Translations under genes and position numbers: made by a program
The notes under the pieces: generated by a model
Databases searched by the model: none
What the model was told of the DNA's origin: nothing
Seen by the model: only the letters and a program-made list of their open reading frames with translations
Assembly: GCA_030527825.1 (NCBI GenBank)
Contig: JAUNAC010000002.1
Coordinates: forward strand, 256,001 to 320,000
Length of the DNA: 64,000 nt
Direction of reading: 5' to 3'
Source: Lautropia sp.
GTDB taxonomy: Bacteria; Pseudomonadota; Gammaproteobacteria; Burkholderiales; Burkholderiaceae_E
In this document: piece by piece, positions 1-64,000 of the stretch
How the letters are laid out: the number at the start of each line of letters is the position of its first letter
Numbering within the stretch: the first letter of the stretch is position 1

Positions 1-1908
1 AACTCCTGCGTGTCCGTACTTGAAGGGACGACCTCCAAGGTGATTGAGAATGCAGAAGGTACGCGGACAACGCCGTCAATTGTCGCCTACATGGATGATG
101 GCGAGGTCCTGGTAGGTGCCCCTGCCAAGCGGCAGGCCGTCACCAATCCGGCTAATACCCTGTTCGCGATCAAGCGCCTGATTGGCCGCAAGTTCAGCGA
201 GGATGCCGTTCAAAAGGATATTGGCCTGATGCCCTACAAGATTGTCAAGGCAGACAATGGCGATGCCTGGGTAGAAGTGCGCGACAAAAAACTGGCCCCG
301 CCGCAGATTTCGGCCGAAGTGCTGCGCAAGATGAAAAAGACCGCAGAGGATTATCTGGGCGAGGAAGTCACCGAGGCTGTTATCACGGTACCAGCCTACT
401 TCAATGACAGCCAGCGCCAGGCCACCAAGGATGCCGGTAAGATCGCGGGTCTGGAAGTCAAGCGGATCATCAATGAGCCGACTGCAGCTGCGCTGGCCTT
501 CGGCATGGACAAAGGGGGCAACAAGGACCGTAAGGTCGTCGTCTATGACCTCGGGGGCGGAACCTTTGACGTCTCGATTATCGATCTGGCTGACGTGGAT
601 GGCGAGAAACAGTTTGAGGTGCTGTCGACCAACGGAGATACTTTCCTGGGCGGAGAGGACTTCGACCAGCGCATCATCGATCACATTATCTCCGAGTTCA
701 AGAAGGAGCGTGGCGTCGATCTGTCCAAGGATGTGCTTGCCCTGCAGCGCCTGAAGGAAGCTGCCGAAAAGGCCAAGATCGAGCTGTCGTCCAGCAGCCA
801 GACCGAGATCAATCTGCCCTACATCACGATGGGGGCAGCCGGGCCTGAGCACCTGAACATGAAGATCACTCGCGCCAAGCTGGAGGCGCTGGTTGAGGAT
901 CTGATCGAGCGCACCATCGCACCGTGCCGCACCGCGATCAAGGATGCGGGCATCAAGGTGTCCGACATTGATGATGTGATTCTGGTAGGCGGGATGACCC
1001 GTATGCCCAAGGTGCAGGAGAAAGTCAAGGAGTTCTTTGGCAAGGAGCCGCGCCGTGACGTCAACCCCGATGAAGCTGTAGCTGTCGGCGCAGCGATCCA
1101 GGGGTCGGTGCTGGCGGGCGACCGCAAGGATGTGCTGCTGCTGGACGTCACCCCACTGTCCCTGGGCATTGAAACCCTGGGCGGCGTGATGACCAAGATG
1201 ATCAAAAAGAATACGACCATCCCGACCAAGTTCAGTCAGGTCTTTTCCACGGCCGACGACAACCAGCCTGCCGTGACCATCAAGGTGTTCCAGGGCGAGC
1301 GTGAAATTGCCTCGGCAAACAAGGCGCTGGGCGAGTTCAATCTGGAAGGTATTCCGCCGGCACCGCGTGGTCTGCCACAGATCGAGGTGACCTTCGACAT
1401 TGACGCAAACGGTATCCTGCACGTTTCGGCCAAGGACAAGGCCACGGGCAAGGAGAACAAGATCACCATCAAGGCGAACTCGGGTCTGTCCGATGCCGAG
1501 ATCGACAAGATGGTGCGCGATGCCGAAGAGCATGCTGATGAGGACAAGCAGCGTGTTGAACTGACCCAGTCACGCAACACGGCGGATGCGCTGATTCACT
1601 CGGTCGAGAAATCGCTGAAGGAGCATGGCGACAAGGTCGGTGCGGATGAGAAGGCCAAGATCGAGGCCGCGCTTGAAGCCGTGCGCGAGGCGGTCAAGGG
1701 TGATGACAAGGCCCGGATTGACGAAACCAGCAATGCGCTGACCGAAGCGGCGCAGAAACTGGGTGAGAAGGTCTACGCCGATGCGCAGGCCGCAGCTGGT
1801 GCAGCAGCCGGAGAGGCAGACCATGCATCGGCTGGATCTGCCCAGTCTGCCGAGCAGGCAGGCGATGATGTGGTCGATGCTGACTTCAAGGAAGTCAAGC
1901 GCGACTGA
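1..1908 (+). CDS. dnaK: Molecular chaperone DnaK (Hsp70), 5'-truncated by window edge
   Basis: ORF 10..1908 translation carries Hsp70 hallmarks ([35 protein letters not shown], [24 protein letters not shown], acidic C-terminus). The canonical N-terminus (MGKIIGIDLGTT...) is missing, so the gene extends upstream of position 1 in the same frame. Confidence 0.97.
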
Positions 1909-2079
1909 TCTCTGTCCGGCTCGCGGGCAATAGTGCCGGAGCCGGCAGACATCTGGCCAGCCTGACGATAGGTCGGGCTGGTCGTCCCTTTTCTGTACCC
2001 GGCCTGCCGGGTTTCTTTCTATCTTCCTCCTTTTTCCAGGAAGGTGCCTGAACGGGCCTTCGCTCAACGCTTGTCTGTC

Positions 2080-3204
2080 ATGGCCAAACGCGACTACTAC
2101 AATGTGCTCGGGGTGGGTAAAAACGCCACCGACGAAGAAATCAAGAAAGCCTATCGCAAGATGGCAATGAAATATCACCCGGACCGTAATCCGGGCGACA
2201 AGCAGGCGGAGGAGAAGTTCAAGGAAGTTGGCGAAGCCTATGATGTGCTGAGTGACCGCGGCAAGCGTGATGCTTATGACCGCTATGGTCATGCCGGTGT
2301 GGATGGTATGGCCGGTGGCGGTGCGGGCGCTGGTGCCGGTGGTTTTGGCGGCTTTGCCGAAGCCTTTGGCGATATCTTTGGCGACATTTTCGGTGGCGGC
2401 TCGGGTCGGGGCGGCGCCAATCAGGCGTATCGCGGGGCTGACCTGCGCTACGCCATGGAGATTACCCTGGAGCAGGCGGCCAACGGCTACGAAACTGAAA
2501 TCCGCATTCCGTCCTGGGAAAACTGCACTACCTGCAAGGGCTCCGGGGCCAAGCCCGGCACCAAGCCCCAGACCTGTGGAACCTGTCACGGACAAGGGCA
2601 GGTGCGGATGCAGCAGGGGTTTTTCTCTGTCCAGCAGACCTGTCCGACCTGTCATGGCAGTGGCAAGATCGTCCAGGATCCCTGTGAATCCTGTGAGGGT
2701 CTGGGGCGCATCAAGAAGACCAAGACATTGCAGGTCAAGGTACCGGCTGGCATTGATGATGGCATGCGTATCCGCTCGGCTGGTAATGGTGAGCCGGGCA
2801 CCAATGGCGGCTCTGCGGGTGATCTCTATGTAGAGATCCGTATCAAGGAACATCCTGTCTTCAGGCGCGATGGCGACGATCTGCACTGTGATGTGCCGAT
2901 CAGCATGGTGACTGCCGCGCTGGGAGGTACCATTCAGGTGCCCACCCTGGGCGGGAGCGCTGAAATCGAGCTGCCGGAGGGAGTCCAACCCGGCAAGGTT
3001 TTTCGCCTGCGGAACAAGGGGATCAAGGGTATCCGCTCTCAGATGAATGGCGATCTGTATGCGCACATCTCGGTCGAGGTGCCGGTGCGCCTGACTGACA
3101 AGCAGAAGCAGATGTTGCGTGAGCTGGAGCAGAGCCTCTCGGATGCCCGTCACAGTCCGCAGACGCGTAGCTGGAAGGATCGCCTGAAGGAGTTCTTCCA
3201 GTAG
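2080..3204 (+). CDS. dnaJ: Chaperone DnaJ (Hsp40)
   Basis: J-domain start [12 protein letters not shown] with the HPD motif. Gly/Phe-rich linker. Four CxxCxGxG zinc-finger repeats. Start chosen at ATG 2080, which gives the universal MAKRDYY N-terminus. GTG 2044 (the ORF-track start) is an alternative. Confidence 0.95.
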
Positions 3205-3297
3205 CAGGGGTTTTGCCGCGACCGATGTGCCTGGCTGCACAATCGGGGTATTCCGTCAGATGAAGGGGGCCGACGCTGGCCTCCGAGGTTAATCACC

Positions 3298-4593
3298 ATG
3301 AGTCAGCATACCTCCAACCAGCAGGAATTCGATCGCGCCAGTCAGGCGCTGGTGGGCGGCGTCAATTCTGCCGTCCGGGCCTTCCGGGCCGTGGGCGGTA
3401 CACCGCGCTTCATTCAGCGTGCCGAAGGGGCCTGGATGTGGGATGTGGAGGGGCGCCGCTACATCGACTATGTTGGCTCCTGGGGGCCGGCGATCGTCGG
3501 CCATGCCCATCCCGAAGTGATCAATGCCGTCCAGACGGCCGCGGCTGATGGCCTCTCCTTTGGCGCGCCTAATGTGCGGGAAACGCTGCTGGCAGAGAAG
3601 ATCTGTGAGCTGTTCCCGCAGGTCGAGCGGGTGCGCTTCACCAGTTCGGGTACCGAGTCAACGATGTCCGCCCTGCGACTGGCCAGGGGCTATACCGGTC
3701 GCAACCGGATCATCAAGTTCGAAGGGTGCTATCACGGCACGGCAGACAGTCTGCTGGTCAAGGCAGGGAGCGGTGCGCTGGCCTTTGGCCATCCCAGTTC
3801 GGCCGGTGTGCCTGAGGATGTCGTCAAGCACACGCTGATTGCCCGCTACAACGATCTGGACAGCGTGCGGCAACTGTTTGAGCAGTATCCGGATGAGGTG
3901 GCCTGTCTGATCGTCGAGCCGATTCCGGGCAATATGAATCTGATGGTGCCGCTGCCGGGCTTTCTGGAAGGGCTGCGTGAGCTGTGCACCCAGCACGGCG
4001 CGCTGCTGATTTTCGATGAGGTCATGTCCGGCTTTCGGGTGACGCTGACCGGTGCGCAGGGGTGGTGTGGCATCACGCCGGACATCTCCACCTTCGGCAA
4101 GGTGATTGGCGGCGGCATGCCGGTGGGCGCAGTGGGTGGGCCCGCGCACATCATGGAATGTTTTGCACCGCTGGGCAATGTCTATCAGGCAGGAACGCTG
4201 TCGGGCAATCCCATTGCCATGGCGGCCGGCATTGCAACCCTTGATCTGATCTCCCGGCCAGGGTTTCATGACGCGCTTGCCCGCCAGATGAGCCGTCTGG
4301 TGGAGGGACTCAACGAGGCGGCGGAGAAGACCGGCGTGCCATTCTGTGCTCGCGCGCTGGGGGGGCTGGGCGGGTTCTATTTCCGTGCCACACCTCCCAC
4401 GTATTTTGAGCAGGCCACCGACCAGAATCTGGAGCAGTATCGGCGCTTCTATCACCTCATGCTGGATGGCGGTGTTTATCTGCCGCCCTCACCCGTGGAG
4501 GCGTTCTTCCTGTCATCGGCACACTCGGAGGATGACATCGACCAGACCATTGCTCTGGCGCAAAGAAGCCTGGCCGCGCTGGCGGACACCTGA
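3298..4593 (+). CDS. hemL: Glutamate-1-semialdehyde 2,1-aminomutase
   Basis: 431-aa class-III PLP aminotransferase with HemL-typical blocks ([32 protein letters not shown]). SD GAGG 8 nt upstream of ATG. Confidence 0.93.
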
Positions 4594-4615
4594 CCTGCAG
4601 CAGCAGGCGGCAGGG

Positions 4616-4837
4616 CTATGTTTCGGGCCGCCTGTCGATGATCGAGAGGCCGATCCATATGCCCAGGCCAACGCCAATCAGATCCGGGATGATGAATGCG
4701 GGTCTTCCCCACGCCAGGGAAATCAGGACACCGATGGCGCTGCCTGTCCAGAGACCAGGCTTTGAGCGGGTGGTGGCTGCGCCGATGATGGGAGGCAGTG
4801 CGTGGGCGGCGCTGATGGCCAGGACAATGAAGCTCAT
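4616..4837 (-). CDS. Small hydrophobic membrane protein (hypothetical, two predicted TM segments)
   Basis: Minus-strand ORF. Start taken at the internal ATG (MSFIVLAISAA...), preceded by AGGGAG about 11 nt upstream. Translation has two hydrophobic helices with a glycine-zipper-like IGVGLGIWIG. No confident family assignment. Confidence 0.45.
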   Translation of the reverse strand: MSFIVLAISAAHALPPIIGAATTRSKPGLWTGSAIGVLISLAWGRPAFIIPDLIGVGLGIWIGLSIIDRRPET

Positions 4838-5148
4838 GGATCGGTTCGCTCCCTGTGAAGGAACGCGCAGAAAATGCTGTTCCGGGTGTTCGGGCTGCAC
4901 GCTGGCCTGCTGATGGATGCAGCGCCTATCGGAGCGGATGATATCTTTCTGTCGTGTTTCCTCGCTTCAGGATGGCCGGGTTTTTCTGAAAAACCGGGAT
5001 ATCGTTCATCCTGATGCGACAGTTACGTTGGTTTTCGCCATCTTGCACATAGACGGGGTGAAAAGGCCGGTCACAGGATGAGGCTCGGATATGGACGGCA
5101 TGGACAGTCTGGATGGAGCCGGTTTGTGGATATTTATTTTCTGGGGAA

Positions 5149-5640
5149 ATGGTCTTGGGTAAAACCGACTGCCCAGTAACGCCTGCTGTGCGTTTTCTGC
5201 GGAATCATCATGTCGACTTTGTGCCCCATCTTTATCCCTATGTTGACCATGGGGGAACGGCCCATTCGGCGCAGTGTCTGGGGGTGCCGGAGCATCAGGT
5301 CATCAAGACCATTGTGCTGGTGGATGATCGCGGACAGGGGATGATTGTGCTCATGCATGGCGACCGCCAGATTTCGACCCGAAATCTGGCCCGGGCGCTG
5401 GGTGCCAGACATATTGCCGCGGCAGATCCGAAGCAGGCGAACCGCTGGACGGGCTATCTGGTGGGGGGCACCAGCCCCTTTGGCACCCGAACCCTTTTGC
5501 CTGTGTACGTGGAGGGTTCGGTGCTCGCACTGCCTGTCATCTACATCAATGGGGGCAAGCGCGGTTTTCTGGTGGAAATGGCGCCGGCCGGGCTGGCGCC
5601 TCTGAAGGCCCAGCCAGTACAGGTGGCAACAGGAAGCTGA
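5149..5640 (+). CDS. ybaK: Cys-tRNA(Pro)/Cys-tRNA(Cys) deacylase YbaK
   Basis: Translation aligns along its length with E. coli YbaK (TPAVRFL...HxY, VIKTIVL, YLVGGTSPFG, IYINGGKRG). Start at ATG 5149 (MVLGKTDCPVTPAVRFL). Confidence 0.85.
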   Translation: MVLGKTDCPVTPAVRFLRNHHVDFVPHLYPYVDHGGTAHSAQCLGVPEHQVIKTIVLVDDRGQGMIVLMHGDRQISTRNLARALGARHIAAADPKQANRWTGYLVGGTSPFGTRTLLPVYVEGSVLALPVIYINGGKRGFLVEMAPAGLAPLKAQPVQVATGS

Positions 5641-5653
5641 TCGCGTAGCCGGC

Positions 5654-6928
5654 TCATTCCTGTAGATGGGTCGTGATTTGGAGCCGGCCAGTCAGGGTTT
5701 TGTGGATCGGGCAGCGATCGGCAATTTCCAGGAGTCGCTGCCGTTGGGCCTGGCTGAGCGGGCCGGTGAGCGTGATGTACCGCTCCAGGACTTCTTCTGG
5801 AGATGCCTGTTCACCTGCTGAGTCGGTGGCTGCCTGTTTAGTACGACGATGCTGGAGGGTGACCTGCACATCTTCCAGTGCCAGTCCCTTGTGGTTGGCG
5901 TACATGCGAATGGTCATGGACGTGCAGGTACCAAGAGCCGAGAGCAGCAGCGCATAGGGGCTGGGGCCCTGATCATCTCCACCGACACGTCGGGGTTCAT
6001 CGGCGAGCAGTGTGTGTGGGCCAGCCTGTACACCACGCAGGAAGGCATGGTTTAGCTCGGTGACGCGCACCTGGTCATCTGGTAGTGCCGGATCCACGAC
6101 GATGGTGGAAGAGGCGGCTACCGCCGGGCCTCTTATGGACGGGGCGGGGTGGGGAGCAGTTTCAGACGCTGTGGCGTTAAGGTAGCGGCTGGCCCAGGCT
6201 ACGATGCAGGTGGCCACGTATTCGGCGTCGCTGGCCTGACTTAGCAGGTGATCGGCAGTGTCCAGTGAAATGAAGCTCTTGGGGTGGTGCGCTGCTTCGT
6301 AAATTTTCTGGGCCTGGTCAATGGAGACGACCGTGTCACGGGGCGAGTGAAAGACCAGCAGTGCTTTATCCAGTTGGCTGATCCGGCCGGTCTGGTCATG
6401 TTTGGCAACATCGTCAATGAACTGCCGCCGGATGGTAAATGGCCGGCCGGCCAGCGATACGGTAGCTTCTCCTTGCTGACAGATGGTTTCCAGATCGGCC
6501 TGAAACTGGCGCAGGATGTGATCGGCTTCAGCGGGTGCGGCAATGGTGATGACGGCTCGAGCGTCCGGAATGTGATGTGCCGCGGCAAGTATGGCGGCAC
6601 CACCCAGACTGTGTCCGATGAGCAGCGCAGGAGCCTGGTGGCGCCGCCGCAGGAAATCTGCGGCTGCCAGCAGGTCGGTAATATTGGAAGAAAAGTTGCT
6701 GTTGGCGAAGTCGCCTTCGCTATGGCCCAAGCCCGTGAAGTCGAAACGCAGCACTGCCACGCCACGGGCCTGTAACGCGCGGCTGATGTGGGCGGCCGCC
6801 TTGATGTCTTTGCCGCAGGTGAAGCAGTGGGCAAACAGTGCAAAGGCAATGGGATTGTCAGGCAGATCTAGCAGACCCGCCAGCTCGACGCCCTGAGCAT
6901 TGGGGAAGGTGATTCGATGGGTGGCCAT
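5654..6928 (-). CDS. Bifunctional alpha/beta hydrolase / OsmC-family protein (fusion)
   Basis: N-terminal half has alpha/beta-hydrolase features, including the GHSLGG nucleophile elbow. C-terminal ~140 aa is an OsmC/Ohr-like domain (ALLLSALGTCTSMTIRMYANHKG...). 424 aa. Confidence 0.8.
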   Translation of the reverse strand: MATHRITFPNAQGVELAGLLDLPDNPIAFALFAHCFTCGKDIKAAAHISRALQARGVAVLRFDFTGLGHSEGDFANSNFSSNITDLLAAADFLRRRHQAPALLIGHSLGGAAILAAAHHIPDARAVITIAAPAEADHILRQFQADLETICQQGEATVSLAGRPFTIRRQFIDDVAKHDQTGRISQLDKALLVFHSPRDTVVSIDQAQKIYEAAHHPKSFISLDTADHLLSQASDAEYVATCIVAWASRYLNATASETAPHPAPSIRGPAVAASSTIVVDPALPDDQVRVTELNHAFLRGVQAGPHTLLADEPRRVGGDDQGPSPYALLLSALGTCTSMTIRMYANHKGLALEDVQVTLQHRRTKQAATDSAGEQASPEEVLERYITLTGPLSQAQRQRLLEIADRCPIHKTLTGRLQITTHLQE

Positions 6929-6985
6929 GGTGTGTTGAGTGAGTTTGTGACGAAACGGAGGAAATCGGAGCGCGGCGAAAGGGGG

Positions 6986-7477
6986 TCAGCGTTTGTCCAG
7001 GGGAGGCGGGTAGGGGCCGCCAGAATAGTTGGGAGCCATAGGTGGCAGGCAGGCCCGTTTGCGCAGCGCGTTGACATAGGACAGGCCATCCAGCGGGCGA
7101 CCGTGTCGCTGAGATTGCCACAGTGCCTCGACCAGGCATTCCTGGGCGACATGGGCTGCATCGTGGGCATTGCCCAGCTGCTGCTCCAGGAGATCCATGG
7201 CCTGGCGTATGCCGCGTGGCTGGTCAATGGCCCGCTGTTCGCTGATGGCCAGATGCAGTGACAGGTGCAGAAAGGGATTGCTGCGGCCGGCCTGCGGACT
7301 GTAGTCGGTTTCCAGGGCGCGTTCGAGGTCGGAAAGCTCGTCGTGATACTCCGGGTGCTGGCCAATCCACTGCAGGGCGACCATTTCCAGTGGCTCCAGG
7401 GGCGTACCCTGCTGGTGTTTTTTCCAGACGCCGCAGAAATAGCGACGCACGTCGGCAACGGAGGGGTTGAACAGCAT
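6986..7477 (-). CDS. DUF1841-family protein
   Basis: Conserved betaproteobacterial small protein (MLFNPSVADVRRYF...NPFLHLSLHLAISEQ). Start chosen at the internal ATG matching family length (~160 aa). The ORF-track start at 7642 adds an unsupported 55-aa extension. Confidence 0.65.
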   Translation of the reverse strand: MLFNPSVADVRRYFCGVWKKHQQGTPLEPLEMVALQWIGQHPEYHDELSDLERALETDYSPQAGRSNPFLHLSLHLAISEQRAIDQPRGIRQAMDLLEQQLGNAHDAAHVAQECLVEALWQSQRHGRPLDGLSYVNALRKRACLPPMAPNYSGGPYPPPLDKR

Positions 7478-7526
7478 GGCAGGCTTCGGTGGCGGGGCAG
7501 GCAGGTAAAGAGAATCGGTAGTCAGC

Positions 7527-8195
7527 CTAGACAGTGTGGTCAAGTACGGAATGTTGGGGCGGTGGCAGGCTTTTGGGCTGAAAGGCGCAGAGATCGGCAA
7601 TGGGGCAGTGCCAGCATTCCGGCCGGCGTGCCTTGCAGACATAACGGCCGTGCAGGATCAGCCAGTGATGTGCATGCTGGCGGTATTCCTTCGGGACCAC
7701 TTTCATGAGTTTGTGTTCGACGTCCTCCACAGTCTTGCCCGGTGCCAGGCCGGTACGGTTGGCCACCCGGAAGATGTGGGTGTCTACCGCAATAGTGGGG
7801 TGTCCGAAGGCAATATTCAAGACAACATTTGCAGTCTTTCGTCCTACGCCGGGAAGGGCTTCCAGTGCAGCGCGGTCGTTGGGTACTTCGCCGCCATGGT
7901 AGGCCAGCAGCAGTTCGCTCATGGCCAGCAGGTTGCGGGCCTTGTTGCGAAAGAGGCCGATGGTGCGGATGGTCTCCGTGATTTCCTCCAGCCCCAGCTC
8001 AACCATGGCCTGAGGTGTCGGGGCCCGCGGAAAAAGACGGCGGGTGACCAGGTTGACGCTTTTGTCGGTTGCCTGTGCGGACATGAGGACAGCGGCCAGC
8101 AGCTGGTAGGGGCTGCCATACTCCAGTTCCGTTTCGGGGTTCGGATTGGCAGCAGCCAGGCGTCGGAACATCTCTTGCCGGTTTCTGGGGCTCAT
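7527..8195 (-). CDS. nth: Endonuclease III (DNA glycosylase/AP lyase)
   Basis: HhH-GPD fold with the C-terminal 4Fe-4S cluster loop CxxxxxxCxxCxxxxxC (CKARRPECWHCPIADLC). True start is ATG at 8195 (MSPRNRQEMFRRL). The 99-aa upstream extension in the ORF track is low-complexity and unsupported. The start codon overlaps the upstream gene stop (ATGA). Confidence 0.9.
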   Translation of the reverse strand: MSPRNRQEMFRRLAAANPNPETELEYGSPYQLLAAVLMSAQATDKSVNLVTRRLFPRAPTPQAMVELGLEEITETIRTIGLFRNKARNLLAMSELLLAYHGGEVPNDRAALEALPGVGRKTANVVLNIAFGHPTIAVDTHIFRVANRTGLAPGKTVEDVEHKLMKVVPKEYRQHAHHWLILHGRYVCKARRPECWHCPIADLCAFQPKSLPPPQHSVLDHTV

Positions 8196-8869
8196 TCGGA
8201 AACGGTCTGTGGGCTGGCGGGTTTCAGGCGGGCCCGGATGGCAGCCAGGCGGCGTGCTTTTTCGTCCATACTGGCCAGCGCGATGTTGGGATCCCGGAGT
8301 GGGCGCGGACTGCCCCCAGGGTCTGCAGCGGCGTGTACGGGTTGGGAGGGGGTCTGGGCTGCGTTGCGACTGGCCTGCAGACGCTGGTCCCGGCGCTGAT
8401 GGTTGCGCCGGCCATGGCGGGCATCGCTGTCCTGCCATGCGCTGGCCAGGGCCACCAGCGAAATGCAGTCGGTCGGGCAGGGGGGCAGGCACAGTTCACA
8501 GCCGGTGCAGCGCTCGGTCAGTATCTGGTGCTGAAAGCGCGGTGCGCCCACGATGGCATCGACTGGACAGGCCAGAATACATTTGGTGCAGCCAATGCAG
8601 TGTGCCGGGTCGATGCGTACAACATGTCTGACGGGCATGGGCTGAAGATCGTTGGCCAGCGCCACTGGCGGCTGGTCAAGCAGTCTGGCCAGGGCCTGGA
8701 TGGTGGCATCGGCACCGGGCGGACAGCGGTTGATCCCTGTCTCGCCCCGGGCAATGGCCTGGGCGTAGGCGCGACAGTCGTCATAGCCGCAGCGTCGGCA
8801 CTGCGTCTGGGGCAGCAGGTGGTCGATGGCATCGACCAGGGTCACAGTCGGCGGGGGGGGCGAAACCAT
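8192..8869 (-). CDS. RnfB/RsxB-like ferredoxin (N-terminal Fe-S domain plus two 4Fe-4S ferredoxin motifs, low-complexity C-tail)
   Basis: N-terminal CRRCGYDDCRAYAQA...CPPG (RnfB-type cluster). CIGCTKCILACPVDAI and CTGCELCLPPCPTDCI ferredoxin motifs. Stop overlaps the nth start in an ATGA. Confidence 0.8.
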   Translation of the reverse strand: MVSPPPPTVTLVDAIDHLLPQTQCRRCGYDDCRAYAQAIARGETGINRCPPGADATIQALARLLDQPPVALANDLQPMPVRHVVRIDPAHCIGCTKCILACPVDAIVGAPRFQHQILTERCTGCELCLPPCPTDCISLVALASAWQDSDARHGRRNHQRRDQRLQASRNAAQTPSQPVHAAADPGGSPRPLRDPNIALASMDEKARRLAAIRARLKPASPQTVSE

Positions 8870-8908
8870 GGCGCGATTGTAACGGTGCCGGACAGGGGGC
8901 TCGGCGCG

Positions 8909-9232
8909 TCAGCCTTCCAGGTATTTCAGCTTGTCCGGGGTACCGTTCCAGTCATCGGCATCGTCCAGTGGCGATTTGCTGCGGGTAATGGCCGGCCAAC
9001 CGGGCGCTTTCTCGGCGTTAAGTGCGATGAAGTTCTCCTGATCGCCGGGAACATCCTCTTCGGCCACGATGGCCTCGGCGGGGCATTCCGGCACACAGAC
9101 GGCGCAGTCGATACACTCGTCCGGGTCAATGACGAGCATGTTCGGGCCTTCACGAAAGCAATCCACCGGGCATACATCGACGCAGTCGGTATATTTGCAG
9201 CGGATACAATTATCAAGCACGATGTGAGCCAT
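8909..9232 (-). CDS. fdxA: 7Fe ferredoxin (FdxA type)
   Basis: [26 protein letters not shown]...[16 protein letters not shown] is the classic Azotobacter-type FdI pattern. Start at ATG 9232. The ORF-track extension is unsupported. Confidence 0.9.
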
Positions 9233-9324
9233 TGCAGTGGAACGGTAGAGTACAGAGAGGAGAAGGGGCCAATATCTTATCCTCTTGCATGGCGGTCTGG
9301 CGACATGAATCCACGGTGATACCA

Positions 9325-10560
9325 ATGATCATTACTTCTTTACTGGATACCGACCTCTACAAGTTCACGATGATGCAGGTTGTTTTGCATCACTTTCCTG
9401 GTGCACAGGTCGAGTATCGCTTCAAGTGTCGTAATCAAGGCATTGATCTGGTTCCGCTGATCGGCGAGATTGAGCGCGAGATCGGGCATCTGTGCTCGTT
9501 GCGTTTCTCGGACGGAGAGCTGGATTACCTGCGGCAGTTCCGCTTCCTCAAGAGCGATTTCATCGATTTTCTGGGGCTTTTCCAGATGAACCGCAAATAC
9601 ATCTCGATCAGTCCTGCCCAGGAGGGCGAGGGGGAGATCGACATTGTCATCCGCGGTCCATGGCTGCATACCATCCTGTTCGAGATCCCGGTACTGGCGA
9701 TCGTCAACGAACTGTATTTCCGGCGGATTGCCCCCCATCCGGATTATGCCGAGGGCTACCGGCGGCTGGAAGAGAAAATTGCCACAATCGTCGATGATCC
9801 GGAGATGCGGGACATCCGTATCGCGGACTATGGCACACGGCGCCGCTTTTCAGGCCATTGGCAGAATGAGGTGCTGCAGGTCTGCAAAGAACGCCTGGGT
9901 GACGTACTGACCGGCACGTCCAATGTCCTGTTGGCCATGCGCTATGGTCTGCGACCCCTGGGCACCATGGCGCACGAGTATCTGCAGGCGTGCCAGGCGC
10001 TTGGGCCCCGTCTGCGCGATTCGCAGATTTATGCCTTTGAGACCTGGGCGCGCGAATACCGGGGGGATCTGGGCATTGCGTTGTCCGATGTGTACGGACT
10101 GGACGCCTTTTTGCGTGATTTCGACATGTATTTCTGCAAGCTCTTCGATGGCGCCCGGCATGATTCGGGCGATCCTTTCGAATGGGGCGAGCGGATGATC
10201 CGTCATTACATTGCCAATCGCGTTGATCCTGCCTCCAAGACACTGGTTTTTTCGGATTCGCTGACCTTCGACCTGATGAAGGCGCTCTATCGGCGCTTCC
10301 ACGGGCGGGTGGTGGTGCGCTTTGGCATCGGTACCAATCTGACCAATGATTTGGGCTATATCCCGTTGCAGATTGTGATCAAAATTACTCGTTGCAACGG
10401 GCAGCCTGTGGCCAAACTGTCCGATAACCCGGGCAAGAACATGGTGACCGATCAGGATTATCTGCAGTATCTGCGCAAGGTCTTCGAGATCCCCGATCCC
10501 GGGACTCTGTCAACGCCTCCTGAGCCGGGTAGTCTGGCCGAGACGGCGGGTGGTGAATGA
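9325..10560 (+). CDS. pncB: Nicotinate phosphoribosyltransferase
   Basis: N-terminus [18 protein letters not shown] matches the PncB LLDTDxYK signature, with PncB-length body. Start at ATG 9325 (GGTGA 5 nt upstream). Stop overlaps the next gene. Confidence 0.88.
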
Positions 10561-11564
10561 GTACACCCCTGTCAGTGAATCGAGCCACCGGGGGTACTGA
10601 AGGCGCGTCAGGCCACCGTCCCCGGTTGCTGATTACGCGGCGCATTGACCCCCGGGTACGGGCACATCTGGCCGAGGTTTTCGCAATTGAGGACAATCCG
10701 CAGGATGATGTCTGGTCACTGTGCGGGCTGCATGCCCGACTAGCAGACAAGGATGCGGCGCTGGTGGTGGCATCCGACCAGGTTGACAGGCGCTTCCTGG
10801 CGGCAGCGCCGCATTTGCGGATGGTTGCCACGGGATCGGTGGGCACCAATCACATTGATCTGACAGCCTGCCGGGCACGTGGTGTGCAGGTGACCCACAC
10901 GCCCGGTGTCCTGGACGAGGCGACAGCGGACATGGCATGGGCATTGCTGATGGCGGCGGCCCGGCGGATCAGTGAGGCTGAGCGGTGGCTGCGGGATGGC
11001 CATTGGCAGCGCTGGGCCTGGGATCAGTTTCTGGGGGCGGATGTACATGGCACTACGCTAGGGCTGATCGGCATGGGGCGGATTGGCTGCGCCATTGCCC
11101 GCCGGGCGCGTGGCTTCGGCATGGAAATCCTGTATGCCAATCGCCGGCCTTCGCCGCATGAGGCGGAGCTGGGGGCGCATCGGGTGGCTATGTCCGAGCT
11201 GCTGGCCAGGGCCGATCATGTGATATTGGCCGTGCCCTATTCGCCAGAGACCCACCATCTGATCGACGCAGCCGCCCTGGCGCGGATGAAACCGACGGCG
11301 ACGCTGGTCAACATTGCCCGGGGCGGTGTCGTCGATGACGCAGCGCTTGCGGCCGCGTTGCAGGCGGGCCAGCTGGCCGCAGCCGGGCTGGATGTCTATG
11401 AAGGAGAGCCGGACATATTGCCGGCGCTACTGGCCTGTCGTCAGGTGGTGCTGACACCGCATATTGGCAGCGCCACCCGTGACTGCCGGCTGGCGATGGC
11501 CATGCTGGCTGCCCGCAACCTGACGGCCGTGTTTTCCGGCAGACCCGCGCTGACGCCGGTGTGA
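10557..11564 (+). CDS. D-isomer-specific 2-hydroxyacid dehydrogenase (glyoxylate/hydroxypyruvate reductase-like)
   Basis: NAD-binding GLIGMGRIG, catalytic R/E/H context (NIARG...TPHIGSAT). ATGA overlap with pncB stop. Confidence 0.85.
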
Positions 11565-11588
11565 GGGCTGCCAGGCCGGGCCGCCGGA

Positions 11589-12698
11589 TCAGAAAAACAG
11601 GCGAACACCCAGGAGCAGCAGGCTTTCCGGCGAGGCACTGCCGGATTCGGCTGCATAGCGGCTTTCCGCAAAGGTGGCCATGTCGTGCGACAGGCGCGAG
11701 GTCAGACCCAGACCGATCATGCCATGGGTTTTGTAGCGCTCCTTGATGTGTCCGTTCCCGTCAGTCACCTGATGTTGCAGTTCTACCTGCAGGCGGGGCT
11801 GAACCGGCCCCAGCAGGCCACCCAGCCCATCGGCCTCGATGACGCTGCCGAATGACAGACTGGCCCGGGAGCGGTTCGCGTGCCAGCCCCGGGCGTCCAG
11901 CGGCGATGCATCCAACCGGGTACTCATCAGGTCATAGCGGCTGTAGGGCGAAAAGCTCCAGCCATAAAAAACTTCCGGCTGGTGATTGAGCTCCAGACTG
12001 ATCGCCTGTGACATGCCGGCAATGCCGAGGCCGTGATCGCCGTAACCGAGCAGAAATGCCCGGCGCGCTCGGTGCATGCCCAGTGAAAAGCTCATGTCGA
12101 GCATCAATGCCTGCGCCGGTTGCAGCGATAGATAGGCCGACAGGACGGTGCCGGAAGCCTTGCGGGTAGCGATGCGTCCGGCTGCGAAACCGATGGCGAC
12201 TTCTTCATTGACCTGTTGATCGCTGCCGATGACGGTGCCCGGGGTAGTCAACCCCAGACCGCTGCTGTTGTTGATGCTGTACAGGGTTCCCCGGACATAG
12301 ACATTGGTCTTTCCTGGTGCGCTGTTGGCCAGACGGACAGATCCGGATTTCAGCACCGGGCTGCTGGCCAGCGGAATATTGCCGCCGGTCCGGTCCGACA
12401 GCTGGAGCTGGTTCTGGAAGCGCGGCACGTCACGGCTGTAGGCGCGGGACAGATGTTTCTGGCGCGTGCGGATCTGCGCCATGTGGGTCTGCAGGCCGCC
12501 TTGGGCCTGATCCAGGAATGACCATGATGCCTGCCGGCAAATGCCGGCAATATCATCGGTATCGGCGCGGGCCAGGCCCGGTATGATCAACGCAGCCGCC
12601 AGGCACAGGGTGAGGAGTTGCCCCGGTCGTCCGGTAAACTGTGCCCGGCGAGCAGCGGGAGCCGGCAGACGACGCAGGGAGGTAACAGGCGACAACAT
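11589..12698 (-). CDS. Outer-membrane beta-barrel protein, autotransporter-translocator-like, with signal peptide
   Basis: Signal peptide (...LTLCLAAALIIPGLARA/DT). Predicted linker helix (LQTHMAQIRTRQKHL). Alternating beta-strand pattern. C-terminal beta-signal ...LLLGVRLFF ending in Phe. Start assigned at ATG 12698. The upstream 135 codons of the ORF are not protein-like. ATG 12758 is an alternative. Confidence 0.6.
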   Translation of the reverse strand: MLSPVTSLRRLPAPAARRAQFTGRPGQLLTLCLAAALIIPGLARADTDDIAGICRQASWSFLDQAQGGLQTHMAQIRTRQKHLSRAYSRDVPRFQNQLQLSDRTGGNIPLASSPVLKSGSVRLANSAPGKTNVYVRGTLYSINNSSGLGLTTPGTVIGSDQQVNEEVAIGFAAGRIATRKASGTVLSAYLSLQPAQALMLDMSFSLGMHRARRAFLLGYGDHGLGIAGMSQAISLELNHQPEVFYGWSFSPYSRYDLMSTRLDASPLDARGWHANRSRASLSFGSVIEADGLGGLLGPVQPRLQVELQHQVTDGNGHIKERYKTHGMIGLGLTSRLSHDMATFAESRYAAESGSASPESLLLLGVRLFF

Positions 12699-12944
12699 GA
12701 TGGCTGCACGCGAAAGGACATGACAACGGTGTTTCAGTGGACGATCACTGCCGGACATGTGCCCTGTGCGGCGGGAGTGGCCGGAAGGGAAAATGCCCAA
12801 GAGCATGATTTTTCTGGAAAGCATCGCCTGATCCATCCCCGGGCGGATGAGCGGTCGTGAGCAGCTTGATGGCTGGTTCATCCGGGCCGGAATCACCATG
12901 ACATTGTTATTCTTTTGTGTCCCAAAATCACTTGTTGTATCAAA

Positions 12945-13859
12945 ATGGAAACAAAAAAGCCTGAGTACGATGATGGGCGTGCAGCCCCCGGGGGAACGGC
13001 TCCGGCGGTTCGCCGGGTGGGCCTGATTCCGGCGGCAGGGCGGGGCACGCGGCTGGCGCCACTGCCTTTCAGCAAGGAGCTGATGCCGGTGGGTTTTCAG
13101 CATGCCCGCGAAGGCGCTGACCGCAAGCCCAAGCCGGTATCGCAGTACCTGCTGGAACGCATGCGCCGGGCAGGGACACAGCAGGTGTTTTTCATCACCC
13201 GCCCGGGCAAGGGAGACATCGCCGACTACTATGGGGATGGCCGCCGGCTGGGCATGGACTTTGCCTATCTGCAGGCGGGGCTGCCGTGGGGGCCGCCCTT
13301 TTCGCTTGCCCAGGCCGTGCCGTTTATTGGCGATGCCGAGGTCGTGTTCGGTTTCCCGGACATCCTGATTGATCCGGTTGATTCATTCACACCATTGCTG
13401 GCCCGTCAGGTGGCAACGGGGGCTGATGTCGTGCTGGGGCTGTTCAATGCGACGGCCCGCGAACCGGGCGATGTGATCACCTGGGATCGTGACAGCGGCC
13501 AGGTGCTGAATCTGGAGACCAAGGAGGAACGTCCCCAGCGGCCGGCGCATTACATCTGCTGGATGTTTGCTGTCTGGAACGGGCGTTTTTCCGCATTTCT
13601 GAAAGCGGAGTGTGAACGGCTGGCCGGGGTGGCACGGCAACGTCTGGCCGCCGCACCGCAGGCGCCTGCGCCGGAGTGGCCGGTCGGTGCCGTGATCTCG
13701 GCAGCCATCCGGGCTGGTCTGCAGGTCAACAGCGTCTATTTCCCACAGGGACGCTTTCTGGACATTGGCGAGCCGGATGGCATTACGGCAGCGGCGGCCT
13801 TTCCGGGCGTCTGGGATGGGCGCAGCCCATATCCGGACGAAGCCGGATCCGCCACATGA
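12945..13859 (+). CDS. Sugar-phosphate nucleotidyltransferase-fold protein, GalU-like paralog
   Basis: GLIPAAGRGTRLAPLPFSKELMPV is a close match to the GalU N-terminal GxGTRxLPxTKxxPKEMLP signature, followed by a divergent body. Preceded by an AT-rich promoter-like region. In-frame GTG (VGLIPAAG) is an alternative start. Confidence 0.7.
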   Translation: METKKPEYDDGRAAPGGTAPAVRRVGLIPAAGRGTRLAPLPFSKELMPVGFQHAREGADRKPKPVSQYLLERMRRAGTQQVFFITRPGKGDIADYYGDGRRLGMDFAYLQAGLPWGPPFSLAQAVPFIGDAEVVFGFPDILIDPVDSFTPLLARQVATGADVVLGLFNATAREPGDVITWDRDSGQVLNLETKEERPQRPAHYICWMFAVWNGRFSAFLKAECERLAGVARQRLAAAPQAPAPEWPVGAVISAAIRAGLQVNSVYFPQGRFLDIGEPDGITAAAAFPGVWDGRSPYPDEAGSAT

Positions 13860-14503
13860 TGGCCGCTGCAGACTGGCCCTGCGCATGGTGGCTGGTTCCG
13901 GCCGAGCCGCAGCGCGCCCTGTTGCAGCAATGGATAGACCGGCTGGCCATTCAGGGGCCAGGCCCGTCGTTTGAGCCCCATCTGACGCTGGCACTGTCAA
14001 CCTTGCCCGCCCGGATTGTGCCGGCCGATTTGCCTGCCCAGGCCGTGGCGGCAGGGGTGGCCAGCGTGTGCCGTCCGGATGGTCTGTCGCTGACGGCAGA
14101 TGGTCTTGGTCACGAACCGGCGTATTTCAGAGCCTTGTATCTGCGTCTGGCAACGCGGCGGTCGGAGCGTATGTGGCTGGCCGATATCGTGCGGGCCGTG
14201 GCGGCAGGGCTGGCCGGCGCGGTGGAAAGTACCGGTATCCAGACGGCCGCTACTCAGTTTGTTCCACATCTGAGCCTGGCCTATGGCGCATGGACGGCGG
14301 CGGAGCGCCAGCGGCTGGCGCAGCAGGTACCCGTGTGTGAATTGCCGGACAGCATCCGCTTCGATACGCTGGTGGGGGTCTGTCCACGCCCGGGAGCGGC
14401 CAGTCTGTCCCGGGTGGAGGACTGGCAGGTATCTCTGCGTCTGCCGCTGGTGGGCTTGGATGGGCAGGGCGAACGTCGCCTGGAAAAGACAGACGGTCTG
14501 TAA
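13856..14503 (+). CDS. 2H phosphoesterase superfamily protein (LigT / cyclic phosphodiesterase-like)
   Basis: Two H-x-[TS]-x motifs with the right spacing (PHLTLAL ... PHLSLAY). Start ATG overlaps the stop of the upstream nucleotidyltransferase (ATGA). The ORF-track 5' extension is read-through inside the upstream gene. Confidence 0.7.
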   Translation: MMAAADWPCAWWLVPAEPQRALLQQWIDRLAIQGPGPSFEPHLTLALSTLPARIVPADLPAQAVAAGVASVCRPDGLSLTADGLGHEPAYFRALYLRLATRRSERMWLADIVRAVAAGLAGAVESTGIQTAATQFVPHLSLAYGAWTAAERQRLAQQVPVCELPDSIRFDTLVGVCPRPGAASLSRVEDWQVSLRLPLVGLDGQGERRLEKTDGL

Positions 14504-14663
14504 AGAGGGATATCCCTAATCGGCAGCGCTGGAGCAGGATCGTAGGATGAAAGGTCAGGCTATCTCCTATGTCCGTTGGGCCTGTTTTCAGGTTCAGGAG
14601 GCAGCATGAGCAGTCCTATGGCAACACAGGTAGCGGACATCGCATGGCTGGAGGGGTTTCGTC

Positions 14664-14942
14664 ATGTCCCACCTGGAAGACGATTTTCGTAAAGCGCAGC
14701 AGCAGGTGCAGGCGCTTGGAGAACAGCAGGGGCGCATTGTCCAGCTCAGGCTGCATGCGTTGTTCATGCAGGCCACCCACGGTAATGTGTCCGGGCCACG
14801 TCCGGGATTTTCCGATTTCGAGGGGCGTTCACGCTGGGACGCCTGGCAGGCGCTGGGCGGCATGACGCATGAAGACGCCATGGCTGAATACATTGCAGAG
14901 GCGGCCCGTCTGACCTATCGCCAGATGCTGGGTACGGTGTAG
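14664..14942 (+). CDS. Acyl-CoA-binding protein (ACBP)
   Basis: 92 aa. Four-helix ACBP signature (LxLxALxxQAxxGxxxxxxPGxxDxxGxxxWDAWxxLxGMxxEDAMxxYI). SD GGAGGGG 6 nt upstream. Confidence 0.85.
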   Translation: MSHLEDDFRKAQQQVQALGEQQGRIVQLRLHALFMQATHGNVSGPRPGFSDFEGRSRWDAWQALGGMTHEDAMAEYIAEAARLTYRQMLGTV

Positions 14943-15062
14943 CGGGCATCCGAATTTGGGGTTTGCGCGGATACCGGATATCATTACTGGCTCCTTGCCA
15001 CACGGTCTTGGCTGTCCGCCGGCCGGTGGCTTTCTTCCTAGGGAAATCCAGAAGGGTAATCC

Positions 15063-15455
15063 ATGCGACATTATGAAATCGTCTTCATGGTCCATCCGGA
15101 CCAGAGCGAACAGGTGCCTGCGATGATCGAGCGATACAAGCAGATGGTCGAAGGCGCCAGCGGCAAGATGCACCGGGTCGAGGATTGGGGACGGCTGCAG
15201 TTGGCCTATCCCATCCAGAAAATTGGCAAGGCACACTATGTGCTGATGAACGTCGAGTGTGACCAGCATACGCTGGGCGAGATCGAAAATGCCTTCCGCT
15301 TTAACGATGCCGTCCTGCGCCATCTGGTGGTGCGGATGGACAAGGCCGAGACCGGTCCCTCGGTGATGAGCAAGCGCCTGCAGAAGGAAGAGTCCCGCAA
15401 GACATCCAGCGCTGATGCAACGGCTGCGTCGACTGACAGCAGCGCGGCCGAGTAA
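15063..15455 (+). CDS. rpsF: 30S ribosomal protein S6
   Basis: [25 protein letters not shown]... with acidic C-tail. First gene of the conserved rpsF-priB-rpsR-rplI cluster. Confidence 0.97.
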
Positions 15456-15475
15456 TCGGCACGTCAGCGTGTCAG

Positions 15476-15832
15476 ATGCAGCCTATGGGCCCGCCGGGAT
15501 CGCAGGCCAGTGAAGGGAAGCCGGCTGTTATTCAGTCGGCACTGAACGAGCTTGCATTGACGGCAGAGCTGACAGAACGTGGCATACCGCGCTACAACCT
15601 GTCGGGACTGCCCGTGACGGAAGGGGTGCTGACGCACACATCACGTCGTCCCGAGGCTGGCATAGAACGCGAGGTCCATCTGCAGATCCAGGCGATTGCC
15701 ATGGGTGAGGTTGCCAGCCGGCTGGGCAGCATCGCACCCGGTACCCAGGTGAGCGTGCGGGGGTTTCTCACGCAGGCCCGCAGGAGCACCCGCCTGATCT
15801 GTCTGCACCTGACACACATCGATCCGTACTGA
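15476..15832 (+). CDS. priB: Primosomal replication protein N (PriB)
   Basis: OB-fold protein between rpsF and rpsR. Resembles betaproteobacterial PriB (LxLTAxLxERxxxRYTxxGxP...RRS). Start codon uncertain: the homologous N-terminus begins near codon 25 of this ORF with no canonical start there. Confidence 0.75.
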
Positions 15833-15855
15833 ACACACATACAAGAGGTTTCATC

Positions 15856-16131
15856 ATGGTTGGTTTCCGTCGCGGCAGCAAAGACCGCAAACCCAAACGT
15901 CCCGCCCAGTCCGCACTGTTCAAGCGCAAAAAGTTCTGCCGCTTCACGGCTGAAAAGGTGGAGTGGATTGACTACAAGGATGTGGACACACTGAAAGACT
16001 TTGTGACCGAACAGGGCAAGATCATTCCGGCCCGCCTGACCGGTACCTCGGCTCACTACCAGCGCCAGCTGGGCGTTGCCATCCGGCGCGCCCGCTTCCT
16101 TGCCCTGATGCCCTACACCGACAACCACTGA
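15856..16131 (+). CDS. rpsR: 30S ribosomal protein S18
   Basis: [28 protein letters not shown]...[26 protein letters not shown]. Confidence 0.97.
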
Positions 16132-16202
16132 TACCCCATTGCCGGGGTGGAACAGCTGCCATCGTGGTCTGATGATGGCCCAGTACATCCCCGCAGGAGC
16201 GC

Positions 16203-16661
16203 ATGATGCAGATTATTTTGCTTGAGAAAGTCGTCAATCTTGGTCAGTTGGGTGATGTCGTCCGTGTACGGGACGGCTATGCCCGCAATTTTCTGATTCC
16301 GAAAGGCAAAGCCCGCCGCGCCACCCAGGCGGCAGTTGCCGAGTTCGAGGCCCGTCGTGCCGAACTGGAGCGGATCCAGGCTGAAAAACTGGCCGCGGCC
16401 CAGGCCGAAGGTAACAAACTGGCCGGCCGTCAGATTTCACTGACCGAGAAGGCTGGTGTGGATGGACGCCTGTTCGGCTCCGTGACCAACGCCAACATCG
16501 CTGATGCCCTGCACAAGGCCGGTTTTGCCGGTGTTCAGAAGCAGATGGTTCGCATGCCGCAGGGGCATATCAAGACCATTGGAGAGCATCCCGTTCAGGT
16601 AGCGCTGCATACCGATGTGCTGGTCGACATCACAGTGAATGTGGTGGGCGAAACGGCCTGA
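16203..16661 (+). CDS. rplI: 50S ribosomal protein L9
   Basis: [36 protein letters not shown]... Start at 16203 or 16206. Confidence 0.97.
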
Positions 16662-16813
16662 CGTTTTCCGGGCGGCACGTCCAGACAGTTTCAGTGTGCA
16701 GGCGTTTTCGCGCGTGTGATGTTTGTGTCACGACGGCGCCTGGCATGCCTTGATGGACTGTCCGGTTGAAAACCGGTGTCCTACTGTCTGGTTCCTGCTT
16801 CCGGATGAACAGC

Positions 16814-16849
16814 GGGGCGTCCCTTATGGGATGCCCCTTTTTTGTTTTT
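16814..16849 (+). terminator. Rho-independent terminator after rplI
   Basis: 10-bp GC-rich stem (GGGGCGTCCC / GGGATGCCCC, one G:U), loop TTAT, then TTTTTTGTTTTTG. Confidence 0.8.
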
Positions 16850-16880
16850 GCCAGTGTCTGGCCCTAGCCAGAGAGTCCTC

Positions 16881-18242
16881 ATGGATAGCGAAATTGCACA
16901 GTTACGGGTGCCGCCCCACTCGATCGAAGCCGAACAATCCGTCCTGGGGGGATTACTGTTAAATAACACGACCTGGGAAGATATTGCCGATATCATTTCT
17001 GATGATGATTTTTATCGACAAGATCACCGTTTGATATGGCAAAGCATCAGCCAGCTGTTACGTGCCGGGCGTCCGGCGGATGCCTTGACCGTCAAGGATG
17101 CGCTACAACAATCCGGAAGGCTGGACGATGCGGGAGGGGAGCAGTATCTGGCCACGCTTTCCAATGCGGTGATTTCTGCCACGAATATTCGCCATTACGC
17201 CGAGATGGTGCGTGACCGGGCGGTTCTGCGCCGGCTGATCGCCGTCTCCGATCAGATTGCGACCGAGGCGTTCAGTGCACAGGGGCGCCCGGTGAACGAG
17301 GTGCTGGATGCGGCAGAAGCGGAAATGTTCAGAATTGCCGAAGACAACGGCAAGAAGCGCAACGATTTCCAGCATATCGGCCCTCTGTCGGGCAAAGTCT
17401 TTCAGCGTATTGACGAGCTCTACAACCGTGACAATCCCAGCGAGATTACGGGCATTGCGACCGGCTTTGTTGATCTTGACCGGATGACGTCAGGCATGCA
17501 GCCAGGTGATCTGATCATTGTCGCTGCCCGACCATCGGTAGGTAAAACGGCCTTTGCGCTGAACATTGGCGAACACGTGTCTGTGCATGAGAAGTTGCCG
17601 GTGGCGGTGTTCAGCATGGAGATGGGAGCCGAGCAGCTCGCGATGCGCCTTATCGGCTCGGCGGGGCGCATCGACCAGCAACGGCTGCGTACTGGCCGTC
17701 TGACCGAGGATGATTTCATCCGTCTGACTGATGCCATGGGCAAGATGCAGGACGCACCATTATTTATTGACGAAACGCCAGCGCTCAATCCGTTTGAGCT
17801 GCGGGCCAGGGCAAGACGTCTGGCCCGGCAGTATGGCCATCTGGGTCTGATTGTGATTGACTATTTGCAGCTGATGAGCGGCGGAAACCCGAACAGCCGG
17901 GAGAACCGGGCCACGGAAGTCGGGGAAATTTCCCGAGCGCTCAAATCACTGGCCAAGGAGCTGAAATGCCCGGTCATTGCGCTGTCACAGCTCTCGCGTG
18001 AAGTGGAAAAGCGTCAGGACAAGAAGCCGATCATGAGTGATCTGCGTGAGTCGGGTTCGATTGAGCAGGATGCCGACGTGATTTTCTTTATTCATCGGGA
18101 TGACCGCTATGATCCGGATGCCGAGACCAAGGGGATGGCCGAGATTATCATCGGCAAACAGCGTAATGGTCCGATTGGCTCGGTGACGCTGGCGTTTCAG
18201 GGACAGTATACGAAGTTCGAGAACTTTGCAGCCGGTGTCTGA
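16881..18242 (+). CDS. dnaB: Replicative DNA helicase DnaB
   Basis: N-terminal PPHSIEAEQSVLGGLLL, Walker A GARPSVGKTAFALN, Walker B LIVIDYLQLM, IIGKQRNGP. Start at ATG 16881. Confidence 0.95.
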   Translation: MDSEIAQLRVPPHSIEAEQSVLGGLLLNNTTWEDIADIISDDDFYRQDHRLIWQSISQLLRAGRPADALTVKDALQQSGRLDDAGGEQYLATLSNAVISATNIRHYAEMVRDRAVLRRLIAVSDQIATEAFSAQGRPVNEVLDAAEAEMFRIAEDNGKKRNDFQHIGPLSGKVFQRIDELYNRDNPSEITGIATGFVDLDRMTSGMQPGDLIIVAARPSVGKTAFALNIGEHVSVHEKLPVAVFSMEMGAEQLAMRLIGSAGRIDQQRLRTGRLTEDDFIRLTDAMGKMQDAPLFIDETPALNPFELRARARRLARQYGHLGLIVIDYLQLMSGGNPNSRENRATEVGEISRALKSLAKELKCPVIALSQLSREVEKRQDKKPIMSDLRESGSIEQDADVIFFIHRDDRYDPDAETKGMAEIIIGKQRNGPIGSVTLAFQGQYTKFENFAAGV

Positions 18243-18260
18243 GGCCAGCGCCTGGAGAAT

Positions 18261-19415
18261 CTACCCCCCGGTGCCGATGTGGGTGGCAGGAGACAGCGGC
18301 AGGGCATTCTGGGGAGGATGCCCGTCCTTGCCCTTTTTGCGCAGCAGGTGCTGGCTGAGCAGCTTGCGTATGGGTTGTTCATACAGCAGATAGACGGCCG
18401 AGGCGACACCCAGGGTCGCAGCAAATACGATGACCGAGTAGACGGGCAGGCTGCTGCCCAGGGCACCCAGGCGCTTCATAGCCCCCATCACATAGATGTG
18501 GAAGATGTAGATGGGATAGGAGAGTTCACCCAGGAAGTTGACGACGGATTTGCTGCGTGGACTGAAGGCGCGGAAGGATTGTTCGCAGGCGAGTGTCAGG
18601 ATGATGAGCGCTGTGCTGGGCAGGCCGATGACCACGATGCGCAGCCATTTGTCCAGGGCCATCTGTGGGGTGACCAGTCCCGTATCAGGCAGCAGGGCCC
18701 AGGTGTAGAGCGCGAGACCGGCAAGACAGGCTGCTAGCGGCAGATGAATGCGATCGGTGAATCGTGTGACGCCCAGGACCTGCGCGAGTACCATGCCATA
18801 GATGAATTCCACAATGTAGGCATCGCTCCAGAAGGCCAGCGCAGATTCGGTGGCGACATAGGGATGCAGTGATGTCAGCGCGAGCAGCAGCAGGGCGCTG
18901 ATGGCCAGCCGGTGCTGGTGGGAGATCTTCATGGCGATGAAGAACACCAGGTAGAACAGGATCTCGTAGTTGAGCGACCAGCCCAGCGTCAGCAGCGGCA
19001 TGTGGTACTGGACGGTATCGTTCCAGACAGGAATGAAGAACAGGGAAGCCAGCAGCGTGGGCAGGTCGACGCTGGTCTGGTGAAGCAGGCTGGGCGCCTT
19101 GATGGCGACTGCAGCCAGTGCCAGTGTACCCAGCCAGTAGAGGGGAACAATGCGGATGAGCCGGCGCACAAAGAACTGGGGCGCACCGTCACGGGTTACA
19201 TAGTGGATGATGAAGCCGGAGATGACAAAGAAAATGTCTACGCCGCTGCTGCCGAAGGGGCTAAGGCCATATTCGTTACGGATGTGGCTGACCAGAACCA
19301 GGGCGGCGGCAATGAAACGCAGGGCCTGTAGTGAATAGAGTGTTTTGCTGCTGGAGGTTGGCCGTGCAGCCTGGCAGGCAGGGTCGCAGGCAGGTGATGG
19401 CGAGAGACTGTCCAT
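18261..19415 (-). CDS. Acyltransferase family 3 (OafA/YrhL-like membrane O-acyltransferase)
   Basis: Multi-TM protein. N-terminal LQALRFIAAALVLVSHI...GVDIFFVISGFII is the acyl_transf_3 signature. Confidence 0.8.
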   Translation of the reverse strand: MDSLSPSPACDPACQAARPTSSSKTLYSLQALRFIAAALVLVSHIRNEYGLSPFGSSGVDIFFVISGFIIHYVTRDGAPQFFVRRLIRIVPLYWLGTLALAAVAIKAPSLLHQTSVDLPTLLASLFFIPVWNDTVQYHMPLLTLGWSLNYEILFYLVFFIAMKISHQHRLAISALLLLALTSLHPYVATESALAFWSDAYIVEFIYGMVLAQVLGVTRFTDRIHLPLAACLAGLALYTWALLPDTGLVTPQMALDKWLRIVVIGLPSTALIILTLACEQSFRAFSPRSKSVVNFLGELSYPIYIFHIYVMGAMKRLGALGSSLPVYSVIVFAATLGVASAVYLLYEQPIRKLLSQHLLRKKGKDGHPPQNALPLSPATHIGTGG

Positions 19416-19744
19416 GAGTCGGCTCCGGATGGATGCCGAGCATCTTAAGAAAGCGTTGGTTTCATGTCATGGAAGAATTCCCATGTTCTGTGAAAATTTT
19501 CGACATGGACGATGGTTGAAAAGCCGATCAAATGCAGTATTTATCGATTTTCAGCGCATTATTTTTCAGAAAAATCACATAACCTCGTCCAATTTTGTTT
19601 CGTAAACAACGTGTTTTTTCTGAAACCAATTGTGCTTAAGCGTTGTGTGTCGTCATGAAACAACGCTAAAAGAGGGCCTGTGGGCTCTGTTACTTGAGTG
19701 ATCGGCAGCGCTTTTGGGGCCCGGCCAGACAGCCGGGCCTGCGA

Positions 19745-21541
19745 TTACAGAATAACGGCAGAAAAATCGGCCAGGCGCGAGCGTTCGCCACGCTGCAGTG
19801 TGAGGTGGCCGCCGTGTTTCCAGCCCTTGAAGCGTTCCACGACATAGGTCAGGCCGGAAGATGCCTCCGTGAGATAGGGGGTGTCGATCTGGGCGATGTT
19901 GCCCAGGCAGACCACCTTGGTGCCAGGGCCGGCCCGGGTAGCCAGCGTTTTCATCTGTTTGGGGGTCAGGTTCTGGGCCTCGTCGATGATCAGGTATTTG
20001 TTATTGAACGTGCGCCCTCGCATGAAGGACATGGATTTGACGCGAATCCGGGAACGGATGAGATCTGCAGCGGCCGTCCGGCCCCATTCACCGCCGGCGC
20101 TGCCCCGGTTGAGGACTTCCAGGTTGTCTTCCAGTGCGCCCATCCATGGCTGCATCTTTTCCTCTTCGGTGCCGGGCAGGTAGCCGATGTCGTCACCGAC
20201 CGGTACGGTGGCCCGCGTCATGATGATTTCGGAAAAGCGTTTCTGATCCAGTGTCTGAGCCAGACCGGCGGTGAGGGCAAGCAGGGTCTTGCCCGTACCG
20301 GCCTGGCCCAGCAGGGTGACAAAATCAATGTCGGGATCCAGCAGCAGGTTGAGCGCGAAATTCTGTTCGAGGTTGCGGGCTGTGATCCCCCAGATGGCAT
20401 GGCGGGTCTGGGTATAGTCGCGGACTACCCGCAGAACGGCCTGATCGCCGCTGACTTCACGCACCTGGGCATGGAGTGGCGTGTCGCCGTCCAGATGGAC
20501 AAACTGGTTGACCAGCATGGAGGCCACCAGCGGGCCGCGGATGCGATAGTAGTGCACGCCGCTGTCCTGCCAGGACTCCAGCCCCTGGCCATGGCTCTGC
20601 CAGAAGTCGTCGGGCAGGGCGAGTGAGCCACTGTAGAGCAGATCCAGGTCATCGGTGACCTGGTCGTTGAAATAGTCTTCGGAAAGCAGGCCCAGCGAAC
20701 GGGCCTTGATGCGCATGTTGATGTCCTTGGACACCAGGATGACCTGCTGTCCGGGGCGCTCCTGCTGCAGTGCGGCGGTGACGGCAAGGATGCGGTTGTC
20801 GGCCTTGCCCGGGGGCAGGCTCTCGGGCAGGCTGGTCTCCAGGATGCGGGTCTGCAGGAATAGCCGGCCGGTGGCGTCCGGACTGCCGCCGGCCAGCGCG
20901 ATGCCCTGAGCGATGCTGCCATCAATACCAGCCAGCAGTGCATCAAGGCTGCGGCTGACCTGTCGGGCATGGCGGGAGACTTCGCTCATGCCGCGCTTGT
21001 GATCATCCAGTTCTTCCAGGGTGATCATGGGCAGGAACACATCATGTTCCTTGAAGCGAAAGAGCGCGGTGGGGTCGTGCATCAGCACGTTGGTGTCGAG
21101 GACGAACAGCTTGTGACTCTCCAGGCTGGACGTCTGGTGGCGGCTGTCCCGGCGTGCTGGGCTGGCGGGCCGAGGAGACTGCTGGTAGTGGTCTGGCGGT
21201 GTGTCCTGCGGGATCAGGTTCTCCTGTGGGGCACTGAGCAGGGCAGCAGTCTGAGCGCCGCCCGCAGGGATGCCGGGACGCGGGGTCGCGCCCGGCAGAC
21301 TGCCGGATGATGGCGCTGCCGCTGCCGGCGTGGTGGCCTGGGGCGGGACGGGAGGAGATGCCGTCGTGACCTGGGGGGACGGGTTAGGCACGGCAGCGGC
21401 AGCGAGGGCAGGGTCGATACCGGTGCCAGCCGCAGATGGGCGTTTGCGGCGGCGGCTGGCTGGCAGGCGAGCCTTGTCCCTGGCAGCGGTTTTGATGTCG
21501 AGACGTTCGCCGCGGGTGCTGGGGGGCTTGGGTAGGGGCAT
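19745..21541 (-). CDS. PhoH2-type protein: PIN-domain RNase fused to PhoH-like ATPase, with long Pro/Ala-rich N-terminal extension
   Basis: PIN block LFVLDTNVLMHD...ITLEELD. PhoH Walker A (GQAGTGKT). About 140 aa of low-complexity P/A/S-rich sequence precede the PIN domain. Confidence 0.85.
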   Translation of the reverse strand: MPLPKPPSTRGERLDIKTAARDKARLPASRRRKRPSAAGTGIDPALAAAAVPNPSPQVTTASPPVPPQATTPAAAAPSSGSLPGATPRPGIPAGGAQTAALLSAPQENLIPQDTPPDHYQQSPRPASPARRDSRHQTSSLESHKLFVLDTNVLMHDPTALFRFKEHDVFLPMITLEELDDHKRGMSEVSRHARQVSRSLDALLAGIDGSIAQGIALAGGSPDATGRLFLQTRILETSLPESLPPGKADNRILAVTAALQQERPGQQVILVSKDINMRIKARSLGLLSEDYFNDQVTDDLDLLYSGSLALPDDFWQSHGQGLESWQDSGVHYYRIRGPLVASMLVNQFVHLDGDTPLHAQVREVSGDQAVLRVVRDYTQTRHAIWGITARNLEQNFALNLLLDPDIDFVTLLGQAGTGKTLLALTAGLAQTLDQKRFSEIIMTRATVPVGDDIGYLPGTEEEKMQPWMGALEDNLEVLNRGSAGGEWGRTAAADLIRSRIRVKSMSFMRGRTFNNKYLIIDEAQNLTPKQMKTLATRAGPGTKVVCLGNIAQIDTPYLTEASSGLTYVVERFKGWKHGGHLTLQRGERSRLADFSAVIL

Positions 21542-21562
21542 GGTGCGTCGGTGTCGGGGGGC

Positions 21563-22066
21563 TCAGGAGGCTGGCCGGGCAGCGCTGCGCACAGCATCCA
21601 GAACGGCGGCGGTGTGACCAGGAACCTTGACTTTGCGCCATGCCTGCAGCAGCACACCATCGCGGCCGATGAGAAAAGTTGAACGTTCGATGCCACGTAC
21701 CTGGCGACCGTACATGTTTTTCATCCGGATCACGCCAAAGCGTGTACAGAGGATTTCGTCCGGATCACTGACCAGAACGAAGGGCAGGTCGAATTTTTGA
21801 TGGAATAGCTGGTGGCTGTGCAGGCTGTCGCGCGAGACGCCAAGGACCTCGGCTCCGGCATCCCGGAATGCCTGCCAGTGTTCGGCAAAGTCGGCAGCTT
21901 CATTGCTGCAGCCCGGGGTATTGTCCTTGGGATAGAAGTACAGGACGAGCAGGCGCCCACGCAGATCGCTGAGGCGCATCGGCCCGCCAGTGGTTTCCAG
22001 GGGGATGTCAGGGACGGTCTGGCCGGTCTGTAGGGGGGCAGATGCAGGGCTGGGGGAAGATTCCAT
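21563..22066 (-). CDS. bcp: Thioredoxin-dependent peroxiredoxin Bcp
   Basis: LVLYFYPKDNTPGC peroxidatic-Cys motif. About 168 aa from ATG 22066. The ORF-track extension has no start-codon support. Confidence 0.85.
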   Translation of the reverse strand: MESSPSPASAPLQTGQTVPDIPLETTGGPMRLSDLRGRLLVLYFYPKDNTPGCSNEAADFAEHWQAFRDAGAEVLGVSRDSLHSHQLFHQKFDLPFVLVSDPDEILCTRFGVIRMKNMYGRQVRGIERSTFLIGRDGVLLQAWRKVKVPGHTAAVLDAVRSAARPAS

Positions 22067-22122
22067 GGAGTGCTCGGGATGGGCGTTCAGGGCGGACGTT
22101 GATGGGAGCAGGGCCAGAAGAA

Positions 22123-22497
22123 TCAGGGCGCTGCCACGAGTGCGGCCAGTACCTGACGTCCTTCGGCCATGAGGATGTTGTAGGTACGGCACGCTGCCAC
22201 CGTGTCCATGGCCTCGATTCCGATGCCTGCCTGCAACAGTGGACGGGTCAGTGTCGGGGACGGGAACTGCAGTTGGGCACCCGTGCCCAGCAGGATGATC
22301 TCTGGTCGCGGTTCCGTGAGGGACTGCAGATCCGGTGCAGTGAGCGAGTCCAGGCCCGCGACCGGCCAGGCGCTGACGGGCCCGTGGGGGCGGATCAGCA
22401 GCGGGCCGCAATGGCGGACCCCGTTGACTTCCACCCAGCCAGTGCCGTAGGCGGTGATGGCGTTAAGGTCATCGTGACTGTCAGGATGCAGTTTCAT
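22123..22497 (-). CDS. Mth938-like domain protein (DUF498)
   Basis: IILLGTGAQLQFP...AGIGIEAMDTVAACRTYNIL is the Mth938-like signature. Start at MKLHPD (ATG 22497) matches family length. Confidence 0.8.
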   Translation of the reverse strand: MKLHPDSHDDLNAITAYGTGWVEVNGVRHCGPLLIRPHGPVSAWPVAGLDSLTAPDLQSLTEPRPEIILLGTGAQLQFPSPTLTRPLLQAGIGIEAMDTVAACRTYNILMAEGRQVLAALVAAP

Positions 22498-22625
22498 GAA
22501 GGCGTAGAAATAATGGCCAGTCCCGCGGACAAGGATGTTGCAGGTGCGGGAAAGGTCGCAGCCGGTGTACATTATGCGGTCATCCAACCTCATGGTACCG
22601 CCCTTTTCCGGTGCCTGCAGCCATC

Positions 22626-23858
22626 ATGAAGAGCATTCACAAGTCCGCAAAGCTGGCCAATGTCTGCTATGACATCCGGGGACCCGTGCTCCAGCGTGCC
22701 CGGCAAATGGAGGAGGACGGCCAGCGCATCATCAAGCTCAACATCGGCAACATGGCGCCTTTTGGCTTTGACGCTCCTGATGAGGTGCGTCAGGACATCA
22801 TGGCCAACCTGGCTGATGCGTCGGGCTATTCGGATTCCAAGGGGCTTTTTTCGGCGCGCAAGGCCGTGATGCACTACTCGCAGATCAAGGGCATCTGCGG
22901 AGTGGGCATCGACGACATCTACATTGGTAACGGGGTAAGTGAGCTGATTGTGATGTCGCTCAACGCGCTGCTGGACGCGGGCGATGAAGTCCTGGTGCCT
23001 ACGCCTGACTATCCGCTGTGGACGGCGGCTGTGAGTCTGTCCGGAGGGACAGCCGTCCATTATATGTGTGATGAAGAGGCGGGCTGGTTGCCGGATCTGG
23101 ATGATATCCGGGCCAGGGTCACGCCCAGTACCCGGGCTATTGTCGTCATCAATCCCAACAATCCAACGGGTGCGCTGTATCCGGACGATCTGCTCAGAGA
23201 GATTCTGGAGGTCGCGCGCCAGCATGATCTCATTGTTTTTGCTGACGAAATCTATGACAAGATTTTGTACGATGGTGCGACGCATACGTCCATCGCTTCA
23301 CTGGCCGATGACGTGCTGTGCATCACCATGAATGGTCTTTCCAAGAACTACCGCGCCTGTGGGTATCGTGCGGGCTGGATGATTATCTCGGGAGACAAAC
23401 GTGGTGCGGCCGATTATCTGGAAGGGCTCAACATGCTGGCGTCGATGCGGTTATGCGCCAATGTACCTGGCCAGCTGGGCATACAGACCGCGCTGGGGGG
23501 GTTCCAGAGTATTCAGTCACTGGTGCAGCCAGGCGGCCGGCTGGCACGGCAGCGTGACCTGGCCTGGGACATGATGACCAGTATCCCGGGGGTGAGCTGT
23601 TACAAGCCCAAGGCCGCGCTGTATCTGTTCCCGAAGCTGGATGCCAGGCTCTATCCCATCGAGGATGACCAGCGATTTATCCTGCAGCTGCTGGAGCGTG
23701 AACGCGTGCTGCTGGTGCAGGGAAGCGGCTTCAACTGGCCAGCCCATGACCATTTCCGGATGGTGTTTTTGCCTAACTCGGATGATCTGACCGAAGCATG
23801 CCGGCGGATTGGCAGTTTTCTGGGCGACTATCGCTCAAGGTATGGCCGGGCAGATTGA
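22626..23858 (+). CDS. alaA: Glutamate-pyruvate aminotransferase (AlaA/AlaC family, class I PLP aminotransferase)
   Basis: Near-collinear with E. coli AlaA from MKSIHKSAKLANVCYDIRGP through NPNNPTGA, SKNYR and LASMRLCANVPGQ. Confidence 0.85.
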   Translation: MKSIHKSAKLANVCYDIRGPVLQRARQMEEDGQRIIKLNIGNMAPFGFDAPDEVRQDIMANLADASGYSDSKGLFSARKAVMHYSQIKGICGVGIDDIYIGNGVSELIVMSLNALLDAGDEVLVPTPDYPLWTAAVSLSGGTAVHYMCDEEAGWLPDLDDIRARVTPSTRAIVVINPNNPTGALYPDDLLREILEVARQHDLIVFADEIYDKILYDGATHTSIASLADDVLCITMNGLSKNYRACGYRAGWMIISGDKRGAADYLEGLNMLASMRLCANVPGQLGIQTALGGFQSIQSLVQPGGRLARQRDLAWDMMTSIPGVSCYKPKAALYLFPKLDARLYPIEDDQRFILQLLERERVLLVQGSGFNWPAHDHFRMVFLPNSDDLTEACRRIGSFLGDYRSRYGRAD

Positions 23859-23919
23859 GACAGCGGCGGGCCAGGTCTGGTGAGACCTGTCACGCAAGAA
23901 TCAGGAGTTTTTCCAGCGT

Positions 23920-25230
23920 ATGAAAGTGATCAAGATCGGACTGCTCGGACTGGGAACAGTAGGCAGTGGTGTATTCGAGGTGCTGCGCAACAATGCGGCC
24001 GATATTAGCCGGCGGGTTGGATGCCGGATCCAGGTCGGTCGTGTGGTAGTGCGTGACCCGGCGCCGGCCCGGGCCGTCGTCGGCCCCGATATTCCCGTGG
24101 GTCAGGATCCGTTCGAGATCATCAATGATCCGGATATTGATGTGCTCGTGGAGGTTATGGGGGGTACCACGATTGCCCGGGATGTCGTACTGGCTGCCAT
24201 CGGCAGGGGCAAGCATGTTGTGACGGCCAACAAGGCACTGCTTGCGGTACATGGCAACGAGATTTTTGAACGGGCCCAGGCTGCGGGCGTGATGGTGGCA
24301 TTCGAGGCGGCGGTGGCGGGGGGCATCCCGATCGTCAAGGCGCTGCGTGAGGGGCTGTCCGCCAACCGCGTGACGATGGTAGCGGGCATCATCAACGGCA
24401 CCACCAATTTCATCCTGTCCGAAATGCGCGACCGGGGGCTGACCTTTGATGCGGCGTTGGCCGATGCGCAGCGTCTGGGCTATGCCGAGGCCGATCCCAC
24501 GTTTGACATTGAGGGGGTCGATGCGGCCCACAAGGTGACCTTGCTCGCCTCGATCGCTTTCGGCGTGCCAGTGCAGTTCGAGGGGGCCTACATCGAGGGC
24601 ATCAGCCGGCTCGCGGCGGAGGATTTCGCTTACGCCGACCGGCTGGGCTATCGCATCAAGCTGCTGGGCATTGCCCGTCATCGCGCCGAGGGCATTGAGC
24701 TGCGCGTGCATCCCACGCTGATCCCGGCGCACCGCCTGCTGGCCAATGTCGAGGGGGCCATGAACGCGGTCTGGGTCAAGGGAGACGCTGTCGGCGAGAC
24801 ACTGTACTATGGCCCGGGCGCTGGCAAGTTGCCGACCGCCAGTGCAGTAGTGGCTGACCTGGTAGATGTAGTCCGTCAGATGGATGTGGCACCCCAGAAC
24901 CGCGTGCCTTATCTGGCTTTCCGTCAGGATCAGCTGCAGCAGGTACCGGTGCTGCCCGCCAGCGAGATGGAGACGGCCTACTATCTGCGCATCCAGGTGG
25001 TTGACGAGCCGGGGGTACTGGCCGACATCACCCGCATCATGGCCGACGAAGGTGTCTCCATCGACGCCATGTTGCAGCGCCAGCCGGATGAGGGTGAGCA
25101 GACAACCGATATCATTCTGATGACCCACCGGACAGTCGAGCGATGCATCGACGCAGCCATCGCACGCATCGAGGCACTGCCGTCGGTGCAGGCGGCGCCG
25201 GTGCGGCTGCGGGTTGAAGCGCTCGACTGA
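23920..25230 (+). CDS. hom: Homoserine dehydrogenase
   Basis: N-terminal GLLGLGTVGSGV NAD-binding. Catalytic domain. C-terminal ACT domain. 436 aa. Confidence 0.93.
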   Translation: MKVIKIGLLGLGTVGSGVFEVLRNNAADISRRVGCRIQVGRVVVRDPAPARAVVGPDIPVGQDPFEIINDPDIDVLVEVMGGTTIARDVVLAAIGRGKHVVTANKALLAVHGNEIFERAQAAGVMVAFEAAVAGGIPIVKALREGLSANRVTMVAGIINGTTNFILSEMRDRGLTFDAALADAQRLGYAEADPTFDIEGVDAAHKVTLLASIAFGVPVQFEGAYIEGISRLAAEDFAYADRLGYRIKLLGIARHRAEGIELRVHPTLIPAHRLLANVEGAMNAVWVKGDAVGETLYYGPGAGKLPTASAVVADLVDVVRQMDVAPQNRVPYLAFRQDQLQQVPVLPASEMETAYYLRIQVVDEPGVLADITRIMADEGVSIDAMLQRQPDEGEQTTDIILMTHRTVERCIDAAIARIEALPSVQAAPVRLRVEALD

Positions 25231-25297
25231 TGGTTATGGTCTGGGCCAGGCCGGATCGGCTGTCCTGAAGCCGACCAATTCTTTCATTCTGACGATC

Positions 25298-26743
25298 ATG
25301 CAATATCTGTCCACCCGGGGCGGCATGCCCCCGCAGCGCTTCAGTGAGATCCTGCTAGGCGGCCTGGCCCCCGATGGCGGGCTGGTCATGCCGGCCAGCA
25401 TTCCGCAGGTCGACGCCGATACGTTGCAGTCGTGGCGCAGCCTGTCCTATGCCCAGCTGGCCTTTGAGGTGCTGCGCCGCTACTGTGACGACATTCCCGA
25501 AGATGATCTGCGGCGTCTGGTGGAGGATACCTATACCCCGGAAATCTTTGGCACCCGGGCCATCACGCCTCTGACGGAGCTGGAGGCGGCCAGTGCCGAG
25601 CGCGGTGCATTGTTGATTGAGCATCTTTCCAATGGCCCGACGCTGGCTTTCAAGGACATGGCCATGCAGCTGCTGGGGCGGCTCTTCGAGTACACGTTAC
25701 TCCGCCAGGATCGTTGGCTCAACATCATCGGGGCCACGTCCGGAGATACGGGCAGTGCCGCCGAATACGCCATGCGCGGCCGGCAGCGACTGCGTGTCTT
25801 CATGCTGTCACCTGCCGGGCGGATGAGTGCCTTCCAGCGTGCCCAGATGTACAGCCTGATGGATGAGAACATCTACAACATTGCCATCGACGGGGTATTC
25901 GACGACTGTCAGGATCTCGTCAAGGCGCTCTCCGCCGATCTGGGCTTCAAGACACGTCATCACATCGGCAGCGTCAACTCCATCAACTGGGCCCGTGTCG
26001 TGGCCCAGGTGGTTTATTACTTCCGGGGCTATCTGCAGGCCACCGCCGCCAGCCCGCTCGACGTCAACGGCCGGCCTGCGCTGGTTTCCTTTGCTGTGCC
26101 CAGTGGTAACTTCGGTAACGTACTGGCCGGCCACATCGCCCGGCGTATGGGCTTGCCCATCCGGCGCCTGGTCGTGGCGACCAACGAGAACGACGTACTG
26201 GACGAATTTTTCCGCACCGGCCGCTACCGGGTGCGCCGTGCGCGCGAGACACAGGCGACTTCCAGCCCGTCGATGGACATTTCCAAGGCATCCAATTTCG
26301 AGCGCTTTGTCTTTGACCTGCTGGAGGGTGATGGCGAGCGTGTCCGGGCACTATGGCAGCGGCTGGGCCAGGATGGCGAATTCGATCTGGCCGGTACCGA
26401 CGCTTTCGCTCGTGCAGCCCGGTGGGGCTTTGTGTCAGGCCGAAGTACCCATGCGGACCGGATGCATACTATCCGCCGGTGGCATGAGGAGCGTGGCGTG
26501 CTGGTGGATACGCATACCGCCGATGGGCTGAAAGTTGCCCAGCCGTACCGCGAACCTGGTGTGCCGATGATTTGCCTGGAGACGGCATTGCCGGCCAAGT
26601 TTGCCGACAGCATCGTCGAAGCCACCGGTATCCGGCCGCCCGTACCCGAGTCGATGCTTGACCTGCCGTATCGGGTGCAGCGCTATGTGTCCATGCCCGC
26701 CGATGCCGCCCAGCTCAGGGCCTACGTGGCGGCCCGAACCTGA
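25298..26743 (+). CDS. thrC: Threonine synthase
   Basis: MQYLSTRGG... N-terminus. PLP-lysine region FKDMAMQ. ~481 aa long-form ThrC. Start at ATG 25298. Confidence 0.9.
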   Translation: MQYLSTRGGMPPQRFSEILLGGLAPDGGLVMPASIPQVDADTLQSWRSLSYAQLAFEVLRRYCDDIPEDDLRRLVEDTYTPEIFGTRAITPLTELEAASAERGALLIEHLSNGPTLAFKDMAMQLLGRLFEYTLLRQDRWLNIIGATSGDTGSAAEYAMRGRQRLRVFMLSPAGRMSAFQRAQMYSLMDENIYNIAIDGVFDDCQDLVKALSADLGFKTRHHIGSVNSINWARVVAQVVYYFRGYLQATAASPLDVNGRPALVSFAVPSGNFGNVLAGHIARRMGLPIRRLVVATNENDVLDEFFRTGRYRVRRARETQATSSPSMDISKASNFERFVFDLLEGDGERVRALWQRLGQDGEFDLAGTDAFARAARWGFVSGRSTHADRMHTIRRWHEERGVLVDTHTADGLKVAQPYREPGVPMICLETALPAKFADSIVEATGIRPPVPESMLDLPYRVQRYVSMPADAAQLRAYVAART

Positions 26744-27252
26744 TGGTGCGGCGACATCGTCTGGTCATGGGTTTTGCTGGCTACTCGGGAGCCGGCAAGA
26801 CCACGCTGATCGAGCAGGTCATTCCCCGCCTGATGGCGGCCGGTTGCCGTGTTTCGGTCATCAAGCATGCACATCATCGGGTTGACGTCGATACGCCGGG
26901 CAAGGACTCCTGGCGCCATCGTCAGGCCGGGGCCACCGAGGTGCTGCTCGCTACCGATCAGCGCTGGGTGCTGATGCACGAACTGCGCGGTGAACCCGAA
27001 CCGGGACTGGATGCGCAGCTTGCCCTCATGGCGCCTTGCGATGTGGTGTTGGTCGAGGGGTTCAAGCATGCCCCGATTCCCAAAGTCGAGGTTTACCGGC
27101 CCGCCGTAGGCAAGCCGCCGCTGTACCCGGATGATCCGGAGATCGTGGCCGTGGCCACCGATGGCCCGTTGGACATCGCCCTGCCTGTGCTTGATCTGAA
27201 TGATCCGGGCGCCGTGACATCTTTTATCCTGGCACGACTTGATGGACAATAG
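26743..27252 (+). CDS. mobB: Molybdopterin-guanine dinucleotide biosynthesis adaptor MobB
   Basis: GFAGYSGAGKTTLIEQVI P-loop. VIKHAHH motif. Start overlaps thrC stop (TGATG). Confidence 0.85.
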   Translation: MVRRHRLVMGFAGYSGAGKTTLIEQVIPRLMAAGCRVSVIKHAHHRVDVDTPGKDSWRHRQAGATEVLLATDQRWVLMHELRGEPEPGLDAQLALMAPCDVVLVEGFKHAPIPKVEVYRPAVGKPPLYPDDPEIVAVATDGPLDIALPVLDLNDPGAVTSFILARLDGQ

Positions 27253-27256
27253 GCCC

Positions 27257-28591
27257 ATGCCTGCATTGCTTGCCGTTGAAGATGCCTTGGCCCGCCTGCT
27301 GGCCAGTGCGCATGTCCTGCCCGCGACGGAGTGTATCGACACCATGACCGCAGATGGTCGTGTGCTGGCCGAGACCCTGCTGTCCTCCCTGGACGTGCCG
27401 CCCTGGGATAATGCCCAGATGGATGGCTATGCCGTTCGCGTTGCCGAGCTGCAGGCCGAGCCGGGGCGGGTGTTTCCTGTTTCACAGCGGATTCCGGCCG
27501 GACATCAGGGGCAGCCGCTGCAGCCCGGCACCGTCGCACGCATATTCACCGGGGCGGCCCTGCCGCCCGGGGCAGATGCCGTGGTGATGCAGGAAGATGC
27601 CGAGGTGTTGCCAGGCCAGGTGGATATCCCGGCACGGCCTGCCGGGCCAGACCATAATCCACAGTGGTTGCCGGACAGGGCGGATCAGGTGCGGGGGGCA
27701 GGGGTGCGCTTTCGGGGGCAACCTGTCGCAGGTGCCTGGGTGCGACGGCGCGCCGAAGACATTGCATCCGGTGGCACCGTGCTGTCGGCTGGCACCCGCC
27801 TGGTGCCGCAGGCGCTTGGTCTGGCTGCTTCCGTTGGCGCTGCCACGTTGCGGGTACGTGCCCGTCCCCGGGTGGCCTGTTTCTTCACGGGAGACGAGCT
27901 GGTGATGCCGGGGCAGCCGCTGCCAGCCGGCGGCATCTACAACTCCAACCGCTTCGTGCTCAATGCGCTGCTGCGTCGCCTGGGCTGCGAGGTCATGGAC
28001 CTTGGGATTGTCCCTGATTCACGGGATGCCACCCGTCAGGCCCTGCGTCAGGCGGCCCGGTCAGCAGACCTGATTGTCAGCGCCGGTGGTGTTTCCGTCG
28101 GTGAGGAGGATCATGTCCGTCCAGCGGTTGAGGCCGAAGGAGTGATCGATCTGTGGCGGGTCGCCATGAAACCAGGTCGGCCGCTGGCCTATGGACGGGT
28201 CGGACGGGATGATCCGGTGGACGCCCGGGCCGGGGTTCCGGGCAGTTTTGCGCATTTTATCGGATTGCCTGGTAACCCGGTTTCGGCTTTGGTGGCCTGT
28301 CTGGTGTTTGTGCGGCCCTTCCTGCTGCGTCTGCAGGGGGTTCAGGCGGTCGAGCCTCTGGTCATGACCATGACGAGCGATTTTGACTGGACGGCGCCCG
28401 ACCATCGTCGCGAGTTCCTGCGGGTGGTGTTGCAACCTGGCGGCGAGCGTCTGGGGCTCTTCTGCCGGCAGGGCTCGGCGGTGCTCACTTCGGTCGTCGA
28501 AGGTGATGGCCTGATCGACAATCCGCCTGGCCAGGTTATTCGCCGGGGCGATGCCGTGCGTTTTCTGCCCTTTGCGGGGCTGCTGGGTTAA
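27257..28591 (+). CDS. moeA: Molybdopterin molybdenumtransferase MoeA
   Basis: MoeA/gephyrin-E architecture. Conserved GGVSVGEED motif. Confidence 0.9.
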   Translation: MPALLAVEDALARLLASAHVLPATECIDTMTADGRVLAETLLSSLDVPPWDNAQMDGYAVRVAELQAEPGRVFPVSQRIPAGHQGQPLQPGTVARIFTGAALPPGADAVVMQEDAEVLPGQVDIPARPAGPDHNPQWLPDRADQVRGAGVRFRGQPVAGAWVRRRAEDIASGGTVLSAGTRLVPQALGLAASVGAATLRVRARPRVACFFTGDELVMPGQPLPAGGIYNSNRFVLNALLRRLGCEVMDLGIVPDSRDATRQALRQAARSADLIVSAGGVSVGEEDHVRPAVEAEGVIDLWRVAMKPGRPLAYGRVGRDDPVDARAGVPGSFAHFIGLPGNPVSALVACLVFVRPFLLRLQGVQAVEPLVMTMTSDFDWTAPDHRREFLRVVLQPGGERLGLFCRQGSAVLTSVVEGDGLIDNPPGQVIRRGDAVRFLPFAGLLG

Positions 28592-28596
28592 TTCCT

Positions 28597-28866
28597 ATGA
28601 ACATCGAATTGCTGCTCTTTGCGAGTTTGCGTGAACGACTTGGCCTGCGGGGCGAACGGATTAGTTTGCCCGCGGACGTTGATACTGTTGCCACATTGCG
28701 TCAGTATCTGGCAGGACGCGGTGGGGCGTGGGCTGAGGCATTCCTGCCACCGCACACGGGTCGGGATATGTTGCGTGTTGCGGTTGACCAGCAGCTGGCC
28801 TGCCCGGAGACGCCATTACGCGAGGGCGCCGAAGTCGCCTTTTTTCCGCCGGTCACGGGGGGCTAG
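28597..28866 (+). CDS. moaD: Molybdopterin synthase sulfur-carrier subunit MoaD
   Basis: 89 aa, beta-grasp, C-terminal Gly-Gly. Confidence 0.88.
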   Translation: MNIELLLFASLRERLGLRGERISLPADVDTVATLRQYLAGRGGAWAEAFLPPHTGRDMLRVAVDQQLACPETPLREGAEVAFFPPVTGG

Positions 28867-28870
28867 ACGG

Positions 28871-29347
28871 ATGCAGCCTGTTGCCGAACCCTGTATCCGT
28901 GTCCAGAGCGGGGACTTTGATGTCGGCCATGAGCTTGCCTGCTTGCAGCAGCGGGCTGGCGATGCCGGTGCGGTGGCTTCATTTGTCGGCTATGTGCGTC
29001 GGGATGCCGCCGGACACCGCGATGCCGTCAGCGGTCTGACACTGGAGCACTATCCCGGTATGACCGAACGGGCGCTGGCTGACATCTGTCAACGTGCGAT
29101 GCTACGCTGGCCGCTGCTGGGCACCACGGTTATCCATCGGGTCGGACCCCTGGCCAGTGGAGCGCAGATTGTGCTGGTCGCGGTGGCTGCACGCCATCGC
29201 GACGCCGCCTTTGAAGCCTGCCGTTTCATCATGGATTTCCTCAAGACAGACGCTCCTTTTTGGAAGAAGGAGGTGCTTGCCAGCGGCGAAGAACGCTGGG
29301 TCGACGCCCGCGAGAGCGACGAGATGGCCCGCGAACGCTGGTGCTGA
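28871..29347 (+). CDS. moaE: Molybdopterin synthase catalytic subunit MoaE
   Basis: MoaE-length (158 aa) with conserved ...FVGYVRRD...LEHYPGM...KTDAPFWKKE. Start ATG 28871, immediately after moaD stop. Confidence 0.88.
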   Translation: MQPVAEPCIRVQSGDFDVGHELACLQQRAGDAGAVASFVGYVRRDAAGHRDAVSGLTLEHYPGMTERALADICQRAMLRWPLLGTTVIHRVGPLASGAQIVLVAVAARHRDAAFEACRFIMDFLKTDAPFWKKEVLASGEERWVDARESDEMARERWC

Positions 29348-29481
29348 GGACTTGGGGCCCGGCCCTCGCATTCCTATTCCGCGGGTATCGTCCTGGACAC
29401 ACACGGCATAGTGGATAGCTTCTGGATACCTGGCATACCCGGGGAGGCGGGCAGACCCGCGCGGATTTGTTCGGATGCGCC

Positions 29482-31002
29482 TCAGAGCAGCGGTGCTGCC
29501 AGGCGGGCCAGACTCGCCACCATCCGCTGGCTGAAGCTGCCCGGTTGGAAATCGGCATGTAGCTGCGTAGCCGACTCCAGATCCTTCAGGAACTGGCGTG
29601 CCATGACCGAGGTAGTCTTCTTGTCGTAGATTGCTGCCATGACTTCGAAATTGAGCCGGAAGCTGCGGTTATCCATATTGGCGGTGCCGATAGCCGAGAG
29701 CTCGTCATCAACCACCAGTGTCTTGGCATGAATGAAGCGTGGTACGTAGGCATAAACTTTCACCCGTCGGGTCAGCACCTCTTCCACGAAAGTCGAGGCG
29801 GCCAGTCCGGTCAGCAGCTGATCTGATTCCATCGGTACTAGCAGCCGGATGTCTACACCGCGCACGGCTGCAGTGGTCAGTGCGGTCATGATGGCTTCAT
29901 CGGGGATGAAATAGGGCGTTGTGATCCAGACACGATGGCGTGCCGAAGAGATCGCCGCGAAGAAGAAGCGATAGATTGCAGATTCGCCGCGATCTGGTCC
30001 GGAGTCGATGATCTGCACCCACGGCTGCAGGCCATCGCCCGCTTCCTCATGGTGAAACGGAAACCAGGCCTGAATGTCCTGCGGTGTGGTCAGCGCTTTG
30101 TCCAGACGAGCCAGATTGCCTGAACGTGTGCCGGCATACAGCCAGTCTTCCAGGAAAAGACGTTGCAGGTCAAGCGCGGCATTGCCCCTGAGGGCCAGAT
30201 GCGTATCCCGCCATGCGGTGACACCCGTGCAGCTGGCGGATTCGATGCGGTCAACGTTGATACCGCCCGTAAATCCGTAGAAAGCGTCGATGACCACGAT
30301 CTTGCGGTGGGTACGGAAGTTCACCATGCTGGGCCGGAACGGTACCAGGCGCGGGGGGTTAAAGACGCGGACTTCGCCGCCCGCTTGGCGCAGGGGCTGC
30401 CAGAAATCGTGATGGCAGCGCCCTGAGCCGACGGCATCAACCAGTATCCGTACCTTGACACCGGCGCGCGCCTTGTCCGTCAGCAGATCGCGCCAGCGGG
30501 TGCCGATCTCGTCTGGCTTGAAAATATAGTATTCCACATGGATCTGGCGTACAGCCTGTTGCATGGCTGTTTCGATGGCCGCATAGGCGGCATCACCATC
30601 GATCAGGATCTCAAGGCCCTGCACCTGACGGGGTGAGGCACTGCCACATTCGGTAGCCACCCGGGCCTGGGCCAGCAGCCAGTGGCGTGACGCCAGCGTC
30701 TCGGGCAGTTGCTGGTGGCGGCGTGGGCCATGATGGGCTGCCAGATGGCGGGCCAGCTCGCGACGTATGTTACGTCGTTTGAGTTTGCGCGGGCCAAACA
30801 CAAAATAGAAACCCAGGCTCAGTACTGGCAGACCTAAAGAGGCGAGGATCCACGACAGGGTGGCCAGTGGTGGCCGGCGCTGGCCTAACAGGAAAAGAAT
30901 GCTACCGATCTCCCAGGTGGCATAGAGCAGTACCCGGTGCGACACAGAGATGCTCTGCCATAGGAGGTTGAGCTCGGTGAGCAGGTGGTTAATGAATGGC
31001 AT
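29482..31002 (-). CDS. cls: Cardiolipin synthase (two PLD/HKD domains, N-terminal TM helices)
   Basis: Two HxK(x)4D motifs (HRKIVVID ; HAKTLVVDD). Two N-terminal TM segments. 506 aa. Confidence 0.9.
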   Translation of the reverse strand: MPFINHLLTELNLLWQSISVSHRVLLYATWEIGSILFLLGQRRPPLATLSWILASLGLPVLSLGFYFVFGPRKLKRRNIRRELARHLAAHHGPRRHQQLPETLASRHWLLAQARVATECGSASPRQVQGLEILIDGDAAYAAIETAMQQAVRQIHVEYYIFKPDEIGTRWRDLLTDKARAGVKVRILVDAVGSGRCHHDFWQPLRQAGGEVRVFNPPRLVPFRPSMVNFRTHRKIVVIDAFYGFTGGINVDRIESASCTGVTAWRDTHLALRGNAALDLQRLFLEDWLYAGTRSGNLARLDKALTTPQDIQAWFPFHHEEAGDGLQPWVQIIDSGPDRGESAIYRFFFAAISSARHRVWITTPYFIPDEAIMTALTTAAVRGVDIRLLVPMESDQLLTGLAASTFVEEVLTRRVKVYAYVPRFIHAKTLVVDDELSAIGTANMDNRSFRLNFEVMAAIYDKKTTSVMARQFLKDLESATQLHADFQPGSFSQRMVASLARLAAPLL

Positions 31003-31103
31003 CGTAAGGCATGAAGAAGTACCTGCCAGGCGAAATTATCACAAGAATATTTTCTGAGCCTGACAACCCGTTATATGACAGTTATTGACAAAAATGACTC
31101 GAT

Positions 31104-31132
31104 CTTGAATTCTGACTGAACAATCCCAATTT
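31104..31132 (+). promoter_or_regulatory. Putative sigma32 (RpoH) heat-shock promoter for clpB
   Basis: CTTGAAT - 14 nt - CCCAATTT versus consensus CTTGAAA-N13-15-CCCCATnT. Lies in the AT-rich 347-bp cls/clpB divergent region, ~215 nt upstream of clpB ATG. Confidence 0.5.
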
Positions 31133-31349
31133 TCAGGCCGTTCGGACATTCAAGAGAAGGGAAAAGCCTTGTTCATGGCGGGATTTCATGCTCAGAATGT
31201 CGCCTCATATACCCGCTCAGATTATCAGGCCAGGCCGGATGGTGTGTGCGGGTTTGGTCAGCTGCCAAGGTCGGGGCTGATCTGAAAGAATGCCATTGTT
31301 GCCTGGAAATTACGTCGATCAATAAGAGAAACTAAATAGAGAGAGATCC

Positions 31350-33983
31350 ATGCGAATAGAAAAACTTACCACACAGTTTCAGGAGGCTCTGTCTGATGCA
31401 CAGAGCCTGGCCGTCTCGGCCGACAATCCGTACATTGAACCGCTGCACGTTCTGTCTGCGGTGATCTCGCAGCCGGATGGTTCCGGGCGGGCGCTGCTCG
31501 AACGTGCCGGGGTACGCATTTCGTCCCTGCGGGCATCAGTCGATGCCGCGCTGAAAAACCTGCCCCAGGTCAGCGGTCAGTCGGGACAGCCTTCGGTCAG
31601 CCGTGAGCTGCTCAAGCTGCTGAACCAGGCGGAAAAGGATGCCGAGAAACGTGGCGACCAGTTCGTTGCCATTGAAATGTTCCTGCTGGCGCTGACCGAC
31701 GGTGATGGACGTCACGCCGGAGAGGCAGGCCGCCTGCTGGTGCAGGCCGGATTGACACACAAATCGCTACAGGCGGCGGTTGATGCCGTGCGCGGGGGCC
31801 AGTCCGTTGAATCTCAGGATGCCGAGGGACAGCGCGAGGCGCTCAAAAAATATACGCTTGACCTGACCGAGCGGGCACGACAGGGCAAGCTGGATCCGGT
31901 CATCGGCCGGGATGACGAAATCCGCCGTACTATCCAGATTCTGCAGCGTCGTTCCAAGAACAATCCGGTGCTGATCGGTGAGCCGGGCGTGGGCAAGACC
32001 GCCATTGTCGAGGGACTGGCCCAGCGGATTGTCAACGGCGAAGTGCCGGACTCCCTGAAGGACAAGCGCGTACTGGCGCTGGACATGGCGGCACTGCTGG
32101 CTGGTGCCAAGTACCGGGGCGAATTCGAGGAACGTCTGAAAGCCGTCCTTAAAGACATCGCAGCTGACGAGGGCCGGACCATCGTTTTCATCGACGAGAT
32201 TCACACCATGGTTGGTGCCGGCAAGAGCGATGGTGCCATGGATGCCGGCAACATGCTCAAGCCTGCGCTGGCGCGGGGTGAGCTGCACTGCGTGGGTGCC
32301 ACCACACTGGACGAATACCGCAAGTACATCGAAAAGGATGCAGCGCTTGAGCGCCGTTTCCAGAAAGTGCTGGTCGGCGAGCCGTCGGTGGAATCCACCA
32401 TCGCCATCCTGCGCGGTCTGCAGGAGCGCTACGAGATCCACCATGGCGTCGAGATCACCGATCCGGCCATCGTGGCGGCAGCCGAGCTGTCCAACCGCTA
32501 CATCACCGACCGCTTCCTGCCAGACAAGGCTATCGACCTGATCGACGAGGCCGCCTCGCGCATCAAGATGGAGATTGACTCCAAGCCCGAGGTCATGGAC
32601 CGCCTCGATCGCCGGCTGATCCAGCTCAAGATCGAGCGCGAAGCCGTGCGCAAGGAAACCGATGATGCGTCGAAGAAACGCCTTGAACTGATCGAACAGG
32701 AAATTACCCGTATCAGCAAGGAATACGCTGATTATGAGGAGATCCTCAAGGCCGAGAAAGCTGCCGTGCAGGGCAGCGCCCAGATCAAGGCCGAGATCGA
32801 TCAGCTGCGGGCGCAGATGGCGGAGCTGCAGCGCAAGGGCCAGTACGAGAAGCTGGCCGAGATTCAGTACGGCAAGCTGCCCGAGCTGGAGAAGCGTCTG
32901 GCCGAAGTCAACGCTGCCGAGAGCAACCTGAAGGCCGATGAGGCCGCTGTCTCTGGCAAGCCCAAGCTGCTGCGTACCGTAGTGGGCGCCGAGGAAATAG
33001 CCGAAGTGGTTTCGCGGGCTACGGGTATTCCGGTCTCCAAGATGATGGAAGGCGAGCGCGAGAAGCTGCTCAAGATGGAAGAGGAGCTGCACAAGCGCGT
33101 GGTGGGACAAGACGAGGCCGTCACTCTGGTGTCCGATGCCATCCGCCGCTCGCGTGCCGGTCTGGCCGACCCGAACCGGCCGTGGGGCTCCTTCCTGTTC
33201 CTGGGCCCTACCGGCGTGGGCAAGACCGAATTGTGCAAGGCACTGGCCCGCTTCATGTTCGATTCCGAAGATCACCTGATCCGCATCGACATGAGCGAGT
33301 TCATGGAGAAACACTCGGTGGCCCGCCTGATTGGTGCGCCCCCGGGATATGTCGGCTACGAGGAAGGCGGTTACCTGACCGAGGCGGTGCGGCGCAATCC
33401 GTACAGTGTGATCCTGCTCGACGAGATCGAGAAGGCACATCCCGATGTCTTCAACATCCTGCTGCAGGTGCTCGACGATGGCCGCCTGACCGACGGGCAG
33501 GGCCGTACCGTTGATTTTCGCAATACCGTGGTGGTCATGACCAGCAACATCGGTTCCGCGGAGATCCAGCGCCTGTCTGCCGACAAGACCCTGAACGATC
33601 CGGATGTGATCAAGGAAGCGGTCATGGGCGAGCTGCGCCAGCACTTCCGTCCCGAGTTCATCAACCGGATCGATGAAGTGGTGGTCTTCCACGGTCTGGA
33701 CGCCAAGCATATCCGCGACATCTCCGCCATCCAGCTGAAAAGCCTGGAAAAACGCCTGGCTGAACGTGATTTGCGGCTCTCGGTCAGTGAAGCTGCTCTC
33801 GATGAGCTGGCCAAGGTCGGCTTCGACCCCCTTTACGGCGCCCGGCCGCTCAAGCGGGCCATCCAGCAGAAACTGGAGAACCCCATCGCCAAGCGTGTAC
33901 TGGAGGGTCGCTACGCCCCGGACGAGACCATTCCGGTCGACTTCCAGGATGGGGCGTTTACCTTTGAGCGTAGCGGTGGATAG
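31350..33983 (+). CDS. clpB: ATP-dependent chaperone (disaggregase) ClpB
   Basis: 877 aa. Two AAA+ modules (GEPGVGKT ; GPTGVGKTE). Middle coiled-coil domain. Clp N-domain. Confidence 0.97.
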
Positions 33984-34048
33984 ACTCCCCCGACGGCGGG
34001 ATGTCGCGAGCGTGTGTTAGAAAGACGCGCGTGACGGATGCGTCCGGA

Positions 34049-34104
34049 AGAACACCCCGGTGTAACGCCAGTGCTGTGGCGGCCGGGGTGTTCTGCTTTC
34101 TTAT
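34049..34104 (+). terminator. Rho-independent terminator after clpB
   Basis: 12-bp outer stem AGAACACCCCGG/CCGGGGTGTTCT with inner 5-bp stem, followed by GCTTTCTTAT. Confidence 0.6.
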
Positions 34105-34345
34105 ATCCATCAGTGTACTTGCTGGCGCGTGATGGTCATCTGCGCTTCACTTGCGCCGGTTGCAGACGGATGCCATATGGCGATTCGCGATGCCTTGTCT
34201 TCCGATGAAAATGGCGTCCCGGACTGCATCCTCTACGCGACACCGGTCGGAAAGAACGCGTGTGCGGGCCCGACTTGCGGTATCGTGCCTCGATCTGCGT
34301 TCTTTCGCGGATTTCCTCCCTTTTTACTGTCATGCAGGAGACGTC

Positions 34346-34681
34346 ATGAGTGCATGGTTCGAACTGAGCAAGAGCAAGGACGGGCAGTTCCGTTTCGTCC
34401 TGAAGGCCGGCAATGCCGAGACCATTCTCACCAGCGAGTTGTATAAGGCCAGGGATTCGGCCCAGAACGGCATCAGGTCGGTGCAGACGCACAGCGGCAA
34501 CGATGCCCGCTATGAGCTCAAAACTGCAGCCAATGGCAAGTTCCATTTCAACCTGAAGTCAAGCAACGGTCAGGTGATTGGCACCAGCCAGCTTTATGCC
34601 ACCGAAGCCAGCCGGGCCAAGGGCATTGCCAGCGTCAAGGCCAATGGCGCCACCACGCAGATCAAGGATCTGACGGCCTGA
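34346..34681 (+). CDS. yegP: YegP-family protein (tandem DUF1508 repeats)
   Basis: Two DUF1508 repeats (WFELSKSKDGQFRFVLKAGNAETILTSELY ; ...YELKTAANGKFHFNLKSSNGQVIGTSQLY). AGGAG 6 nt upstream of ATG 34346. Confidence 0.85.
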   Translation: MSAWFELSKSKDGQFRFVLKAGNAETILTSELYKARDSAQNGIRSVQTHSGNDARYELKTAANGKFHFNLKSSNGQVIGTSQLYATEASRAKGIASVKANGATTQIKDLTA

Positions 34682-34721
34682 TTGATCGGCGCTGCATCTG
34701 TTCTGACGGATCTGTTGTTCC

Positions 34722-34752
34722 CCGGCGGGCATGGCCGGACCATGCCCGCCGG
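34722..34752. terminator. Perfect 13-bp-stem hairpin between convergent yegP and OPT genes (bidirectional terminator)
   Basis: CCGGCGGGCATGG-CCGGA-CCATGCCCGCCGG, perfect inverted repeat. Confidence 0.65.
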
Positions 34753-34796
34753 AGAGCGCTGACTGGCGGATGGCCAGCCAGCGCGGGGCGCCGGCC

Positions 34797-36887
34797 TCAG
34801 CGTGCCCGCTTGAGCACGCGCCATGCCAGGACCAGCGCGCCAGCGGCAAATGCCAGCAGCCCGAGGCGGGCCGCATTGTCGTCCCAGTTCTGCAGGGGCA
34901 GCGCAAGCGGGGCATCGGACCCCCCATTGGTCACCGAGAAGCCAACCACGAAGGCGAGGACCACGCCGACCAGGCTCTCGCCGACGATCAGGCCGGCAGC
35001 AAACAGGGTGCCGGTGCGATCGGCCTGTTTTTGGGCCGAGCTGGCCTCACCGTGCCGTGCGCGGATGCGGCGGCGCAGCAGGGCCGACAGCAGGGCACCC
35101 AGGACAATCGGCATGTTGACTGCAGGTGGCAGATAGATGCCCATGCCGACGGCAAGGATCGGCAGGCTCAGGGAGACCTTGCGACCACGGCTGAACCGCT
35201 TGAGCAGCAGGTCGATGGCGATCAGGATCACCCCAATGATGATGCCGGTGCAGATGTAGTTCCACTGCAGGCTATGCGAGAAGATGCCTTCGGCGATGGT
35301 GGTCATCAGGGTGGCCTGGGGGGCGGCGAGGGCCTGACTCATGTCCATGCCGGGACGTGGCAGGGTACCCGTGAAGCCATAGGCTTGATAGAGCATTTCC
35401 AGGACGGGGGCAATCACCACGGCGCCGATCAGGCAGCCGATGATCAGGGCCACCTGCTGGCGCCAGGGGGTGGCCTTGACCAGGTGCCCGGTCTTGAGAT
35501 CCTGCAGGTTGTCGTTCGAGATGGAGGCGACCGAGATGATGGCTGAGCCGCAGAACAGGGTCAGGGCCAGCATCAGGCGGCGGTTGGCTTCATCGGCGAA
35601 CAGGTGGGCGGATTCGGCCATCGCCAGCAGCACCAGCGAGATGATGATGACGGAGACGATGCCGACGCTGGAGATCGGGCTGGATGATGAGCCGACCAGG
35701 CCAGCCATGTAGCCGCAGGAGGCGGCCACCAGGAAGCCGATGACGAAGGTGAGCAGGGTACACAGACCGACCAGTGTCCAGGCAATGCCGCTGGAGATGT
35801 GGGCCCCGTCGATGAAATGATGAAAGGATAGCCCCAGCAGCAGCAGGGCGCCGAGCGTCCAGAGGATCATCGCGCGTGGAGACAGATCCTGTTCGATGCG
35901 CTGGCTGGGGGGCAGGTCGGCCGAGCCGAAGTTGCGAAAGGACAGCCGCACGCCTTCGATCATGGGTTTGAGCAGGGTCAGCAGTGTCCAGATGGCGGCA
36001 ATGCCGATGGTGCCGGCACCGATGAAGCGCACCTGATCCTTCCAGATCTTGAGCGCGAAGGTGGCCATATCCATATCGGCGGGCTGGGGCATATGGGAGG
36101 AGAACCAGGGAACGGCACCGCCCCACGCAATGGCGATGCCGACCAGGATGGCGATACCGCCAGAGAGCTCCACCAGATAGCCCGCTCCCAGCAGCGCCAG
36201 TGAAAAGCCCATGGGCAGCTGGAAGATGGCCTGGCCGGCCTTGAACCAGTAGCCGGCGCTATCGGACAGAATACGCAGGCCGTTGGTGCAGAAGCTGATC
36301 ACGCCGGCGAGCAGGCCACCGACGGCGATTTCACGGATGCCGGTTTCGGCCGTGCGGCTGGCTCCGGGCTGGGCTGTGGTGGATGGCGGGGCACCCTCCT
36401 CATCGGGGTGTTCGCCGCTGCCGGCCTTGAGAATCTCGGCGGCAGCCACCCCTTCCGGATAGGGCAGGGAGCTCTTGACCACCATGGCATAGCGCAGGGG
36501 TACCGTGAAAATGACACCAAGGATGCCGCCTGCCAGGCAGATCAACACGGTCTGCCAGAAGGGGAAGCCATGCCAGTAGCCGGCCATCAGCAGGCCGGGA
36601 ATGACGAAGATGACGGAAGACAGCGTGCCGGCGGCAGAAGCCTGCGTCTGCACCATGTTGTTTTCCAGAATGTTGCTGCCGCGGGCAAAGCGCAGCAAGG
36701 CCATGGAAATCACGGCAGCAGGAATGGAGGACGCAAAGGTCAGGCCGACTTTCAGGCCGAGATAGACGTTGGAGGCCGTAAATACCACGGTGATCAGGGC
36801 ACCCAGCAGCATGCCGCGCAGGGTCAGCTCGCGATAGTGGGCGTAGGGGTCCTGCGAGGCGGGCGTATCGGTGAAAGTGGTAGACAT
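34797..36887 (-). CDS. OPT-family oligopeptide transporter
   Basis: 696 aa, ~16 TM segments. OPT signatures (N-terminal YRELTLRG..LGxxxxVxFTAxNxYLGLKVGLTFASSIPAAV). Confidence 0.85.
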   Translation of the reverse strand: MSTTFTDTPASQDPYAHYRELTLRGMLLGALITVVFTASNVYLGLKVGLTFASSIPAAVISMALLRFARGSNILENNMVQTQASAAGTLSSVIFVIPGLLMAGYWHGFPFWQTVLICLAGGILGVIFTVPLRYAMVVKSSLPYPEGVAAAEILKAGSGEHPDEEGAPPSTTAQPGASRTAETGIREIAVGGLLAGVISFCTNGLRILSDSAGYWFKAGQAIFQLPMGFSLALLGAGYLVELSGGIAILVGIAIAWGGAVPWFSSHMPQPADMDMATFALKIWKDQVRFIGAGTIGIAAIWTLLTLLKPMIEGVRLSFRNFGSADLPPSQRIEQDLSPRAMILWTLGALLLLGLSFHHFIDGAHISSGIAWTLVGLCTLLTFVIGFLVAASCGYMAGLVGSSSSPISSVGIVSVIIISLVLLAMAESAHLFADEANRRLMLALTLFCGSAIISVASISNDNLQDLKTGHLVKATPWRQQVALIIGCLIGAVVIAPVLEMLYQAYGFTGTLPRPGMDMSQALAAPQATLMTTIAEGIFSHSLQWNYICTGIIIGVILIAIDLLLKRFSRGRKVSLSLPILAVGMGIYLPPAVNMPIVLGALLSALLRRRIRARHGEASSAQKQADRTGTLFAAGLIVGESLVGVVLAFVVGFSVTNGGSDAPLALPLQNWDDNAARLGLLAFAAGALVLAWRVLKRAR

Positions 36888-36997
36888 GATGTGAAAAGGT
36901 TCTCCCAGGTGTATCGGATGCAGGCGGCTGTGTCACCGACAGGATCTGTCAGGCGTCATTTTTCCTGTCGGAAGCCGAGATGGGGCAAGGCGTTGTC

Positions 36998-37843
36998 TCA
37001 GGAGCCGGCAGGGGCTGAGCCGCCCTCCGGCTTAGCACCCTCCGGGCCGGCCAGACCCGGCCAGTAGTGGCTGTCGGGCAGGGCCCGCGCGCCGAAGATG
37101 GCCTGTCCGACCCGCACCACGGTCGCACCTTCCTCGATGGCGATTTCGTAGTCTCCGGACATGCCCATCGACAGCTCGTCGAACTGCAGCCCGGCGGGCG
37201 CATCCTGGCGCAGGCGGTCACGCAGTGAGCGCAGCCGGATGAAGCATTTGCGCACCGCTTCCGCCTCGCTGGAAAAGAGCGCCAGTGTCATGAGGCCCCG
37301 CACACGCAGCGCGGAGAAACCGGGCAGCGCCTTGACGAAATCGCTGACGTTTTCAGGGTCCAGACCGAACTTGCTCGGTTCGCCCGAGGTATTGACCTGC
37401 ACAAATACATCCAGTGCCCGTCCCTCGGCCTGCAGGCGCCGGTCCAGGGCCTCAGCCACCCGCAGACTGTCCAGTGCCTGGAATTCGGCTGCGAATCTGG
37501 CCACCACCCGGGCCTTGTTGGTCTGCAGATGGCCGATCACCGACCACTGCAGATCCGCCAGATCCTGCATGGCCTGCCACTTGCCATAGGCTTCCTGAAC
37601 CTTGTTTTCCCCCAGCATGCGACAGCCGGCCGCATAGGCCAGGCGGATGCTGTCTTCGCCCTTGGTCTTGCTGACCGGCAGCAGCCGCACCGTGGCGGGA
37701 TCCCGCCCGACACGCTGGCAGGCGGCGGCAATGCGGGCGTGCACGGCGGCCAGGTTGTGACGGAAATCTTCCAGGCTGGTCGCTTGCTGGTAGCGACCAT
37801 GGCGGTCATGCGAAGTCTGTGTCTCGGGGGTCTGGGAAGACAT
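36998..37843 (-). CDS. yggS: YggS-family PLP homeostasis protein
   Basis: Alanine-racemase-N-like barrel. PLP lysine in LLPVSKTK. Conserved HxIGxLQxNK. N- and C-terminal low-complexity extensions relative to E. coli YggS. Confidence 0.85.
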   Translation of the reverse strand: MSSQTPETQTSHDRHGRYQQATSLEDFRHNLAAVHARIAAACQRVGRDPATVRLLPVSKTKGEDSIRLAYAAGCRMLGENKVQEAYGKWQAMQDLADLQWSVIGHLQTNKARVVARFAAEFQALDSLRVAEALDRRLQAEGRALDVFVQVNTSGEPSKFGLDPENVSDFVKALPGFSALRVRGLMTLALFSSEAEAVRKCFIRLRSLRDRLRQDAPAGLQFDELSMGMSGDYEIAIEEGATVVRVGQAIFGARALPDSHYWPGLAGPEGAKPEGGSAPAGS

Positions 37844-37959
37844 CGGATTGCTTTCGTAACGCAGGAGAGGCCCATTCTATCCCCGTTGCATTCCATTCTA
37901 TGACTATATAGATATGATGATTTCCCTAGTCGGGATGTAAGGTGTTGGCTGGGATGTGT

Positions 37960-38874
37960 CTATCCTGCTGCTGGCGGGTTCCGGATGCCGCTGATGACAT
38001 GACCGGCCGGGGTCTGGGCGCTGTGGGCCGAGTCACAGTGGCCGGTCTGGTCGTCAAAGAAGAAATCGGGCTGGAATTCGCGCAGGAAGGGGCCCTTTTT
38101 CAGGCCGCCCAGAAACAGGGCTTCATCCACTTCGACCTGCCAGTCCATCAGGGTACGGATGGCGCGCTCATGCGCAGGGGCGCTGCGCGCCGTGACCAGC
38201 GCGGTGCGGATGCGCATGTGTGCAGTGGTGCTCTGGCGCAGACGGTGCAGCGCCTCCAGAAAGGGTTTGAAGGGGCCGGGCGGCAGCGGGGTGGTGGCGC
38301 GGCTGACTTCATGATCCTGAAACGCGGTCAGGCCCTGGCTGGCATAGATCTGCTCGGCTTCATCGGAAAACAGCACGGCATCACCGTCAAAGGCGATGCG
38401 GACTTCGTCCGGGTGGGATTCGGCGCGCTGTGCGGACTGGGGGTAGACCCGGGCGGCGGGGCAGCCGGCCTGCAGCGCACCACGCACATCCTCGGCATTG
38501 GCGGACAGGAACAGATGGGCGCCCAATGGCTTCAGATAGGCGTAGGGCGGGCGGCCGCGTGTGAAGACACCGCGCTCCAGCGGGACGCAGTGCAGAGCGG
38601 CAGAGCGGAAGGCACGCATGCCGCTGGTCGGGTCATTGCGGGAGAGCAGCACCACATCCACCCGCCGTTCGCTGCTGTCGTTGAAGGCCAGCAGCTTTTT
38701 CACCAGCGGCATGGCCACACCGCCCTTGGCAGGCTCGTCCAGCAACTTGAGCTGATGCGCCATATAAGCGCGATCGTCTCCGGTTTCGAACAACCGGTTC
38801 TCTTCTTCGAAGTCCAGCAGGGCCCGGGAGGAGATTGCAACGATCAATTGGTTGGATGCAGGGCGGTTTGCCAT
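37960..38874 (-). CDS. Bacterial 5'-nucleotidase-family protein (HAD-like)
   Basis: LIVAISSRALLDFEEENRLFETGDDRAYMAHQ...RIAFDGDAVLFSDEAE...FFFDDQ pattern, typical of the bacterial cytosolic 5'-nucleotidase family. Family assignment is by recall and should be confirmed by HMM search. Confidence 0.6.
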   Translation of the reverse strand: MANRPASNQLIVAISSRALLDFEEENRLFETGDDRAYMAHQLKLLDEPAKGGVAMPLVKKLLAFNDSSERRVDVVLLSRNDPTSGMRAFRSAALHCVPLERGVFTRGRPPYAYLKPLGAHLFLSANAEDVRGALQAGCPAARVYPQSAQRAESHPDEVRIAFDGDAVLFSDEAEQIYASQGLTAFQDHEVSRATTPLPPGPFKPFLEALHRLRQSTTAHMRIRTALVTARSAPAHERAIRTLMDWQVEVDEALFLGGLKKGPFLREFQPDFFFDDQTGHCDSAHSAQTPAGHVISGIRNPPAAG

Positions 38875-39102
38875 GGTTCGGGCGCAGGGAAGGCAGAGTT
38901 GGGTCAGGGTAGCGCCCCGAGGCTCCTGCCTGGGCCTGGGTCGCGGTCTTCGGGTGATGTCTGGTTGATGAGGCGAGGACCGCCGGGCGGGCAGACGTTG
39001 TCCGAAGCAGACGGTCGCCGGGTCCCAGGGGATCCGTGCTGGCGTCGCTGGCCTCCGGGGGTATTATGCGTGCCAATCTTCCATTCTTCAGTGGGTACTG
39101 AC

Positions 39103-41370
39103 ATGAAATTCCGCTTCCCTGTCGTCATCATTGACGAAGACTGGCGCGCTGATTCTGCCAGCGGGCTGGGTATCCGGGCGCTGGCCAAGGCGATCGAGGA
39201 CCAGGGTATTGAGGTCGTGGGGGGCTTTACCTACTATGACGTGGCCATGGTCGCCAATCAGGCTGCCCGGGCATCGGCATTCATCGTGTCGATCGACGAT
39301 GAGGAGATCAATGAGGAAGGCCCCGAGAGCATGGCCGTGCAGGACCTGCGCGCGTTCATCCGGGAAACACGCCGTCGCAACGCCGATATTCCGATTTTCC
39401 TGTTTGGTGAGACGCGCACGTCCCAGCATATTCCGAACGAGATCCTGAAGGAGCTGCATGGCTTCATCCATATGTTCGAGGATACGCCGGAGTTTGTGGC
39501 CCGCTACATCATCCGGGAAGCGACGCACTACATGAACTCCCTGGCTCCGCCGTTCTTCAAGGCACTGGTGCACTACGCCAATGACGGGTCGTACTCCTGG
39601 CACTGCCCCGGGCATTCGGGCGGCGTGGCTTTTCTGAAGAGTCCGGTGGGGCAGATGTTTCACCAGTTCTTCGGGGAAAACATGCTGCGCGCCGATGTCT
39701 GCAACTCGGTCGACGAGCTCGGGCAGCTTCTGGATCATACCGGCCCGGTTGCCGCCTCGGAAACTAACGCGGCCCGCATTTTCAATGCGGATCACCTCTT
39801 TTTCGTGACGAATGGCACGTCTACCTCCAACAAGATCGTCTGGCATTCCGAAGTGGCCAATGACGATGTGGTGCTGGTGGACCGCAACTGCCACAAGAGT
39901 ATCCTGCATGCCATCATGATGAGTGGTACCGTGCCGGTGTTTTTGCAGCCCACGCGCAATCACCTGGGGATTATCGGTCCAATCCCGCTGGAAGAGTTCC
40001 GCCAGGAGAGCATTGCCCGCAAGATTGCTGCCAATCCCCTGATCAAGGACAAGTCGGCACGGCCACGGGTCATGACCATTACCCAGTCGACCTACGACGG
40101 GATTCTCTATAACGTGGAGATGATCAAGGCGCGTCTGCAGGACTATGTGGAAAACCTGCACTTCGATGAAGCATGGCTGCCGCACGCCACCTTCCACCCG
40201 ATCTATCACGAGATGCACGCGATCGGCCCCAATCGGCCACGTTCGACGAATGCCATGGTTTTCGCAACGCAGTCGACCCACAAGCTGCTGGCGGGGCTGT
40301 CGCAGGCATCACAGATTCTGGTGCAGGAATCAGAAACACGTCGCCTGGATCGCTATCGCTTTAATGAAAGCTATCTGATGCACACCTCGACCTCGCCACA
40401 GTACTCCATCATCGCTTCCTGCGACGTGGCGGCTTCCATGATGGAGGCGCCGGGCGGCACGGCACTGGTGCAGGAGTCGCTGCAGGAGGCGAGAGACTTC
40501 CGGCGTGCCATGCGCAAGGTGGAGCAGGAGTATGACGGTGCCTGGTGGTTCCGGGTCTGGGGACCGGACAGCCTGGGAACGGGCAAGGAGATGCGGCAGG
40601 ACGAATGGGTGCTGCGGGCGCAGGACAGATGGCATGGTTTCGGCACCGTTCAGACCGGCTTCAATATGCTGGACCCGATCAAGGCAACCATCATCACACC
40701 GGGCCTGGACATTGATGGTGAATTTGCCGAGACCGGTATCCCTGCCGCTGTGGTAACCAAGTACCTGGCTGAACATGGAGTGGTGGTTGAAAAAACCGGT
40801 CTGTACTCATTCTTCGTCATGTTTACCATCGGCATTACCAAAGGCCGCTGGAATACGCTGGTGACCGAGCTGCAGCAGTTCAAGGCCGACTATGACGAGA
40901 ACCAGCCGCTGTGGCGGGTCATGCCAGAGTTTGTGGCTGCCCATCCCATGTATGACCGGATGGGGCTGCGCGATCTCTCCACGCGCATTCACGATGCGTA
41001 CTGCAAATACGATGTGGCGCGTGTGACGACGGATATGTATCTGTCGGACATGCTGCCTGTGATGAAGCCTTCGGATGCCTATGAATGTCTGACGCACCGC
41101 AATGTCGAGCGCGTGCCAATTGACGAGCTGGAAGGACGCATCACCACCATGCTGGTGACGCCCTATCCGCCGGGTATCCCGCTATTGATCCCGGGAGAGT
41201 GTTTCAACCGCACGATCGTGGCGTATCTGAAGTTCGTGCGTGAATTCAATCAGCAGTTCCCGGGCTTCCACACCGACGTGCACGGGCTGGTGGCTGAAAA
41301 AGATGCCAACGGTCAGGTGGCCTACTATGTGGACTGCGTGGATCGTGCGCATGAACCGCCACGGGACTGA
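39103..41370 (+). CDS. Orn/Lys/Arg decarboxylase, large inducible (CadA/LdcC/SpeF/AdiA) family
   Basis: 755 aa. Wing domain, PLP domain with STHKLL PLP-lysine motif. YSWHCPGHSGG and FVTNGTSTSNKIV blocks collinear with E. coli CadA. True start ATG 39103 (MKFRFPVVIIDEDW). The 387 upstream codons of the ORF-track frame are antisense to the 5'-nucleotidase gene. Confidence 0.9.
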   Translation: MKFRFPVVIIDEDWRADSASGLGIRALAKAIEDQGIEVVGGFTYYDVAMVANQAARASAFIVSIDDEEINEEGPESMAVQDLRAFIRETRRRNADIPIFLFGETRTSQHIPNEILKELHGFIHMFEDTPEFVARYIIREATHYMNSLAPPFFKALVHYANDGSYSWHCPGHSGGVAFLKSPVGQMFHQFFGENMLRADVCNSVDELGQLLDHTGPVAASETNAARIFNADHLFFVTNGTSTSNKIVWHSEVANDDVVLVDRNCHKSILHAIMMSGTVPVFLQPTRNHLGIIGPIPLEEFRQESIARKIAANPLIKDKSARPRVMTITQSTYDGILYNVEMIKARLQDYVENLHFDEAWLPHATFHPIYHEMHAIGPNRPRSTNAMVFATQSTHKLLAGLSQASQILVQESETRRLDRYRFNESYLMHTSTSPQYSIIASCDVAASMMEAPGGTALVQESLQEARDFRRAMRKVEQEYDGAWWFRVWGPDSLGTGKEMRQDEWVLRAQDRWHGFGTVQTGFNMLDPIKATIITPGLDIDGEFAETGIPAAVVTKYLAEHGVVVEKTGLYSFFVMFTIGITKGRWNTLVTELQQFKADYDENQPLWRVMPEFVAAHPMYDRMGLRDLSTRIHDAYCKYDVARVTTDMYLSDMLPVMKPSDAYECLTHRNVERVPIDELEGRITTMLVTPYPPGIPLLIPGECFNRTIVAYLKFVREFNQQFPGFHTDVHGLVAEKDANGQVAYYVDCVDRAHEPPRD

Positions 41371-41404
41371 TGGCGGCATGGCTGGCGCTGCGCCAGATCG
41401 GTGA

Positions 41405-41947
41405 TCAGGCCTGGGCGGCGCGGCGGGCCTCCTGGCCCTCCTGCCGGATCAGCAGGGTGCCCGCCAGGATGTCGTAGAGTGTGCGGCGCCGGTGATCGAA
41501 TAGTGACCAAAAAAACGGCAGCAGCCAGAGCAGCAGCGCCAGAGCTGGCACGCGGGCCGGAGCGGGCCGCAGGAGCAGCGCCAGCCCGCCCCAGAAAAAC
41601 AGGGAGGCCAGCACATAGCGCCATAGCGCTCTGCCCAGGCTGAGTGGGCTGTAGCGGCCGTCATCGCGAACCAGTTTCACGCCCATGGTCTTCATGGGCA
41701 GAGTCCAGCGGTCATGGCTCCATAGCCAGCCAAAATAGGCACCCAGAATGCAGAACAGATAGATCTGGAATCCGGTGCGCAGCGTGCTTGACGCACCATC
41801 GAAGTGAAGCAGAGCGGAATAGGCGTAGCCAAAAAAGAACACGACGCCAAACAGGATCACGCCTTCGTAGACACATGTCATGAAACGGCGCCAGCAGGAG
41901 GCGAATGCTATCGGTGGCGAAGTGGCGGGCAAAGGACGCTCTGGCAT
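41405..41947 (-). CDS. RDD-family membrane protein
   Basis: Three TM segments, RDD-type topology. Conserved position downstream of DUF3106 in the betaproteobacterial ECF-sigma cluster. Confidence 0.7.
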   Translation of the reverse strand: MPERPLPATSPPIAFASCWRRFMTCVYEGVILFGVVFFFGYAYSALLHFDGASSTLRTGFQIYLFCILGAYFGWLWSHDRWTLPMKTMGVKLVRDDGRYSPLSLGRALWRYVLASLFFWGGLALLLRPAPARVPALALLLWLLPFFWSLFDHRRRTLYDILAGTLLIRQEGQEARRAAQA

Positions 41948-41950
41948 GTG

Positions 41951-42991
41951 CTAGCGGGGCATGGACGGCTGGTGATCTGGATCAACCTCGGGAATGGCCA
42001 TGGTCGGGGTCAGGTCGCTGCCGGACAACGCGGGAGGGGGCTGATCATTGACGGGTACCGCGTCAAGTGGTTCCGGAACGCTGCCCGGCGGCAGGCAGGA
42101 CAGAAAGCGGGAGGGGGAAGGTGGGTGGCGGCCGTCATCGGGCAGCTGGTCGCCGGAGAAGATTCCGTGCAGGGCAACGGGCAGCAGGGGAAGGGGATCG
42201 ACAGAGCCGAACATCCCGCCGTTGCCGGTTGCTACGGGGACGGTCTCTTCTCCGGCAGTCCCGGCCAGTGTCGCGATGCTGGGGTCGGATCCCTCTGTCG
42301 GGGGAGGGGGTAGCAGCCCTGGTGCAGGATGGCCACCATCCCGGTGCAGGACAATCACCAGGACATCGGCATCAGGCATAGCAGGTGCCTGTGCTGGCGG
42401 TGGGGGTACGCCTAATGCCCGTGCACGCTGGGCAGCCGCAATGCGGCTGGCCTGTTCGGAATGGCGGAGTTGCTCCCGCTCGGCATCGGTCAATGCCTGG
42501 TAGTGTGTCCAGGCCCGGACCCGCTCGGGCATGGGACGGCGGCGGCTGTTCTGGTAGTTCAGGCGCGCAATACGCCGTTCTTCCGGGGAGAGATTGGCCC
42601 ATTCCCGAATGCGCTGGCGCGCGCGCAGGCGCTGCTCCTCGGGCAGGGCCTTCATGCGCTCGGCAAAGGCCAGCCAGGACCGTTTTTCAGCAGCGGGCCA
42701 GCTGTCCCATTCTGGCGCAAAGGGAGCCAGCACTTTTTGTTGCTGTTTGTCCAGACTTTCCCACCCGGGCTGGAACAGGGAAGCGATGATGTCGGGCAGA
42801 TCCAGTGTACCGTTTGCAGCCACTTGTAGCAGGTATCCGGGCCGGGCAGACATATGCAGTCCCGCCAGCTGATCTGGTGGGCAGGGCGGCGGAGGGTGTA
42901 CAGCCTGCGTAGCGGAGGCGGAAGAGGTGGCGCAGCCCAGCATGATGCCGAGCAGCAGCGTACGGGACAGGGTGGACATGCCTGGACGCAT
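41951..42991 (-). CDS. DUF3106-domain protein, Pro-rich, with lipoprotein-like signal peptide
   Basis: Signal peptide LLLGIMLGC. DUF3106-type repeats (EWxxLSPEERRIARLNYQ ; WTHYQALTDAEREQLR). Pro-rich C-terminal half. Confidence 0.7.
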   Translation of the reverse strand: MRPGMSTLSRTLLLGIMLGCATSSASATQAVHPPPPCPPDQLAGLHMSARPGYLLQVAANGTLDLPDIIASLFQPGWESLDKQQQKVLAPFAPEWDSWPAAEKRSWLAFAERMKALPEEQRLRARQRIREWANLSPEERRIARLNYQNSRRRPMPERVRAWTHYQALTDAEREQLRHSEQASRIAAAQRARALGVPPPPAQAPAMPDADVLVIVLHRDGGHPAPGLLPPPPTEGSDPSIATLAGTAGEETVPVATGNGGMFGSVDPLPLLPVALHGIFSGDQLPDDGRHPPSPSRFLSCLPPGSVPEPLDAVPVNDQPPPALSGSDLTPTMAIPEVDPDHQPSMPR

Positions 42992-43003
42992 GATGACGGG
43001 ACC

Positions 43004-43411
43004 TTAGCGTGCAGATGCCGCGGCTGTGCGCAGCATGCCATCTTGGAGATGTGCGGCAAAGCCGTTGTCAGTGTATGCTGATAGCGGTACATCGGCCGTC
43101 AGCATTTCGGTATAGGCATCTGCTTGCTGGATGGCGGCGCGCTCTTGGTTGAACAGACTGCCGGCCAGAGCAGTCAGAACCAGGAAAATGGCGGGAATGG
43201 CGGCCAGCGCTAGCCGTGACCAGGGGGCATGCGGCCACCAGGTTCGTTGCGGGCGTGGCCGGCAGCCGGAGAGCGTCAGTTCGTCAAGACGCAGCAGGGC
43301 CCGGTGTCGCGCGGCAGCCAGGCATGACTGGATGCGCGGCGACAGGTCATCTGTCGCAGAATCGAGTAACCGGCACAACCGGTGTGCTACGGGATCCTGA
43401 AGCGGGTTCAT
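43004..43411 (-). CDS. DUF3619-family protein (probable anti-sigma partner of the adjacent ECF sigma)
   Basis: Single predicted TM helix. Cytoplasmic N-terminal region. Start overlaps sigma stop (ATGA). Assignment by position and family recall. Confidence 0.6.
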   Translation of the reverse strand: MNPLQDPVAHRLCRLLDSATDDLSPRIQSCLAAARHRALLRLDELTLSGCRPRPQRTWWPHAPWSRLALAAIPAIFLVLTALAGSLFNQERAAIQQADAYTEMLTADVPLSAYTDNGFAAHLQDGMLRTAAASAR

Positions 43412-43980
43412 AGGGTGAAGCCTTTGGCACGCAGAGCTTGCGATAAGGTATGGATGGCCCGGGAACAGTGGGTTTTGACACTGCCTTCGGAGCAGCCCAT
43501 CGCCTGCGCCGTTTCAGCCACATCCATCTCTTCCCAATAACGGAGGATGAACGCTTCGCGTTGACGTCGGGGCAGGCGGGCAATTTCCTGTTCAAGCAGC
43601 TGCAGCGTCTGGGCACGGCTGGCCTGATCAGCAGCATCTTCGGCACGCCGGTCGTCACGCTGGGCAAGGAGACTGTCCAGTGGGTCGATCTCCTCGCCAT
43701 CCGGGCTGTTGCTGCCAGGCAGGGCGGACAGTGGCGTCACCCAGGTGCGCCGTACCTTCTGGCGCCGGAAATGATCATGGGTAGCGTTCTGGAGAATACG
43801 CTGAAAGAGGGGCCCCAGCTCCGTCACCGGGCGGTCTGCATACTTTTCGACGAGCTTGAGCATGGCATCCTGGACAATGTCCAATGCAATGTCATCGTCG
43901 CGCACGGCAAAGACCGCCTGCTTGAAGGCCCGGCGCTCGACCGCGGCGAGAAATTCCGATATTTCCGGTCGAGTCGCCAT
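43408..43980 (-). CDS. ECF (sigma-70 family, group IV) RNA polymerase sigma factor
   Basis: Region 2 (DIVQDAMLKLVEKY) and region 4 HTH (MDVAETAQAMGCSEGSVKTHCSRA). Start ATG 43980 (MATRPEISEFL). Confidence 0.85.
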   Translation of the reverse strand: MATRPEISEFLAAVERRAFKQAVFAVRDDDIALDIVQDAMLKLVEKYADRPVTELGPLFQRILQNATHDHFRRQKVRRTWVTPLSALPGSNSPDGEEIDPLDSLLAQRDDRRAEDAADQASRAQTLQLLEQEIARLPRRQREAFILRYWEEMDVAETAQAMGCSEGSVKTHCSRAIHTLSQALRAKGFTL

Positions 43981-44214
43981 AGGGCAGAAATGGTAGCATG
44001 CTGACAGGGCGTGGCCAGTGGCCACGCATCGACGGTGCCTGGGCAGCTCACAAGGCCGCGGCGGCACCGGAACAGTGTCCGGATATGCCATACCGGAAGG
44101 CTGACGGATACGCGAACAGGCGGTCGACCGTTGTCAGGGTCTGTCTCGGGGTGGAGGTATGAGCTGCACTGGGGCCGGCGGACGGTAGATTAATCTGACA
44201 AGAGGAAAAAAAAC

Positions 44215-45936
44215 ATGGACATGACCGGTGCAGAGATCGTTGTCCGCTGTCTGGAAGAAGAAGGCGTGGAGCATGTCTTCGGCTATCCTGGTGGTGCGCT
44301 TCTCTATATTTATGACGCAATTCTCGGCGCCCGCAAGCTCAAGCATGTGCTGGTGCGTCACGAACAGGCAGCTGTGCACGCGGCCGATGCCTACTCCCGA
44401 TGCACGGAGGAGGTAGGGGTCGCCCTGGTGACATCAGGCCCGGGCCTGACCAATGCGGTCACGGGGATTGCCACCGCTTACATGGACTCTATCCCTCTGG
44501 TGGTCATCAGCGGACAGGTTCCCTCGGCTGCCATCGGTGAGGATGCCTTTCAGGAATGTGATGCCGTGGGCATTACGCGCCCCTGCGTCAAACACAATTT
44601 TCTCGTCAAGGACGTGCGGGATCTTGCCAAGACCATCAAGAAGGCTTTCTATATTGCCCGTACGGGCCGCCCTGGCCCGGTGCTGATCGACATTCCCAAG
44701 GACATCTCGCGCGACAGATGCGGCTTCGAGTATCCAAAATCGGTGGCAATCCGCTCCTATAATCCCGTGGTCAAAGGGCATCAGGGGCAGATCAAGAAGG
44801 CGCTGCAGCTGATTCTGTCGGCTGAGCGGCCGCTGATCTACGTCGGAGGCGGCGTTATCCTCGGCAATGCCGCTCCGGTTCTTAACGAGCTGGTTGATCG
44901 TCTCAGTTTCCCGTGTACCACGACCTTGATGGCGCTGGGTGCCTATCGCGCCAGTGATGCGAAATGGCTGGGGATGCCGGGAATGCACGGCACGTATGAA
45001 GCCAACATGGCCATGCAGCACTGCGATGTGCTGATTGCCATTGGCAGCCGTTTTGATGACCGTGTGATTGGTAATCCCAAGCACTTCGCGCAGATTGCCC
45101 GAAAAGTAATTCATATCGACATTGATCCATCCTCAATCTCCAAACGGGTGGCCGTGGATGTTCCCGTGGTGGGCGATGTTGGCGAGTGCATGACTTCCCT
45201 GCTGGCCTTGCTGGAAACCGCCTTCAATGCCGGTGAAAGCACCAATGCACGCGCCCTGAAGGGATGGTGGGAGCGGATCAACGAGTGGCGCGGACGCGAC
45301 TGCCTGGCCTATGACCGCAACAGCCCGCTCATCAAGCCCCAATTCGTCGTCGAAAAGCTATGGCAGGTCACGCACGGCGATGCCTACATCACCTCCGATG
45401 TAGGGCAGCACCAGATGTTTGCCGCCCAGTTCTACCGCTTTGACAAACCACGTCGCTGGCTGAATTCTGGCGGCCTGGGTACGATGGGGGTCGGGCTGCC
45501 TTATGCCATGGGGGTACTGATGGCCCACCCGGGGGCGCAGGTGGCCTGCATTACCGGCGAAGGCTCCATTCAGATGTGCATTCAGGAACTGTCGACCTGC
45601 AAGCAGTACCACCTGCCGGTCAAGATCGTGAACCTCAACAACGGTTCCCTGGGGATGGTGCGCCAGTGGCAGGAAATCGAGTACGAAGGACGCTATTCGG
45701 AATCCTATCTCAAGGCGTTGCCGGACTTCGTGGCATTGGCCGAAGCCTACGGGCATGTCGGGATCCGGGTGGAAAGACCGGAAGACGTGGAAGGCGCCCT
45801 GCGTGATGCCTTTGGTAAGTATAAGGATCGCACGGTCTTTCTGGATATCCGGGTAGATCCGGCCGAAAATGTCTGGCCCATGGTCCAGAGTGGCAAGGGG
45901 CTGACCGAGATGCTGCTCGGCGCTGAAGAGATCTGA
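44215..45936 (+). CDS. ilvI: Acetolactate synthase large (catalytic) subunit
   Basis: ThDP enzyme. 573 aa. GYPGGA..., GSRFDDRV, ThDP-binding GLGTMGVGLPYAMG...NN motif. Confidence 0.93.
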   Translation: MDMTGAEIVVRCLEEEGVEHVFGYPGGALLYIYDAILGARKLKHVLVRHEQAAVHAADAYSRCTEEVGVALVTSGPGLTNAVTGIATAYMDSIPLVVISGQVPSAAIGEDAFQECDAVGITRPCVKHNFLVKDVRDLAKTIKKAFYIARTGRPGPVLIDIPKDISRDRCGFEYPKSVAIRSYNPVVKGHQGQIKKALQLILSAERPLIYVGGGVILGNAAPVLNELVDRLSFPCTTTLMALGAYRASDAKWLGMPGMHGTYEANMAMQHCDVLIAIGSRFDDRVIGNPKHFAQIARKVIHIDIDPSSISKRVAVDVPVVGDVGECMTSLLALLETAFNAGESTNARALKGWWERINEWRGRDCLAYDRNSPLIKPQFVVEKLWQVTHGDAYITSDVGQHQMFAAQFYRFDKPRRWLNSGGLGTMGVGLPYAMGVLMAHPGAQVACITGEGSIQMCIQELSTCKQYHLPVKIVNLNNGSLGMVRQWQEIEYEGRYSESYLKALPDFVALAEAYGHVGIRVERPEDVEGALRDAFGKYKDRTVFLDIRVDPAENVWPMVQSGKGLTEMLLGAEEI

Positions 45937-45951
45937 ACAGGGGACAACGCC

Positions 45952-46446
45952 ATGAAACACATTATTTCCGTGTTGCTGGAAAATGAGTCTGGCGCGCTGT
46001 CGCGAGTAGTCGGACTCTTTTCGGCGCGGGGTTACAACATCGAGTCGCTGACCGTCGCGCCTACCCAGGATGGGTCGTTGTCACGCATGACGATCGTGAC
46101 CATGGGCTCTGCCGAGACGCTGGAACAGATCACCAAGCATCTCAACCGCCTCATTGATGTGGTCAGGGTGCTGGAGTTGACCGAGGCACCCCATATTGAA
46201 CGTGAGCTGATGCTCGTCAAGGTGCGGGCGGCGGCTGGCAAGGATCGTGATGAGATGAAGCGGATGGCCGACATCTTCCGGGGCCGCATCATCGACGTGA
46301 CGGACAAGGCTTATACCATCGAGATCACCGGAAACTCTGCCAAGCTCGACAGTTTCATTTCGGCACTGGGTGATGCCGTCATTCTGGAAACCGTACGGAC
46401 CGGCGGCTGCGGCATTGCCCGTGGTGAGCGGGTGCTCAGGCTGTAG
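45952..46446 (+). CDS. ilvH: Acetolactate synthase small (regulatory) subunit
   Basis: ACT domain start MKHIISVLLENESGALSRVVGLFSARGYNIESLTV. Confidence 0.93.
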   Translation: MKHIISVLLENESGALSRVVGLFSARGYNIESLTVAPTQDGSLSRMTIVTMGSAETLEQITKHLNRLIDVVRVLELTEAPHIERELMLVKVRAAAGKDRDEMKRMADIFRGRIIDVTDKAYTIEITGNSAKLDSFISALGDAVILETVRTGGCGIARGERVLRL

Positions 46447-46540
46447 CACACGGTTTCTGCCAGCCACTCATCGCCTTCGCAGTGTGCCTGCAAGGCATTT
46501 TCATGTTTCCTGCTTTCAGTTCGGCCGTTCAGCCAGGTAG

Positions 46541-47602
<1,062 letters not shown>

Positions 47603-47621
47603 TTCATTCCCGGCGACCGTT

Positions 47622-47660
47622 CCGCCTGTCTGTCCGGAGACAGGCGGCCCGTTTTCCCCT
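47622..47660 (+). terminator. Rho-independent terminator after ilvC
   Basis: 9-bp stem CCGCCTGTC/GACAGGCGG, 8-nt loop, then CCCGTTTTCCCC. Confidence 0.65.
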
Positions 47661-47760
47661 GTCGTCCTGGACGGGGTTGGCATGCTGATGCCCGTCCTCC
47701 GGATGGGCTGCCCATTTCCGGATCATGGAATGCTTGCGCTGCCCGTCATCCAGCGCTCTA

Positions 47761-48708
47761 ATGAAGGCTATGAGCCAGAATACCTCCTCTTCCCGATCGG
47801 CTGCCGGTAATCTGTCGGCTGGCGGCCATACACACCTGCCCGCCAGCTGGCAGGACTGGATCACCTCCAACGTGCTGCGAGGGTGTGATCGCGCCAGCAT
47901 GCAGGCCATCATGGTCGAGAATGGTTTCGATCCTGTCTTTGCTGCCCATGCCGTTGCCATCATCGGGGGGATCGGTGAGCGGATCAAGGACATCCCTGGT
48001 CAGGATCGTGAGGCGATATTGCAGGGGCAGGGGCAGGGGCAGTACCAGGCATCGCCCAGCCGGCTCGTTTCGCAGTTGCCGCGCTTTACGGTGGCCGATC
48101 GTGAGATCGAGCTGGTTGCCGTGATGTCGAATCCTAATATTGCCGTGATCCGCGGGCTGCTGTCGGATACGGAGTGTGACGAAATCATCCGTTTGTCACA
48201 AGGCAAAATGAAGACATCGCTGGTAGTGGATCGTGACAGCGGTGACAGTTACGAGAGCAGTGTACGAAAAAGCGAGGGCAGTCATTTCGAACGGGGCGAG
48301 AACGCCTTGGTAGAACGTATCGAGGCCCGTTTGGCAGCATTGCTGAATCTGCCCGTCAATCGTGGCGAGCCGTTACAGATCCTGCATTATGGTGTGGGCG
48401 GCGAATATCAGGCGCATCAGGATTTTTTTGAGCCATCTGATCCGGGATCGGCCGTGCTGACCCGGGTGGGAGGGCAGCGCATCGGCACGGTCGTCATGTA
48501 TTTGAATGATGTGCCGGAAGGGGGGGAAACCGCCTTTCCGGAAGTGGGTTTTTTGGCCAAACCCATCAAGGGATCCGCCGTCTATTTCGAATACCAGAAT
48601 GCTGATGGCCAGCTGGATTATCGCTGCCTGCATGCCGGTATGCCGGTACGTCGCGGCGACAAGTGGATCATGACCAAATGGCTGCGAGAGAGGGCCTACG
48701 AGCAGTGA
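47761..48708 (+). CDS. 2OG-Fe(II) oxygenase, prolyl-4-hydroxylase-like, with ~100-aa N-terminal extension
   Basis: P4Hc core (LSDTECDEII...HxD...H facial triad context HQDFFEP...H). Start uncertain: ATG 47725, 47761 or 47770. Confidence 0.75.
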   Translation: MKAMSQNTSSSRSAAGNLSAGGHTHLPASWQDWITSNVLRGCDRASMQAIMVENGFDPVFAAHAVAIIGGIGERIKDIPGQDREAILQGQGQGQYQASPSRLVSQLPRFTVADREIELVAVMSNPNIAVIRGLLSDTECDEIIRLSQGKMKTSLVVDRDSGDSYESSVRKSEGSHFERGENALVERIEARLAALLNLPVNRGEPLQILHYGVGGEYQAHQDFFEPSDPGSAVLTRVGGQRIGTVVMYLNDVPEGGETAFPEVGFLAKPIKGSAVYFEYQNADGQLDYRCLHAGMPVRRGDKWIMTKWLRERAYEQ

Positions 48709-48833
48709 AGAATGTCAGGTCTGCCGGGAGCAGAGCGCGCCCGGTGAATGTCAAGCGTTTCCGTCTGCGACGGCACAGCCATATGAACAGCGGCGTGTCG
48801 TTTCAGGACAACGGACGCCATGCCGCTCCGACT

Positions 48834-49742
48834 ATGCCTTCAATCGGTGCAGGGTTGCCACCGTCCCGGCACCGGCGAGGTATTTACCTGTTACCCAACG
48901 CATTTACGACTGGCAACTTGTTCGCCGGTTTTTATGCCATTGTGATGGCCATGAATGGTGAATTCCAGTGGGCGGCCATTGCCATTTTCCTGGCTATGTT
49001 CCTTGACAGCCTCGATGGCCGGGTGGCACGACTGACCAACAGCCAAAGTACCTTTGGTGAACAGTACGATTCGCTGGCCGACATGATTTCCTTCGGGGCA
49101 GCACCGGCGCTGGTCATTTATTCCTGGGCGCTGACCGGCCTGGGGAAATGGGGGTGGCTGGCCGCTTTCATCTACGTAGCGGGCGCTGCCCTGCGGCTGG
49201 CCCGCTTCAATACGAATATCCAGGTAGTCGATCGCCGCTATTTTCAGGGCCTGCCCAGTCCTGCTGCTGCAGCCTTGGTAGCTGGACTGGTCTGGCTGGC
49301 CACTGACTGGCACAACGCACACTGGATTGCGGCGACGGGCGCCGATCTGGGCGGGCTGGCATGGCTGATGACCGTCTATGCGGGGCTGACCATGGTTTCC
49401 AATTCGCCCTTCTATTCATTCAAAGACTTCAACCTGCGTCGCAGTGTGCCGTTTGTGGTGCTGATCCTCCTGATGCTGGCGCTGGTACTGGTGTCTTCTG
49501 ATCCGCCGAGCATCCTGTTTCTGCTGTTCATGGGTTATGGCATCTCCGGTCACGTGCTCAAGATCCTGCGTTACATGCGGCGGCGGCGCCGCAAAGCCGC
49601 CGGACTGCATACGCTGGTTCGTGCCAGCGTCGCCGATGATGACGCGGCGCCCGATGCCGAGGCTTCATCAGGTAGCGAGGCACCGGCTACAACCGCTACA
49701 GTACCCCGACAGACGGGCGAACGCCCGCCTGCTACTCCCTGA
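48834..49742 (+). CDS. pssA: CDP-diacylglycerol--serine O-phosphatidyltransferase (CDP-alcohol phosphatidyltransferase type)
   Basis: IYLLPNAFTTGNLFAGFYAI and DxxDGxxAR...G...D...D motif (DSLDGRVARLT...FGEQYDSLADMISFG). Start likely ATG 48834; 48783 is an alternative. Confidence 0.85.
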   Translation: MPSIGAGLPPSRHRRGIYLLPNAFTTGNLFAGFYAIVMAMNGEFQWAAIAIFLAMFLDSLDGRVARLTNSQSTFGEQYDSLADMISFGAAPALVIYSWALTGLGKWGWLAAFIYVAGAALRLARFNTNIQVVDRRYFQGLPSPAAAALVAGLVWLATDWHNAHWIAATGADLGGLAWLMTVYAGLTMVSNSPFYSFKDFNLRRSVPFVVLILLMLALVLVSSDPPSILFLLFMGYGISGHVLKILRYMRRRRRKAAGLHTLVRASVADDDAAPDAEASSGSEAPATTATVPRQTGERPPATP

Positions 49743-49916
49743 CCCTGAGCGGCCTGCAACTGATGGCCTGTTGCAGCAGCGACCGTACCGGGTGGTCGTG
49801 TTTGACCCCGCTTTTTGCGTGGCGATACAATTGCCTGGTTCATCCCGCTGTACGGGAGTCCGTCTGCCCGTCATGCGCGTGCAGCCCGGTGTCAATCTTC
49901 ATTCTCTAGGTACATC

Positions 49917-50714
49917 ATGCCAGATTCCAAAAACACCCATGGCACACGTCGCCCCCTGGTGATGGGCAACTGGAAAATGAATGGCAGGCAGGCCAGTAAC
50001 GAGGCACTACTGACGGCGCTGAAGCCAGCCGTGTCAGATGCTTTCGCTGGTATCGAGCTGGCTGTTTGCCCTCCATTTCCCTATCTTTCTCAGGTGAATG
50101 CACTGCTCAGGGGTAGCGCCATCACGTATGGCGCACAGAACCTGTCGGCTCAGCATGACGGGGCCTATACGGGTGAAGTGTCTGCCGAGATGCTGCTGGA
50201 TCTTGGGGTGCGCTGGGTGCTTGTCGGGCACTCCGAGCGGCGTGCGCTATATGGTGAAACGGATGCGCTGGTTGCCGACAAGACACGCGTAGCGCTGGCC
50301 GCTGGCCTGGTGCCGGTGATCTGCATCGGTGAAACCCTGGCGGAGCGTAAGGCCGAGCAAACAGAGGCCGTGCTGGCCCGTCAGCTTGATGCCGTGCTGC
50401 CGGTGATCAAGGACCAGTCGCCGCAATCCTTTGTGCTGGCTTATGAACCGGTCTGGGCCATTGGTACCGGACTCACGGCGACCCCGGAGCAGGCTCAGGC
50501 AGTGCATGCCTTCCTGCGTCAGCGTCTGCGTGATCATGGCTATGCCGCCGCTGACAGTCTGCGGATTCTCTACGGTGGGTCCGTCAAGGCAGCCAACGCA
50601 GGGGAGCTCTTCGCTCAGCCTGATGTGGATGGCGGGCTGGTTGGTGGGGCGTCGCTAGTTGCAAATGAATTCATCGGCATTGCTAAAGCGGCCGTTGCGA
50701 GTCTGGGGGTCTGA
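49917..50714 (+). CDS. tpiA: Triosephosphate isomerase
   Basis: VMGNWKMNG, GHSERR, AYEPVWAIGTG, YGGSV. Start ATG 49917. Confidence 0.93.
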   Translation: MPDSKNTHGTRRPLVMGNWKMNGRQASNEALLTALKPAVSDAFAGIELAVCPPFPYLSQVNALLRGSAITYGAQNLSAQHDGAYTGEVSAEMLLDLGVRWVLVGHSERRALYGETDALVADKTRVALAAGLVPVICIGETLAERKAEQTEAVLARQLDAVLPVIKDQSPQSFVLAYEPVWAIGTGLTATPEQAQAVHAFLRQRLRDHGYAAADSLRILYGGSVKAANAGELFAQPDVDGGLVGGASLVANEFIGIAKAAVASLGV

Positions 50715-50722
50715 GTCCGTCG

Positions 50723-51187
50723 ATGAGCAATCTTTTTCATACGATCGCGCTGATTTTGCTTATTATCTCGGCGTTGGGTGTCGTGTTGCTGGTGCTTCTG
50801 CAGCACGGCAAGGGGGCTGACATGGGGGCTGCCTTTGGTTCCGGCTCCTCGGGCAGCCTGTTCGGCGCCAGCGGCTCGGCCAATTTTCTGTCGCGCATGA
50901 CCGGCATCTGTGCAACTGTCTTTTTTGCAAGTACATTGGCCCTGGCATTTCTGGCCCATCCTGGACATCGCCATGGTGCTGCTTCCGGTGGTGACAGCAG
51001 CGTAATGGAGGGTGTACAGTTACCGCCCGAATCCTCCGTGCCGTCAGCGCCTTCCGGGCATCCCTCTGTGGCGCCTCAGCAACGTAGTGACGCTGTTCCG
51101 GAAGGCCCGACGGCAGGTCAGGCCACGGCTGTTTCCGGTACCGGGCAGGATGTGCCGCCGGCGGGTGATGTTCACGTCAAAAAGTAG
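50723..51187 (+). CDS. secG: Preprotein translocase subunit SecG (with extended C-tail)
   Basis: LLVLLQHGKGADMGAAFGSGSSGSLFGASG core. Confidence 0.9.
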   Translation: MSNLFHTIALILLIISALGVVLLVLLQHGKGADMGAAFGSGSSGSLFGASGSANFLSRMTGICATVFFASTLALAFLAHPGHRHGAASGGDSSVMEGVQLPPESSVPSAPSGHPSVAPQQRSDAVPEGPTAGQATAVSGTGQDVPPAGDVHVKK

Positions 51188-51367
51188 TAGACAGCGGACA
51201 GACGGCGAAAGCCTTTGCCCATTTCACCCGGATTCCATGGATAATCTGACCTGGATCAATGTGGTGCGGGCATGGTGTTGCATCATGGGAGGTGTTGTGA
51301 TGCGGATGGGTGCTCGTCGTGGGTTTATGGAGTCGCAGGAGATACCAGACGGATATTGATGATCTGT

Positions 51368-51396
51368 TTGGACGTATCACGAAATCGAAGTAGAAT
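51368..51396 (+). promoter_or_regulatory. sigma70-type promoter for tRNA-Leu
   Basis: TTGGAC - 17 nt - TAGAAT, ending 9 nt before the tRNA 5' end. Confidence 0.55.
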
Positions 51397-51405
51397 GACC
51401 CGATT

Positions 51406-51490
51406 GCCGACGTGGTGAAATTGGTAGACACGCTATCTTGAGGGGGTAGTGGCGCAAGCTGTGCGAGTTCGAGTCTCGCCGTCGGCACCA
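51406..51490 (+). tRNA. tRNA-Leu (anticodon GAG), class II with long variable arm, CCA encoded
   Basis: 7-bp acceptor stem GCCGACG/CGTCGGC. Anticodon loop TTGAGGG. GTTCGAGTC T-loop. 85 nt including CCA. Confidence 0.9.
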
Positions 51491-51576
51491 GGATTGCTTC
51501 ATGAGTCGGGTTGTTCCAGTGAATATTTCCGGTTCATACAAGGGCTGCCAGTCTTATCGGTCCTAGAGGTTATTTC

Positions 51577-51936
51577 GTGGATTTGAACAACTATTTACCA
51601 GTCTTGCTTTTTCTTGCTGTTGGCGCCCTGGTGGGTGTTGGCCCCATGGCAATCGGCAAGCTGCTTGGCCCCTCACGTCCTGACCCCGAAAAACTGTCCG
51701 CATATGAATGCGGCTTCGAGGCATTTGGTGACGCCCGGATGCAGGTTGACATCCGTTATTACCTAGTTGCCATCCTGTTCATTCTGTTTGATCTGGAAAT
51801 CGCCTTTCTGTTTCCGTGGGCGGTTTCGCTGGGCACCATTGGTTTCATCGGTTTCATGTCGATGATGGTTTTTCTTGGCATTCTCGTCATTGGCTTCATT
51901 TATGAATGGGGCAAGGGTGCGCTTGACTGGGAATAG
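51577..51936 (+). CDS. nuoA: NADH-quinone oxidoreductase subunit A
   Basis: 119 aa, 3 TM. YECGF motif. Confidence 0.93.
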
Positions 51937-52052
51937 GGCCTGGGTGCTGCCTGCCTATCACGTGGTGTAGTTGTCTGTATTTTGCGCCTGGTGCGGGTGC
52001 TGTTTTCCTGAGTATTACCTGAACAACCTGCTATTTCTTTCTGAGACGGTCC

Positions 52053-52532
52053 ATGAGTATCGAAGGTGTACTGAATGAAGGCTTTGTCACGACCAATCTT
52101 GACAAGCTGATCAACTGGACTCGTACCGGTTCACTCTGGGCCATGACTTTTGGTCTGGCCTGTTGCGCCGTCGAGATGATTCATGCCGGTTGTTCGCGCT
52201 ATGATCTTGACCGTTTCGGCGTCATTTTTCGGCCCAGCCCCCGACATTCGGACGTGATGATCGTGGCCGGCACCCTGTGCAACAAGATGGCCCCGGCGCT
52301 GCGAAAGGTTTATGACCAGATGCCCGAGCCGCGGTGGGTCATTTCCATGGGTTCCTGTGCCAATGGTGGCGGCTACTACCACTATTCCTATTCCGTGGTC
52401 CGTGGCTGTGATCGTATCGTGCCTGTGGACATTTATGTGCCAGGCTGTCCGCCGACGGCCGAGGCGCTGATCTACGGCATCATTCAGCTTCAGCGCAAAA
52501 TCCGTGAAACCTACACTATCGCGCGTGCCTGA
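52053..52532 (+). CDS. nuoB: NADH-quinone oxidoreductase subunit B
   Basis: N2-cluster ligands CCAVEM ... [14 protein letters not shown] ... GCPP. Confidence 0.95.
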
Positions 52533-52534
52533 TC

Positions 52535-53143
52535 ATGAGTACCGATGCACTGGTAGCCGCTCTGCATGATGCCCTCGGGGAACGGATTCTTGGTCTTTCA
52601 ACCGCGTTTGATCAGGTTACGGTCGAGATCAGTGCCGATTGTCATCACATTGTCTGTGAACGGCTGAGGGACGATCCGCGGCTTGGTTTCGAGATGATGG
52701 TCGATCTGTGCGGCATTGATTACTCTACCTATGGCAACTCGGAATGGGATGCTCCGCGTTTTGCGGTCGTGATGCATCTTCTTAGCATCCGGAACAATCA
52801 GCGTCTGCGCCTGCGCTCTTTCTGTATGGACGACGACGCGCCGATCATCGAGACGGTGACCGATCTGTGGCCCTGTGCCAACTGGTTCGAGCGGGAAGCC
52901 TTTGATCTGTTTGGCATCGTCTTTTCAGGACATCCCGACCTTCGCCGGATATTGACGGACTATGGTTTTATCGGCCATCCGTTTCGCAAGGATTTCCCTA
53001 TCTCGGGCTATACCGAGATGCGTTATGACGACAAGCAGCGTCGTGTTGTCTATCAGCCCGTCACCATTGAGCCGCGTGAGAATGTCCCGCGCATTGTTCG
53101 TGAAGAGCAGTACGCATCTGGTGTGACACGCAACGATCAGTGA
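52535..53143 (+). CDS. nuoC: NADH-quinone oxidoreductase subunit C (unfused)
   Basis: 30-kDa subunit family; separate from nuoD. Confidence 0.93.
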
Positions 53144-53150
53144 GACGAAC

Positions 53151-54407
53151 ATGGCGGAGATCAAGAATTACACCCTGAATTTCGGGCCGCAGCACCCGGC
53201 TGCGCACGGCGTGTTGCGTCTGGTGCTCGAAATGGACGGCGAGGTGGTGCAGCGTGCAGACCCGCATATCGGTCTGTTGCACCGCGCAACCGAAAAACTG
53301 GCAGAGCAGCGTACCTATCTGCAGGCGTTGCCTTATATGGATCGTCTTGATTACGTATCCATGATGTGCAATGAGCATGCTTATGTCATGGCCGTCGAGC
53401 GTATGCTGGGGATCGAAGCACCGGTGCGTGCCCGCTATATCCGGGTCATGTTTGACGAGATCACGCGGATTCTCAACCACCTGATGTGGATTGGTTCCCA
53501 TGCGCTGGACGTCGGGGCGATGGCCGTGATCCTCTATGCGTTCCGGGAACGTGAAGCGCTCTTTGATTGTTATGAGGCGGTTTCAGGTGCCCGCATGCAC
53601 GCGGCCTATTATCGGCCAGGCGGGCTGGACGGTGATCTTCCGGGAACCATGAGCAAGTATCGGGCCAGCAAAGGCGGGATTTCCGAAAGCCGGGCCAAGG
53701 CACTCAACCTGGATCGTGAAGGTTCTCTGCTTGATTTCATCGAGTCCTTCACGGATGTATTTCCTACCTGCGTGGATGAGTATGAAACGCTTCTGACCGA
53801 CAACCGGATCTGGAAACAGCGTCTGGTCGGGATCGGCATCGTTGATCCTGAACGGGCAAAGGCCCTGGGGCTTACCGGACCCATGCTGCGTGGCTCTGGC
53901 GTGGTCTGGGATCTGCGCAAGCACCAGCCCTATGCGGTGTATGACCAGATGGATTTCGATATTCCGGTTGGGGTAAACGGTGACTCTTATGACCGGTATC
54001 TGGTGCGTGTCAATGAGATGCGCCAGAGCAACCGGATCATTCGCCAGTGCGTTCAGTGGTTGCGGGCCAACCCCGGGCCTGTCATGGTGAGCGATTATAA
54101 GGTCGCGCCGCCTGCCCGTGTCGCGATGAAAAGCAACATGGAAGAGCTGATTCACCACTTCAAGTATTTCACCGAAGGTATGCATGTACCTGAATCCGAG
54201 GTGTATGCGGCAGTGGAACATCCCAAAGGTGAATTCGGCATTTATCTGGTGTCCGACGGTGCTAATAAACCCTATCGCATGAAGATCCGTCCACCGGGTT
54301 TTGTGCATCTGCAGGCGCTGGACGAGATGTCGCGTGGCCACATGCTGGCTGACGTTGTGACAATCATCGGCAGCCAGGACATCGTTTTCGGAGAGATCGA
54401 TCGATGA
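53151..54407 (+). CDS. nuoD: NADH-quinone oxidoreductase subunit D
   Basis: 49-kDa subunit, 418 aa. Confidence 0.95.
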
Positions 54408-54925
54408 CGGCGACCAAAGCCATTCCAGTAAAACGTCTGATGTCGGATGGGGCCTATCAGCTCATCGACCGCGAGATCGCCAAATATCCTCCCGAGCAGA
54501 AGCAGTCAGCCGTGATGGCTTCCTTGACGATCGCACAGGATGAGGTCGGCTGGATCTCGCCAGCCGTCATTGAGGACATTGCTGATTACCTGTCCATGCC
54601 CCCCATCGCCGTCTATGAAGTGGCCTCTTTCTACAATATGTATAACCTTGAAGAGGTTGGCACCTGGAAGATCGGGGTCTGTACTTGCTTGCCTTGCGCA
54701 TTGCGCGAGGGGGACAAGGCGGGCGAATATCTGAAGCAGAAACTTGGTATTGATTTCGGCGAAACCACCCCGGATGGGCGCTTTACGCTGATCGAAACCG
54801 AATGTCTCGGCTCATGTGCTGATGCACCCATCTGTCTGATCAACGACAAGCGGGTCGAAAGTTTCATGGACAATGCGAAGCTGGATGCATTGATTGATGA
54901 ATTGCGTCAGAAGGACCGTAACTGA
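54404..54925 (+). CDS. nuoE: NADH-quinone oxidoreductase subunit E
   Basis: 24-kDa subunit. 2Fe-2S Cys ligands (CTCLPC ... CLGSCADAP). Confidence 0.93.
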
Positions 54926-54927
54926 CC

Positions 54928-56277
54928 ATGGACAGGAAACTTCAGATTGATGCCCGTGTCCAGGAGACCTGTTTTCATGGACGGCATATCAATCCCCAGA
55001 TTTTTGCTGGACTGAATTCCCCCGACGACTGGGCGCTTGAGCGTTATCTGGAGAGGGGGGGGTATCAGGCTCTGCGACGCATTCTCCTGGGGAGTGATGG
55101 CAAGCCACCGATGACGCCTGAAGAGGTCATAGCCGAAGTCAAGGCGTCTGGATTGCGTGGACGGGGCGGTGCCGGTTTTCCGACGGGGCTGAAATGGAGT
55201 TTCATGCCTCGCCAGTTTCCCGGCCAGAAATATCTGGTCTGTAATTCCGATGAAGGTGAGCCCGGCACTTTCAAGGATCGGGACATCCTGCGCTATAACC
55301 CGCACATCGTCATTGAGGGGATGGCCATCGCAGGTTACGCGATGGGCATCAGTGCCGGTTACAACTACATCCATGGCGAGATTTTCCGGGTCTACGAGCG
55401 CTTTCAGGCTGCGCTGGAGCAGGCAAGGGCGGCTGGATATCTCGGTGACAACATCCTGGGATCAGGATTTTCCTTCCAGCTGAATGCTCACCATGGTTTC
55501 GGTGCCTATATTTGCGGTGAAGAGACAGCGTTGCTCGAATCGCTGGAAGGAAAAAAAGGTCAACCACGCTTCAAACCGCCGTTTCCAGCCAGTTTCGGCC
55601 TGTATGGCAAGCCTACGACCATCAACAATACCGAGACTTTTGCTGCCGTACCCTGGATCATCCGGAATGGGGGGGCCGCTTTTTTGGAGGCTGGCAAACC
55701 AAACAATGGGGGGACCAAGATTTTTTCCATTGGTGGTGATGTCGAACGACCGGGTAATTACGAAATACCGTTAGGCACACCTTTTGCCAAACTGCTTGAG
55801 TTGGCGGGGGGCGTACGTTATGGACGCAAGCTGAAAATGGTTATCCCTGGCGGCTCGTCAGCACCTGTTATCCCCGCTGAGATGATGATGGATCTGACAA
55901 TGGATTACGATGCCATCGCCAAGGCGGGTTCGATGCTGGGGTCTGGGGCCGTTATCGTAATGGATGAGACGCGGTGTGCAGTGCGCAGTCTGGAGCGGCT
56001 TTCCTATTTCTATGCGCATGAAAGCTGTGGGCAATGTACGCCCTGTCGTGAGGGAACCGGCTGGCTGTACCGTCTGGTACACCGCATTGAGCATGGTCAG
56101 GGCCGCCCCGAGGACATTGATGAGCTGGACCGTGTAGCCGGGAACATTCAGGGACGTACCATCTGCGCGTTGGGAGATGCTGCCGCGATGCCGGTACGCG
56201 GTTTTATCAAGCACTATCGTGATGAATTCGTTCATCACGTCGAACACAAGACCTGTCTTGTGCCGACTTCCCTTTAA
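54928..56277 (+). CDS. nuoF: NADH-quinone oxidoreductase subunit F
   Basis: 51-kDa subunit. FMN/NADH site ([19 protein letters not shown]). 4Fe-4[13 protein letters not shown]. Confidence 0.95.
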
Positions 56278-56297
56278 GTTAATCTGACGGGACAGTT

Positions 56298-58781
56298 ATG
56301 GTCGAAGTCGAAATTGATGGGCAGAAAGTATCGGTTGCTGAAGGTAGCATGGTAATGCATGCCGCCGATGTGGCGGGTATATATGTGCCGCACTTTTGCT
56401 ATCACAAAAAGCTTTCTCTGGCGGCTAGTTGTCGTATGTGTCTGGTAGAGGTGGAAAAGGCGCCCAAGGCGTTGCCTGCCTGTGCTACACCCGTCACTGC
56501 CGGTATGAAGGTGCATACGCACTCCAAGAAGGCGGTAGATGCACAGCGTGCGGTCATGGAGTTTCTCCTGATCAATCATCCACTGGATTGTCCGATCTGT
56601 GATCAGGGTGGAGAATGTCAGCTCCAGGATCTGGCAGTTGGTTACGGTAAGTCGACCTCAAATTATCGCGAAGAAAAGCGGGTTGTGTTCCACAAAAGCA
56701 TGGGACCGCTAATTTCCGCCGAGGAAATGTCCCGTTGCATTCACTGTACACGCTGCGTACGTTTTGGGCAGGAAATTGCCGGCATCATGGAACTTGGCAT
56801 GGGTGGCCGGGGTGAGCATGCGCAGATTCTCAGTTTTCTGGGGCATTCCGTTGATTCGGAAATCTCTGGAAACATGATTGACATCTGTCCGGTGGGCGCG
56901 CTCACCAGCAAGCCCTTCCGTTATTCAGCCCGTACCTGGGAATTGACTCGCCGTCGTTCAGTGGCACCTCATGATTCGTTGGGCTCCAATATTGTGGTGC
57001 AGGTCAAGCATGATCAGGTCAAACGCGTGCTGCCCTTCGAAAATGAGCAGATCAATGAATGCTGGATTTCTGACCGGGACCGTTTCTCCTACGAAGGTGT
57101 GGCTGCATCAGATCGTCTGCTGGTGCCGATGATCAAGCAGGACAATGAATGGCATGAAGTGTCCTGGGAGTCTGCGCTGGATTATGTGACTCATGCTCTG
57201 GCTGACGTCGCCCGACAGCATGGTCCGGAGTCCATCGGGATGCTGGCTTCTCCAACCGCCACGCTGGAGGAGCTTTATCTGGGTGGCACGCTGATGCGTG
57301 GTCTGGGCAGCGAAAACATTGATTTTCGCCTGCGTCAGACCGATTTTTCGATGGATGCGCAGCGTGCAGGAGTGCCTTGGCTAGGGCATGCCATACATGA
57401 TGTAGACAGCTTTGATACCCTTTTGATCATCGGGTCATTCCTGCGCAAGGATCATCCGCTGCTGGCCGCCCGCGTGCGTCATGCGGCCAAAAATGGTACG
57501 GCCGTTCATGCTGTCCATGGCGTGGCGGAAGACTGGCTCATGCCCCTGGCCGGACGGCACATATTGCCGCCTCATCAATGGCTTGATCATTTGATCGAGG
57601 TGCTGGTGGCTGGTTGTCGTCAGGCGGGCAAGCCTGTGCCATCACCTTATGCCGATATCGAACCTTCCAGTGGGGCTGTGGAACTGGCGACCGCTCTGGC
57701 CGGGGGCGAGCGACGGACCATCTGGCTGGGCAACGCAGTAGTTCAGCATCCTGAGCATGGTGCCATCCTGCAGGTGGTTCAGGCCATCGCCGAGCAGACC
57801 GGCGCGCATTTCGGCGTGGTTGGTGAGGCTGCCAATTCGGTCGGTGGATACCTTGCAACGGCCTTGCCGGTAGTGGGCAGTAAGGGGCTCAACGCTGTGC
57901 AGATGATGACGGAACCGCGTCGTGCCTACGTGCTGCATGGCATCGAGCCTGGTTTCGATATGGCTGATGGCGTGACCGCGCGTGCTGCATTGAGCCAGGC
58001 AGACACAGTTATTGCTCTTACAGCTTATGCATCTGCGGATTTGCTGGAAGTGGCTGACTGCTTGCTGCCGATTACGCCGTTCACCGAAACGGGCGGCTCC
58101 TATGTCAATTGCGAAGGTCGCCTGCAGAGCTTTAACGGTGCCGTCCGCCCCGCCGGTCAGGCTCGTCCAGGCTGGAAGGTACTGCGCGTCATTGGTTCTC
58201 TGATGGGTATTCCCGGTTTCGATTTTGAGAGTGTCGAGCAGGTTCGGCAGCGTGCCCTGGGCGGGGTGATCGGATCCGATTCGATGACGCCGCCCATGCC
58301 AGTGAACAAGACCGCGTCATCTGCTCGTCCTGGTGCAGGGCTGCGTCGGCATCTGGTTCGGCAGGAGTCTTTAGTATCACAGCACGTGCCTGATGGTTTG
58401 CTTTTCGGCCGTCTATTGAACAATCATTTAACGTCGGGGCAGTTACCAGCCTATCGCGCCAACCCCTGGTCGGGGGTGTTGCAGCGAATGGCCAATGTGC
58501 CGATTTATGCCGTTGACCCGCTGGTTCGACGGGGCGTGGCACTACAAAAAACACGCGATGCACGCCCTCCCGTGGTTCGGATCAGCGGTGAAATGATGAA
58601 CCGGCTGGGTTTGGAAGGCGTTGACACCGTGCGCGTCACCCAGATGGGGCAGGAAGCAGTGCTTCCCCTGGTGCGGGATGACCGGGTGGTTGATGGTGTG
58701 GCGTGGATTCCAGCCGCGCAACCCGCGGTCATGGCATTACCCGATATGTTCGGCCCGGTCACGCTGGAGGCTGCCAAGTGA
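56298..58781 (+). CDS. nuoG: NADH-quinone oxidoreductase subunit G
   Basis: 827 aa. N-terminal 2Fe-2S (CRMCLVEV) and 4Fe-4S motifs, molybdopterin-like domain. Confidence 0.95.
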
Positions 58782-59860
58782 ATTTTGTCGATGTGATCGC
58801 TCAGACCGGCCAGCAGTGGCTGGGGTTTGCATGGCCGCTGGTCTGGACACTCATCAAGATCATCGCCCTGGTGGCACCGCTGATGATCTGTGTGGCCTAT
58901 CTGACGCTCTGGGAGCGCAAGATGATCGGCTATATGCATATCCGGATCGGCCCCAACCGAACGGGTCCGTTCGGCTTGTTGCAGCCCATGGCGGACGGCA
59001 TCAAGCTGATGCTCAAGGAAATCCTGCTGCCAGCCCAGGCTAGCCCAATGCTCTTTCTGGTCGCGCCCGTCATGGCCATCATGCCTTCACTGGCAGCCTG
59101 GTCGGTCATACCGTTCGGGCCGGATCGGGCGCTCTCCAATGTCAATGCTGGCATTCTGCTGCTGCTGGCGCTGACTTCTCTGGAGGTCTACGGAGTCATC
59201 CTGGCCGGCTGGGCCTCCAACTCCAAGTACGCATTTCTTGGCGCACTGCGGGCTGCGGCGCAGATGGTGTCCTATGAGCTGGCCATTGGCTTTTGCATGG
59301 TGATGGTGCTGATGGTGTCCGGCAGCATGAACATTTCCGACATCGTGCAAGCTCAGGGGCGCGGCATGTTCGCCGGCCATGGCCTCAACTTTCTGTCCTG
59401 GAACTGGTTGCCGCTGCTGCCCGCCCTTGTGGTGTATTTCGTGTCGGGTGTGGCCGAAACCAACCGTCATCCCTTCGACGTGGTCGAAGGTGAGTCGGAA
59501 ATCGTGGCCGGGCACATGGTTGAATACGCGGGCATGAGTTTTGCGGTGTTCTTCCTGGCTGAATACGCCAACATGATTCTGGTGTCGGCCATGGCAGCCA
59601 TCATGTTCTTTGGTGGTTGGCAGCCTTTCTTCACACTGGGTCTCGACATTGGGCCGCAATGGTTCTGGGACTGGTTTTGGCTGTTCATCAAGACCTTTTT
59701 CCTGGTCAGTCTGTTCATCTGGTTCCGGGCCAGTTTTCCCCGCTATCGGTATGACCAGATCATGCGCCTGGGCTGGAAAGTATTCATTCCGCTGACACTG
59801 GTCTGGCTGCTGCTGATTGCCGTCTGGATGCAGACGCCCTTCAACATCTGGAAGAGCTGA
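58778..59860 (+). CDS. nuoH: NADH-quinone oxidoreductase subunit H (GTG start overlapping nuoG stop)
   Basis: VNFVDVIAQ...[34 protein letters not shown] matches the NuoH N-terminus. The only in-frame start adjacent to the conserved region is GTG 58778 (GTGA overlap). Confidence 0.9.
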
Positions 59861-59863
59861 ACG

Positions 59864-60352
59864 ATGCGAGCGATCAAGGATTTTTTTTCGAGTTTCCTGC
59901 TCTTGGAACTGCTCAAGGGCATGCGATTGACCGGGCGCTACATGTTCGCCCGCAAGATCACGGTTCAGTATCCTGAACAGAAGACGCCGCTGTCACCCCG
60001 ATTCCGGGGTCTGCACGCGCTGCGCCGCTATGCCAACGGCGAGGAGCGCTGCATTGCCTGCAAACTGTGTGAGGCAGTTTGCCCCGCCATGGCCATCACG
60101 ATCGAATCCGCTGTGCGGGCGGACGGTCAGCGCCGGACCACGCGGTACGACATCGACCTGACAAAATGCATTTTCTGTGGACTCTGTGAGGAGTCCTGTC
60201 CAGTCGATTCGATCGTCGAGACTCACATTTTCGAATATCACGGTGAGAAACGCGGCGATCTTTATTTCACCAAGGACATGCTGCTGGCCGTAGGGGACCG
60301 CTACGAAAGCGAGATCGCCGCGGCCCGTGAAGCCGATGCTCCTTTTCGTTGA
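59864..60352 (+). CDS. nuoI: NADH-quinone oxidoreductase subunit I
   Basis: Two CxxCxxCxxxCP ferredoxin motifs. Confidence 0.95.
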
Positions 60353-60369
60353 GCAGGGGCGGTTGGCAC

Positions 60370-61056
60370 ATGGATCTCATCACAGTCTTGTTTTTCCTGT
60401 TTTCGCTGGTGACGGTATTTTCTGCGCTGCGAGTTATTACCGCGCGTAATCCGGTTCACAGCGCGTTGTTCCTGGTTCTGACATTTGTCTCTTCGGCTGC
60501 CATCTGGTTACTGATGAAGGCCGAATTCCTGGCCATTGTGCTGGTACTGGTCTACGTAGGCGCAGTGATGGTGCTTTTCCTGTTCGTGGTGATGATGCTC
60601 GATATCGACCTTGATCATCTGCGGGCTGGATTCTGGCGCTCGCTACCTGTCGGACTGTTTGTGGCACTGGTCATCGTTGTCGAGCTGTCTCTGGTGCTGT
60701 GGGCCCATTTCGGTGGTGTTCAGGAGAGTGATCTGATGCCGCCAGGAGCCGATTACGACAACGCCAAGGCATTGGGTGAGGCGCTCTATACCGGGTATAT
60801 CTATCCGCTTGAAATTGCCGGCATGATCCTGTTGGTTGCGATGGTGGCTGCCATTTCGCTGACCATCCGTCGACGCAAGGATCACAAGTCGCAAAAACCG
60901 GGTCTGCAGGTGCGCGCGCGCGCTGCGGACCGTGTGCGGCTGGTCAGTATGGCGCCGGTTCTGCCCGAGCCTGCCCCTGCTGCCGGTGATGAGGGGGCTT
61001 CTGGCTCGGATGCCGCCTCCGCGCAACCGACCGGTGCGGTGGCAACCAAATCGTGA
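60370..61056 (+). CDS. nuoJ: NADH-quinone oxidoreductase subunit J
   Basis: [37 protein letters not shown]... Start at ATG 60370. Confidence 0.9.
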
Positions 61057-61069
61057 AAAGGGTGCAACG

Positions 61070-61393
61070 ATGACCGCTGATTTATTGAAACTGGGCCTTG
61101 GGCACTATCTGACACTGGGAGCGGTGCTGTTTTCGATCGGCGTGGTGGGAATCTTTCTTAACCGCCGTAATCTGATCGTGGTGCTGATGTCCATTGAGCT
61201 GATGCTGTTGGCCGTCAACATGAACTTTGTCGCCTTTTCCCATTTCATGGGTGATCTGGCCGGCCAGATTTTTGTTTTCTTCATTCTGACGGTGGCAGCA
61301 GCCGAGTCCGCCATCGGCCTGGCCATTCTGGTTGTGCTGTTCCGTCAGTTCCATTCTGTCAATGTCGAAGATCTCGACCATCTGAGGGGCTAG
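61070..61393 (+). CDS. nuoK: NADH-quinone oxidoreductase subunit K
   Basis: 107 aa, 3 TM, ...[13 protein letters not shown]...[13 protein letters not shown]. Confidence 0.93.
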
Positions 61394-61396
61394 CAG

Positions 61397-63412
61397 ATGA
61401 AAACAGCGTATCTGCTGGTGCCTTTTGCACCGCTGGTCGGTGCCATGGTGGCCGGTTTTGCCGGTCGGGCCATTGGACGGAAGGCGACGCATCGTGTTGC
61501 CATCCTTGGCGTTCTGGTGTCGTTGCTGGCATCACTCTGGGTGATGCGCGACGTATCCCAGGGGCATACGTTCAACGGGATGCTGTATCAGTGGGCCGTG
61601 ATCGGCAAGATCCGGCTGGAAGTCGGCTTCCTGGTGGATCAGCTTACCGCGATGATGATGGTCGTCGTCACCTTTGTATCCCTGATGGTGCATATCTACA
61701 CCATTGGCTACATGGAAGAGGATGACGGCTATCAGCGATTCTTCTCCTACATCAGCCTTTTCACCTTCTCGATGCTGATGTTGGTCATGTCGAACAATCT
61801 GCTGCAGCTATTCTTCGGCTGGGAGGCTGTCGGGCTGGTGTCGTACCTGCTGATCGGTTTCTGGTACACCAAGCCTTCTGCCATCTACGCCAATCTGAAA
61901 GCCTTCATGGTCAACAGGGTAGGGGATTTTGGCTTTGTGCTGGGTATTGGCCTGCTGGTGGCCTGGACCGGTACGCTGGACTATGCCGAGATTTTCAAGG
62001 CTGCACCGCAGTTGCGGGATGTGACAGTGTCGCTGATTGGCGATACTCCCTGGTCTCTGGTGACCGTCACCTGCATCTGTCTGTTCGTGGGTGCCATGGG
62101 GAAATCAGCGCAGTTCCCCCTGCATGTCTGGTTGCCTGACTCCATGGAAGGCCCGACACCCATTTCCGCACTGATCCACGCCGCTACGATGGTTACGGCC
62201 GGCATTTTCATGGTCAGCCGCATGTCACCGCTTTACGAAATGTCGGATGTGGCGCTGTCGTTCGTGATGATCATCGGCGCTATCACCGCCTTCTTCATGG
62301 GTCTGATGGGCATTATCCAGAACGACATCAAGCGGGTGGTTGCCTATTCCACACTTTCCCAGCTGGGATACATGACGGTCTCTCTCGGTGCATCCGCCTA
62401 TAGCGTGGCGGTGTTTCACCTGATGACCCATGCCTTTTTCAAGGCATTGCTCTTTCTGGGCGCGGGCTCGGTCATCATCGGTATGCATCACGACCAGGAT
62501 ATCCGTCACATGGGCGGGCTGCGCAAATACATGCCGATCACCTGGATCACCTCCCTGATCGGTTCGCTGGCGCTGGTGGGGACGCCATTTTTCTCCGGCT
62601 TCTATTCCAAGGAATCCATCATCGAAGCGGTGCACCACGCCAATGTGCCCGGTGCCGGCATTGCCTACTGGGCGCTGCTGTTGGGCGTATTTGTCACCGC
62701 CTTCTATTCTTTCCGGATGTATTTCTTGGTGTTTCACGGCAAGCCACGCTTTGACCAGGCGGACGCCCATCACGGGCATGCGGCACATGGTCACGGTGAT
62801 CATCATGGCCATGGTCCGCACGTCCCGCATGAATCGCCCTGGGTGGTGACCGTGCCGCTGGTGCTGCTGGCCATTCCTTCGATCGTGATCGGTGCGATGG
62901 CAGCGGACTCCATGATCACGGGTGAGTATTTTAGAGGGGCTATTACGGTTTTTGCCGATCGTCATCCGGCCATGGCAGCACTGGGTCATCACTGGCATAG
63001 CTGGACTGCCATGGCATTGCATGGTTTCACGTCCCTGCCGTTCTGGCTGATGATTGCCGGCGTTGTGACGGCCTGGTATTTCTATCTGGTCAACCCCGCC
63101 ATTCCGGCAAGGCTGAAAGAGGTGTTCCGTGGCATCTATGCCCTGCTGGAAAACAAGTATTACCTCGACCGTTTCAATGAATGGTTCTTCGCTGGCGGGG
63201 CCAGACGGCTGGGAACAGATCTCTGGAAGTGGGGTGATCGCGGTCTGATCGACGGGCTAGTGGTCAATGGCAGCGCCCGGCTGGTCGGGCGACTATCCGG
63301 CATCCTCCGCCATGGTCAGACCGGGTTTCTCAATCATTACGCCATCGCCATGATCATCGGGCTAGCCTTCCTGCTGTTCTGGTTCCTTCCTTTCCTGGCC
63401 AGCGTGCAATAG
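61397..63412 (+). CDS. nuoL: NADH-quinone oxidoreductase subunit L
   Basis: 671 aa antiporter-like subunit with His-rich insertion. Confidence 0.95.
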   Translation: MKTAYLLVPFAPLVGAMVAGFAGRAIGRKATHRVAILGVLVSLLASLWVMRDVSQGHTFNGMLYQWAVIGKIRLEVGFLVDQLTAMMMVVVTFVSLMVHIYTIGYMEEDDGYQRFFSYISLFTFSMLMLVMSNNLLQLFFGWEAVGLVSYLLIGFWYTKPSAIYANLKAFMVNRVGDFGFVLGIGLLVAWTGTLDYAEIFKAAPQLRDVTVSLIGDTPWSLVTVTCICLFVGAMGKSAQFPLHVWLPDSMEGPTPISALIHAATMVTAGIFMVSRMSPLYEMSDVALSFVMIIGAITAFFMGLMGIIQNDIKRVVAYSTLSQLGYMTVSLGASAYSVAVFHLMTHAFFKALLFLGAGSVIIGMHHDQDIRHMGGLRKYMPITWITSLIGSLALVGTPFFSGFYSKESIIEAVHHANVPGAGIAYWALLLGVFVTAFYSFRMYFLVFHGKPRFDQADAHHGHAAHGHGDHHGHGPHVPHESPWVVTVPLVLLAIPSIVIGAMAADSMITGEYFRGAITVFADRHPAMAALGHHWHSWTAMALHGFTSLPFWLMIAGVVTAWYFYLVNPAIPARLKEVFRGIYALLENKYYLDRFNEWFFAGGARRLGTDLWKWGDRGLIDGLVVNGSARLVGRLSGILRHGQTGFLNHYAIAMIIGLAFLLFWFLPFLASVQ

Positions 63413-63419
63413 ATCGACC

Positions 63420-64000
63420 ATGGAACAGACGACTGAGACAATACGTATTGGCTGGCTGAGTGCCGCCATCTGGGTACCGATCATTAGCGGCATCATCGTG
63501 CTGGCCGCGGGCAACGCCCAACGCGCCGCGCTGTCACGCTGGCTGTCCTTGCTAGGTTCGCTGGCCGGTTTTGCCGTAACCATTCCGCTCTATACCGGCT
63601 TTGACCGTACGACGGCAGCACTGCAGTTTGTTGAACAACATCCATGGATTGAGCGTTTCGGCATTGACTACGCACTGGGCGTCGATGGCCTGTCGATCTG
63701 GATGGTGTTGCTGACCGCCTTCATCACCATCGTGGTGGTCATTGCCGGCTGGGAGGTCATCAAGGATCGGGCCCACCAGTACCTGGGCGCTTTCCTGATT
63801 CTTTCCGGCCTGATGGTGGGGGTGTTTTGCGCCACGGACGGCATGCTGTTCTACGTGTTTTTCGAAGCCACCCTCATCCCGATGTACATCATCATCGGGG
63901 TCTGGGGCGGGCCGAACCGGGTATATGCCGCTTTCAAGTTCTTTCTGTACACCTTGCTGGGGTCGCTCCTCACGCTGGTGGCAATCATCTATCTGTATCT
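63420..64000 (+). CDS. nuoM: NADH-quinone oxidoreductase subunit M (3'-truncated by window edge)
   Basis: MEQTTETIRIGWLSAAIWVPII... Antiporter-like subunit continuing past the window end. Confidence 0.9.
   Translation, partial: MEQTTETIRIGWLSAAIWVPIISGIIVLAAGNAQRAALSRWLSLLGSLAGFAVTIPLYTGFDRTTAALQFVEQHPWIERFGIDYALGVDGLSIWMVLLTAFITIVVVIAGWEVIKDRAHQYLGAFLILSGLMVGVFCATDGMLFYVFFEATLIPMYIIIGVWGGPNRVYAAFKFFLYTLLGSLLTLVAIIYLY

Follow-up and report, generated by a model that had tools for sequence, protein, structure and literature searches.

The window analyzed here, a stretch of 64,000 nucleotides of Lautropia sp. DNA, contains two overlapping genes on the forward strand. The first encodes a nucleotidyltransferase and the second a 2H phosphoesterase. 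The pair and its surroundings are built as follows, with positions counted along the window:

11589..12824, reverse strand: putative outer-membrane β-barrel gene (autotransporter β-domain-like), divergent neighbour of the pair; Pfam Autotransporter, 27.3 bits against a cutoff of 26, marginal
12850..12944, no strand: AT-rich divergent intergenic region of low GC, presumed promoter region of the pair
12945..13859, forward strand: nucleotidyltransferase gene (gene 1), ATG at 12945, TGA at 13857-13859, 304 amino acids; RmlA/GalU fold, uncharacterised subfamily
13856..13859, forward strand: ATGA start/stop overlap of both genes, read directly from the sequence (...CAC ATG ATG GCC...)
13856..14503, forward strand: 2H phosphoesterase gene (gene 2), ATG at 13856, stop ending at 14503, 215 amino acids; CPDase family, nucleotidyltransferase-linked subfamily
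14664..14942, forward strand: acyl-CoA-binding protein gene (ACBP); Pfam ACBP, 82 bits
15008..15040, forward strand: terminator-like hairpin and T-rich tail upstream of rpsF; consensus match only

Both products match proteins from Lautropia sp. MAGs (P0001, P0121) with 100% identity. The ATGA overlap, which an earlier note on this DNA had read from the letters, is confirmed and is consistent with translational coupling of both genes. The same note had placed a divergent outer-membrane barrel gene upstream, and this gene is found there, although its Autotransporter match is marginal. The barrel gene accompanies the pair solely within the Lautropia lineage and lies outside the conserved pair.

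The gene 1 product passes the Pfam NTP_transferase threshold (PF00483; 30.6 bits against a gathering threshold of 21.2, residues 26-203). Against the NCBIfam GalU/RmlA/MurU models it scores only about 23-34 bits, with equivalog cutoffs of 250-360. For GalU, TIGR01099 gives 23.1 bits (cutoff 326.8) and PRK13389 gives 11.1 (cutoff 548), over residues 26-98 only; for RmlA, TIGR01207 gives 27.6 bits (cutoff 360.65) and TIGR01208 gives 34 bits (cutoff 320.25). The suspicion of the earlier note that this is not the housekeeping galU thus holds, and the gene is not an RmlA either (23-34 bits against NCBIfam cutoffs of 320-360). It belongs to a family of its own, with 1177 homologues at E<=1e-3 when 8000 candidates were scored, and at least 120 at 47-100% identity among the matches listed. 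Two features of its N-terminal region are:

13020..13094, forward strand: NTP-binding signature GLIPAAGRGTRLAPLPFSKELMPVG, residues 26-50, with R33, R36 and K44; aligns to the GxGTRL...SKQLLP motif of RmlA
13095..13127, forward strand: family-specific insertion of ~11 residues, FQHAREGADRK; a gap in the aligned RmlA

The residues G26, G32, R36, S43, K44 and E45 of the signature are invariant in 58 sequences of the gene 1 family. The signature had been reported as a GalU/RmlA one; it is present, but it is the generic NTP_transferase motif and is not specific to GalU. The insertion that was noticed behind it is borne out by the alignment, with 11 residues relative to RmlA. It occurs in 18 of 18 aligned family members with variable sequence, and the model is less confident there (pLDDT 74 for the block 51-60). 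The statement that no other GalU blocks exist does not stand, as the RmlA/GalU fold is complete and its catalytic residues are kept. The AF2 model (pLDDT 90.1) finds its best Foldseek matches in RmlA, GalU and MurU (E ~1e-16, TM 0.63-0.68, ~270 columns), and on this model the gene 1 product is predicted to be a full-length Rossmann-like nucleotidyltransferase of the RmlA/GalU fold.

The catalytic set that was checked (the Arg of GxGTRL, the Lys of SKxLLP, two metal-binding Asp and the phosphate-binding Lys) is complete. R36, K44, D139 and D273 are invariant in the 58 sequences and K193 is nearly so. R36, K44, D139 and K193 match catalytic positions of RmlA in the alignment, and D273, which falls outside the RmlA sequence alignment, was assigned through the FLDIG motif and the fold match. 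Judged from these residues, the nucleotidyltransferase looks catalytically intact. Its resemblance to RmlA, GalU and MurU (PF00483) therefore includes the full-length fold, the N-terminal (A/G)xG(R/K)xTR(L/M) and SK(E/Q)L(L/M)P motifs and the equivalents of the catalytic residues. Yet the protein is only 17-24% identical to them, carries the 11-residue insertion, has a 2H gene as its obligatory partner and has invariants of its own (K89, D91, Y108, a PWGPPF motif, W211, F215 and a PEWP motif). In RmlA a Gln reads the base, whereas this Gln is without conservation in the gene 1 family alignment. Remote relatives of gene 1 that are not paired with a 2H gene are found in polysaccharide clusters together with epimerase/dehydratases and glycosyltransferases; these family members serve polysaccharide (NDP-sugar) pathways. 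Almost all invariant residues are common to the paired and the unpaired nucleotidyltransferases, so the specificity-determining residues give no clue to the substrate.

The gene 2 product passes the threshold of Pfam CPDase (PF07823; 37.7 bits against a gathering threshold of 21), and its family profile matches the Arabidopsis CPDase 1fsi over the full length (E 4.5e-24). The top Foldseek matches of its AF2 model (pLDDT 90.2) are 1jh6 and 1fsi (E 3e-11, TM 0.66/0.77), and 35 PDB structures of 2H proteins match the model at E<=1e-3. The two 2H motifs described in the earlier note align to the catalytic motifs of 1fsi, within a 2H fold:

13979..13990, forward strand: first catalytic motif H42-L-T44-L; aligns to HVTV of 1fsi
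14267..14278, forward strand: second catalytic motif H138-L-S140-L, with the invariant Y143 behind it; aligns to HLSLLY of 1fsi

In 72 homologues the two HxT/S motifs never vary, and Y143 is likewise invariant. Sequence, motifs and fold all mark the gene 2 product as a genuine CPDase-family 2H enzyme, and the conserved motifs make this cyclic phosphodiesterase look catalytically intact. It shares with the plant and yeast CPDases the Pfam family PF07823, the top structural match, both HxT/S motifs, the Tyr after motif 2 and the strand-1 Trp. It differs from them in being bacterial and ~20% identical, and in residing in an operon with a nucleotidyltransferase, without a tRNA-splicing or KptA context. 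The relation to LigT is of another order. ThpR/LigT, the bacterial RNA 2',3'-cyclic phosphodiesterase (PDB 4qak, 5ldi), has the 2H fold with two HxT/S motifs and matches the gene 2 model structurally (E 7e-6), but it works on RNA ends, has no link to a nucleotidyltransferase and is much weaker in its sequence relation: gene 2 scores 13 bits with TIGR02258 (cutoff 65.7), and its profile reaches only E ~0.5 with LigT structures, compared with 4.5e-24 for the small-molecule CPDase. The closest characterised 2H relative of gene 2 converts a 1,2-cyclic phosphate into a sugar 1-phosphate (as cited in PMC5283653 and PMC9503650).

CPDase-like genes that stand alone are common (4631 clusters at 50% identity). 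We know of no bacterial CPDase-family protein that has been characterised. A Pfam tally of 71 neighbours of the stand-alone genes gave no consistent partner, with RtcB seen in one lineage. Among the best 150 CPDase-like representatives there is no fusion of a nucleotidyltransferase with a 2H domain, and the only fusions are CPDase-HAD and PAS-HisKA-CPDase. The CPDase-HAD phosphatase fusion comes from another lineage (P0213) and shows the monoester product being handed to a second enzyme.

Co-conservation had been set beforehand in the earlier note as the refuting test, and its outcome favours a functional pair. In 34 of the 36 evaluable GTDB species-level loci, those of genomes with a nucleotidyltransferase scoring >300 bits, the nucleotidyltransferase gene is followed directly, on the same strand, by the 2H gene. 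The order is nucleotidyltransferase followed by 2H in every paired locus, and the 2H start lies -26 to +20 nt from the nucleotidyltransferase stop in ~30 of 35 related loci. In one Limnobacter MAG (L032) the 2H gene is missing and the nucleotidyltransferase occurs alone. In metagenomes a nucleotidyltransferase gene is found directly upstream of all 14 partner-type 2H genes and within 4 kb of none of the 66 stand-alone-type ones; the linked 2H proteins group into a subfamily of their own. The flanks of the pair vary by lineage (ribosomal operon, argS, citrate synthase, RuBisCO, B12 uptake, cytochrome bd, LysR, NnrS and others), and the pairwise identities of the two proteins correlate (Mantel r = 0.73, with 0 of 2000 permutations as high). 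All-against-all clustering of neighbours and Pfam scans gave no conserved third gene, only lineage-specific synteny. The pair is a self-contained, co-inherited two-enzyme operon and not a chance adjacency.

The neighbourhood is not without pattern in single lineages. A sister clade has an operon of GntR, dioxygenase, DRL-like oxidoreductase, nucleotidyltransferase and 2H genes. The DRL-like (DXR-related) oxidoreductase gene is located directly upstream of the nucleotidyltransferase in loci L015-L021 and in Chlorobiota (L046), which are very distant lineages, and is missing from most paired loci, the present window included. In the loci examined, no ligase, kinase, KptA/Tpt1, Macro, phn/C-P lyase, RtcA/B or HEPN/PIN gene neighbours the pair.

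To our knowledge, no pathway couples a sugar-phosphate nucleotidyltransferase to a CPDase-type cyclic phosphodiesterase, and full-text literature searches gave no description of a nucleotidyltransferase-CPDase pairing, in agreement with the earlier note, which could not place the pairing in a known route. The pair is a new combination of known kinds of enzyme, and its conservation points to an undescribed two-step pathway. A tentative mechanism, plausible to us though short of probable, is that a single soluble phospho-sugar is processed by the two enzymes one after the other, with opening of a cyclic phosphate followed by activation with an NTP. By hydrolysis of a vicinal cyclic phosphate (1,2-type) the 2H enzyme would yield an α-sugar 1-phosphate monoester, and the nucleotidyltransferase would then convert this monoester and an NTP into an NDP-sugar and pyrophosphate. 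In effect a cyclic-phosphate by-product, possibly coming from NDP-sugar breakdown or from NAD-dependent 2'-phosphotransfer, would be salvaged into an activated sugar. The order of these steps follows only from the known product and substrate classes.

Several observations touch on this cyclic-phosphate salvage. In its favour are the conserved adjacency, the short or negative spacing amid varying flanks, the correlated divergence of both proteins and the intact look of both active sites. The chemistry fits too: the closest characterised 2H relative yields a sugar 1-phosphate, sugar 1-phosphates are the substrate class of RmlA/GalU-fold enzymes, and in the CPDase-HAD fusion the monoester goes on to a second enzyme. 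The contexts are those of small molecules, namely the polysaccharide-cluster relatives and the GntR/dioxygenase/DRL-like operon of the sister clade. Against it, the Limnobacter MAG lacks the 2H gene and no enzyme that could supply a cyclic phosphate (KptA/Tpt1, C-P lyase) is found near the pair. Genschik and colleagues are also said to have found, in 1997, that characterised CPDases hydrolyse 2',3'-cNMPs to 2'-NMPs. 2'-NMPs are not substrates of nucleotidyltransferases. Since nearly all invariants are common to the nucleotidyltransferases with and without a 2H partner, gene 1 may also carry out ordinary NDP-sugar synthesis without the 2H product.

Known routes, bacterial or eukaryotic, offer a partial parallel. 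PhnP/PhnPP hydrolyses 5-phosphoribosyl 1,2-cyclic phosphate to the sugar 1-phosphate. In the KptA/Tpt1 - 2H - Macro route, ADP-ribose>p is opened to a sugar 1-phosphate (PMC9503650). Both share with the proposal for our pair the opening of a sugar 1,2-cyclic phosphate, and both differ in the next enzyme, which is not a nucleotidyltransferase: Macro is a phosphatase and PhnN a kinase. A bolder version, which we consider unlikely, is that a dedicated CPDase-type 2H enzyme and a dedicated nucleotidyltransferase make up an unrecognised bacterial pathway from a sugar 1,2-cyclic phosphate directly to a nucleotide-sugar. The cyclic phosphate could then be ADP-ribose>p from KptA/Tpt1, or a cyclic product formed when a labile NDP-sugar or NDP-polyol breaks down. 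If true, cyclic-phosphate sugar by-products would here have a first enzymatic loop for their salvage or repair, and a new class of NDP-sugar would come with it.

Another option reverses the two steps. The nucleotidyltransferase may first make an NDP-linked sugar or polyol phosphate, as IspD does before IspF, after which the 2H enzyme would let a neighbouring hydroxyl displace the NMP to give a cyclic phosphate, perhaps then hydrolysed; the outcome would be a cyclic-phosphate metabolite or a migrated phosphate. We find such activation followed by cyclisation doubtful. It agrees with the gene order, nucleotidyltransferase before 2H in all paired loci, and with the upstream DRL-like oxidoreductase of two very distant lineages, which parallels DXR-IspD; 2H enzymes also catalyse transesterification besides hydrolysis (PMC4201822). 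Yet the closest characterised 2H relatives hydrolyse pre-formed cyclic phosphates, and most paired loci, like the present one, have no DRL-like neighbour. We also know of no 2H enzyme that acts on pyrophosphate-linked NDP-sugars. The likeness to IspD-IspF and TarJ-TarI, drawn from general knowledge, is one of logic only: a Rossmann-like nucleotidyltransferase on a phosphomonoester stands beside a cyclic-phosphate enzyme, with a DXR-related oxidoreductase upstream in two lineages. IspF itself lies outside the 2H enzymes and its product is a cyclodiphosphate, and IspD and TarI belong to a nucleotidyltransferase subfamily different from that of gene 1.

It is also conceivable, though rather improbable, that two independent housekeeping enzymes are merely co-transcribed, an NDP-sugar synthase and a general scavenging enzyme for 2',3'-cyclic nucleotides or Appr>p, with no metabolite in common. 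This would suit the lack of a conserved third partner or source enzyme, the nucleotidyltransferase that stands alone in Limnobacter, the active-site residues shared with unpaired relatives, and the abundance of CPDase-like genes that function without a nucleotidyltransferase. It does not suit an adjacency in 34 of 36 loci that persists through many rearrangements of the flanks, a maintained overlap of start and stop codons, the correlated divergence of both proteins, or a linked 2H subfamily that is absent from the 66 stand-alone loci.

The earlier note had suggested an RNA-end-modifying module as one of two readings, and this one finds no support. In such healing or modification the 2H enzyme would open 2',3'-cyclic phosphate ends of RNA and the nucleotidyltransferase would then add a nucleotide. 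Many 2H enzymes do work on RNA ends (PMC9503650), and stand-alone 2H relatives adjoin RtcB in one lineage and a sirtuin in another. But gene 1 has the sugar-phosphate fold of RmlA/GalU and not that of Pol-beta or a ligase, its relatives reside in polysaccharide clusters, the pair has no ligase, kinase, KptA, RtcA/B or HEPN/PIN neighbours, the gene 2 profile fits the small-molecule CPDase (E 4.5e-24) over LigT (E 0.5), and PADLOC gave no matches. No RNA-acting member of the RmlA/GalU fold is known to us, and an RNA role is very unlikely. A defence-system reading of the pair was rejected as well, with no PADLOC matches at E<=1 for either protein and housekeeping contexts.

Salvage of a cofactor nucleotide loop (cobamide or coenzyme A), by a CobY-like guanylyltransferase or an adenylyltransferase and a phosphodiesterase for the ribose-3'-phosphate linkage, is extremely unlikely: the pair does sit directly upstream of a TonB-receptor/CobU/BtuF/BtuC/BtuD/BtuR cluster in Zeimonas (L092/L027), with BtuF-like genes close by in two further lineages and CoA-related neighbours (ACBP, acyl-CoA synthetase, enoyl-CoA hydratases) in three, but most loci have no B12 genes, the window has no cobalamin riboswitch or other Rfam element, and the fold and sequence matches of gene 1 are RmlA, GalU and MurU. 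By tblastn over all loci, the cob genes near the pair amount to BtuF-like genes in 3 lineages. Since Burkholderiales are very rich in families of CoA metabolism, their adjacency to the pair is likely due to chance.

If the two enzymes share an intermediate, the pair would reveal a new class of metabolite: a nucleotide-activated sugar that stems from a cyclic phosphate, or else a cyclic phosphate that stems from an NDP-sugar. It would also give the first physiological role for bacterial CPDase-family proteins, which make up thousands of clusters at 50% identity, and a means to follow what becomes of cyclic-phosphate by-products in bacteria. The carriers are ~35 species, mostly uncultured Burkholderiales and oral Lautropia, and because the module is limited to these few its impact would be specialised and not general.

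The transcription of the pair can be partly outlined. The AT-rich promoter region that the earlier note had assigned to the pair is seen as a drop in GC (0.46 at 12850-12999 against ~0.65 in genes), but the gap shows no sigma-70 consensus on the forward strand. A permissive scan of 11000-16500 gave no Rfam elements, including no cobalamin riboswitch upstream of the pair. Downstream, the conservation of the ACBP gene is limited to the Lautropia clade and its sister clade. Between 14503 and 14664 there are no terminator-like sites and the first one lies at 15008-15031; the ACBP gene is possibly a third gene of the transcript, in the Lautropia lineage only, and the transcription unit of the pair probably ends at the hairpin at 15008..15040.

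The gene for the nucleotidyltransferase (NTase, gene 1) is directly followed by the gene for the 2H phosphoesterase (gene 2), and each product has an identical counterpart among the proteins of Lautropia sp. metagenome-assembled genomes (P0001 and P0121), which places the window in a Lautropia chromosome (Burkholderiales). The locus is laid out as follows:

11589-12824, opposite strand, upstream of the pair: autotransporter beta-domain gene, a marginal match (27.3 bits, cutoff 26)
12945-13859, + strand: gene 1, from ATG at 12945 to TGA at 13857-13859, 304 aa
13856-14503, + strand: gene 2, from ATG at 13856 to a stop ending at 14503, 215 aa
14664-14942, downstream of the pair: acyl-CoA-binding protein (ACBP) gene
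15008-15031, after the ACBP gene: first terminator-like hairpin past gene 2
downstream of the ACBP gene: rpsF-priB-rpsR-rplI-dnaB block

An earlier note, made from the sequence alone, had described overlapping genes with an AT-rich upstream region; the overlap is an ATGA tetranucleotide, and GC dips to 46% between the divergent genes vs ~65% within genes. Its divergent outer-membrane barrel gene is present on the opposite strand, but the identity of that gene is marginal. A scan for terminator-like sites found none between gene 2 and the ACBP gene, and since the first hairpin lies after ACBP, the Lautropia transcription unit may comprise NTase, 2H and ACBP. Bacterial ACBP genes are little studied. 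No Rfam element was found in 11000-16500 by a permissive scan.

The two genes form a conserved, co-inherited and tightly coupled two-gene unit. We searched the ORFs of 80 species-representative genome loci encoding gene 1 relatives with HMMs of both proteins. A 2H gene lies immediately downstream on the same strand in 34 of the 36 evaluable loci with an NTase above 300 bits (one further contig, which ends at the NTase, is outside this count). They come from Burkholderiales, plus one Panacagrimonas and two 'delta proteobacterium' MAGs. Two loci break the pattern: a short Chloroflexales contig (L040) and a Limnobacter MAG (L032:5923-7433) with a paired-clade NTase (448 bits), where an unfiltered HMM search of all three forward frames found no 2H gene in the 640-nt downstream gap; both genes are present in another Limnobacter MAG (L044). 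In about 30 of 35 loci the distance from the NTase stop to the 2H start is -26 to +20 nt, the junction often reading ATGA, GTGA or TGATG. In an independent metagenome sample chosen via the 2H protein, the NTase is directly upstream of 14/14 partner-type 2H genes and within 4 kb of 0/66 stand-alone ones. The linked 2H proteins are a separate subfamily (160-217 bits on the partner HMM vs <=128 for other 2H). Over 33 loci the pairwise identities of both proteins correlate (Mantel r = 0.73, reached by none of 2000 permutations), with the 2H evolving faster (mean identity 38% vs 59% for the NTase). A coincidental neighbour without co-conservation, the outcome by which the earlier note would have abandoned the pairing, is clearly not what these counts describe.

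The flanks of the pair vary widely among loci and include a ribosomal-protein operon; acyl-CoA synthetase and argS; a BtuF-like gene and citrate synthase; ferredoxin and a B12-uptake cluster; TctC and RuBisCO; a beta-lactamase-family gene and cytochrome bd; LysR and ABC-F; NnrS; FAD monooxygenase; Rrf2; and a methyltransferase. Clustering of all neighbours across loci gave no third conserved gene. In the Lautropia sister clade (L015-L021; e.g. L016:2450-7487) the pair stands last in a longer operon of closely spaced genes, in the order GntR-family regulator, ectoine-hydroxylase-like PhyH dioxygenase (181 bits vs cutoff 336), DRL-like (DXR-related) oxidoreductase with a SAF domain, NTase and 2H, followed on the same strand by ACBP and a beta-barrel gene. 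The GntR, dioxygenase and DRL-like genes are absent from the 64-kb window.

Gene 1 matches Pfam NTP_transferase (30.6 bits, threshold 21.2) over residues 26-203 only, with the generic nucleotidyltransferase motif in residues 26-50 (GLIPAAGRGTRLAPLPFSKELMPVG). An 11-residue insertion relative to RmlA directly follows this signature in 18/18 aligned family members. Scores against all NCBIfam equivalogs fall an order of magnitude short of the cutoffs (rmlA_long 34 bits, cutoff 320; rmlA 27.6, cutoff 361; galU 23.1, cutoff 327; MurU 22.8, cutoff 250), and GalU and RmlA are therefore ruled out, in agreement with the earlier view that this is not the housekeeping galU. The same note recognised no other GalU blocks, yet the rest of the fold is present: the AlphaFold2 model, built on 58 homologues, has a mean pLDDT of 90.1 and matches RmlA, GalU, YngB and MurU over ~270 columns (E ~1e-16, TM 0.63-0.68, 17-24% identity). 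In family alignments R36, K44, D139 and D273 are invariant and K193 nearly so. R36, K44, D139 and K193 align to RmlA catalytic positions, while the catalytic assignment of D273 is based on the FLDIG motif and the fold match. From these residues the enzyme looks active.

Gene 2 was correctly recognised as a 2H phosphoesterase. It matches Pfam CPDase (PF07823; 37.7 bits, threshold 21) and not the LigT/ThpR equivalog (13 bits, cutoff 65.7). When 12 homologues were combined into a profile, it matched the Arabidopsis cyclic phosphodiesterase 1fsi from end to end (E 4.5e-24) but E. coli LigT only at E ~0.5. The top structural matches of the AlphaFold2 model (pLDDT 90.2) are 1jh6/1fsi (E 3e-11, TM 0.66/0.77), followed by LigT, YjcG, AKAP18 and Usb1. 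Both catalytic motifs, H42-x-T44 and H138-x-S140, as well as Y143, show no variation among 72 homologues and line up with the catalytic residues of the Arabidopsis enzyme. In some Lautropia species the orthologues (P0122, P0123, P0126; e.g. L004:10851-11669) carry low-complexity insertions of 60-90 residues between the two lobes (272-284 aa vs 191-215 aa), with intact catalytic motifs.

Distant NTase relatives (35-46% identity) occur without a 2H gene, beside NAD-dependent epimerase/dehydratases, glycosyltransferases, RmlC/RmlD-like genes and DUF4910 peptidase-like genes, a context interpreted as modified-polysaccharide biosynthesis (PMC4000134). Nearly all invariant residues are common to these relatives and the paired clade, so the NTase probably still nucleotidylylates a sugar or polyol phosphate. 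In a Chlorobiota MAG (L046:4636-8637) a DRL-like oxidoreductase is directly upstream of an unpaired NTase homologue. Downstream come a fusion of an HddC-like nucleotidyltransferase with a GmhB-like phosphatase, and a uridine-kinase-like P-loop kinase; the locus resembles a nucleotide-sugar cluster of an uncharacterised kind. In gammaproteobacterial MAGs (L050:5887-7574 and L058:3455-5053) a CpdA/SpdA-like metallophosphoesterase (198 bits vs the 3',5'-cAMP phosphodiesterase cutoff of 225) lies ~50 nt downstream of an unpaired homologue (~38% identity); it may be an analogue that has taken the place of the 2H enzyme, but only one lineage shows it.

The wider CPDase-like family comprises 4631 clusters at 50% identity. 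No consistent partner of its stand-alone genes was found; RtcB in one lineage (rtcB 224 nt downstream, L089/L090:6001-7927) and a sirtuin in another (divergent SIR2 gene, L087:4931-6540) are the only suggestive neighbours, and they fit the RNA>p or ADP-ribose>p role proposed for 2H enzymes. One metagenomic protein (P0302, 369 aa) carries an N-terminal PAS and HisKA module on the CPDase-like domain, which replaces the kinase ATPase domain. In another (P0213, 387 aa) the domain is fused to a C-terminal HAD phosphatase, and therefore the monoester product is passed to a second enzyme.

Both proteins of the pair keep their catalytic residues, the NTase with a sugar-phosphate fold and gene 2 in the 2H family. 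Characterised members of this 2H family convert sugar 1,2-cyclic phosphate to sugar 1-phosphate, and characterised CPDases also hydrolyse 2',3'-cNMPs. The two enzymes would share a sugar (or polyol) phosphomonoester as intermediate, formed when the 2H enzyme opens a vicinal cyclic phosphate and then activated with NTP by the NTase, so that a cyclic-phosphate by-product would be salvaged into an NDP-sugar. We tentatively regard this as the most likely mechanism. Next in rank, and rather unlikely, is the reverse order on the IspD/IspF pattern: the pathway would start with synthesis of an NDP-compound, which the 2H would then cyclise or cleave. Both the order of the genes and the DRL-like neighbour agree with this. 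Independent functions in one transcript are slightly less likely again. RNA-end healing, close to the RNA-end-modifying module of the earlier note, is improbable and fares worst on the evidence, because no RNA-repair gene accompanies the pair, we know of no RNA-acting precedent for the NTase fold, and the 2H resembles the small-molecule CPDase much more closely than LigT. Salvage of a cofactor loop is very improbable. That the two gene products work together is very probable, a judgement set above the sum of the individual scenarios.

Both proteins are new subfamily members within superfamilies that are well known. A full-text literature search found no description of the NTase-2H combination, in line with the earlier remark that it could not be placed in a known route, and the pair matches no PADLOC system; it is therefore a set of known catalytic modules in an undescribed, evidently selected combination. 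As a lead into the bacterial metabolism of cyclic phosphates and nucleotide sugars it is clean and testable, and its phylogenetic reach is limited.

Some loci differ in detail. The Burkholderiaceae FR_11 MAG, which has an intact pair (L030), holds on a second contig (L060:5845-7414) another copy with NTase and 2H each split into two ORFs; it is either a duplicate turned pseudogene or an artefact of assembly. The NTase is broken into several frames in two long metagenome contigs (L105, BNJT01002818; L166, BNJV01000222), and in L166 so is the 2H; these look like assembly indel errors and not biology. In Zeimonas (L092:7001-14656) a gap of 485 nt separates the pair from downstream genes for a TonB-dependent receptor, CobU, BtuF-like, BtuC-like and BtuD-like proteins and a BtuR/CobO corrinoid adenosyltransferase.
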